From: Candidatus Omnitrophota bacterium | Lineage (GTDB): Bacteria; Omnitrophota; Gorgyraeia; Duberdicusellales; 4484-171 | Direction of reading: 5' to 3' | Assembly: GCA_021735045.1 (NCBI GenBank) | Contig: JAIPHU010000013.1 | Location: forward strand, 1-32,000 | DNA length: 32,000 bases | Shown here: positions 1 to 32,000 of the stretch, piece after piece | Layout: every line of letters begins with the position of its first letter | Position numbering within the stretch: the first letter of the stretch is position 1 | Notes under the pieces: model-generated | Told to the model about the DNA's origin: nothing | Database searches by the model: none | The model's input: the letters and a program-made list of their open reading frames with translations, nothing else | Translations under genes and position numbers: made by a program

Positions 1-2
1 AA

Positions 3-164
3 CTATCTAATAACCCTAAACCGGTTGGGTCACAAAAACTATCAAATTATAACTTATACCGCATACGCCAAGGAAATTATCGAGTAGTGTATTTTATAGA
101 CAACAAAAAACTTGAAATACAAATATTTAAAATCGGCCACAGAAAAGATATATATAAATTCTAA
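3..164 (+). CDS. RelE/ParE-family type II toxin, C-terminal part (5' end outside window)
   Basis: Frame 3 is open from the window edge and reads NPKPVGSQKLSNYNLYRIRQGNYRVVYFIDNKKLEIQIFKIGHRKDIYKF*. This carries the YRIR.G.YR..Y......L.I..IGHRKD.Y signature of RelE/ParE toxins. The stop TAA at 162-164 lies inside the first attC-like site. Confidence 0.7.
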   Translation, partial: LSNNPKPVGSQKLSNYNLYRIRQGNYRVVYFIDNKKLEIQIFKIGHRKDIYKF

Positions 165-237
165 CAACTCATTCGAGCGAGACCTCGCCCGCCAGCTTTC
201 GGCTGTGGAGGCGGGCAGCTCAATTCGAATGTTATGT
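159..237 (+). repeat. attC-like site 1
   Basis: The 5' end is TTCTAAC followed by AACTCATTCGAGC, and the 3' end is GCTCAATTCGAAT followed by GTTATGT (231-237). The GC-rich centre pairs GCCCGC with GCGGGC and CAGC with GCTG. ATT(C)GAGC pairs with GCTCAAT, leaving one extrahelical C on the 5' arm. Confidence 0.6.
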
Positions 238-264
238 GTAAAAAATAATTAAAAAAGGGGTGTC

Positions 265-1488
265 ATGAAAAAAATAATCACACTTATCCTTTTTTCACTA
301 CTTGTTTTACCTTCCTTTGCCGAAAACATCCAACTAAAATCAGGAAAAACTATAGAAGGAAAAATTATAGAAAAAACCAATTCATATATAAAAGTAGATA
401 CCAGTCTAGAAATACCTATAACTTATTACTTTGATGATATAGAAACTATTTATGAAAATACCAACCATGCAAAAAAAATATTAATAAACAATAAAGATAG
501 CAAAGAATTTTCAAAAGTAGAAAGAAAAATCTTTACAATTTCTAAAAATTTTATCATACAGGTATATCAATGTGAAAATTACAAACAATATCAACAAGTA
601 GTGCATGATTTTTGTTCACAAAAATTTATAGATGATTCCAAATCGAGACGTTCCGGGATGCCTGCTATTGAGCATAAAAAATATTATCCAAAATTCAAAA
701 CATGGAAAAAGTATGGAATTTATCCGAAACAATTGAATATTAAAAATATAAAATTTAACGATAAAAACAACAGGGCCCTAATTACTTATCATTATAAAGA
801 AAAAGGTCTTGTCGCTAAAAATATTGAAGATAGTAAAATTGACATAGATATTAAATATGATATTGGATTAATCAAACAAAAAGAATTTTGGAAAATAGAT
901 ACAGCTGAATTAGTGCAGAACGTTACAGAATATACCCAGAGAAATGATAGTGATACTGAAAATGATTGTTTCAAAAAAGCTCAAAAAATTGGAATAAAGG
1001 GCAGTAAATATCAACAAAGCAGCCAATTTAACAAAGCTCTTAGCTATTACCAAAAAGCCCTCAATACACTTAAAGACTGTTATCCTTTAAGTAAAACAAA
1101 CAGTCGAAAAGTTACAGGCCTTTATGGAAGTCTTTATCTAGGAATGGCTAGCATGCATATAGTTTTGGGAGAAGAAGAAAAAGGAATTAAAATTTGTAAA
1201 GAAGCTGTAAATAAATTTCCGCGTATGGCTAATGCATATTACAATATTATGGTAGGTGCTTATATTAAATTAGGTAAAACTCAGGAAGCTATAATATTTT
1301 GTAAAACATCCATTAAAAATAATCCTAACGACTGGCTTCCTTATTCTACACTTGGTAAATTATACTATCGTCTTGGAGATTATAAAAAGGCAAAAAATAA
1401 TCTGCAAAAAGCTTTCGATCTTAGTTCTAAAAAAGGAGAAATATCTATAAGCCAAGATATAAAAAGAATTTTAAATACTATACCTTAA
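265..1488 (+). CDS. Secreted protein with C-terminal TPR repeats (cassette ORF)
   Basis: 407-aa ORF with an N-terminal signal peptide (MKKIITLILFSLLVLPSFA). TPR-like repeats occupy the last ~170 aa (ALSYYQKAL, NAYYNIMVGAYIKLGKTQEAI, YSTLGKLYYRLGDYKKA). An AAGGGG Shine-Dalgarno (SD) motif precedes the ATG. Confidence 0.75.
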   Translation: MKKIITLILFSLLVLPSFAENIQLKSGKTIEGKIIEKTNSYIKVDTSLEIPITYYFDDIETIYENTNHAKKILINNKDSKEFSKVERKIFTISKNFIIQVYQCENYKQYQQVVHDFCSQKFIDDSKSRRSGMPAIEHKKYYPKFKTWKKYGIYPKQLNIKNIKFNDKNNRALITYHYKEKGLVAKNIEDSKIDIDIKYDIGLIKQKEFWKIDTAELVQNVTEYTQRNDSDTENDCFKKAQKIGIKGSKYQQSSQFNKALSYYQKALNTLKDCYPLSKTNSRKVTGLYGSLYLGMASMHIVLGEEEKGIKICKEAVNKFPRMANAYYNIMVGAYIKLGKTQEAIIFCKTSIKNNPNDWLPYSTLGKLYYRLGDYKKAKNNLQKAFDLSSKKGEISISQDIKRILNTIP

Positions 1489-1544
1489 CTTTTATTTTTT
1501 AATGAAAATAAAATAATAACAATAATAAAATTTAATCAATTAAA

Positions 1545-1619
1545 CATATAAAAATTCACTCCACCTGATCTTCGCAGCGCGCTTCTTGAAGCTCGGGCAG
1601 GTGAGTTCGAATGTTAGGT
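1545..1619 (+). repeat. attC-like site 2 (5' core degenerate)
   Basis: The 3' end is GAGTTCGAAT followed by GTTAGGT (1613-1619), an exact GTTRRRY. ACTC(C)ACCTG pairs with CAGGTGAGT, leaving an extrahelical C. The centre contains CTTC...GAAG and the palindrome AGCGCGCT. The 5' core reads CATATAAAA instead of ACATAACAA. Confidence 0.55.
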
Positions 1620-1645
1620 GTAAAGAATAAATTAAAAGGAGAATT

Positions 1646-2209
1646 ATGAAAAAGAAGAAGCCAATTGGAATTAATATTCTCGGGTGGTTGCTTGTTATTT
1701 CTGGAATTATTATGATTTTAAGGTTTATAAATGGAACTCAGATAAAAGTATTTAAGAATATAGAAGTCGTGAATTTCAAAAACATGTTTTACTATTGGTG
1801 GAATAGTTTATCTCCAATCGTTGGTCTTATTGCGGGCATAGCACTGATAAAATCAAAAAAATGGGGAAGGAACCTAGTTTTGATTTTGTTTGTTACCTCA
1901 ACTATTTTGGTTGTTGCGAACATGAAAAATAGATTTATCGAAACGAAGCAAAGTATTTTGGCAAGTGAGCAAGCTGACTTTGAGCAAAGGAAAAGCGAAA
2001 TTGAAAAAAAATATAAGCCAGACCAACAAGAAGAATCTATCGAGCAACTAAAACAAATATATCAAAAAAGAGAGAGAATGTTGCCGGTTATAGGTGGCGT
2101 TCTTTTTGGCATGATTTTGTTATGGAATATGGTGTTTCTTGTATATTTCTTCCGACCTAAAATAAGAAGATATTTTGAAGAGGGTGAGAAGCAATTTGGA
2201 GGAACATAG
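1646..2209 (+). CDS. Multi-pass membrane protein of unknown function (cassette ORF)
   Basis: 187-aa ORF with AAGGAG 7 nt upstream. Hydrophobic segments lie at the N terminus, centre and C terminus, around a charged E/K/Q-rich stretch. Confidence 0.7.
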   Translation: MKKKKPIGINILGWLLVISGIIMILRFINGTQIKVFKNIEVVNFKNMFYYWWNSLSPIVGLIAGIALIKSKKWGRNLVLILFVTSTILVVANMKNRFIETKQSILASEQADFEQRKSEIEKKYKPDQQEESIEQLKQIYQKRERMLPVIGGVLFGMILLWNMVFLVYFFRPKIRRYFEEGEKQFGGT

Positions 2210-2228
2210 AAGTAAAGACAATAAAGGC

Positions 2229-2324
2229 ACCTAACCAATCGCTGAAGCCAATCGGGAACTCGCGCATTTTTTAAGCCAAATACCGCTTAGACCGTTCCCT
2301 CTGGCTTAGCTCTATATGCTATGT
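2229..2324 (+). repeat. attC-like site 3 (divergent subtype)
   Basis: ACCTAAC (2229-2235) is an exact RYYYAAC. GCT(G)AAGCC pairs with GGCTTAGC, leaving one extrahelical G. GGGAAC pairs with GTTCCC. The 3' core is GCTATGT (2318-2324), one mismatch from GTTATGT. Read on the minus strand, the element ends in GTTAGGT. Confidence 0.45.
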
Positions 2325-3013
2325 ATAAATTAAAAAAAATATTTATTACGTTTACAGTAACCTTATTAGCTTGTACTGTTTTATCTCAATCAAAGATTCT
2401 TTCTGCTGAAGTCGATTTTTTAAAATATGACAACGAAAGAGTACAGCTTGATATATATAATCCCGGCAAAAGCTATTGCCCTGTTGTAATCTTAATTCAC
2501 GGAGCAGCTGGTATAGAAGGAGACAGAGCTATTCGATATAAAAGATTCGCTACTGATCTTATGAAAAAGGGAATTATTGCAATAAATGTCCATTACTTTG
2601 ACAGCAGTAAAAGAAGTTGGCTCAAAACGATTGCCAAAACCATTGATTATATTAAAAATATTCACAATGCTAATCCAAGAAAAATCGGATTAATAGGGTA
2701 CTCTCTAGGGGGGACCATTGCCCTTAAAGTAGCATCGTTGGATAATAGAATAAAATTACTAGTGATTAATTCAGGCTATATGCCTAGAAATTTTACTAAA
2801 AAAGATGCAGTAAATTTGCCTGAAACCTATGTACTAGCCGGAACCAAAGATAACGCTATTAATACTTTATATCAATTACAAAGGTGGTTTAAGGAGTTTA
2901 ATAAACCTTTTACAGCTAAAATTAATAAAGGATACGGGCATAGCATCCCGCTAGCAATGTTTTGGGACAATTGGGAAACAATTGTATCATTTGTAGCTGA
3001 TAGATTTAGATAA
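2321..3013 (+). CDS. Secreted alpha/beta-hydrolase (esterase / dienelactone-hydrolase-like; cassette ORF)
   Basis: 230-aa ORF with a signal peptide. It has the nucleophile elbow GYSLGG, a VILIHGAAG oxyanion-type segment, and C-terminal GTKDN and GYGHS segments consistent with an Asp/His catalytic pair. Confidence 0.75.
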   Translation: MYKLKKIFITFTVTLLACTVLSQSKILSAEVDFLKYDNERVQLDIYNPGKSYCPVVILIHGAAGIEGDRAIRYKRFATDLMKKGIIAINVHYFDSSKRSWLKTIAKTIDYIKNIHNANPRKIGLIGYSLGGTIALKVASLDNRIKLLVINSGYMPRNFTKKDAVNLPETYVLAGTKDNAINTLYQLQRWFKEFNKPFTAKINKGYGHSIPLAMFWDNWETIVSFVADRFR

Positions 3014-3026
3014 AATATTAATAAAT

Positions 3027-3123
3027 ACATAACAACTCACTCCAGCGGACCCAACTTCGCCCTAGATGGAGTTGGGGACAGTTCCTACGAGCTACGTAGG
3101 GCAGCTCAATTCAAAGGTTATGT
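3027..3123 (+). repeat. attC-like site 4
   Basis: ACATAAC (3027-3033) is the perfect reverse complement of GTTATGT (3117-3123). Internal GC-rich hairpins pair CCCAACT with AGTTGGG and CCTACG with CGTAGG. It shares the AACTCACTCCAGCGG 5' box with site 5. Confidence 0.6.
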
Positions 3124-3152
3124 GTATAAAATTGAATAAATAGGGGAAGAAA

Positions 3153-3992
3153 ATGAAAAGAATAGTGAGTTTAGTTTTAATACTTAACATAACCTTGTCT
3201 GTTTTTTGTACAGATGGTTTGGACAAGCAGTTGTTAGAAGTAGCCAAACAGGGAAATATCGCAGCGGTGAAAAAATTATTAGCTAACGGCGCAGATGTGG
3301 ATGCAAAAACTAAAGAAAATGTGACAGCATTGATGTGGGCAGCAGGAAAGGGCTATACTGAAACCGCTAAGATTTTATTAGCTGAAGGAGCAAACATCAA
3401 CGCTAAAGATCAATATGGTTTAACAGCCTTGATGGGGGCAGCACTTGGGAATGATCCTAAAACTGTAAAGGTTTTATTAGCTGAAGGAGCAAATGTTAAT
3501 GCTAGAACTAAAGAAGACCTGACAGCATTGATGTTGGCAGCAGGAAAGGGCTATACTGAAACCGCTAAAGTTTTATTAGCTGAAGGAGCAAATACTAATG
3601 CGAAAAATAAAAACGATGTGACAGCCTTGATGCTTGCGACACTTCGGGGTCATCCTGAAACCGCTAAGGTTTTATTAGCTGAAGGAGCAAATGTGAATGC
3701 GAAAGCTAAAAATGGTAGAACAGCCTTGATGGGGGCGGCACTTAATGGTCATACTAAAATCGTCAAGATTTTGCTTTCCGAAGGAGCAAATGTGAATACC
3801 AGAACTAAAAATGATGTGACAGCCTTGATGCAGGCAGCATTTGGTGGTCATCTTGAAACCGCTAAAGCTTTGTTGGCCAAAGGCGCAACTGTTCACATAA
3901 GAGCTAAAAATGGTAAGACAGCATTAATGTGGGCAGCAGCTAAAGGACATATAAAAATAGTAAACTTACTCAAAAAACACGGGGGCCCATAA
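3153..3992 (+). CDS. Secreted ankyrin-repeat protein (cassette ORF)
   Basis: 279-aa ORF with a signal peptide followed by about eight 33-aa ANK units (TALM.AA..G....AK.LLAEGANVNAK). The 99-nt periodicity is visible at DNA level. Confidence 0.9.
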   Translation: MKRIVSLVLILNITLSVFCTDGLDKQLLEVAKQGNIAAVKKLLANGADVDAKTKENVTALMWAAGKGYTETAKILLAEGANINAKDQYGLTALMGAALGNDPKTVKVLLAEGANVNARTKEDLTALMLAAGKGYTETAKVLLAEGANTNAKNKNDVTALMLATLRGHPETAKVLLAEGANVNAKAKNGRTALMGAALNGHTKIVKILLSEGANVNTRTKNDVTALMQAAFGGHLETAKALLAKGATVHIRAKNGKTALMWAAAKGHIKIVNLLKKHGGP

Positions 3993-4050
3993 ACAGAAGT
4001 AGGGATAGTTTTCTATTGAATAGGAACAATAAAAGGAAGAAAAAATAACC

Positions 4051-4135
4051 ACACAACAACTCACTCCAGCGGATCTAAAACCGCGGCCTTTTAGGCTTGC
4101 GGACGGTTTTCGGCCGCTGAGTTCGAATGTTATGT
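4051..4135 (+). repeat. attC-like site 5
   Basis: The 5' end is ACACAAC, then AACTC, ACTC and CAGCGG. The 3' end is CCGCTG, AGTT, CGAAT and GTTATGT (4129-4135). CAGCGG pairs with CCGCTG, and AACT with AGTT. The centre pairs CCGCGGCC with GGCCGC and is GC-rich. Confidence 0.6.
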
Positions 4136-4165
4136 GTAAGAAATAAATAAAAAAGGAGGAGATGA

Positions 4166-4741
4166 ATGAGTGAAACTCAGAAAAAAACTTTGGGCATGGC
4201 AATAGCTAGTTTAGTTTTTGGATGTTTGATTCTTATCCCTATTTTAAACATACCCTTTGCTATAACTGCTATTATCTTAGGAATTATTGCTTTAAATAAA
4301 ATTTCTAGTAATAAAGATACTTTAAAAGGTAGAGGTTTAGCCATCTCTGGCATTGTTCTTGGTGGTGTAGGAATTGTTTTAATTCCCATAATTGCAATGC
4401 TTGCTGCAATAGCTATACCAAATCTTTTAAGGACAAGGATGAATGCCGGTGAAGCCAACGCAAAAGCAACCCTACGAATACTTTCAACAGCTGCTGAAAG
4501 TTATGCTGCAGCCAACAATGGAGAATATCCTTTTTCTGCATACAGTTTAACCTCAGCAGAACCACCATACCTTAATGAAAATTATACATCCGGCACCCAT
4601 CAAGGATATAAGTTTAGTTGTGAATTTGACTCCAATAGTTATGAATGTGTAGCTATTCCTGAAAATTGTGGTACTACAGGAACTGAAATATATACTATAG
4701 AAAAAGGAGGAATACTTTCAGAAACTGATTGTGCAAATTAA
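4166..4741 (+). CDS. Membrane protein: DUF4190-like N-terminal TM hairpin fused to a type IV pilin-like domain (cassette ORF)
   Basis: 191-aa ORF with AAGGAGGAG upstream. Two or three TM segments are followed by LAAIAIPNLLRTRMNAGEANAKATLRILSTAAESYAAANNGEYP. This is the alpha-1 helix signature of type IV pilins/pseudopilins, but without the G/FTLIE prepilin cleavage motif. Confidence 0.7.
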   Translation: MSETQKKTLGMAIASLVFGCLILIPILNIPFAITAIILGIIALNKISSNKDTLKGRGLAISGIVLGGVGIVLIPIIAMLAAIAIPNLLRTRMNAGEANAKATLRILSTAAESYAAANNGEYPFSAYSLTSAEPPYLNENYTSGTHQGYKFSCEFDSNSYECVAIPENCGTTGTEIYTIEKGGILSETDCAN

Positions 4742-4763
4742 TAAAAAAATTATAAATAAACCC

Positions 4764-4942
4764 AGATAACAACTCATTCGGGCGAACTGAACTAAGGGGA
4801 CGTTTCCCTCGTTTACAACCCTTTACCGGCCAATGAATTATAAACTGGCATTTTACACTATTTGCGAAAAACACTGTTTTATAAGTTATTTATTTGCAGT
4901 GACTTATAACAGAGGGAAACGCCCCCTCTTGATCGATTATAG
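4764..4942 (+). repeat. Terminal, long and degenerate attC-like element at the array/core boundary
   Basis: The 5' end AGATAAC plus AACTCATTCGGGCG matches the family. A 15-bp inverted repeat pairs GGGGACGTTTCCCTC (4796-4810) with GAGGGAAACGCCCCC (4912-4926), with one mismatch, and encloses an AT-rich ~100-nt loop. The 3' end TTGATCGAT plus TATAGAT only loosely resembles GAGTTCGAAT plus GTTATGT. Confidence 0.4.
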
Positions 4943-4969
4943 ATGCATAATGAATAAATTTAGATAAAA

Positions 4970-5407
4970 ATGAAAGTATTAATTAATCGAATAAATAAAG
5001 GTAAAGTAGAAGTAGCAAAAGAAGTTATTGCTTCGATCGATAAAGGTTTGGCCGTATTTGTGGGGATTGAAGCTGGTAATACCGAATCAAACCTTGTTAC
5101 TGCTGCAAAAAAGATTGTAAATATAAGGATATTTGAAGATAAAACTGGTAAGATGTCTAGATCGGTTAAACAAGCAGGGCTCCCGGTGCTTTGTATCCCT
5201 AATTTTACTCTTTGTGCTTCAACAGAAAAAGGAAGGCGGCCATCTTTTGAAAAAGCAATGAAACCAGAAAAAGCCAAAAAATTATTTGATAAATTCTTAA
5301 ATTTACTTCATAATGAATTAGATAATATTCAGTCGGGAATATTTGGAGCCCATATGGATATAAAGTTAGAACTCGATGGCCCAGTAAACATTATATTAGA
5401 AATATAA
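4970..5407 (+). CDS. dtd: D-aminoacyl-tRNA deacylase
   Basis: 145 aa. It carries VNIRIFEDKTGKM, NFTLCASTEKGRRPSF and GIFGAHMDIKLELDGPVNIILE, which match the conserved Dtd blocks (NLRIF.D..GKMN, QFTL.A....G.RPSF, G.FGA.M.V.L.NDGPVT). Confidence 0.85.
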   Translation: MKVLINRINKGKVEVAKEVIASIDKGLAVFVGIEAGNTESNLVTAAKKIVNIRIFEDKTGKMSRSVKQAGLPVLCIPNFTLCASTEKGRRPSFEKAMKPEKAKKLFDKFLNLLHNELDNIQSGIFGAHMDIKLELDGPVNIILEI

Positions 5408-5415
5408 TAAAAGCA

Positions 5416-5492
5416 CCGAAGGACGAAGAACGACGGATGAAAAGACGAAATCGTCTATCGTCTTAGCGAAGCGAACGTCTCTCGTCTCTCGG
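5416..5492. repeat. Imperfect 77-nt palindrome built from ACGA / TCGTCT units
   Basis: The left arm CCGAAGGACGAAGAACGACGG faces the right arm GAACGTCTCTCGTCTCTCGG. A central perfect hairpin reads AGACGA-aa-TCGTCT (5443-5456). The element is a GC-richer island in the dtd-lgt spacer, and no T-tract follows it. Confidence 0.4.
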
Positions 5493-5512
5493 AACAAAGC
5501 TAAAAACCAGAT

Positions 5513-6265
5513 ATGCATCCGATCCTTTTTAAAATTGGCCCAATCACAATTTATACTTATGGATTTTTTATATTCCTGGGAGTATTATCCGGCTATCTTG
5601 TTTCTAAAAAAAGAGCTCAAGAAGTTGGTATAAAAAAAGAATTTTTTTCTAATATATTTTTCTGGACATTAATCATCGGCTTTCTGGGAGCAAGAATTTT
5701 TTATATTTTTGTTAACTGGCAAATTTTTATCAAAGCTCCTTTGACCATAGCTTTAAGCCGAAGTGGATTTGTTTTTTACGGAGGAGTGGTCTTTGGCCTA
5801 CTTAGCATCTTTGTTTTTGCTAAAAAATATAAAATTGAATTTTTAAAAATTACCGACATCTTTGCATTAATTATCCCCTTAGCTCACAGCCTGGGAAGAT
5901 TGGGATGCTTTTTTTATGGTTGCTGTTACGGATTGCCCACTCAATCATTTTTAGGAATTAAATTCCCTATTGAATCACCAGCTGGCAGATTAGAAACAAC
6001 GGTCATACCAACTCAATTAATTTCAGCTGGTTTTTTATTTATTTTATTTTTATTTTTGTTTACATTCAGAAATAAAATAAACAAAATTGGTAGCCTCAGC
6101 AGTTATTACCTTTTGATCTATTCTTCATTTAGATTTATTATCGAATTCTTCCGAGGTGACCCAAGAGGATTCTTCCTTATTTTTTCAACTTCTCAATGGA
6201 TATCTCTTATTCTAATTTTTTTAGCAATCATAATTTTAGGCAAAAAACGATCAAACTATAATTAA
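5513..6265 (+). CDS. lgt: Prolipoprotein diacylglyceryl transferase
   Basis: 250-aa polytopic membrane protein with the Lgt-type blocks YGFFIFLGVL, GARIFY, FYGGV, GRLGCFFYGCCYG and PTQL. Confidence 0.85.
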   Translation: MHPILFKIGPITIYTYGFFIFLGVLSGYLVSKKRAQEVGIKKEFFSNIFFWTLIIGFLGARIFYIFVNWQIFIKAPLTIALSRSGFVFYGGVVFGLLSIFVFAKKYKIEFLKITDIFALIIPLAHSLGRLGCFFYGCCYGLPTQSFLGIKFPIESPAGRLETTVIPTQLISAGFLFILFLFLFTFRNKINKIGSLSSYYLLIYSSFRFIIEFFRGDPRGFFLIFSTSQWISLILIFLAIIILGKKRSNYN

Positions 6266-6273
6266 TTTTTAAA

Positions 6274-6648
6274 ATGAAATTCGCTACTTCAATTCATTGC
6301 ATGGACGGAAGGATACAAGAACCAATAATACAATACTTAAAAGATAGCTATAAAATACCCTATATTGATACAATAACCGAGCCAGGCCCTTGTAAAATTA
6401 TTGCTGATAATATTGATAAAACAACAATCAACTCAATTATTAAACGAGTTGATATCTCGATAAATAGACACAACTCCAGACTAATAGCTATATCCAGCCA
6501 CTATGACTGTGCCGCAAACCCATCTAGCGAAAAAACAAAAAAAACACAAATCAAAATATCTGTTGAATTTATTAAAAAAAACTACCCTCAAATTAAAGTA
6601 GTAGGGCTATGGATCAACAAACAGTGGAAAGTTGATCAATACTTCTAA
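6274..6648 (+). CDS. Small protein with beta-carbonic-anhydrase-like CxDxR / HxxC motifs
   Basis: 124 aa. It has C9-M-D-G-R13 and H76-Y-D-C79. The spacing and order match the zinc-ligand motifs of beta-class carbonic anhydrases, but the protein is much shorter than typical beta-CAs. Confidence 0.55.
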   Translation: MKFATSIHCMDGRIQEPIIQYLKDSYKIPYIDTITEPGPCKIIADNIDKTTINSIIKRVDISINRHNSRLIAISSHYDCAANPSSEKTKKTQIKISVEFIKKNYPQIKVVGLWINKQWKVDQYF

Positions 6649-6660
6649 AACTACTATTGC

Positions 6661-6688
6661 TTGAATAAACTCCTAAATTAAGTATAAT
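6661..6688 (+). promoter_or_regulatory. Candidate sigma70-type promoter for nadE operon
   Basis: TTGAAT (6661-6666), a 16-nt spacer, then TATAAT (6683-6688), ending 10 nt before the nadE ATG. AT-rich background makes chance matches likely. Confidence 0.3.
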
Positions 6689-6697
6689 ATTTTTACT

Positions 6698-8299
6698 ATG
6701 ATAAAAATAGCTTTAGTTCAAATTAATCCTATTGTTGGTGATCTTAGTGAAAATGCTAAAAAAATCACCGAATCTATAAAAACAGCTAAGAAAAAGGGCA
6801 CAAATTTCATAGTTTTTCCTGAATTAGCCTTAACCGGCTATCCTCCTGAGGATCTTTTACTAAAAGATTACTTTATCAAAGAAAATATCAAATTCCTAAA
6901 CAAAATAAAAAAAGAAACTACTGGTATTACAGCAGTCTTAGGTTTTGTGGATAGAAATAAATCTAAAACTTATAACAGCTGCGCCATAGTTCAAGATAAA
7001 AAGATAATCGATATTTATCATAAACTTTATTTACCTAATCATGGCGTTTTTGACGAAAAAAGATATTTTAAGCCCGGAAAAACTTTACCTATTTACGAAC
7101 TTGGCAATAAAAAATTTACTGTAACTATTTGCGAAGATATTTGGACAAAAAAACACCAACATAGACTAAAAAGTGAAAACCTTGATTATATTATAAATAT
7201 TTCCGCCTCACCTTTTAGCATCAGAAAATTAAAACAAAGAAAAAAGATTTTATCTTCTGTAGCCAAGTTTGCAAAAAGCTTTGTCTTTTATTGTAACCTC
7301 GTCGGAGGACAAGATGAGATAGTCTTTGACGGAAGAAGCTTAATTTACTCACCAAAAGGGAAACTTTTAAAACAAGCCAAAAAGTTTTCAACTGATATAC
7401 TTTATTTTAACCCGGACAAATACAGGCAAAAATCGGTTAAAATAAAATCAAATAAAATTGAAAATATTTATTCGGCTCTCTCTTTGGGGATAAAAGATTA
7501 TATGCACAAAAATAATTTCCAGAAAGCTATCCTGGGATTAAGCGGGGGGATCGATTCCGCTGTAACTTTAGCAATTGTTGCAAAAAGCATTGGTTCAAAT
7601 AAGGTAAATGCTTTAATTATGCCCTCTTGTTACTCATCTCAAAAAAGCTTAACTGATGCTGTCAAAATTTGTAAAAATTTAGGCATAAAATACTATAAAA
7701 TAGAGATTGATAATATCTTTAATAATTTTAACAAAAACCTAAAGCCCCATTTTAAGAATCTAGCAACCGATAACACCGAAGAAAACCTCCAAGCCAGGAT
7801 CAGAGGAAATTTACTTATGGCTTTTTCAAATAAATTTGGCCATTTAGTTGTAACTACTGGTAACAAAAGCGAGATTTCCTGTGGTTATTGCACCCTTTAT
7901 GGAGATATGGCTGGAGGATTTGGAATTCTAAAAGACGTATACAAAACATCTGTTTATCAACTGGCCCGTTTTATTAATAAAAAAAACTCTAAAAATATAA
8001 TACCAAAATCAATAATAACTAAAGCCCCGTCAGCAGAGCTAAGACCTAACCAAAAAGATACCGATAACTTACCAAGGTATAGCTTGCTAGATAAGATATT
8101 ACATCTATATATAGAAAACAATCTAAACTTACAGGAAATTATTCAAAAAGGATTTGATCAAAAAATAGTTAAAAAAATTATTAAAATGGTAGATTCTTCT
8201 GAATACAAAAGAAGACAATCTCCAATTGGAATAAAAATCAGCGAACGAGCTTTTGGTAAAGATCGAAGAATGCCGATAACAAACAACTTTACGGGTTAA
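6698..8299 (+). CDS. nadE: Glutamine-dependent NAD+ synthetase
   Basis: 533 aa. An N-terminal CN-hydrolase domain (FPELALTGYPPEDL, TICEDIW) is followed by a C-terminal NAD synthetase domain with the SGGIDS PP-loop. Confidence 0.9.
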   Translation: MIKIALVQINPIVGDLSENAKKITESIKTAKKKGTNFIVFPELALTGYPPEDLLLKDYFIKENIKFLNKIKKETTGITAVLGFVDRNKSKTYNSCAIVQDKKIIDIYHKLYLPNHGVFDEKRYFKPGKTLPIYELGNKKFTVTICEDIWTKKHQHRLKSENLDYIINISASPFSIRKLKQRKKILSSVAKFAKSFVFYCNLVGGQDEIVFDGRSLIYSPKGKLLKQAKKFSTDILYFNPDKYRQKSVKIKSNKIENIYSALSLGIKDYMHKNNFQKAILGLSGGIDSAVTLAIVAKSIGSNKVNALIMPSCYSSQKSLTDAVKICKNLGIKYYKIEIDNIFNNFNKNLKPHFKNLATDNTEENLQARIRGNLLMAFSNKFGHLVVTTGNKSEISCGYCTLYGDMAGGFGILKDVYKTSVYQLARFINKKNSKNIIPKSIITKAPSAELRPNQKDTDNLPRYSLLDKILHLYIENNLNLQEIIQKGFDQKIVKKIIKMVDSSEYKRRQSPIGIKISERAFGKDRRMPITNNFTG

Positions 8300-8300
8300 A

Positions 8301-8714
8301 ATGACAGATGTATTTATAGGTCTTGGCTCAAACCTTGGGAACAGAAAGAAAAATATAAAAAAAGCTATTAAAGAAATAGACTCTGTAGAAAAAACACAAG
8401 TTAAAAAAATATCTTCTTTAATTGAAACAAAACCCCATCAAGCTCCTGGGCCCGATTACTTAAATGGCGCAATAAAAATAGATACCGGTTTAGCACCAGA
8501 AAAGCTACTTGATGAATTAAAAAAAATAGAGAAAAAATTGGGAAGAAAGCCTAGCTTTAAAAATGCACCGCGCATAATTGATCTAGATATATTACTGTAT
8601 AGTGATAAAAAAATAGAAACCAATAAACTAACAATACCTCATCCCAGGCTAAAAATCAGAGATTTTGTTAAAAAATCTTTATTCGAAATTAAACCAAACT
8701 TAAAATTACCTTAA
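8301..8714 (+). CDS. folK: 2-amino-4-hydroxy-6-hydroxymethyldihydropteridine diphosphokinase
   Basis: 137 aa with the typical HPPK blocks IGLGSNLGN, RIIDLDILLY and LTIPHPR. Its start lies 2 nt after the nadE stop. Confidence 0.85.
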   Translation: MTDVFIGLGSNLGNRKKNIKKAIKEIDSVEKTQVKKISSLIETKPHQAPGPDYLNGAIKIDTGLAPEKLLDELKKIEKKLGRKPSFKNAPRIIDLDILLYSDKKIETNKLTIPHPRLKIRDFVKKSLFEIKPNLKLP

Positions 8715-8715
8715 A

Positions 8716-9564
8716 ATGATTACCACAAAAAGCATTAAAAAAATAAGAAAGTCTGTAAGCAAGGCTAGAAATAATGGGAAAATAATAGGTTTTGTACCTA
8801 CCATGGGGGCCTTGCATAAGGGCCACCTTTCTTTGATCAACAAAGCAAAAAAAGAAAGTGATTATCTGGTGGTAAGCATCTTTATAAACTCTTTACAATT
8901 TAGCCCTTCAGAAGATTTCAAAAGCTATCCTCGTAAAATAAAAATAGACAAAAGGATTTTGGAGAAAAAAAAAGTTGACCTTTTATTTTATCCTCAAGCT
9001 GATAAAATGTATGGTCCTGATTTTTCTAGTTTTGTTGAAGAAACTAGATTAAGCAAAAAGTTATGCGGAAAATCTCGACCCGGTCACTTTAAGGGCGTTA
9101 CCACAATAGTCGCAAAACTTTTTAATATAGTTCAACCAGATCTTTCTTTTTTTGGTCAAAAAGATTATCAACAAGCTTTAATTATAAAAAAAATGGTAAA
9201 AGATCTAAATTTCGCTATAAAAATAAAAACTTCTCCAACGATAAGAGAAAAAGATAAACTAGCTTTAAGCTCACGAAACTTATATCTTAACCAAAAGGAA
9301 CGAAAAGAAGCAAAAGCAATATACGAGGCTTTGTCCCAAGCAAAACAAATGATTAAAAATAACAAAAGAAATCCAAAAAAAATAATCGCTGAAATGAGAA
9401 AAATAATAGAAAAAAGGCCTAGAGCCTCAATCGATTATATCGAAATTCGTAATGCAAACAATTTAGAAAAAATTAAAAAGATAGAAGGAAAAGTTTTTAT
9501 TGGAGTGGCTGCTTATTTTGGCAAAACCCGTCTTATTGACAACATTATCGTTAACAAAAATTAG
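8716..9564 (+). CDS. panC: Pantoate--beta-alanine ligase
   Basis: 282 aa with the PanC signatures PTMGALHKGHLSL, FGQKDYQQ and ALSSRN. Confidence 0.9.
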   Translation: MITTKSIKKIRKSVSKARNNGKIIGFVPTMGALHKGHLSLINKAKKESDYLVVSIFINSLQFSPSEDFKSYPRKIKIDKRILEKKKVDLLFYPQADKMYGPDFSSFVEETRLSKKLCGKSRPGHFKGVTTIVAKLFNIVQPDLSFFGQKDYQQALIIKKMVKDLNFAIKIKTSPTIREKDKLALSSRNLYLNQKERKEAKAIYEALSQAKQMIKNNKRNPKKIIAEMRKIIEKRPRASIDYIEIRNANNLEKIKKIEGKVFIGVAAYFGKTRLIDNIIVNKN

Positions 9565-9614
9565 CGTTTATTTGTATAATATTAGCTATTTGCATTTAAA
9601 AAGGAGCTTAAAGA

Positions 9615-10418
9615 ATGAAAAAAATAGGAATAGTCGGCTGTGGTACCATTGGAGAAGGTATCGCTTTATTTATTGATAAAAATTTATCTAAGCAAGCTAC
9701 TATTACGGCTTTAGCCGACAAAAAGAAAATAGCAGCAACTACTCTTAATAAAAAATTAACAAAAAAAGCTAAAATTAAAACCATAGAAAACTTGGTTAAG
9801 GAAGTAGATTTAGTAGTTGAAACCGCCTCACAAACTGCTGCTTATCAAACAATAAAACAAATTTTAATTTATAAAAAAGATATAATTATCTTAAGTGTAG
9901 GGGCTTTAATAAAAGAACCAAAGATCTTAAAAGAAGTTCAAATAAAAAATATAAATATGTATATACCTTCAGGCGCAATTTCTGGGGTAGATGGCCTAGG
10001 CGCTCTGGCTAAAGGTAATATAAAAAAATTAACTATTACAACCTCAAAACCTCCAGCTGGATTAGCTGGCGCAAAATATCTAAAAAGCAAAAATATCGAT
10101 ATAAACAAATTAAAAAAACCTACTACTATCTTTTCCGGAGGAGTTAAAGAAGCTATAAAATATTTTCCTAAAAATATCAATGTAGCTGCAACTTTACTTT
10201 TTGCTTCTAAGTTCAATAAAGTTAAGGTAGTAATTAGACTAAACCCTAAGATCAAAAGAAATATTCATAAAGTTGAAGCTGTAGCAGATGAAGCTAGGAT
10301 AAAAACAGAAGTTGAAAATGTTTCTTCAAAAATAAACCCTAAAACAAGCGCATTGACAATTCTTTCAACCCAAACATTACTTGAGAAAATTTTTTCTTCC
10401 GTAAAAATAGGAAGCTAA
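9615..10418 (+). CDS. nadX: L-aspartate dehydrogenase (NadX-like)
   Basis: 267 aa. It has an N-terminal Rossmann motif IGIVGCGTIG and PSGAISGVDGLGA plus the downstream layout of the aspartate dehydrogenase family. It sits close to nadE. Confidence 0.6.
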   Translation: MKKIGIVGCGTIGEGIALFIDKNLSKQATITALADKKKIAATTLNKKLTKKAKIKTIENLVKEVDLVVETASQTAAYQTIKQILIYKKDIIILSVGALIKEPKILKEVQIKNINMYIPSGAISGVDGLGALAKGNIKKLTITTSKPPAGLAGAKYLKSKNIDINKLKKPTTIFSGGVKEAIKYFPKNINVAATLLFASKFNKVKVVIRLNPKIKRNIHKVEAVADEARIKTEVENVSSKINPKTSALTILSTQTLLEKIFSSVKIGS

Positions 10419-10428
10419 TACAACAAAC

Positions 10429-10513
10429 AAGGTTCAAGGAAAAAGGATAAAGGGTAAAATGAAAATAATTAAAAATAAAATCTCTTTAACCTTCAACCTT
10501 GAACCTTTATCCT
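10429..10513 (+). repeat. Inverted arrays of heptad-spaced AAGG (x4) and CCTT (x4) upstream of uvrA
   Basis: AAGG occurs at 10429, 10436, 10442 and 10449. CCTT occurs at 10489, 10496, 10503 and 10510 with exact 7-nt phasing. The last CCTT ends 10 nt before the uvrA ATG, which has no SD. Confidence 0.35.
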
Positions 10514-10523
10514 TATATTAACC

Positions 10524-13313
10524 ATGTATAATTACATAACAGTAAAAGGTGCCAAAGAGCATAATCTTCAAAATATAAATGTTAAGATCCCTAAAAATAA
10601 AATAACAGTAGTTACTGGTCTTTCTGGATCAGGAAAATCATCGTTAGCATTTGACACTATTTATGCTGAAGGCCAACGCCGTTATGTAGAAAGTTTATCT
10701 AGCTATGCCAGACAATTCTTAGAACAACTTCAAAAACCTGATATAGAGCATATAGAAGGGCTTTCGCCGGCAATTGCCATTGAACAAAAAAAAGCTGGCG
10801 GCTCATTACGCTCAATCGTTGCCACCCAAACCGAAATATATGATTACCTGCGTCTTTTATACGCAAGAATCGGTAAACCCCGCTGCCCTAAATGTGGCCG
10901 GCAAATATCCAAACAAACACCCCAACAGATAATCGATCAAATATTAAAATCATCTAACGGTGATAAGATTTTTATCTTATCACCGATCATCCGCGGTAAA
11001 AAGGGAACCTATCAAGCCTTATTTGAAAAACTTCTAAAAGAAGGGTTTTCCCGAATAAGAGTTGATAAACAGATCTACAATCTGGATGAAAAAATAAAGA
11101 TCAACCGTTATAAGATTCATGATATCGAAATTTTAGTCGACAGAATAAAAATATCAAAAAAATACGAAAAAAGAATAGCTTCTTCGGTTGAAACAGCACT
11201 CAAATATTCAGAGGGTTATCTGTTAATTTATAATTTAACTAAAGACAAAGAGTTTTTATTCAACACCCATCTAAATTGTGCTTACTGTCAAATATCTTTC
11301 CCTAAACTTGAGCCCAGGCTTTTTTCTTTTAATTCTCCTTACGGAGCTTGTCCTGCTTGTAATGGACTCGGAATCCGACTTGAGTTTGACCCTGATTTAA
11401 TCATACCCAATAAAGATAAAAGCTTAGCTCAAGGAGCTATTGAACCCTTTAGAAGAGGCAGTAGAGGATCTATGATGTACTACCGTGCGCTCCTTAAGGA
11501 ATTAACCTATGAACTTGACATTTCAATGGATACTCCATTTAAAAAACTTAGCAAAAAAATACAAAAAACTATTCTTTATGGAAATAACGATATTTACGTC
11601 TGGTCAAAACCCTACGAAGGAGTTATTCCTCATCTAGAGAGAATATTTAATAAAACTGAATCTCAATATCGCAAACACGATATTGCAAACTACATGTCAA
11701 AGCTGTCTTGCCCGATTTGCAAGGGAATGCGACTAAAAAAAGAAGCTCTTTCGGTGTTTGTGGGAAAATATAATATTTGGGAAGTAGTTCAAATGAATAT
11801 CAAAACTGCTTTTAATTTTTTTTCTCAATTAAAGCTTACAAACTCAGAAGAAAAAATTGCCCACGAAATAATAAAAGAAATTAAAAAAAGACTACAATTT
11901 TGTTTAACTGTGGGCCTTTCCTATATTTGTCTTGATCGGCTCAGATCTACCCTTTCAGGAGGAGAAGCACAAAGGATTAGATTAGCCACACAAGTTGGTT
12001 CTGCATTATCAGGAGTTATCTATATTCTTGATGAACCAACTATTGGACTTCATCCCCGCGATGATAAAAATTTGATTAAAACTCTAGAAAAATTAAAAAG
12101 ATTAGGAAATACAGTAATAGTAGTAGAGCACGACAAACAAATGATTCATGCTGCTGATCATATTATTGATTTAGGTCCAGGGGCCGGAGTCGATGGAGGA
12201 AAAGTAGTTTATTCCGGAAAAATAAACGGTATCAAAAAATCTAAATCCTTAACTGGACAATATTTAAGCCAGAAAAAAGAAATTAAAACACCAAAAAAAC
12301 GAAGAGACTACAAAAATAAATCCTTCCTAGAAATAAAAGGTGCTTCTGAACATAATTTAAAAAGAATAAATATAAAATTTCCTCTAGAAAGTTTTATCTG
12401 TGTAACTGGTGTTTCTGGATCAGGAAAATCTACTTTAGTTGATGATATACTTTATCGAGCTTTAGCAAAAAATATTTATAATTCACGCCTTAAGCCGGGC
12501 AAATTTAAAAAAATCAATGGATTAAAAAATATCGATAAAGTAATTATTGTTGACCAATCACCAATTGGCAGAACACCTCGCTCCAACCCTGCTACCTATA
12601 CCGGAGTACTTACCCCAATCAGAGACCTTTTTGCTAAACTACCAGAAGCACGGGCTAGAGGCTTTAAAAAATCTCGTTTTAGTTTCAATCTTTCCGGTGG
12701 CCGCTGTCAAGCTTGCCGGGGTGAAGGAACCAAAAAAATCGAAATGCATTTCTTACCAGATATCTATATCCCTTGCGAAGTTTGTCAAGGCAAGCGCTTT
12801 AATAAACAAACCTTAGAAGTAAAATATAAAGGAAATGATATATCTAATATACTAGATATGGATATAGACCAGGCTTATCAACTCTTTCACAGTATCCCCT
12901 CAATAACTAATATCTTAAAAACCGTTAAAGATGTTGGCTTAGGTTATATAAAATTAGGTCAGCCAGCTACAACCTTATCTGGCGGAGAAGCTCAAAGAAT
13001 AAAATTAGCATCACAATTGCGCAAAAAAGCAACTGGAAAAACTCTTTATATTCTTGATGAACCTACCACTGGCTTGCACTTTGAAGATATAAAAAAACTA
13101 CTTTTTGTTTTGCAAAAACTAGTTGATAAAAAAAATACAATTTGTGTGATAGAACACAATCTAGATGTGATAAAATGTGCTGACTATATTATTGATTTAG
13201 GCCCAGAAGGTGGAGAAAACGGCGGTAAACTAGTTAGCTCTGGAACTCCAGAAAAAATATCTAAATCTAGAAAATCATATACAGGAAATTTTTTAAAAAA
13301 AATACTTAATTAA
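10524..13313 (+). CDS. uvrA: Excinuclease ABC subunit A
   Basis: 929 aa. It has two ABC ATPase modules (GLSGSGKSSLAFDT and GVSGSGKSTL, LSGGEAQRI twice) and Cys4 zinc modules. Confidence 0.97.
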   Translation: MYNYITVKGAKEHNLQNINVKIPKNKITVVTGLSGSGKSSLAFDTIYAEGQRRYVESLSSYARQFLEQLQKPDIEHIEGLSPAIAIEQKKAGGSLRSIVATQTEIYDYLRLLYARIGKPRCPKCGRQISKQTPQQIIDQILKSSNGDKIFILSPIIRGKKGTYQALFEKLLKEGFSRIRVDKQIYNLDEKIKINRYKIHDIEILVDRIKISKKYEKRIASSVETALKYSEGYLLIYNLTKDKEFLFNTHLNCAYCQISFPKLEPRLFSFNSPYGACPACNGLGIRLEFDPDLIIPNKDKSLAQGAIEPFRRGSRGSMMYYRALLKELTYELDISMDTPFKKLSKKIQKTILYGNNDIYVWSKPYEGVIPHLERIFNKTESQYRKHDIANYMSKLSCPICKGMRLKKEALSVFVGKYNIWEVVQMNIKTAFNFFSQLKLTNSEEKIAHEIIKEIKKRLQFCLTVGLSYICLDRLRSTLSGGEAQRIRLATQVGSALSGVIYILDEPTIGLHPRDDKNLIKTLEKLKRLGNTVIVVEHDKQMIHAADHIIDLGPGAGVDGGKVVYSGKINGIKKSKSLTGQYLSQKKEIKTPKKRRDYKNKSFLEIKGASEHNLKRINIKFPLESFICVTGVSGSGKSTLVDDILYRALAKNIYNSRLKPGKFKKINGLKNIDKVIIVDQSPIGRTPRSNPATYTGVLTPIRDLFAKLPEARARGFKKSRFSFNLSGGRCQACRGEGTKKIEMHFLPDIYIPCEVCQGKRFNKQTLEVKYKGNDISNILDMDIDQAYQLFHSIPSITNILKTVKDVGLGYIKLGQPATTLSGGEAQRIKLASQLRKKATGKTLYILDEPTTGLHFEDIKKLLFVLQKLVDKKNTICVIEHNLDVIKCADYIIDLGPEGGENGGKLVSSGTPEKISKSRKSYTGNFLKKILN

Positions 13314-13325
13314 TAAAACCTATAT

Positions 13326-13353
13326 TTGACAGAAATTTAATAAATGATACTAT
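13326..13353 (+). promoter_or_regulatory. Candidate sigma70-type promoter
   Basis: TTGACA (13326-13331), a 16-nt spacer, then TACTAT (13348-13353), 36 nt upstream of the TPR gene start. Confidence 0.35.
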
Positions 13354-13389
13354 TTGTTATCCCAATTTTTCACCAGCTAAACTTATAAT

Positions 13390-15828
13390 ATGAGCAAAAT
13401 TATAAAAATTACCTTAGTATCTTTTCTAGTAGTTTCTATTTTTTCACCTTTTACTTTTGCTAAAGATGATAGTTTAGCTCAAGAAAAATTTCAAATAGCA
13501 TCAGGAGCTTTCTCTGATGAATTTTATCAAGCAGCATTATCTTTATTTAAAAATTTTATTAAACAGTTCCCCCAAAATCCATTAACTCCAAAAGCCAAGC
13601 TTTATATCGCTAAATGCTTTTATCATCAACAAAAGTATTCACAGGGTTTAGCTAAATTAAAAGAGCTAAAAAAAGAACAGATTACCGAATTAAAAGATCC
13701 AATTGACTATTGGTTAGCAAAAATATTTTTTGAAAAAAAGGACTTTTCAAACTGCTTAAAATATATCAAAAAAATAACAGAAAATAGTCAATCAAAACTT
13801 TATCAACAAGCAAAATACCTTCAATCATTAGCTTATATCAAAACAAAACAATTAAAAAAAGCAAAATCAAGTCTAGAAAAAATTATTAAAGAATCGGAAA
13901 AACAAGATCTAGTTGATGCTTCTTACCAAAGCCTTCTTCAAATTTATAGCGAAAACAATAATTTTTATAAAATAATTTCGTCCACAAAAACATATCTAAA
14001 AAACAATCCTCAAACAGAAATAAAAGACCGCATATATTTTTACCTAGCAGATGCTAATCGCAAAAAAAACAACCTTAAAGAAGCATTAGGCCACTACAAA
14101 AAAGCTTTGGCTACAACTACCAACACCCATTTACGTGATCTTATCTATCGAGGCATGGGGCTAACTTTCTTAGCACAAAAAAACCTTACTCTGGCTAAAC
14201 GGACTATTGATAAGATAGTTGATGACCAGTTAAGGCTATTTTTGCAAGGACTATATTATTTTAACATAAACGATCAAATCCAGGCTCTAGAAACTTTTAG
14301 TTTTTATCTTGACAAATACCCACAAGGAAAGTTTTTGGCTCAAAGCTACTTAAAAAAAGGAGATATCTTATATGAAATGGGAAGAATTAATGATTCCCTT
14401 TCAGCTTATAGTGCTGTCTTAAAAAAATTTTCAAAACCAGGTTATTCTGATATAAGAGATAAAGCTCATTACGGCCTAGCTTGGTGCTATTTAAAAAACA
14501 ATAACTTTAAAAAAGCCATAGCTGAATTTAAGGAAACTTTAGAGTATAGTGATGATCCGGCAGTTAAGATGAGTTCTCGGATCCAAATGGCTGATGCCTA
14601 TCAAGAATCAAAACAATACCAAAAAGCTTTAGATATTTACAACCAAACAATAAAAGACTACCCCAATACTTTATATGCCGATTATATTCAATTTCAAATT
14701 GGAATGATTTTTATAAAAAAGAACATCTTAGATAAAGCATTGTTAGCTTTTCGTAATCTTACTAAAAATTTTCCCAACTCAAAATTGATCCCTGAAGCAG
14801 AATATTATTTAGCTGTTGGTTATTTTTCACAAAATAAATATAAAAAAGCAGAAGGCCTACTCAATAACCTTATAAATAAACATCCTAATTCAGGAATAAT
14901 CCCAGAAGCTGAGTATCTTTACGCAAAATGCCTCTTTAATCAAAAAAAATATAATCAAGCCTTAGAAATTCTTCAACAAATTACAAGAAAATATAAAAAT
15001 TTAGATATTTCTGAACTTGTTTATATTGATATTGGCTTAACTTACTTAAATTTAGAAAAATTTGATAAAGCTAAAGACACCTTTCGTAAATTTTTAAAAA
15101 TTTATCCTAATTCTGAATATACTAATACAGCCAATTTTTACCTCGGCGGAATATGTGAAAAAGAAACTAACTTTAAACAAGCAGAAAAATACTACAGAAA
15201 AGTGATTGAAAACCCTAGAACTAGCTTCACAAACCAAGAAGCGCTGTTAGCCTTAGGCCATCTTGCTTGGAATCAAGGAGACTTAAATAAAGCTAAAGAA
15301 TATTTTAAAAAAGGAGCAAAATATCAAACATCTTTTGGCTTAAAAAGTAAGCTATATCTTGCTAAAGTCTACCAACAAGATCAACAAACAGACAAAGCCC
15401 TAAAATTATACCAGCAACTAATTGATTCTCAATCTAACATAGCTAGAATTGCTTTAACAGATAAAGCATTCTTATTAAAAGAAGAAAAAAAATACCAAAA
15501 AGCTATTCAAACTTTTAAGCAAGCTATCAAAGCAGGAATAAACTCTCCTAAGATAAGATTTGCTTTAGGAATTTGTCTGGAAAAAAAGGATCTAGACCAA
15601 AAAGCCATGCAGCAATACTTTAAACTTATTTACACCTATCCTAAAAACCCTAAAGATGACAGTGGAGCAAACTACAAAGTAAAGGCTTATTTTCGAATAG
15701 CTAAAATCCATGAAAACAAAAATAATTTAGATCAAGCTAAAAAAGTCTATCAAAAAATTATAGATTTAGGGATTAAAGAATCAAAAATTGCAAAGGTACG
15801 GTTAGAAAAATTAAAAGATAACCACTAA
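13390..15828 (+). CDS. Large secreted TPR-repeat protein
   Basis: 812 aa with a signal peptide. YbgF/TPR-like units recur throughout (YP.s....A.Y.la.cy....y..A). It lies immediately upstream of exbB/exbD-type genes. Confidence 0.8.
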   Translation: MSKIIKITLVSFLVVSIFSPFTFAKDDSLAQEKFQIASGAFSDEFYQAALSLFKNFIKQFPQNPLTPKAKLYIAKCFYHQQKYSQGLAKLKELKKEQITELKDPIDYWLAKIFFEKKDFSNCLKYIKKITENSQSKLYQQAKYLQSLAYIKTKQLKKAKSSLEKIIKESEKQDLVDASYQSLLQIYSENNNFYKIISSTKTYLKNNPQTEIKDRIYFYLADANRKKNNLKEALGHYKKALATTTNTHLRDLIYRGMGLTFLAQKNLTLAKRTIDKIVDDQLRLFLQGLYYFNINDQIQALETFSFYLDKYPQGKFLAQSYLKKGDILYEMGRINDSLSAYSAVLKKFSKPGYSDIRDKAHYGLAWCYLKNNNFKKAIAEFKETLEYSDDPAVKMSSRIQMADAYQESKQYQKALDIYNQTIKDYPNTLYADYIQFQIGMIFIKKNILDKALLAFRNLTKNFPNSKLIPEAEYYLAVGYFSQNKYKKAEGLLNNLINKHPNSGIIPEAEYLYAKCLFNQKKYNQALEILQQITRKYKNLDISELVYIDIGLTYLNLEKFDKAKDTFRKFLKIYPNSEYTNTANFYLGGICEKETNFKQAEKYYRKVIENPRTSFTNQEALLALGHLAWNQGDLNKAKEYFKKGAKYQTSFGLKSKLYLAKVYQQDQQTDKALKLYQQLIDSQSNIARIALTDKAFLLKEEKKYQKAIQTFKQAIKAGINSPKIRFALGICLEKKDLDQKAMQQYFKLIYTYPKNPKDDSGANYKVKAYFRIAKIHENKNNLDQAKKVYQKIIDLGIKESKIAKVRLEKLKDNH

Positions 15829-15844
15829 AAGTAAAGGAGGTCTC

Positions 15845-16486
15845 ATGGAAGAACTTATTTTAGGCAACAAACAATTACTTTGGCTTATGTCGCCGATAAT
15901 TCTCTGTTCTATATTTTCATTAGCAATAATACTGGAAAGAATCTTTTTTTATCTATCAATTCGGACCAATAAAAGTTCAATAATCTCGCAAATAATCGAA
16001 TTAACCAAAAAAAGCAAAATAACTGAGGCAATTGAGCTCTGTCAGGAAAAACCATTTTATGGCACTAATATTTTAAAAGCAGGCTTGGCTCAAAATCAAA
16101 AACCTAAAAAAGCTATAGAGGAAGCTATGGAAAATGCTTCTTTGTATGAAATACCTAAATTAGAAAAAAATCTAAATTTCTTAGGCACTATAGCTCACAT
16201 CACCCCTTTGCTTGGTTTACTGGGTACCGTTATCGGTATGATAAGTTGCTTCTATACCATAGAACAAGTTACCCAAACTGCTGGCATGGTTAATCCAACC
16301 GATTTAGCGGGAGGGATCTGGACAGCTTTAATCACAACTGCTGCCGGCCTTTCTGTAGCGATCCCAACCTATATCATGTATAACTACTTTATCCACAAAG
16401 TAAGGCTGCTAACATTAGTAGCAGAAAGAGCTTCTACGGAACTACTAGAAATATTAAGTGGAGGAGGCTACTCTGATGAAGTTTAA
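15845..16486 (+). CDS. MotA/TolQ/ExbB-family proton channel
   Basis: 213 aa with three TM segments and the conserved C-terminal GLLGTVIGM...AL.TTAAGL block. AAGGAGG lies upstream. Confidence 0.85.
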   Translation: MEELILGNKQLLWLMSPIILCSIFSLAIILERIFFYLSIRTNKSSIISQIIELTKKSKITEAIELCQEKPFYGTNILKAGLAQNQKPKKAIEEAMENASLYEIPKLEKNLNFLGTIAHITPLLGLLGTVIGMISCFYTIEQVTQTAGMVNPTDLAGGIWTALITTAAGLSVAIPTYIMYNYFIHKVRLLTLVAERASTELLEILSGGGYSDEV

Positions 16487-16877
16487 AAGAGAGAGCAAAA
16501 TAAATGCCGGCCTAAAGCAGATGGACATTGTGCCTCTAGTAGACTGTGTATTTCTTCTTCTTATATTTTTTATGCTTTCGGCAAGTTTTGTTGCTGTACC
16601 GGGAATAAATATAAAACTGCCTAAAGCAATAAGTTCACAAAAAATTAACACAAAGCCTTTAACATTGATAATATCTTCAGAAGATATTATTTATCTAGAA
16701 GGAGAGCCCTATCCAGCCAAAGAAATAGAAGACCACCTTCGTCAAGAAAAGATAGAATCTATTTTTATTAAAGCAGATAAAGGGGCTAGTCTGGGAACAG
16801 TTGTCACTATTTGGGATATTTGTAAAGATTTAGGAATCAACAAAATCGGGATTGCAACAACTCCCCAAAATCAATAG
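16476..16877 (+). CDS. ExbD/TolR-family protein
   Basis: MKFKRESKINAGLKQMDIVPLVDCVFLLLIFFM is the typical ExbD/TolR N terminus. I prefer the ATG at 16476, preceded by GGAGGAGG, over the GTG at 16458. It overlaps the upstream stop by 11 nt. Confidence 0.8.
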   Translation: MKFKRESKINAGLKQMDIVPLVDCVFLLLIFFMLSASFVAVPGINIKLPKAISSQKINTKPLTLIISSEDIIYLEGEPYPAKEIEDHLRQEKIESIFIKADKGASLGTVVTIWDICKDLGINKIGIATTPQNQ

Positions 16878-16895
16878 TTTATTCTAAATAAGCTG

Positions 16896-17447
16896 ATGAA
16901 AATAAAAAAAATATTTATTATCTTTGTTTTATTTTCAACTTTTTTCCATATCTTATTTTTTTCTCAAATCAATCTTACGCTCCCAAACAAACAAAATCCA
17001 TACATCAATGCCTGGCCCAACCTTCTCAATAAAGAAGATTTGGTAGCAAAATCACAGATAGCTAAATTACCTAAAGAAGTAAATTTTTCGACCGCAAAAA
17101 TAAGAAAAGCATACTTTTCAAAACCTTTACCTGAATCTAGCTATGAATATATTTTTAACCAAGATTTAAACAACTATTTAAAACCTAAAAATATACTCAA
17201 AAAATACACAAAAAGCAACAACCACATCTTCTTTTTGTGGGAAAAAGAACCTCAACCGACTGCGAAAAAAAAATCGATATCTTATCGAGCTTTAGTTTCT
17301 CCTTATGGCAAGATTATATTACTTTATCCCAAAAAACTCGTTTTAGATTCTCATAAAAATATATCTAGTTATAACTATCTTAAAGAATCTGCTTATTTTT
17401 TAGAAAAAAAATTTTTCTGGACAAAATTTGACGTTTTAGTAAAATGA
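16896..17447 (+). CDS. N-terminally membrane-anchored hypothetical protein (position of TonB/TolA partner)
   Basis: 183 aa with a single N-terminal TM. I recognise no TonB C-terminal motif, so the call rests on position only. Confidence 0.5.
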   Translation: MKIKKIFIIFVLFSTFFHILFFSQINLTLPNKQNPYINAWPNLLNKEDLVAKSQIAKLPKEVNFSTAKIRKAYFSKPLPESSYEYIFNQDLNNYLKPKNILKKYTKSNNHIFFLWEKEPQPTAKKKSISYRALVSPYGKIILLYPKKLVLDSHKNISSYNYLKESAYFLEKKFFWTKFDVLVK

Positions 17448-17668
17448 TAGATGTAGACCTTTCAGTAGTTATAGGATTTCTGCTTGATAGTTCAATATTG
17501 ATTTGTTTTATTTTATATTGGCTAAATAACATCTGGTTTATCAAAAAAGAAAAAAATATAAACTTACAAAAGAAAAAATGTGAAATATGTGAAATTTTTT
17601 CTTTTGTAAATAGTCGAGATGGATATTGGAGATGTCCTAACTGTGAAAGTTTAAATAGAGGTGAGTAG
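17444..17668 (+). CDS. Small membrane protein with C-terminal zinc-ribbon
   Basis: 74 aa with an N-terminal TM followed by CEIC-x16-CPNC. The start overlaps the upstream stop as ATGA. Confidence 0.5.
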   Translation: MIDVDLSVVIGFLLDSSILICFILYWLNNIWFIKKEKNINLQKKKCEICEIFSFVNSRDGYWRCPNCESLNRGE

Positions 17669-17884
17669 ATGGTCACTCAAATAGGGATTGTAGCTGGTGA
17701 AATTTGGAACTTCTTAGACGAACATGGAGAAACTACTTTAGCTCAAATCACAAATGGTATAGATAAACCTGAAAAACTAATACTTATGAGTCTAGGTTGG
17801 TTGGCTAGAGAAAAACACATAGTGGTTGCAGAAAAAAATAACACCTACCACATAAATTTGAATCAAAAAAAACAAAAAGCATAA
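17669..17884 (+). CDS. Winged-helix protein (DUF2582-like)
   Basis: 71 aa. AGEIWNFLDEHGETTLAQI.....LILMSLGWLAREKHI resembles the small winged-helix DUF2582 family. The ATG follows the upstream TAG directly. Confidence 0.55.
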   Translation: MVTQIGIVAGEIWNFLDEHGETTLAQITNGIDKPEKLILMSLGWLAREKHIVVAEKNNTYHINLNQKKQKA

Positions 17885-17935
17885 TATAAAACCACTAAAA
17901 TAAGTTTAGATTCAAAAAACTAAATTTTATCAATA

Positions 17936-18241
17936 ATGAAAAAAGGATTTGTTTTAATTGTTATTTTTGGGGTTTTAATTGTGATCTCTTTACTTGCCGT
18001 AGCTGCAATAAATCTTATGCGCCAACAATCTAGGGTAACTGAACACAGAATAAAAAGAAAAAAAGGGATACTTGCAGCTCAAGCAGGAATGATTCACGCC
18101 ATAGAAGAACTAAGAAAAAACAACGATCCTAGCGGAAATAACGCTCTTACTATTAATGGACTAAACGTAGATATTGATTATACCGATGATAATTCTGGGC
18201 CCAAAGGAACTGATCCAGTAACAATAACTATTAGTTATTAA
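17936..18241 (+). CDS. PilX-N-like pseudopilin-type small protein
   Basis: 101 aa. An N-terminal hydrophobic helix (GFVLIVIFGVLIVISLLAVAAINLMRQQSRV) followed by AAQAGMIHAIEEL resembles the PilX N-terminal / minor pilin architecture. Confidence 0.4.
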   Translation: MKKGFVLIVIFGVLIVISLLAVAAINLMRQQSRVTEHRIKRKKGILAAQAGMIHAIEELRKNNDPSGNNALTINGLNVDIDYTDDNSGPKGTDPVTITISY

Positions 18242-18365
18242 AGAACAAACGTCTTTTTTTTTCTTGCCTATTTATCTCTGCCTTAAATTTTTCTTTATTT
18301 GTAAAAAAATATCTCTATAATAATAAAAAACAGCTAAACTTAACATAATAACATAGTGACATGCA

Positions 18366-19109
18366 ATGAAAAGAGTACGATTTTATATAAAACCAGAGTT
18401 GATAAAGAAAAAAATTAAAATTGTTAATAACAATACACTACACAAAATCAAAAATGTCCTTCGTTTATCAAAAAATCAAAATATTTACATTTTTGACGGA
18501 AAGGGCAAGGAGTGGAAATATAAAGTTAAAGAAATTAAAAAAAATGAGATATCAATCAATGAAATAAAAAAAACTAAAGACAAAAAAGAAAAAAAACCGT
18601 TGTTAACACTAGGATTTCCTTTAACTCAAGAAAAAAAAATAGACTTTATTTTACAAAAATCTACTGAATTAGGAGTTTCGGAATTTACTCCTTTTATTTC
18701 ATCAAGAAGTAGGGGCGCCTCGCGAGCCGCCCCTACTGATTCAAAAATAAAACGTTGGCAAAAAATAATCATTGAGGCTTGCCGACAATCAGAACGATTA
18801 TGGATTCCTAGGATAAACCAGCCGCTTGCACTTGACCAACTAATTAAAAAAAATGCTGATTTAAAGATAGTAGGGGCGCCTCGCGAGGCGCCCCTACACG
18901 AGCCACCCCTACCGTTATTGATCAATACCTATAAAACAAAAAATATTCTTTGTATTGTAGGACCAGAAGGCGGGTTTTGCGAAAAAGAGATTAATAATCT
19001 CAGACAAAATAACTGCAAACCGATAAAATTGTCCCTAAATATATTAAGAACTGAAACTGCAGCAATATTTATATCCGGCCTGATTAGATACAAATATTTA
19101 ATAAACTAA
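18366..19109 (+). CDS. rsmE: 16S rRNA (uracil1498-N3)-methyltransferase, carrying two in-frame palindromic insertions
   Basis: 247 aa with the RsmE blocks KSTELGVSEFTPFIS, RWQKIIIEACRQSER, VGPEGGF and LRTETAA. Two GC-rich palindromes are translated as RGASRAAPT and VGAPREAPLHEPPLP. Confidence 0.8.
   Translation: MKRVRFYIKPELIKKKIKIVNNNTLHKIKNVLRLSKNQNIYIFDGKGKEWKYKVKEIKKNEISINEIKKTKDKKEKKPLLTLGFPLTQEKKIDFILQKSTELGVSEFTPFISSRSRGASRAAPTDSKIKRWQKIIIEACRQSERLWIPRINQPLALDQLIKKNADLKIVGAPREAPLHEPPLPLLINTYKTKNILCIVGPEGGFCEKEINNLRQNNCKPIKLSLNILRTETAAIFISGLIRYKYLIN
18709..18736. repeat. 28-bp GTAG...CTAC palindrome (REP-like), copy 1, inside rsmE
   Basis: GTAGGGGCGCCTCG/CGAGCCGCCCCTAC, with one mismatch to a perfect palindrome. 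It is about 80% GC in a ~30% GC gene. Confidence 0.7.
18870..18912. repeat. 28-bp GTAG...CTAC palindrome, copy 2, plus an extra right-arm copy, inside rsmE
   Basis: GTAGGGGCGCCTCG/CGAGGCGCCCCTAC is a perfect palindrome at 18870-18897. It is followed by A and then CGAGCCACCCCTAC (18899-12). Confidence 0.7.
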
Positions 19110-19111
19110 AA

Positions 19112-20359
19112 ATGCGTATAAAAATTAAAACTTTAGGTTGTAAAGTAAATCAATACGAAAGTCAGGCAATTGCAGAACAATTCGCTTCATTGGGGCATCA
19201 AATAACTGATAAAAAGGCTGATCTATATATAATTAACAGTTGCACCGTAACCAAAATAGCTGACAAGAAATCACGAAAAAATATTTTGCAAGCAAAAAAA
19301 GAAAATCCAAAAGCTAAAATTGCTGTTTGCGGCTGCCTAGCAGAACTAAACAAAAACTATATAAAAAAAACAGGGGCCGACTATATTATTACCCAAAGAG
19401 ATAAACAAAATTTAATAAATATAGTTTTAGGCAAAAAAGATTTTTTCCCTTTATCAAAAAGCCCTTGGAAGCTAAAAATTAAAAATTACCCTCATAAAAG
19501 AGCTTTTGTAAAAATACAAGATGGTTGTAATAATTTTTGCAGCTTTTGCAAAATACCTTATCTACGCCCTAGGCCCACTAGCCGTAAAAAAAAAGATATT
19601 ATTAATGAAATTAAACGGCTCTCTTTAAAACATCATGAGATTGTTTTATCAGGAATAAATCTCAACTTATATGGACAAGACCTAGGCCTCAAAGATACTC
19701 TATCGAACCTGACAGAAGAAGTTCTTAAACTTGCTTGCTTAGGACGATTACGTATCAGCTCGCTTCAACCATCACTTATTGATGATAAACTTATTAGCTT
19801 AATTTCTCATCCTAAATTATGCCCTCATTTGCATCTTTCTTTTCAATACGGCCAAAACTCTATTCTTAAGGCGATGAATAAAAAAGAAACTGTAGAGATC
19901 TATTTAGAAAAAGTAAAAGCAATAAAAAAAGTTTCTCCAAATGCAGCAATAAGTTGTGATATAATAGTTGGTTTTCCGGGCGAAACTGAAAAAACTTTTC
20001 AACAAACGATTAGCTTTTTAAAAAAGGTAAAACCAATGCGTATCCATATTTTTACTTTTTCGCCAAGAGAAAAAACCCCTTTGGCCAATAGTAGTTTAGT
20101 GGATAAAGACAAAGTAAAAAAAAGATATAAAATTCTCGATAAAATGGCCAAAGATTTTTCACTTAGTTATTCCAAATTTTTCCTTAATCACCAGCTTGAA
20201 ATGATTGCTGAAGAAGAAAAAAATGGTTACACTACAGGTTATAGCCAAAATTACATAAAAGTTAATCTAAAAGATAAGATAAAGCTTGGTTCAGCAGCAA
20301 AAGTAAAAATAACAAAAGTAGACAAAAATAACAAGGTTTTTGCTAAACTTATAACTTAA
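19112..20359 (+). CDS. mtaB: MiaB-like tRNA methylthiotransferase (MtaB type)
   Basis: 415 aa. It has an N-terminal UPF0004 block TLGCKVNQYESQAI, the radical-SAM motif CNNFCSFC, and a C-terminal TRAM-like segment. Confidence 0.75.
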   Translation: MRIKIKTLGCKVNQYESQAIAEQFASLGHQITDKKADLYIINSCTVTKIADKKSRKNILQAKKENPKAKIAVCGCLAELNKNYIKKTGADYIITQRDKQNLINIVLGKKDFFPLSKSPWKLKIKNYPHKRAFVKIQDGCNNFCSFCKIPYLRPRPTSRKKKDIINEIKRLSLKHHEIVLSGINLNLYGQDLGLKDTLSNLTEEVLKLACLGRLRISSLQPSLIDDKLISLISHPKLCPHLHLSFQYGQNSILKAMNKKETVEIYLEKVKAIKKVSPNAAISCDIIVGFPGETEKTFQQTISFLKKVKPMRIHIFTFSPREKTPLANSSLVDKDKVKKRYKILDKMAKDFSLSYSKFFLNHQLEMIAEEEKNGYTTGYSQNYIKVNLKDKIKLGSAAKVKITKVDKNNKVFAKLIT

Positions 20360-20385
20360 AACTTGTGACTTGTATCTTGTAACTT
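20347..20385 (+). repeat. Six heptad-phased ACTT units spanning the mtaB stop and the next start
   Basis: ACTT occurs at 20347, 20354, 20361, 20368 and 20382, with TCTT at 20375, in exact 7-nt phasing. The array ends 4 nt before the ATG at 20390, which lacks an SD. Confidence 0.3.
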
Positions 20386-20389
20386 TATT

Positions 20390-21133
20390 ATGCGCCTTAA
20401 TCAATATCTGGCTAAAAGTGGAATTGCTTCTCGGCGAAAAGCCGAAGAGATAATAAAAAAAGAAAAAGTGACTATCAATGATAGATATGTTGATAAGCCT
20501 TACTATCAGGTAAATAACACAGATATTGTAAAAATTAATAATAAAAAAATAAAACCAGCAGAAAATATATACATATTGGTCAATAAACCAAAAGGAGTTA
20601 CTACCACCTGTTTTGATAAATTTGCAAAAACTACCATCTTAGACTTAATCCCTAAACAAATTATTAACTTTATTAAAGGTCCCGGCAAAAAAAGAATATA
20701 CCCTATCGGAAGATTGGATAAAAACTCAACTGGATTGATAGTATTAACCAACAATGGAGATTTTTGCTACAAGGCAACTCATCCTAAATTTGAAATAGAA
20801 AAAGAATACATTATCCAGTTATCAAGGCAACTAAAAAAAGTTGACTATCAAAAAGCAAAAATCGGCGTCCTGGATCAAGGAGAACTGCTTAAAGTTAAAA
20901 AAATAAAAAAAGTAAAAAATAGTGGCTGGCCAAAACTTCCTCCTGGGCTTAAAGTAACTATAACTGAAGGTAAAAAAAGACATCTCAGGCGCTTATTTAA
21001 AAAACTAGGTTGTCCAATAATTTCTCTTAAAAGGATAAGCATCGGTAATCTTAGGCTCAATGAGTTAAAAGAAGGGGAGTGTAGGGTAATCTCTTCTTCT
21101 GAAATACAAAAAATATTTAAAAAAAATGGCTAA
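20390..21133 (+). CDS. RsuA/RluB-family pseudouridine synthase
   Basis: 247 aa. It has an N-terminal S4 domain (RLNQYLAKSGIASRRKAEEII) and the catalytic motif GRLDKNSTGLIVLTN. Confidence 0.85.
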   Translation: MRLNQYLAKSGIASRRKAEEIIKKEKVTINDRYVDKPYYQVNNTDIVKINNKKIKPAENIYILVNKPKGVTTTCFDKFAKTTILDLIPKQIINFIKGPGKKRIYPIGRLDKNSTGLIVLTNNGDFCYKATHPKFEIEKEYIIQLSRQLKKVDYQKAKIGVLDQGELLKVKKIKKVKNSGWPKLPPGLKVTITEGKKRHLRRLFKKLGCPIISLKRISIGNLRLNELKEGECRVISSSEIQKIFKKNG

Positions 21134-21677
21134 AGTAGTTTTCCTAGACAGAGATGGAGTATTAAATCAATATCCGGGTGATGGCAACTATGTAACTTGC
21201 CTCAAAGAGTTTAAGTTACTCCCTGGAACTATAGAATCTATAAAAAAGCTTAAAAAAGCCGGCTTTAAAATTTTTATTACCTCAAACCAATCTGGAGTGG
21301 CAAAAGGAAAATATTCTAAAAAAACATTGAGACAGATAGACAGAAAACTAAAATTTAAGCTCTGGCTTCATAGAACTTCAATTGACGGCATATATTATTG
21401 TATCCATAGCGACCAAGATAACTGTTTATGCCGAAAACCTAAAACTGGTTTATTAAATAAAGCGATAACAAGCTTAAAAGAAAAAGTGGAACTATCTTTT
21501 TTTATCGGAGATTCTTTTACTGACATAAACACTGCTAAAAATTTTGGCGCGCAATCTATACTTTTATTGTCAGGCAAAGAAAACCTCAAAAACAGAAAAA
21601 ATTGGGATTTTGAGCCAGATTATATATTTGATAATTTACTCTTAGCATCTAACTTTTTACTTAACAATTATGCCTAA
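21126..21677 (+). CDS. gmhB: D,D-heptose 1,7-bisphosphate phosphatase (HAD-IIIA)
   Basis: 183 aa with VFLDRDGVLN, ITSNQSG, the CxC RKPKTGLL zinc/loop motif and GDSFTD. Confidence 0.75.
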   Translation: MAKVVFLDRDGVLNQYPGDGNYVTCLKEFKLLPGTIESIKKLKKAGFKIFITSNQSGVAKGKYSKKTLRQIDRKLKFKLWLHRTSIDGIYYCIHSDQDNCLCRKPKTGLLNKAITSLKEKVELSFFIGDSFTDINTAKNFGAQSILLLSGKENLKNRKNWDFEPDYIFDNLLLASNFLLNNYA

Positions 21678-22734
21678 AATAATAATTGTTCATGCAAGCT
21701 TTGGGCAGGGCCATAAACAAGCGGCCTTAGCTATTAGTTCTCATCTTAAAGCCCCTTGCTACGATTTACTTGATTTTACTTTTGGCTTTGTCAAAAAAAT
21801 ACAATCAGCTTCTTATCTCTGGATTACAAACAATTTTCCTTTCCTTTGGAAGCTACTCTTTAACATATCTCAACATAAAACAGTTATTAGTATTTTAAAC
21901 ATTTTTAATCTTGTTACTTATTTTTCTTTTATCGGCTATGTTAAAAAAACAAAACCCGATATCATAATCACAACACATTTTTTTCCACCTCACCTTGTAA
22001 ATATTATTAAAAAAAGATTAAAAATAATGCAAATTTCTGTAGTAACTGACATAAAACCTCACCGCCTTTGGGCTAATAAAGGAGTAGATAAATTTCTTGT
22101 TGCCACAAACCAAACTAAAAAATGGCTAACTGAACTAGGAATCAGTAAACAAAAAATCATCCCTGGGTATGTATCAATTAGAAAAGGGTTTTTGAAAAAA
22201 GAATCTCGGGAAAATCTATATAAAAAATTTAACTTAGAAACAACTAAACAAACTATTCTTTTTGTATCTTCAGCTAGTGGCAACTTTGGATTTTTAGAAA
22301 AAGCCCTAAAATCTCTTAACCAAAAATTCAATTTATTGATAATTTATGGAAAAAACAGCAAATTAAAAAAATATTTAGAAAAAGCTGAACTTAAAAATGT
22401 AAAATTCTTCCCTTTTTATCAAAAAATATGGGAACTAATTAGCTTATCTGCTCTGATCGTGACAAAACCCGGCGGTCTTACTGTATTTGAAGGCGGCTAT
22501 AAAAAAAAACCTTTTGTTTTTACTCATTTTATTCCCGGCCAAGAAGAAGACAATATGATCTTTTTGAAAAAAAGAAAAATAGCTGAAATCGCTTTTAACC
22601 AGCAAACTTTAGTTGAATCTATTAATAAACTAACAAAAAAAGCAGAAAACCTAAAAAACAATTACCCACTAGATTTTCAAGATATTCGTAAGCCTTTAGA
22701 TAAAATCATTAACAACTATGACAAAAATAGCTAA
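21670..22734 (+). CDS. GT28-family glycolipid synthase (MGDG synthase / UgtP-like)
   Basis: 354 aa with an N-terminal IIIVHASFGQGHKQAALAI and a C-terminal KPGGLTVFEG, as in diacylglycerol glycosyltransferases. Confidence 0.65.
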   Translation: MPKIIIVHASFGQGHKQAALAISSHLKAPCYDLLDFTFGFVKKIQSASYLWITNNFPFLWKLLFNISQHKTVISILNIFNLVTYFSFIGYVKKTKPDIIITTHFFPPHLVNIIKKRLKIMQISVVTDIKPHRLWANKGVDKFLVATNQTKKWLTELGISKQKIIPGYVSIRKGFLKKESRENLYKKFNLETTKQTILFVSSASGNFGFLEKALKSLNQKFNLLIIYGKNSKLKKYLEKAELKNVKFFPFYQKIWELISLSALIVTKPGGLTVFEGGYKKKPFVFTHFIPGQEEDNMIFLKKRKIAEIAFNQQTLVESINKLTKKAENLKNNYPLDFQDIRKPLDKIINNYDKNS

Positions 22735-24520
22735 AATTACACTTCCTTTAACTATCGATAAAAAATTTGACTACAAGATACCTCCTGGGGAAAAACTAAA
22801 GCCTGGGATGAGAGTACTAGTTGACTTTAACCGCAGAGAAAAAATGGGAATAGTTAGCTCTTTATCTAGTAAAACAAAAATTAATAGTTTAAAGTCAATA
22901 GATAAAATTATTGACTCAAAACCTGTCCTCACAACTAAACATTTCAAGTTTGCCGATGAGCTTAGCAACTATTACCCTTATCCTAGCTCAAAGTTTTTAT
23001 TTATGATGCTTCCGCCTCAGTTACGAAAAAAAGGTAAGCAAAAAATAAATTTAACTTTAAATGATAATAAAAATAGCTTAACAAAAGAAAAAACAGAGTT
23101 CATTAAATCCGATTTTTTCTATGACCGTTATTCGGTTTGGAAAAAAGAAGTCAAAAAAGCATTGAAAAAGGGCTCAGTCATTATCTGCCTGCCTCAACTT
23201 ACTTTTTTAAAAAAAATAAACAAAATGCTTAAAGAAGATTTTCCGCATCAAGTTTTTAATTTTTTTAGCAAACAACCAAATAAAGATCTACTTAACAATT
23301 GGATAAACTCAAGACAAAAATCTCTAATTATAGGAACAAGATCGGCCCTTTTTTACTTTCCCGAAGATACAAGGTTAATTATAATAGAGGAAGAAACCAG
23401 TCCTTATTATTTCCAAGAAGTACAACCATTTTATCATCTTCGCAAAGCCTCTCTTATTTTAACCAAACAGCTAAAAAACAAATTAATATTCTCTGGAGCT
23501 TATCCTTCTTTGTATACATATGACAGAATTAACAAAGGGCAAACAAAATTAATCAAACCAGAAAGAACAAAAAAAGGCCCAGAAATAGAAGTAGTTAACC
23601 GCAATCACTTCACAAAATATAAATATATTAATCCTATTTTTCTAGAATTAATTCGCAAAACTATTTCAGAGAATAAAAAAGGAGTGATTATTTGGAATAA
23701 AAAACATTTCTGGAGAGTGGTATCTTGCAATAATTGCGGTCATGCTTTAGTTTGCAAGCATTGTTCAAGTTTTCTGCAACAAGAAGAAAAAAATAAAGAT
23801 GAACTCTTATGCCCCTACTGTCAAAAAAAATTTCCTTATCCAAAAATTTGTCCGGAATGTAAAAAAGGGTATCTTAAAGGCAAAGGGATGGGAGTTGGAA
23901 AATTAGAAGAAATATTAACAAAATTTTTTCCAGAAATAAAATTAAAAAATATTGATAATTATACTGATAAAACACAACTGATTATCTCTACTTCTAAAAT
24001 TTTAAATCTTCTTTACCAGCAACAGTCTTTTGATAGGGGATTTATTTTAGACGCCGACTCTTATCTTAGCCAGTTTGATTTCGATATTACCTTTAAAACT
24101 TTTATTTATCTTCAAAAATTAGCATTGTTATTTAAAGAAAAACTATTTGTTTTTTCAAGCCGGCCTAACTATTATTTATTTGAGCACCTTAATCAGAATT
24201 GGACTAAATTTTACAATAAAGAGCTTCAGCTAAGAAAACAAATGGAACTACCCCCTTTTGTAAAAATAATAAAAATAATACTAAGACATAACAATCAAGA
24301 GAAGGCTTTAAAAAATGGAGAAAAGCTATACAATATATTAAAGAAGAAGAACTATGATAGTTTTGGTCCTTTTAAAGAATCTCCTCATAAACTTAGAGAA
24401 AAATATCGTTATAGTATAATAACAAAGATTAAAGATAAAATTAATTCTGATAAACCAATTTATTTTGAACTTAACAAAATAAAAAGAAAAGGAATCCAAT
24501 CAGCAGTAATAGTAAGTTAA
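22718..24520 (+). CDS. priA: Primosomal protein N' homologue with degenerate helicase motifs
   Basis: 600 aa. It has a PriA N-terminal 3'-DNA-binding-like region, IIGTRSALF, and a Cys-rich zinc region (CNNCGH..CKHC..CPYC..CPEC). There is no GxGKT anywhere, and DEEH is replaced by EEET. Confidence 0.75.
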   Translation: MTKIAKITLPLTIDKKFDYKIPPGEKLKPGMRVLVDFNRREKMGIVSSLSSKTKINSLKSIDKIIDSKPVLTTKHFKFADELSNYYPYPSSKFLFMMLPPQLRKKGKQKINLTLNDNKNSLTKEKTEFIKSDFFYDRYSVWKKEVKKALKKGSVIICLPQLTFLKKINKMLKEDFPHQVFNFFSKQPNKDLLNNWINSRQKSLIIGTRSALFYFPEDTRLIIIEEETSPYYFQEVQPFYHLRKASLILTKQLKNKLIFSGAYPSLYTYDRINKGQTKLIKPERTKKGPEIEVVNRNHFTKYKYINPIFLELIRKTISENKKGVIIWNKKHFWRVVSCNNCGHALVCKHCSSFLQQEEKNKDELLCPYCQKKFPYPKICPECKKGYLKGKGMGVGKLEEILTKFFPEIKLKNIDNYTDKTQLIISTSKILNLLYQQQSFDRGFILDADSYLSQFDFDITFKTFIYLQKLALLFKEKLFVFSSRPNYYLFEHLNQNWTKFYNKELQLRKQMELPPFVKIIKIILRHNNQEKALKNGEKLYNILKKKNYDSFGPFKESPHKLREKYRYSIITKIKDKINSDKPIYFELNKIKRKGIQSAVIVS

Positions 24521-24533
24521 AAAAAATAAAAAT

Positions 24534-25469
24534 ATGGATAAGATTGTTTATTTTGGAAGCTCTAATTTTTCGAAAAAAATATTACAAGCTCTTATAGAGG
24601 CTAAGATTAAACCTCTATTGGTTGTGACCAAGCCTGATGCCCCTAAGGGCAGGGGCCTGAAACTTTACCCAACTCAAGTAGCTAAAGTTTCAGAAGACAA
24701 TCATATTGAAGTTACAAAGCCCAGTAATTTAAAAACTATTAAATTTTTAGATAAAATATCTAAGATTAACCCCAACTATTTAGTTGTCGCTGACTACGGA
24801 AAAATTATTCCAAATTCACTACTGTCGATACCGAAAATTTTACCGCTGGGGGTTCACCCATCACTCTTGCCATTTTATAGAGGGCCTGCGCCAATCGAAA
24901 GAACTTTAATTGATAACAGAAAAATAACCGGCGCCACAATTTTTAAACTAGATAAGGGTATTGATACCGGGCCTATAGTTTTACAGAAAAAGATAAAAAT
25001 TGAATCAAACGACACCTACTTTAGCCTTTCAAAAAAATTAGCAACTTTAGGCACAGAAGCTCTTATTGAAACTCTCTATCAACTAAAAGATAACCCGCCA
25101 AAATTAGAAAAACAAGATAGAAATAAAGCTACTTTTGCACCTAAACTATCTAAACAAGATGGAAAAATTAATTGGGAAAATAACGCTGAAAAAATAAAGA
25201 ACTTAATTAGAGCAACCCTGAATTGGCCTACTGCCTATACTTACTACAGGAATAAAATATTAAAAATAACAGAAGCAGAAAGCCTAGAAGATAAAAACGA
25301 ACAAAAACCGTCAACAATTATAAAAATAGACAAATCTGGAATCTATGTAGCTACAAGTTTTGGCATATTGAAAATAAAAAAAGTGAAACCTGAAGGAAAA
25401 AAAGAAATGCCGGCATGGTCTTTTGTTTGCGGCCACAAAATTCAAGAAGGAGACCGTTTTAAATTATGA
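24534..25469 (+). CDS. fmt: Methionyl-tRNA formyltransferase
   Basis: 311 aa with VVTKPDAPKGRG, HPSLLPFYRGPAPI and the C-terminal Fmt domain. Confidence 0.9.
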   Translation: MDKIVYFGSSNFSKKILQALIEAKIKPLLVVTKPDAPKGRGLKLYPTQVAKVSEDNHIEVTKPSNLKTIKFLDKISKINPNYLVVADYGKIIPNSLLSIPKILPLGVHPSLLPFYRGPAPIERTLIDNRKITGATIFKLDKGIDTGPIVLQKKIKIESNDTYFSLSKKLATLGTEALIETLYQLKDNPPKLEKQDRNKATFAPKLSKQDGKINWENNAEKIKNLIRATLNWPTAYTYYRNKILKITEAESLEDKNEQKPSTIIKIDKSGIYVATSFGILKIKKVKPEGKKEMPAWSFVCGHKIQEGDRFKL

Positions 25470-25738
25470 GAAAACAATATCACTTATTTTTTTCTGGTAC
25501 GGTTCAAGGGGTTGGTTTTCGTTTTACCACCCGGGCTTTAGCCCAAAAACATAAAGTGAAGGGCTGGGTTAAAAATTTATCCGATGGGCGGGTTGAGCTT
25601 ATTGCTGAAGCCGAAAAAGACAATTTAGATAATTTTCTCGCAGAATTAAAAGAAAGGTTTAAACACAATATCTCTGATTTAGAAAAAGAAGAAAATAAAC
25701 CCACAGAGCATTATCAAGACTTTCAGGTAACCTTCTGA
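25466..25738 (+). CDS. acyP: Acylphosphatase
   Basis: 90 aa with the acylphosphatase signature GTVQGVGFRFTT and GWVKNLSDGRVE. The start overlaps the fmt stop as ATGA. Confidence 0.85.
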   Translation: MRKQYHLFFSGTVQGVGFRFTTRALAQKHKVKGWVKNLSDGRVELIAEAEKDNLDNFLAELKERFKHNISDLEKEENKPTEHYQDFQVTF

Positions 25739-25745
25739 AAAAAAA

Positions 25746-27740
25746 ATGGCAACAAATAAAATTAAATCACAAATTAGAGGTCTTCGTGAAAAAATCAGAG
25801 AAGCCGATTATCATTATTACGTACAAAATGACCCTCAGATATCTGATAAAGAATATGATGACCTGCTAAAAAATTTAAAATCTCTAGAAAAAAAACACCC
25901 TCAACTAATAACTCCTGATTCTCCCACTCAAAGAGTAAGTGGCGGGCTTCTAGAAGAATTCCCTGCAGTAAAACATAAAACAAAAATGCTTTCTTTAGAT
26001 AATACCTATTCAATTGAGGAACTGAAAGAATGGGAAAAAAAGATGAAAAGGATTTTAAAAAAAGATATAACCTTTAGCTACATCTGCGAGTTAAAAATTG
26101 ATGGGATTAGTTGTTCACTTAACTACCAAAACGGCCGCTTAGCTAGGGGGTTAACTCGAGGCGATGGCCAAAAAGGCGAGGACATAACTCCCAATATAAA
26201 AACTATCCCTTCAGTTCCTTTAAAATTGCGCAAAAATCATCCTAAAAACTTAGAAGTTAGAGGTGAAGTCTATATTAGCAAAAAAGATTTTGAAAAATTA
26301 AACCAACAGCGTCTAGAAAAAAGTAAAAATCCTTTTGCTAACCCCAGAAATGCTGCCGGCGGTTCACTAAAACTTCTTAACCCGAGCCTAGTTGCTAAAC
26401 GAAATCTAAAATGTTTTATTCATTCTTTTGGCTGGATAGAAGGTTATAAATTTAATTCACAACAAGAATTCTTTAAAAAAATAACCAAGTGGGGCCTAAG
26501 AACCCAAAAAGAAAATAAACTTTGCAAAAACCTAGAACAAGTTATCAACTACTGCAGAACTTTCCAGCAAAAACGGGATAGCCTCAACTATGAAGCAGAC
26601 GGAGTAGTAGTCAAGGTTAATGATCTAGATTTACAAAAAAAATTAGGTTCTACTCAAAAATCACCACGCTGGGCAGTAGCTTATAAGTTTCCCGCAATAA
26701 GAAAAACTACTAAAATAAAAAAAGTAGAGTTCGGAGTAGGCCGCACCGGAATTATTACCCCGGTTGCAATTCTACAACCCGTCCGTTGCGGAGGTGCAAC
26801 TATAAAACGAACAACCCTGCATAATTTTGATGAAGTTAAACGGCTTGGTGTAAAAATTGAAGATACAGTTTTAATTGAAAGAGCCGGTGATGTTATACCT
26901 AAAATCATTAAAGTTATCAACTCAAAGCGTAATGGCAAAGAAAAACCAATAACTGAGCCAAAAAAATGTCCAGTTTGTGATGGAGCAGTGGAAAAAGAAG
27001 AAGTCTATCTCTTTTGCCTTAATCCAAACTGTCCCAGCAAGCTTAAACGCTCTTTAGTTCATTTTGCCAGCCGCGGGGCAATGGATATAGAAGGAATGGG
27101 AGAAAGCCTAATTGAAGAACTGGTTAATAGAGGGCTTATTCATAATATTTCAGATATATACAAACTAACTAAAAAAGACTTACTAACTTTACCGTTATTT
27201 AAAGAGAAAAAAGCAAACAATATAATAAAATCAATTTCAAAAAGTAAAAATCAATCTTTAAGCAATCTTTTGTTTGGCTTAGGCATTCCTCATGTTGGAA
27301 AAAAAGCTGCTAATACTTTAACTGACCATTTCAAATCCCTTGATAAAATTATTCACTTAAAAGAAAAAGATTTAGAAAAAATAGATGAAATTGGGCCAGT
27401 TATGGCTAAATCAATTGTAAAGTTCTTTGCACAAAAATCTGTTAATAAAACATTAAAAGAATTTAAAAGATTAGGGCTATCACCAAAAAAAGAAGAGGGT
27501 AAAAAATCTGATCGGCTAAACAAAAAAACTTTCGTTTTTACCGGCCAACTTAACAACTTCAGCCGTAATCAAGCCCAAAAGAAGGTGGAGGAGTTAGGAG
27601 GGAGATGGTCATCATCGATAAGCAGCAAAACCGACTTTCTAGTCGCTGGCAAAGACCCTGGTTCTAAATATAGCCAGGCAAAAGAAAAAAAGGTAAAAAT
27701 TCTTTCAGAAGATAATTTTCTGAAATTGGTTGGCATTTAA
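25746..27740 (+). CDS. ligA: NAD-dependent DNA ligase
   Basis: 664 aa. It has the adenylation motif CELKIDG, a Cys4 zinc finger (CPVCDG...CLNPNC), an HhH region and a C-terminal BRCT (FVFTGQL). Confidence 0.97.
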   Translation: MATNKIKSQIRGLREKIREADYHYYVQNDPQISDKEYDDLLKNLKSLEKKHPQLITPDSPTQRVSGGLLEEFPAVKHKTKMLSLDNTYSIEELKEWEKKMKRILKKDITFSYICELKIDGISCSLNYQNGRLARGLTRGDGQKGEDITPNIKTIPSVPLKLRKNHPKNLEVRGEVYISKKDFEKLNQQRLEKSKNPFANPRNAAGGSLKLLNPSLVAKRNLKCFIHSFGWIEGYKFNSQQEFFKKITKWGLRTQKENKLCKNLEQVINYCRTFQQKRDSLNYEADGVVVKVNDLDLQKKLGSTQKSPRWAVAYKFPAIRKTTKIKKVEFGVGRTGIITPVAILQPVRCGGATIKRTTLHNFDEVKRLGVKIEDTVLIERAGDVIPKIIKVINSKRNGKEKPITEPKKCPVCDGAVEKEEVYLFCLNPNCPSKLKRSLVHFASRGAMDIEGMGESLIEELVNRGLIHNISDIYKLTKKDLLTLPLFKEKKANNIIKSISKSKNQSLSNLLFGLGIPHVGKKAANTLTDHFKSLDKIIHLKEKDLEKIDEIGPVMAKSIVKFFAQKSVNKTLKEFKRLGLSPKKEEGKKSDRLNKKTFVFTGQLNNFSRNQAQKKVEELGGRWSSSISSKTDFLVAGKDPGSKYSQAKEKKVKILSEDNFLKLVGI

Positions 27741-27741
27741 T

Positions 27742-27769
27742 GTAGGGGCACATTGCAATGTGCCCCTAC
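27742..27769. repeat. 28-bp GTAG...CTAC palindrome, copy 3, directly after the ligA stop
   Basis: GTAGGGGCACATTG/CAATGTGCCCCTAC is a perfect palindrome. It has the same 8-bp ends as the rsmE copies but a different, self-complementary centre. It is followed by a partial repeat, ATGCAATGTGATGTGCC. Confidence 0.7.
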
Positions 27770-27823
27770 ATGCAATGTGATGTGCCTCTTGATTTTTTAA
27801 CAATATCATCTATAATAATTGAA

Positions 27824-28363
27824 ATGTCGCCTAAACAGTTACATCTCTTTGGAACCAAAATAGACAAAGGAAAGAAACTCCAAAGAGAAGGAATAGTTGT
27901 GCCCATTGATACAACTATTTTGCTTGTAGTTGTAATTATCCTTTTATTTATCATTGCTTTCTCCTGGGGAGTCGAAAGAGGAAGAAGGTTAACATTAAAA
28001 GATTTGTCAATAGAAGCTAACTCTGAGGAAAAAAATATTGTAGCCAAAAACGAACTCGATCACGAAACAATTAAAGAAGTAAAAGAAAAAGAAGCCGAAA
28101 AAATAGAAGAAACAAAAGAAGAAAATAAAATAGTTGAAGCCAAAAATCCTTTATACAGAATACAAGTAGCCTCTTTTCGAAAACTTAGTAGCGCCAACCA
28201 AGAGGCTGAAAAATTGAGAAAAAAAGGTTATCCTGTAAAAATTAAAGAAAAAGGAAAATATTCAGTGGTTTATGCGGGAAAATTTGAAAACAAAAAGGAA
28301 GCTAAAGAAGATTTGAAAAAACTAAAAAAAATCTATAAGGATTGTATATTAAGGAGGTTATAA
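27824..28363 (+). CDS. SPOR-domain membrane protein
   Basis: A TM segment (TILLVVVIILLFIIAFSW) is followed by the C-terminal SPOR fold YRIQVASFRKLSSANQEAEKLRKKGYPVKI...YSVVYAGKFENKKEA. I prefer the ATG at 27824, because the longer ORF would begin inside the palindrome. Confidence 0.7.
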   Translation: MSPKQLHLFGTKIDKGKKLQREGIVVPIDTTILLVVVIILLFIIAFSWGVERGRRLTLKDLSIEANSEEKNIVAKNELDHETIKEVKEKEAEKIEETKEENKIVEAKNPLYRIQVASFRKLSSANQEAEKLRKKGYPVKIKEKGKYSVVYAGKFENKKEAKEDLKKLKKIYKDCILRRL

Positions 28364-28635
28364 TGGGACTGCATCCATCACTAAAAAGAGGCCAAAAACT
28401 TGGCGGAGAACGCTCAGTGTTAAAACGTTCAGAAAGAATCAAACGCCTTATCGAAGAAGATAAATGGGAAGAAGGCGATTCTGTTTTAGGTCTGCCTAAG
28501 GTAAAAGTAGTCAAGATGAAGGCGATGAAGAAGGAAAAACCTAAAGAAAAAGAAGAAGACCAAGAAACTGCTGAAACTTCAGAAAAAACAGAAGGCCAAC
28601 CGAAAGAAGCGGAAAAGAAAAAGCCTGAAAAATAA
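28363..28635 (+). CDS. Small basic protein (MGLHPSLKRG... family) with K/E-rich tail
   Basis: AAGGAGG lies 6 nt upstream, and the ATG overlaps the upstream TAA as TAATG. The N terminus MGLHPSLKRGQKLGGERSVLKRSERI resembles the conserved small basic protein family. Confidence 0.55.
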   Translation: MGLHPSLKRGQKLGGERSVLKRSERIKRLIEEDKWEEGDSVLGLPKVKVVKMKAMKKEKPKEKEEDQETAETSEKTEGQPKEAEKKKPEK

Positions 28636-28637
28636 CA

Positions 28638-29357
28638 ATGGATTTTATAAAAATATCCTTATTGTTTATTTTTATAACTACCGGTTTAGTGTTAACTAAT
28701 CCCGCTTTTCCAAAAAATTATAAAGCCAAAAAAGAAAAAGTTAATATCCGTATCGACTCAACAACTTCATCTAAATCAATTGGAAATTTAAACAGCCAAG
28801 AAATAGTTGAAGTAGTTCAAGAAAAATATAATTGGTACAAAATAAAACTTCCTTCTAGACTAAATTGCTGGGTCTGGTCTGATCTAGTAAAAAAAATTAA
28901 CAAAGATAAAGGCATAGCAGAAGGAACCAATATAAATATTCGCAGCAAGCCTTCTCTTGATGGAGCAATCATTGGATCATTGGATAAAAATAATGAAGTT
29001 ATAATTAGAAATGAGAACAAGGATTGGCTGCAAATAAATTGCCATCCTTATGCCTGTGGCTGGGTCCACAGTAAACTGCTAGAAAAAGTTACCCCAAAAG
29101 AGGAAAAAATTAATCCTTATAAAAAGATTACAAAACTTTCTAAAAAAGGCAAAAACAACCCCGAATTAATTTCTCACTTCTTTGCCCAAGCAAAATCAGA
29201 TTCTTTCAAAAATTCGGCCCTTTATCTTGATGTATTACAAAATATTATCTTAGAATATTCTCCTAAACTACCTTTTTATTACTTAGCTAAAAAAAATAAA
29301 CTTTCTGATGATATAATACAAAAAGCTTATACTTTTTTAAAAAATTCATACAAATAA
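28638..29357 (+). CDS. Secreted protein with two bacterial SH3 domains
   Basis: 239 aa with a signal/anchor sequence and two SH3b-like units (VNIRIDSTTSSKSIGNL...WYKIKL and INIRSKPSLDGAIIGSL...WLQI). Confidence 0.65.
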   Translation: MDFIKISLLFIFITTGLVLTNPAFPKNYKAKKEKVNIRIDSTTSSKSIGNLNSQEIVEVVQEKYNWYKIKLPSRLNCWVWSDLVKKINKDKGIAEGTNINIRSKPSLDGAIIGSLDKNNEVIIRNENKDWLQINCHPYACGWVHSKLLEKVTPKEEKINPYKKITKLSKKGKNNPELISHFFAQAKSDSFKNSALYLDVLQNIILEYSPKLPFYYLAKKNKLSDDIIQKAYTFLKNSYK

Positions 29358-29368
29358 GATAAAAACAA

Positions 29369-29983
29369 ATGGAACTTATTTTTTCTATTTTACGTATTGC
29401 AATTCTTGTTTTTTCGTTATGCTTTCATGAATATTGTCACGGCTGGGCTGCATCTAAACTAGGAGACCCTACACCAAAAGAATCGGGACGATTAACCTTA
29501 AACCCTTTAGCACACATTGATCTATTTGGAACAATAATTTTACCTATTTTATTAGCAATGACGGCTGGATTTCCTATCGGTTATGCTAAACCGGTACCGA
29601 TAAATCCTAATCATTTTAAAAATCCAAAAAAAGACATCAAATGGATAGGCTTATCTGGGCCAATGGCCAATATGTTATTATTACTCGTTTTCATTATCCT
29701 TATAAAGATAAACTTTCCTTTTAAGCCTTTTCTTATATATGGATTAATCATAAACCTAATATTTGCAACAATAAATCTTATTCCTATCCCACCTTTAGAT
29801 GGGTCGCGAGTTGTTGCTTCTTTTTTACCTTACAAATTATCACGCTCATATCTTAAAATAGAGCCTTACGGAATTATTCTAGTTATTATTTTAATAATTA
29901 TCTCATTCAAAACTGGTATATTTAGAAAATTTATTTTAATTTCAATGAAAGCCATTTTTAATTTATCTAATATAAATATTTGA
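29369..29983 (+). CDS. Site-2 protease family (peptidase M50) membrane protein
   Basis: 204 aa with the HExxH motif HEYCHGWAA, then GRLTLNPLAHIDLFGT and the late NLIPIPPLDGS motif. Confidence 0.8.
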   Translation: MELIFSILRIAILVFSLCFHEYCHGWAASKLGDPTPKESGRLTLNPLAHIDLFGTIILPILLAMTAGFPIGYAKPVPINPNHFKNPKKDIKWIGLSGPMANMLLLLVFIILIKINFPFKPFLIYGLIINLIFATINLIPIPPLDGSRVVASFLPYKLSRSYLKIEPYGIILVIILIIISFKTGIFRKFILISMKAIFNLSNINI

Positions 29984-31065
29984 TTATGAAAAAAATAAAT
30001 TTAAAACTCAAAAACAATCCCTACCCAATAATTATAGAATCTAACCTAAAAGATAATTTATTAACGCATATAAAAAAAGCTAAATTAGGAAATCTGGGTT
30101 TTGTGATCACTTCCCCTAAAGTTTATCAATTTTATCAAAAAACAATTAAGAAAAATTTTCCCAGCAAAAACTTTAAAATAATTATTACTGCCGATGGAGA
30201 AAAAGCTAAATCAAAATCTTGGCTGTTTAAAATAATTAAAACAATTCTTAAATTCGACAAAACAAACAAAAAACCGTTTATAGTTTGCTTGGGTGGCGGG
30301 ACAATCGGAGACCTCGGCGGTTTTATAGCTTCGATATATAAAAGAGGCATTCCTTATGTACAAATTCCTACCACCCTAATCGGCCAAATTGATTCTAGCA
30401 TCGGCGGTAAAACTGCAATCGACCTGCCGGAAGCAAAAAATATAGTCGGTTCCTTTTATCAGCCAAAAGTTGTGTTGATTGATCCTAACTTTTTAAAAAC
30501 CTTAACAAAAAAAGATTTTAAAGAAGGGTTAGCAGAAGCAATAAAATATGGCTTAATCAAAGACCAGGACTTATTTTATCTTATAAAAAATAACACCAAA
30601 AAGATAATGGCCCTAGATCCAGCATTGATTAATAAAATAATATATAAGTCAGCTAAAATAAAAGCAAAAATTGTCGAAGAAGACGAAAAAGAAAAAAAAG
30701 GAATTCGTACCATCTTAAATTTTGGCCACACCTTTGCCCATGGCCTAGAGGCAGCTTCTCGATATAAAAAGATATCACACGGAAGAGCAGTCGCAATCGG
30801 CATGCTTTATGCCGCATACCTTTCAAAACAACTAGGTAAATGTTCAGAAAAAGAAATAGAGGAGATTAAAACCATATTAGAACTATACAATCTTCCCACC
30901 AAAATTCAATTTGGCCCCAAAGAGGTTTTAAGATCTATTAGTTACGATAAAAAATTTACTGCTGGTAAAATCCGAATGGTCTTAATCCGAAAAATAGCCA
31001 AAGTAGAAGTTTCTGACAAGGTAACAGTTCAAAACCTAAAGAAAAGCTTTAAAAAAATTAAGTAG
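29980..31065 (+). CDS. aroB: 3-dehydroquinate synthase
   Basis: 361 aa with GGGTIGDLGGF, IPTTLIGQIDSSIGGKT and LNFGHTFAH. Confidence 0.9.
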   Translation: MIMKKINLKLKNNPYPIIIESNLKDNLLTHIKKAKLGNLGFVITSPKVYQFYQKTIKKNFPSKNFKIIITADGEKAKSKSWLFKIIKTILKFDKTNKKPFIVCLGGGTIGDLGGFIASIYKRGIPYVQIPTTLIGQIDSSIGGKTAIDLPEAKNIVGSFYQPKVVLIDPNFLKTLTKKDFKEGLAEAIKYGLIKDQDLFYLIKNNTKKIMALDPALINKIIYKSAKIKAKIVEEDEKEKKGIRTILNFGHTFAHGLEAASRYKKISHGRAVAIGMLYAAYLSKQLGKCSEKEIEEIKTILELYNLPTKIQFGPKEVLRSISYDKKFTAGKIRMVLIRKIAKVEVSDKVTVQNLKKSFKKIK

Positions 31066-31069
31066 TTTA

Positions 31070-31097
31070 TTGACTTACCCGTATAAATGTGTTATAT
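31070..31097 (+). promoter_or_regulatory. Candidate sigma70-type promoter for the PilZ gene
   Basis: TTGACT (31070-31075), a 16-nt spacer, then TTATAT (31092-31097), upstream of a GGAGGAG SD and the ATG at 31117. Confidence 0.35.
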
Positions 31098-31116
31098 TTT
31101 ATAATTGGAGGAGAAG

Positions 31117-31449
31117 ATGGTAGACGAGCGACGTAAATACCCTAGATTTGGTGTATCATTTCCTGTTGAATGTACTACTTTACCTTCAAGAAAATATTTT
31201 TACACTGTAACAAAAGATTTAAGTTTAGGAGGAGCAAAAATAGTTTCAAATAACTTTTTACCAAAAAAAGAATCTTTTAAAGTTAATGTAAACCTAATAG
31301 ATAAAGTAATTGATTTAGAAGCCAAAGTAGCTTGGTGTAAAGAAGAAAGAAGACAACAAAGATATTCAGCAGGACTAACATTTCAAAATCTAAATCAGGA
31401 AAACAAAAAAGAACTTTCTCACTTTATCCAAAGCATATATAACGCCTAG
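31117..31449 (+). CDS. PilZ-domain protein
   Basis: RRKYPR (RxxxR) and DLSLGG (DxSxxG) are c-di-GMP-binding motifs. I prefer the ATG at 31117 after GGAGGAG over the TTG at 31105. Confidence 0.75.
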   Translation: MVDERRKYPRFGVSFPVECTTLPSRKYFYTVTKDLSLGGAKIVSNNFLPKKESFKVNVNLIDKVIDLEAKVAWCKEERRQQRYSAGLTFQNLNQENKKELSHFIQSIYNA

Positions 31450-31479
31450 AAACATCTCCAAATAAAAAAAAAGGAAAAT

Positions 31480-31659
31480 ATGAGCAAAAGAGCTGAAGCA
31501 AAAAGAAAAAATTGTCTTAACTGCAATAAGTCATTACGCCGAGTTGACTGGTACTACAGAAACAACGGTTATTTTTGCAATAAATCTTGTTTCAATGCTT
31601 TTCAAAAAAAGAAACAAGCTGAACAAGAGTCTAATAAAGAAAAGGCAAAAAAAGCTTAA
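31480..31659 (+). CDS. Small (59 aa) lysine-rich protein with CxxC...CxxxC motif
   Basis: This ORF is not in the supplied track because it is under 60 aa: MSKRAEAKRKNCLNCNKSLRRVDWYYRNNGYFCNKSCFNAFQKKKQAEQESNKEKAKKA*. AAGGAAA lies upstream, and the ORF sits between two PilZ genes. Confidence 0.4.
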   Translation: MSKRAEAKRKNCLNCNKSLRRVDWYYRNNGYFCNKSCFNAFQKKKQAEQESNKEKAKKA

Positions 31660-31673
31660 AGGCAATAAAAATA

Positions 31674-32000
31674 ATGAAAGAACGGCGTAGATATCCCCGT
31701 TTAGAAAAAAGCCTCCCAATCAAGCTTAAACAAACCCCTGATAAGGATTTTGATATATCAACTGAAACCACCAATATCAGTGCAAGCGGTGCCTATTGCG
31801 CAGTTACAAAATCAATTAAACCAATGACTAAGCTAAAGCTAGTCATTCTTATCCCAATACATAAAGCAAAAACAAAAAAAGTAAGAAAGATTGACTGCCA
31901 GGGAGTTGTAGTCAGAAAAGAAAAAAATGAAAATAATAAAAAATTTCCTTATCGAATTGGTATCTTTTTTAACGAAATTGATAACCAAGACAGAAAATTC
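31674..32000 (+). CDS. PilZ-domain protein (3' end outside window)
   Basis: The frame is open from the ATG at 31674 to the window edge. It carries RRYPR (RxxxR) and NISASG (NxSxxG) motifs. Confidence 0.7.
   Translation, partial: MKERRRYPRLEKSLPIKLKQTPDKDFDISTETTNISASGAYCAVTKSIKPMTKLKLVILIPIHKAKTKKVRKIDCQGVVVRKEKNENNKKFPYRIGIFFNEIDNQDRKF

Follow-up and report, generated by a model that had tools for sequence, protein, structure and literature searches.

The first 4.8 kb or so of a 32-kb window (the whole stretch of DNA analysed) from an Omnitrophota host very probably constitute an integron-type gene-cassette array bounded by attC sites, in a phylum that is, to our knowledge, known from metagenomes only. 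The anatomy of the sites, the reciprocal matches of covariance models built from window and class 1 sites, the differences in cassette content at one locus and an integron integrase within the clade are directly observed; present-day recombination and expression of the array are predicted. The initial annotation was right in describing a co-oriented, attC-bounded integron array that adjoins core genes, and in assigning the host to an uncultivated low-GC lineage (window GC 31.7%). By analogy with a related locus, the array would most likely be a partly decayed CALIN on which an integrase acts in trans. The attC sites are of the ordinary, well-known type, and the array is a further example of a known system.

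Architecture of the array

Positions 1–4789 would comprise five complete gene cassettes and, ahead of them, the 3' end of a sixth of the ParE toxin-antitoxin kind, situated on the chromosome between a radical-SAM (rSAM) gene and dtd (Table 1). A cassette unit would be made up of one ORF, a ribosome-binding site belonging to that ORF and, behind it, a canonical attC. The sequence confirms that the elements reported initially lie at the coordinates given, between co-oriented single ORFs.

Table 1. Features of the cassette array and its right-hand flank. R2, covariance model trained on class 1 integron attC sites.
Feature	Position	Strand	Evidence and description
ParE/RelE-family toxin gene, 3' end	1–164	+	Translation; TIGR02385 RelE_StbE 21 bits, 53-aa fragment
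attC site 1	159–237	top +, recombining bottom −	R2 34.1 bits, E 6e-8
Cassette 1	238–1544	+	ORF 265–1488, 407 aa, secreted TPR protein, own Shine-Dalgarno
attC site 2	1545–1619	+	R2 30.9 bits, E 5e-7
Cassette 2 ORF	1646–2209	+	187-aa membrane protein
attC site 3 (weakest)	2229–2324	+	R2 18.6 bits, E 2.5e-3
Cassette 3 ORF	2321–3013	+	230-aa secreted dienelactone-hydrolase/alpha-beta hydrolase; PF01738 DLH, E 2.5e-10
attC site 4	3027–3123	+	R2 34.0 bits, E 6e-8; fold; alignment
Cassette 4 ORF	3153–3992	+	279-aa secreted ankyrin-repeat protein; PF12796 Ank_2, E 7e-76
attC site 5 (best formed)	4051–4135	+	R2 46.4 bits, E 1.2e-11
Cassette 5 ORF	4166–4741	+	191 aa, DUF4190 and pilin-like segment; PF13828, E 1.4e-14
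Terminal attC, left half only	4764–4789	+	Motif match (R''-spacer-L'': AGATAAC-AACTC-ATTCGGGCG)
Conserved ~140-nt element	4790–4930	−	15–17-bp closing inverted repeat; not part of attC
Native flank of the chromosome with dtd (4970–5407), the first core gene	4931–5407	+	PF02580

One layout is common to the five complete sites: R box, unpaired spacer, L box with a single extrahelical base, and variable centre. They are 75–97 bp long, with centres that cannot be aligned to one another yet form stems in each; the definition of an attC used here is a length of about 55–140 bp with conserved structure and a central sequence that is not conserved. A motif search identified four copies of the 5' motif [A/C]ATAAC-AACTC-AYTCsrGCG in positions 1–5000, where none is expected, and none in the 5–32 kb part of the window, together with four copies of the 3' motif TTCGAATGTTATGTG in the window. 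Of the 90 pair cells in the five sites, 84% hold a pair, whereas sliding the partner columns gives 33–39%. Pairing reaches 93% in the L helix, where six of nine pairs have compensatory changes, and 76% in the R helix. In every site the two arms of the spacer measure 5 and 4 nt, and it is this unpaired central spacer, common to all sites, that had been described as a pair of 5-nt bulges in site 5. The single unpaired base noticed earlier in sites 1–3 is real and the alignment places it in all five, as a bottom-strand G in four and a C in site 3, always between L-box pairs 3 and 4 and in the same column as in class 1 sites. Measured GC is 47–54% (39% for the stretch taken as a sixth site), and not the 60–70% given initially.

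The standard attC hairpin, into which the bottom (−) strand of each site could fold, has an R box containing the AAC/GTT crossover triplet; a 4–5 nt spacer separates this from an L box in which one G is extrahelical, and the tip is variable. Such a bottom-strand hairpin is the form that integron integrases recognise and cut on a single strand, with the G|TT of R' as the point of cassette excision and insertion, and the extrahelical L-box bases of the bottom strand mark the strand for recombination. The earlier observation that the centres share no sequence while each contains stems stands, with a clear excess of folding over shuffled sequences limited to site 1 (bottom-strand DNA fold −18.1 kcal/mol, z −3.5) and site 5 (−21.3 kcal/mol, z −4.3); z is −1.2 to −1.7 in sites 2–4.

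The array is partly decayed, and sites 1 and 5 are the only ones that look fully competent, a predicted competence. Site 1 has R'' TTCTAAC and R' GTTATGT (231–237), with an extrahelical C on the top strand and G on the bottom. In site 5 the R box spans 9 bp, the spacer arms 5 and 4 nt, and the L box 3+6 bp around its extrahelical G. In sites 1, 4 and 5 the R''/R' ends read AAC...GTT with 5–9 bp of pairing. This feature is decayed in two of the five sites, because AAA replaces AAC in the R'' of site 2 (R' GTTAGGT) and GCT replaces GTT in the R' of site 3, which reads GCTATGT and therefore has C at the crossover position. The R boxes of site 4 are exact reverse complements, as had been pointed out (ACATAAC, 3027–3033; GTTATGT, 3117–3123), and its centre forms two inner hairpins; its L box pairs poorly because L'' is like that of site 5 and L' like that of site 1. 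The terminal site is halved.

The cargo was correctly characterised at the outset (a RelE toxin, secreted and membrane proteins, a hydrolase) and includes a RelE/ParE fragment and TPR, membrane, DLH, ankyrin and DUF4190 proteins. The ParE fragment, with which an RHH-ParE toxin-antitoxin cassette ends, has its stop codon, TAA (162–164), within the R'' of site 1; it is 98.1% identical to 2070–2227 of the related locus L243, inside a gene with a PF05016 ParE_toxin match, and 91% identical to L245 4257–4442. Cassette 1 has a homologous start in L243 (4201–4260, 82% identical) behind a different attC, and site 2, including its centre, is 79% identical to the attC following HepT in L243 (3620–3739). 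The cassette 2 protein matched zero Pfam families, and a homologue 27% identical is encoded directly 3' of an attC in a metagenome array (L184). The start codon of ORF 3 (ATG, 2321) falls within the R' of site 3, and the cassette 4 protein is 42–51% identical to those of ankyrin ORFs at the equivalent locus in L245.

Relation to known attC sites

Two covariance models were compared, R1 trained on the window sites only and R2 trained solely on 11 class 1 integron attC sites from plasmids; the R2 alignment was made with the R1 structure, and every R2 sequence is independent of the window. Recognition by an attC model had been expected of the array, and R2 returned exactly five sites in the window, all on the − strand (18.6–46.4 bits, E 1.2e-11 to 2.5e-3), with no further match at E<1 (next best 9.8 bits, E 1.1). 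R1 recovered 11 of 13 annotated class 1 cassette ends on the correct strand, with zero false matches at E<4 in 52 kb, and also recovered arrays in Rhodanobacteraceae and Lysobacterales loci (L010, L088, L039). Neither model matched among the 27 kb of core genes in the window, so the element is not scattered there, in keeping with the initial proposal of an array; an Rfam search gave no attC match for the window elements. Since the class 1-only model and the window model find each other's sites, the suggestion of a 'new-looking' attC family fails. A 19-mer, AACAACTCACTCCAGCGGA, was present in 102 metagenome contigs whose GC ranges over 27–62%. Knowledge of attC sites is unchanged because the sites are canonical.

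The window sites share with class 1 attCs (59-base elements; those recovered by R1 include aadA1, aadA2, aadB and cmlA1) the R''-spacer-L''-centre-L'-spacer-R' layout, the TAAC/GTTA core and a bulged bottom-strand G at the same position. They differ in residing on a 32% GC Omnitrophota chromosome rather than on a plasmid or transposon, in cargo that is not antibiotic resistance, in the degeneracy of several sites and in having no adjacent intI or attI seen. Sedentary chromosomal integrons, such as the Vibrio superintegron with its VCRs and those of Xanthomonadales, are also chromosomal, with toxin-antitoxin cassettes and similar R/L boxes between sites. Superintegrons are defined by tens of cassettes and highly homogeneous attC sites, VCR identity being typically roughly 80% or more, whereas the window has only 5–6 cassettes, a mean column identity among sites of ~62% in the alignment, and no integrase seen.

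The same chromosomal slot in relatives

Among relatives at the rSAM|dtd locus (UvrA 83–90% identical) the slot exists in four states: empty, with two other cassette sets, and with the window set. The ORFs are therefore not fixed in relatives (L242–L245), as anticipated for cassettes. The empty slot of L242 contains 104 nt between rSAM and dtd, and the window flank GATCGATTATAGATGCAT corresponds to CAATAGATTATAAGCAT at this site. In L243/L244 the slot holds RHH-ParE, Phd-YoeB, NTase-HepT, a 156-aa ORF and a truncated cassette-1 start, and in L245 ankyrin ORFs, a CopG pair and an RHH-ParE-attC directly 5' of dtd. The ParE cassette is thus first in L243 and last in L245, and the R' box preceding the cassette-1 leader differs between the window and L243. 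That relatives carry other cassette sets in this slot shows remodelling of the cluster and not mere erosion. Several relative-to-relative junctions lie at R'' or inside ORFs and not at G|TT (e.g. the ParE 3' end and the L243 156-aa ORF), so ordinary deletions have also shaped the array; in L243 the attCs that followed ParE and the 156-aa ORF are gone. Cassette mobility with this site type is seen in L133 1431–1954, which matches L136 117–640 (98.9%) between flanks unrelated on both sides, the identity beginning at GTTAGGC and stopping at ..GAGTTCTAAC|GTTAGGC.

Integrase and origin of the array

A tblastn search of the 32-kb window found no tyrosine recombinase, in agreement with the earlier statement that no IntI-type enzyme is present; the 27 kb to the right of the array and its five sites are without an integrase, and searches for an integrase of the window's own genome or samples (SRR12088347/8) found none. 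The integron integrase expected of the lineage does exist in the clade, at locus L030 (Omnitrophota MAG BLK3-3.bin.157; TIGR02249, 400.5 bits, cutoff 265), where the order is integrase, attI (GTTAGAT), cassette 1 and an attC, ACATCTAACAACTCACTCCAGCGGA..GCCGCTGAGTTCGAATGTTATCTGG. This attC scores 64.5 bits with R1 and has R and L boxes near-identical to those of window sites 4 and 5; seven such sites are present in L201, divergent from the IntI N-terminus. The L030 integron resembles the window in attC type, GC content (33.6% vs 31.7%), toxin-antitoxin cargo and a nearby copy of the 140-nt element. It differs in having intI, attI and a Pc-like promoter at MATE-speH, the integrase locus in related MAGs also lying beside the MATE gene and speH, whereas the rSAM|dtd slot occupied by the window array is empty (L242) in the MAG of L030 itself.

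CALINs contain at least two attC sites with no integron integrase nearby. In a complete integron, intI, attI and Pc are adjacent to the first cassette; the window has no tyrosine recombinase, and the homologous left end in L243 is without intI. The window array is like a CALIN in its co-oriented attC sites, of which there are at least two, in having no integrase in the 27 kb rightward and, by L243 homology, probably none leftward, and in decay signs that are those expected of CALINs. It departs from the general case of an attC-site cluster without integron integrase (Cury et al. 2016, IntegronFinder; as quoted in PMC11386340) in that its left end is predicted from L243 and its slot has been remodelled among relatives.

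A CALIN and the far end of an integron, the two alternatives initially offered, were the right pair of readings. We consider CALIN status likely, with the partly decayed array served in trans, because in L243 the ParE cassette, 98% identical to window 1–158, opens the array 45 nt after the rSAM gene, with no intI between; intI would, by analogy, also be absent to the left of position 1. The clade integron integrase, encoded elsewhere (MATE-speH), would then serve the array in trans. The converse arrangement, in which a complete chromosomal integron has its intI and attI just upstream of position 1 and the array as its distal part, is unlikely: the + strand of the cassettes would put intI leftward and make the right end distal, as in L030 and L201, and the window does begin inside a cassette, but the same ParE cassette is the first unit in L243, the intI of related MAGs is at another locus, and at most ~2.1 kb of the 34.1-kb source contig lies outside the window.

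It is possible, although we think it less likely than not, that the sites are fossil relics that no longer recombine and that relatives differ by deletions and homologous recombination only. The defects in sites 2, 3 and 4, the truncated 'site 6', the breakpoints away from G|TT and the attCs lost in L243 would suit such a history, while the intact sites 1 and 5, with scores equal to those of functional class 1 sites, the two R' boxes preceding the cassette-1 leader, the changed place of the ParE cassette and the intact IntI in the clade argue against it. REP/BIME-like intergenic palindromes or transcription terminators could likewise appear as GC-rich hairpins 3' of ORFs, but such an identity is extremely improbable for elements that have no T tract after them, give no hit at these positions in a terminator scan, are missing from 27 kb of core genes, match attC models both ways and, in L030, adjoin an integron integrase. 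The window adds a well-documented chromosomal cassette cluster in Omnitrophota, whose integron integrases are already present in NCBI annotation (the L030 IntI is labelled 'integron integrase'), and the four slot states with an integrase elsewhere make it a useful natural setting for studying how CALINs originate, undergo remodelling in trans and decay.

Terminal half site and the 140-nt element

Six sites had been proposed, of which five are complete and found by R2, while the sixth (4764–4942) resolves into a half site and a separate element. The half site is missing its cleavable right half: R1 and R2 give no match at 4764–4789, and the motif search found no further L'/R' motif in the window. 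The ~140-nt element is 85% identical to L030 3742–3883 and is also present in L243; Rfam holds no family for it. Its consensus fold reaches −52.7 kcal/mol on the − strand, with ten pairs kept one-sided and one compensatory, and −37.9 kcal/mol on the + strand, with two kept one-sided and one compensatory, the substitutions keeping pairing on one strand only. One candidate identity for the element is a structured RNA transcribed from the − strand; a MITE is another. We suggest only tentatively, and with considerable doubt, that it would be a previously undescribed Omnitrophota structured RNA or RNA-like mobile element tied to the boundaries of integrons and cassette arrays. Each of the three copies known adjoins cassette or integron DNA, and orthologous sites without the array are also without the element; the window and L243/L244 copies count as one independent occurrence because they occupy the same locus, with L030 providing the third copy.

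Anatomy of the array

Positions 1-4942 contain six GC-enriched intergenic elements, each lying between single ORFs of the same orientation, with a GC content of 47-54% (39% in the sixth), the window overall having 31.7%. The elements have in common a 5′ end, [A/C]ATAAC-AACTC-AYTCsrGCG, which occurs four times in 1-5000 (chance expectation 0) and not at all in 5-32 kb, and a 3′ end, TTCGAAT-GTTATGTG, which also occurs four times. A bottom-strand alignment of the five elements that are complete defines an R box of 9 bp (CACATAACA / TGTTRTGTG), an unpaired spacer between R and L (TTCGA on one arm, GAGT on the other) and an L box of 3+6 bp with a single unpaired G at a fixed position (C in site 3), while the element centres are unalignable from site to site. 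In this structure 84% of cells are paired compared to 33-39% in slid controls, which bears out the initial annotation's description of structured elements between co-oriented ORFs; the L box is 93% paired, with compensatory changes at 6 of its 9 pairs. Folded as ssDNA, sites 5 and 1 lie far below shuffles (z -4.3 and -3.5, respectively), an advantage not seen for sites 2-4 (z -1.2 to -1.7). A promoter and terminator scan of 1-5400 gave no excess of sites over shuffles.

The sites differ in condition. Sites 1 and 5 are intact, and in site 2 the R″ box has AAA in place of AAC. The R′ of site 3 (2318-2324) reads GCTATGT instead of GTTRRRY, a mutation of the crossover itself, where GCT replaces GTT; the ATG start codon of ORF 3 (2321) falls within this box. 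Site 4 combines a left arm, ACTCCAGCGG, whose L″ resembles that of site 5 with a right arm, CAGCTCAAT, whose L′ resembles that of site 1, and its L box is consequently mismatched and pairs poorly; the site appears chimeric, with two separate hairpins in its centre. A complete sixth site, previously placed at 4764-4942, was not confirmed, as only R″-spacer-L″ is present (4764-4789), followed by a separate element at 4790-4930. Site 2 and its surroundings (1534-1653) are 79% identical, 'variable' centre included, to the attC that follows an unrelated HepT cassette in a related MAG (L243, 3620-3739). A small membrane protein comes next in both, the two being similar by eye only (a shared WGR motif), with no search match in support.

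attC sites in the window and arrangement of the slot upstream of dtd in the compared loci
Feature	Element	Class 1 model match	Strand	Score (bits)	Arrangement
Site 1	159-237	155-244	-	34.1	
Site 2	1545-1619	1542-1626	-	30.9	
Site 3	2229-2324	2225-2331	-	18.6	
Site 4	3027-3123	3023-3130	-	34.0	
Site 5	4051-4135	4047-4142	-	46.4	
Window					ParE tail, attC 1, then five other cassettes
L242 (same MAG as L030)					radical-SAM gene, 104 nt, dtd; no attC, no cassettes
L243/L244 (two related MAGs)					radical-SAM gene, 45 nt, RHH-ParE, Phd-YoeB + attC, NTase-HepT + attC, 156-aa ORF, 60-nt truncated start of window cassette 1 homologue, 140-nt element, dtd
L245 (more distant relative)					ankyrin ORFs, CopG pair, RHH-ParE + attC abutting dtd

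The sites are canonical attC

Neither the window nor L030, a contig belonging to the Omnitrophota MAG BLK3-3.bin.157, yielded an attC match or any other real match in Rfam scans. We therefore rely on covariance models applied in both directions. A model trained on the five window sites only was run, with filters off, on 52 kb of class 1 integron regions of plasmids retrieved via IntI1. It recovers the attC of cmlA1, aadA2, aadA1, aadB, psp, qacL, aac(6′)-29a/b, aac(6′)-Ib and blaVIM-2, finding 11 of 13 class 1 cassette ends, on the expected strand throughout and with nothing else at E<4. The reciprocal model, trained on those 11 class 1 sites only and serving as a surrogate for a general attC model, was searched against the whole window with filters off and matches the five elements and no others (E 1e-11 to 2.5e-3), the next match reaching 9.8 bits (E 1.1). 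The bulged G and the spacer of the window sites occupy the same model columns as in class 1 sites, which together with these matches identifies the window sites as canonical attC. The wide occurrence of a 19-mer common to sites 4 and 5, AACAACTCACTCCAGCGGA, leads to the same conclusion: it is present in 102 metagenome contigs of 27-62% GC, many of which carry arrays of matches to the window model. The suggestion of a new attC family is thus abandoned; the core reading, an integron cassette array, stands.

A genome scan with a degenerate 17-mer, which has many chance matches, followed by the window model as a filter, placed further arrays, among the matches listed, in Rhodanobacteraceae, Lysobacterales, Gemmataceae, Nitrospirota and other genomes. 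By mechanism and family the window array belongs with integron cassette arrays; its sites are canonical and at the sequence level show every testable defining feature of attC. It is not of superintegron type, having few cassettes and heterogeneous sites. The contigs L001, L002 and L003 of the Logan assemblies of the source samples (SRR12088347/8) break within attC sites (at ~167, 1635 and 3073); such breaks are expected of short-read assemblies at repeats and limit how much array context can be recovered.

Integron integrase and mobile cassettes beyond the window

The top external match to the window model among those listed (64.5 bits) is on L030, where a 429-aa ORF (854-2143) encodes an integron integrase, scoring 400.5 bits with TIGR02249 (cutoff 265). 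The integrase is divergent from an attI-like GTTAGAT, followed by cassette 1, an attC (ACATCTAACAACTCACTCCAGCGGA...GCCGCTGAGTTCGAATGTTATCTGG) and cassette 2, which encodes an AbrB/MazE-like antitoxin and has a predicted promoter of its own. This protein is already named integron integrase by NCBI and has homologues in thousands. TIGR02249 covers residues 105-424, so that ~100 N-terminal residues precede the match; most of the best 120 homologues are also ~430 aa, with alignments covering 98-100% of the query. When these homologues were used to seek the IntI of the window's own genome, the closest (P0002 and P0003) came from other samples. A literature search for integrons or attC in Omnitroph* returned nothing related.

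On the metagenome contig L201, seven sites of this type are divergent from an IntI N-terminus. Two other metagenome contigs, L133 and L136, share a 520-bp unit that is 98.9% identical and whose flanks on both sides are unrelated. Identity sets in at the GTTAGGC in R′ of the site upstream and stops at GTTAGGC of the unit's own attC; judged by these boundaries, the unit is a textbook mobile cassette. Toxin-antitoxin cassettes have predicted promoters of their own (TTGACA...TA(C/T)AGT) with palindromic operators (L243 1715-1765 and 2255-2306; L030 ~150-105, - strand), and their expression would therefore be independent of any integron Pc.

One chromosomal slot in four states

The UvrA encoded in the window matches, at 100% identity, an NCBI protein from a 'Candidatus Omnitrophica bacterium' MAG, whose gene lies on a contig of 34,108 bp. 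Relatives whose UvrA is 83-90% identical keep the order dtd-lgt-Pro_CA_2-nadE-folK-panC-nadX-uvrA-TPR-tolQR and differ from one another directly upstream of dtd. Comparing cassette presence and order there reveals four states of the same slot (Table) and ORFs that are not fixed, and this comparison, in an uncultivated phylum, is the most useful outcome of the analysis. The ParE gene of L243 is 98.1% identical to window 1-158, an identity that stops at the start of attC 1. Cassette 1 has its leader behind an R′ reading GTTATGT in the window and GTTAGAT in L243, and the ParE cassette opens the array of L243 and closes that of L245, both of which argue that the cassettes are not fixed. Several junctions between relatives coincide with cassette boundaries and others do not. 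In L243 the attC after ParE is lost and the 156-aa ORF runs into a bare R′; from such sequences, ordinary deletions have evidently also acted on the array at this locus.

In L245 the terminal attC meets the chromosome at ...GAGCTCATGT|ATTATAAAAA (4480-4500), and the empty site in L242 (4465-4490) reads CAATAG|ATTATAAGCAT. These junctions hint that the first cassette may have entered at a secondary site; where DNA is AT-rich, the shared 7-mer carries little weight. L245 also has a non-coding tandem duplication of ~190 nt (3640-3940), immediately upstream of its RHH-ParE cassette.

A CALIN or part of a complete integron

No tyrosine recombinase gene is encoded in the 32-kb window, as the initial annotation had stated, and with no intI in view the array does not classify as a complete integron. 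The annotation had left two possibilities, a cluster of attC sites lacking an integron integrase (CALIN) or the far end of a larger integron, whose intI would lie upstream of position 1. An adjacent intI is disfavoured, and the CALIN favoured, on three counts: no intI separates the radical-SAM gene of L243 from the homologous first cassette next to it, the source contig can extend for ~2.1 kb at most beyond the window, and in two related MAGs (L030 and L241) the integrase lies at another locus, beside a MATE gene and speH. The likeliest classification of the array is therefore CALIN, as defined by Cury et al. 2016. Within the integron reading, and taking the left end by analogy from L243, we consider it probable that this CALIN is served in trans, in which case an integrase at the separate MATE-speH locus would act on it.

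The 140-nt element

Joined to the truncated last attC is a discrete conserved element, at 4790-4930, which has a 15-17-bp inverted repeat at its ends. A copy with 85% identity lies at L030 3742-3883, between the MATE gene and speH, and the element also precedes dtd in L243 (about 4262-4402) and L244; the empty site of L242 lacks it, as do L245 and the MATE-speH gap of L241, which is orthologous to that of L030. Since the L030 copy stands alone, flanked by no attC halves, the element is not a long variable centre of site 6. Nor is GATCGATTATAGATG, to its right, a decayed L′/R′ of that site, the same sequence being present in the empty L242; GATCGATTATAGATGCAT, likewise to the right and also found in that empty site, is native dtd-upstream DNA, hence no decayed R′. 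A role as cis-regulatory leader of the L030 MATE gene is unlikely, given that the orthologous L241 gap lacks the element and that no gene follows it on the same strand in the window or L243.

Rfam assigns the region (4740-4980) to no family (best match 18 bits against a threshold of 105). Consensus folding of three copies gives, on the - strand, -52.7 kcal/mol and 49 pairs in a 17-bp closing stem and three hairpins, with 10 pairs kept via one-sided G·U changes, 1 via a compensatory change and 4 broken; the + strand reaches -37.9 kcal/mol, and the same substitutions break 9 pairs. On these three copies, the candidate readings of the element are a structured RNA specific to one strand and a MITE.

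Elsewhere in the window, a GC-rich perfect palindrome between two genes, GGGGCACATTGCAATGTGCCCC (27736-27820), which draws a spurious weak Rfam lncRNA match, is probably a terminator.

Follow-up and report, generated by a model that had tools for sequence, protein, structure and literature searches.

The closest described counterparts of the elements analysed here are the 'double foot' REPs, which Quentin et al. (2018, BMC Genomics 19:475; PMC6006769) associate with subclass 2.4 of the TnpA_REP transposases, recognisable by the motifs NH[IFV]H, WQ and YIxNNP. In the RAYT classification of Bertels et al. 2017 (PMC5581495), this subclass matches group 4. It goes with long REPs, including double-foot units with a 5' GT[AG]G, a 3' C[TC]AC and a long stem that has consecutive G-C pairs at its base, its hallmark is the insertion of such units in frame within tnpA_REP itself, and it is common in Cyanobacteria and Bacteroidetes and scattered in other phyla (PMC6006769). 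According to the same authors, a double foot could arise from an inverted dimer by central deletion (PMC6006769). Di Nocera, De Gregorio and Rocco (2013, BMC Genomics 14:522; PMC3733652) compiled a catalogue of GTAG REPs lying in frame within genes; they describe units of 20-40 bp that peak in Opitutus terrae, sometimes or often sit two to a gene, frequently occupy DNA-repair and RNA-modification genes, have intergenic counterparts just 3' of ORFs, and are explicitly compared with the Rickettsia RPEs. REPINs (Bertels and Rainey 2011, PMC3116915) are non-autonomous hairpin units that persist for long periods, with a single-copy RAYT as their presumed mobiliser.

We analysed a window of 32 kb (the whole stretch of Candidatus Omnitrophota DNA under study), which is about 31% GC and carries every large ORF on the + strand. 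The initial annotation of this DNA had identified REP-like, RAYT-type palindromes with RPE-like behaviour inside rsmE, an identification that proved essentially right. Our favoured explanation, to which we assign a probability of roughly 80%, is that these are double-foot REPs of the kind co-occurring with TnpA_REP subclass 2.4 / RAYT group 4 HUH-Y1 transposases, inserted and then inherited in an Omnitrophota lineage.

Palindromes in rsmE and downstream of ligA

The features of the window are as follows.

18366-19109, + strand: rsmE, 16S rRNA m3U1498 methyltransferase gene, host of two in-frame REPs (Pfam, PDB and homologues)
18709-18736, no strand assigned: double-foot REP, site 1, GTAGGGGCGCCTCGCGAGCCGCCCCTAC, one mismatch, 13/14 pairs
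18870-18897, no strand assigned: double-foot REP, site 2, GTAGGGGCGCCTCGCGAGGCGCCCCTAC, perfect 28-bp palindrome, 14/14 pairs
18898-18912, + strand: half-REP behind site 2, an A followed by the right arm CGAGCCACCCCTAC; 15 nt, or 5 codons
27742-27769, no strand assigned: intergenic double-foot REP, GTAGGGGCACATTGCAATGTGCCCCTAC, upper stem ACATTG|CAATGT, fully compensated
27770-27788, + strand: partial right-arm duplications ATGCAATGTG and ATGTGCCTC, 19 nt, present in the window and missing from the relative L036

The units of the window fit the pattern GTAGGGGC-N12-GCCCCTAC, and all three full copies have the double-foot layout, with GTAG at one end and CTAC at the other, 13-14 of 14 positions paired, and consecutive G-C pairs (GGGGC/GCCCC) at the bottom of every stem. 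The initial annotation had treated GTAG as a 5' tag preceding the palindrome; instead, GTAG and CTAC pair with each other and together form the foot of one hairpin. The 28-mer is 79% GC (22/28) against the window mean of about 31%. The intergenic copy, which the first reading of the sequence had missed, shares an identical 8-bp base with the genic copies and has a different but equally self-complementary upper stem. Such palindromes are in clear excess over chance: the window contains three instances of GTAGGGG-N(8-30)-CCCCTAC, a pattern absent from all 100 shuffles, and a generic GT[AG]G...C[TC]AC palindrome detector found three where 0.1 were expected. The predicted RNA hairpins have stems of 12-14 bp and folding energies of -20.2 (site 1), -26.2 (site 2) and -25.9 kcal/mol (intergenic), with z scores from -3.9 to -5.0, and a 14-nt arm alone is unable to fold. 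The half-arm at 18898-18912 equals the right arm found in the site-1 allele (in the relative L001 the two are identical), so that at site 2 a complete REP is joined by half a REP from a second allele. Neither an Rfam family nor a tRNA was found at the window palindromes. The window thus counts three sites (3.5 units), in two different contexts and all inherited; this low copy density in 32 kb sits uneasily with our favoured explanation.

The identity of the host gene is well supported. ORF 18366-19109 matches Pfam PF04452 (E = 2.9e-45) and PUA_4 (PF20260), solved RsmE structures in the PDB match it at E = 5e-26, and the nearest of its 1117 homologues come from Candidatus Omnitrophota MAGs. Site 1 is translated as SRGASRAAPT (residues 115-124, frame AGG GGC...) and site 2 as VGAPREAPL(H) (residues 169-178, frame GTA GGG...), the ORF reading VGAPREAPLHEPPLP across this second element. 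Two of the three reading frames of the 28-bp unit are open (VGxxxxxPL and RGxxxxxPT) and both are used here, the third containing TAG. We built an AlphaFold model of the window RsmE on the orthologue alignment (mean pLDDT 84.6, pTM 0.84), in which the REP-encoded residues 115-124 and 169-183 are predicted as coil and have the lowest confidence in the protein, with block pLDDT values of about 73 at site 1 and 60/55 in the site 2 region compared with more than 90 in the SPOUT core. In the model, the REP-encoded segments would therefore fit tolerated loops of RsmE. Sequence, ORF translation and the Pfam and PDB matches all agree with the earlier placement of two palindromes in frame in rsmE, and their REP-type nature is borne out by the GTAG...CTAC architecture and the match to published double-foot REPs.

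The third copy begins 1 nt past the ligA stop codon, upstream of a SPOR-domain gene. By eye, the corresponding hairpin in L036 directly precedes a T-run, TTGATTTTTT, at the 3' end of ligA, and because hairpin and T-run are adjacent there, a role of this L036 copy as a terminator or as a hairpin that stabilises the 3' end is probable. Like a Rho-independent terminator, the L036 arrangement combines a GC-rich hairpin with TTGATTTTTT at the ligA 3' end. The window differs in that 19 nt of arm duplications lie between the intergenic hairpin and the T-run, and a terminator scan called none there. A sense-strand terminator role of the genic copies was ruled out, as no T-run follows them on the + strand; the single flag raised at these copies by the terminator scan was a minus-strand match at site 2.

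Nested distribution among Omnitrophota relatives

We compared the locus with its relatives through a protein alignment, a DNA alignment of seven syntenic rsmE orthologues, a codon view that added the REP-free loci L280 and L281, and an alignment of the ligA spacer. The window, L001, L036/L037 and L038 all carry site 1 as a GC-rich palindrome, which in L038 is perfect and has the upper stem GGTTCG|CGAACC; L039 retains it with a mutated left foot, and in L002 and L003 it is recognisable and decayed towards AT. L280 and L281 lack site 1 and carry at that position an unrelated 12-codon AT-rich loop, and no such palindrome occurs anywhere in L281, which is syntenic over 19.8 kb. Site 2 and its half-arm are confined to the window, L001 and L036/L037, and a shorter AT-rich loop takes their place in the other orthologues. 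The ligA-proximal copy is restricted further, to the window and L036 (28/28 positions conserved), and is absent from L001, L038 and L039, whose spacer is about 130 nt longer. On these alignments, both genic copies are lineage-specific with a nested distribution, site 1 being old and clade-wide and site 2 younger. The nested presence of the three sites implies that insertion took place no fewer than three times within one Omnitrophota clade, each time at a different depth. The earlier proposal that the two peptide segments are lineage-specific relative to RsmE orthologues is thus upheld by the protein, DNA and codon alignments, in agreement with the low-confidence loops of the model.

The mode of insertion is less simple than had been proposed. 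The net gain in length is +9 to +24 nt at site 1 and +18 nt at site 2, rather than 28 or 43 nt, and solved RsmE structures align across site 1 without a gap. These small gains and the gapless alignment rule out a model of clean insertion and mean that native loop sequence was lost with each event. The notion of insertion therefore holds as lineage-specific gain but not as the clean addition of a unit. Loss of flanking DNA (net +9 to +24, +18 and a shorter spacer) is not predicted by simple cut-and-paste of a 28-nt unit, and in this respect departs from our favoured explanation.

All three window sites are shared at orthologous positions with relatives of only about 80% DNA identity (L036 is about 79% identical overall), and none of the insertions in the 32 kb is private to the window. 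With every window copy inherited and no RAYT gene in the window, the initial suggestion of an active or recently active palindrome family is not supported. What the syntenic genomes do offer is a clean, datable series of three nested insertions. This series shows that such REPs can persist in an essential gene over genus-level divergence, with GC-rich palindromes kept against strong AT mutation pressure in some branches and decaying in others, and it provides comparative material for judging how far REPs and RAYTs are selfish and how far domesticated.

A widespread palindrome family and its RAYT genes

Further copies, which the initial annotation had anticipated, number in the hundreds outside the window. 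We scanned viral contigs for GTAGGGGC-N12-GCCCCTAC and metagenome contigs for a narrower pattern, each scan returning at least 120 loci, and found the 28-bp architecture in 240 or more unrelated contigs of viral and metagenomic origin, whose GC content spans 31-73%. Perfect 28-bp palindromes made up 179 of the 257 distinct copies among the matches listed. The family follows a consistent pattern in which the GTAGGGGC base is fixed, the upper stem covaries and the flanks are unrelated, and the upper stem exists as many discrete self-complementary alleles (AATTCATGAATT, GACCGGCCGGTC, GTATTGCAATAC and GGTTCGCGAACC among others). Complementarity ends exactly at GTAG/CTAC: the bases immediately beside the 28-mer (-1/+1) pair in 28% of the 257 copies compared with 25% by chance, which rules out a 30-bp unit as an explanation for the preserved frame. 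The allele of site 1 in L038, GTAGGGGCGGTTCGCGAACCGCCCCTAC, recurs in at least 59 unrelated contigs of 37-72% GC with unrelated flanks, and copy numbers reach seven within 12 kb in some prophage-like loci. Neither of the window's exact alleles, GCCTCG|CGAGGC and ACATTG|CAATGT, was present in the viral collection or among the 120 metagenome loci listed, an observation at odds with our favoured explanation. In-frame genic copies were also encountered elsewhere, with Pfam domains spanning or flanking the element, in an Lhr helicase, an OGG1-type glycosylase, a DUF4870 protein and a Trans_reg_C/TPR regulator.

We screened 7850 stop-to-stop ORFs from all loci for the HUH...YxxxNP signature and then against Pfam. 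Four ORFs carried the signature and all four matched Y1_Tnp (PF01797), two of them above the gathering score; three of the four adjoin or contain a palindrome. On contig L246, the REP lies in frame immediately behind the HUH motif (PNHIHGIIIL-CRGTARRAPT-FEQFG) with two further copies upstream, and L236 has the same layout (PNHIHGIVIMGAQTI-VGAHGRAPL-R) with another copy just upstream of the gene. The L246 protein (Y1_Tnp, 29.6 bits) has the motifs NHIH, WQ and YINNNP, the signature of subclass 2.4, and 2511 homologues at E <= 1e-5, many annotated as 'REP element-mobilizing transposase RayT'. Among the best 120 of these 2511 homologues, 61 carry RGxxxxxPT or VGxxxxxPL 10-20 residues behind NH[IV]H. 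Contig L282 encodes a RAYT with an internal perfect REP, an identical copy of which lies at a distance of 4.7 kb, inside the span of a called gene that has a weak Methylase_S (hsdS-like) Pfam match. Phmmer searches with E. coli YafM and IS608 TnpA queries gave only weak matches (E = 0.003-0.05), and confirmation came from the motif screen together with Pfam. Collectively, palindromes of the GTAGGGGC...GCCCCTAC type were found flanking tnpA_REP genes or in frame inside them on the contigs L246, L236, L241 and L282.

The proposed link to a Y1/RAYT transposase thus stands for the palindrome type on other contigs and does not extend to the locus itself, as neither the window nor some 100 kb of related loci (L001-L003, L036-L039) contained a Y1_Tnp-like or RAYT ORF. 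For this reason, a cognate transposase in the Omnitrophota host is only putative. No Omnitrophota-labelled RAYT was among the best 120 of the 2511 L246 homologues, and in L042, L200 and L109 the ORFs enclosed by two REPs do not encode Y1 transposases.

When set against the described systems, the window elements are double-foot REPs of the RAYT subclass 2.4 / group 4 kind, and the published features of that system are reproduced for exactly this palindrome type. They differ from the published cases in their host, since Omnitrophota is not among the phyla named there (Cyanobacteria, Bacteroidetes and 'various phyla'), in their position within a housekeeping gene, in nucleotide conservation above background, and in the lack of a RAYT at the loci of the window and its relatives. 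What is new is the host, Omnitrophota, and the gene, rsmE, to which the double-foot REP / RAYT subclass 2.4 system is hereby extended. This is no new kind of element: the combination to which the initial annotation pointed, a GTAG REP inserted in frame, had already been published (PMC6006769 and, in its account of intragenic copies, PMC3733652). The GTAG REPs of PMC3733652 resemble the window units in size (20-40 bp), in GTAG and in their in-frame position within ORFs, but in the classification of the 24 GTAG families given there GTAG is an unpaired tag at one end of a 6-13 bp stem, whereas in the window it is mirrored and paired. The window unit could be read as a fused head-to-head dimer of GTAG REPs.

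The suggested likeness to Rickettsia RPEs holds for behaviour but not for membership. As described in PMC3733652, RPEs are likewise palindromes in frame in genes of an AT-rich genome that add peptide at tolerated positions, the REP-sized RPE-4 and RPE-6 being CGTC-tagged and RPE-1 a longer palindromic insertion. The window elements work like RPEs, in frame and tolerated, without being members of those families, as their foot is GTAG rather than CGTC, their unit 28 bp and their host an omnitrophote. With REPINs they share a non-autonomous, hairpin-forming unit and long persistence in lineages, but a REPIN comprises two inverted REPs and a spacer (PMC3116915), whereas each window unit is a single 28-bp palindrome with no spacer.

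Origin and maintenance of the genic copies

In the explanation that we favour, the mobile unit is the 28-mer, in which a GTAG foot is followed by a GGGC stem base and by an upper stem that varies yet stays self-complementary, with GCCC-CTAC as the mirror image. This unit would fold into a hairpin in single-stranded DNA. A cognate RAYT would recognise hairpin and GTAG foot, cut beside the foot and rejoin the unit elsewhere, as inferred for RAYT cleavage and joining of ssDNA from the biochemistry and structure of E. coli TnpA_REP, work cited in PMC6006769. Since the unit is palindromic, its insertion orientation is irrelevant. Copies in genes would be retained only if the reading frame is re-established and the additional 9-15 residues fall in a tolerant loop. 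The order of events would run from site 1 in rsmE, shared by the whole clade, through site 2 in rsmE to the copy downstream of ligA, each accompanied by the loss of some adjacent native sequence. The genic copies would then be translated as RsmE surface loops; the window copies are inherited rather than new and are being kept intact at the nucleotide level in the subclade.

A different origin, in which the palindromes formed in situ as native operon hairpins or through quasi-palindrome correction or template switching and were never mobile, could draw on their high conservation, on the location of the intergenic copy where a terminator is expected, and on the native GTAGG of L038 at the point where site 2 begins. 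Such an origin is largely refuted by the recurrence of allele GTAGGGGCGGTTCGCGAACCGCCCCTAC with unrelated flanks across GC contents of 0.37-0.72 and by the same architecture inside RAYT genes; the same 8-bp foot also stands in three different contexts of one window, and REP-free orthologues have unrelated AT-rich loop sequence. We therefore consider it very unlikely. Perfect palindromes can also come from library artefacts, chimeric or adapter-like, although nothing specific points to them in this MAG. An assembly or sequencing artefact was ruled out, because the same elements occupy the same, orthologous codons in independently assembled MAGs of different projects (JAWOBO01, JAIPHG01, JAIPHQ01, JAIPHF01 and a JGI contig), where they differ by lineage-specific substitutions and keep the reading frame.

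A reading that shares the mobile origin holds that the copies are kept by selection or homogenisation for a present function, whether as hairpins of the rsmE-mtaB mRNA that affect decay or translation, as host or RAYT binding sites, or through gene conversion. Its main support lies in nucleotide conservation, which was assessed in two comparisons, window with L001 and window with L036, that are not phylogenetically independent, a point that weakens the case. Only 2 of 71 genic REP nucleotides differ in either pair, as opposed to 24.6-26.1% across the remainder of rsmE (Fisher p = 6e-7 and 2e-6). At third codon positions, the difference is 1/23 within the REPs compared with 34.5-39.9% outside (p = 4e-4 and 2e-3), and GC3 is 0.65 within the REPs and 0.23 outside, in an AT-biased genome. 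The contrast of 2/71 with about 25% suggests that the genic copies have been maintained rather than left to neutral decay; conservation this strong is not expected of a purely selfish, decaying relic, and to that extent runs counter to our favoured explanation as well. In addition, a single pair in L038 has changed from C-G to T-A with full compensation, although this amounts to two C:G>T:A transitions, which are the most frequent kind of mutation when a genome is AT-biased. Decay of site 1 is confined to L002 and L003, as expected if a maintenance factor can be lost, and the left arm of site 1 in the window matches the site-2 allele, hinting at conversion between copies 161 bp apart. On the other side, the genic copies have neither a sense-strand T-run nor an Rfam family. 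Overall, we regard maintenance for a present function as possible if somewhat doubtful.

As to the process, the conservation pattern points to hairpin selection, copy-to-copy conversion or a RAYT-dependent process as candidate routes of maintenance. Above-background conservation is also the sole part of these results that goes beyond the published descriptions considered here (PMC6006769 and PMC3733652). A broader and more speculative proposal, which we hold to be rather unlikely, is that in-gene REPs are actively maintained and that double-foot REPs constitute a pan-bacterial, sequence-constrained signal policed by RAYT, conversion or selection, even in coding sequence. It draws on the low divergence and high GC3 of the genic copies together with the identity of one 28-mer allele across contigs of widely differing GC content. 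Cross-phylum identity of a single allele and conservation inside an essential gene are the two points that merit follow-up. If such policing were real, its loss would explain the AT-decay of site 1 in the sister lineages L002 and L003.

Make-up of the second insertion in rsmE and DNA loss at the insertion sites

Given that the second in-frame insertion in rsmE (site 2) carries an extra arm beyond its double-foot REP, a 28-bp GTAG...CTAC palindrome, we compared this arm with the REP alleles of both rsmE sites.

Window 18898-18912 (821-835 in the Omnitrophota relative L001): extra arm at site 2

The arm matches the site-1 allele in its right half, and not the site-2 allele preceding it, indicating that site 2 is, as judged from its sequence, one REP plus half a REP of a second allele. 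In L001 the arm reads CGAGCCGCCCCTAC, from which the window and the relative L036 differ by one G>A. On the minus strand, the site-2 hairpin (18870-18897) is followed by TATCTTTAAA and was flagged as terminator-like in a terminator scan; this hairpin could therefore block antisense transcription into rsmE.

Adjacent native DNA was lost at all three insertion sites in the window (18709-18736, 18870-18912 and 27742-27788). The net gain was +9 to +24 nt at the first site and +18 nt at the second, and the spacer around the third is ~130 nt shorter than in element-free relatives. The relative L038, which carries site 1 only, natively has GTAGG at the position where site 2 starts, a hint that the target offered microhomology or a pseudo-foot.

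Distribution of double-foot REPs across phyla and phage contigs

The site-1 allele of L038 (L038:569-596), GTAGGGGCGGTTCGCGAACCGCCCCTAC, recurred with the same sequence in 59 unrelated contigs among the metagenome loci listed (L160-L279), the contigs bearing it ranging in GC from 0.37 to 0.72. As REPs as a rule co-diverge with their own RAYT, such identity across phyla is unusual. Double-foot REPs were also frequent, often between structural genes, in IMG/VR contigs that carry genes of Mu-like phages (Portal_Mu, Mu-like_Pro; e.g. L145, L069, L103 and L109), with 7 copies in 12 kb of L145, suggesting that phages may aid their spread.

RAYT genes with internal REPs

The locus L282 has a REP-bearing RAYT gene surrounded by a type I restriction-modification/defence island (L282:1936-13728).

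L282:10001-10597: RAYT of subclass 2.4 type

The island comprises hsdM, Fic, a weak Methylase_S match, SIR2_2, a DUF87/TrwB-like ATPase, the RAYT and hsdR, and a second, identical REP copy lies at 5541-5568, in the interval called as the Methylase_S-like gene. At L246, a further HUH fragment (MPNHIHGIIIINGMAG..., L246:810-860), apparently truncated and without a palindrome, lies immediately 3' of the REP-bearing RAYT gene.

Other hairpins and palindromes in the window

Window 166-231: imperfect GC-rich hairpin of ~65 nt, CATTCGAGCGAGACCTCGCCCGCC...GGCGGGCAGCTCAATTCGAATG, within a 31% GC genome
Window 17564-17609: AT-rich near-perfect palindrome of 46 bp with 23-nt arms, 87% complementary

The hairpin at 166-231 (predicted fold -30.1 kcal/mol, z = -2.45) lies 35 nt upstream of ORF 265-1488; Rfam and tRNA searches returned no match, and it is no double-foot REP of the GTAG kind. 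The palindrome (RNA hairpin z = -6.0) sits within a small ORF (17444-17668) whose counterpart in the relative L037 weakly matches A2L_zn_ribbon and whose synteny is kept in L036 and L039.
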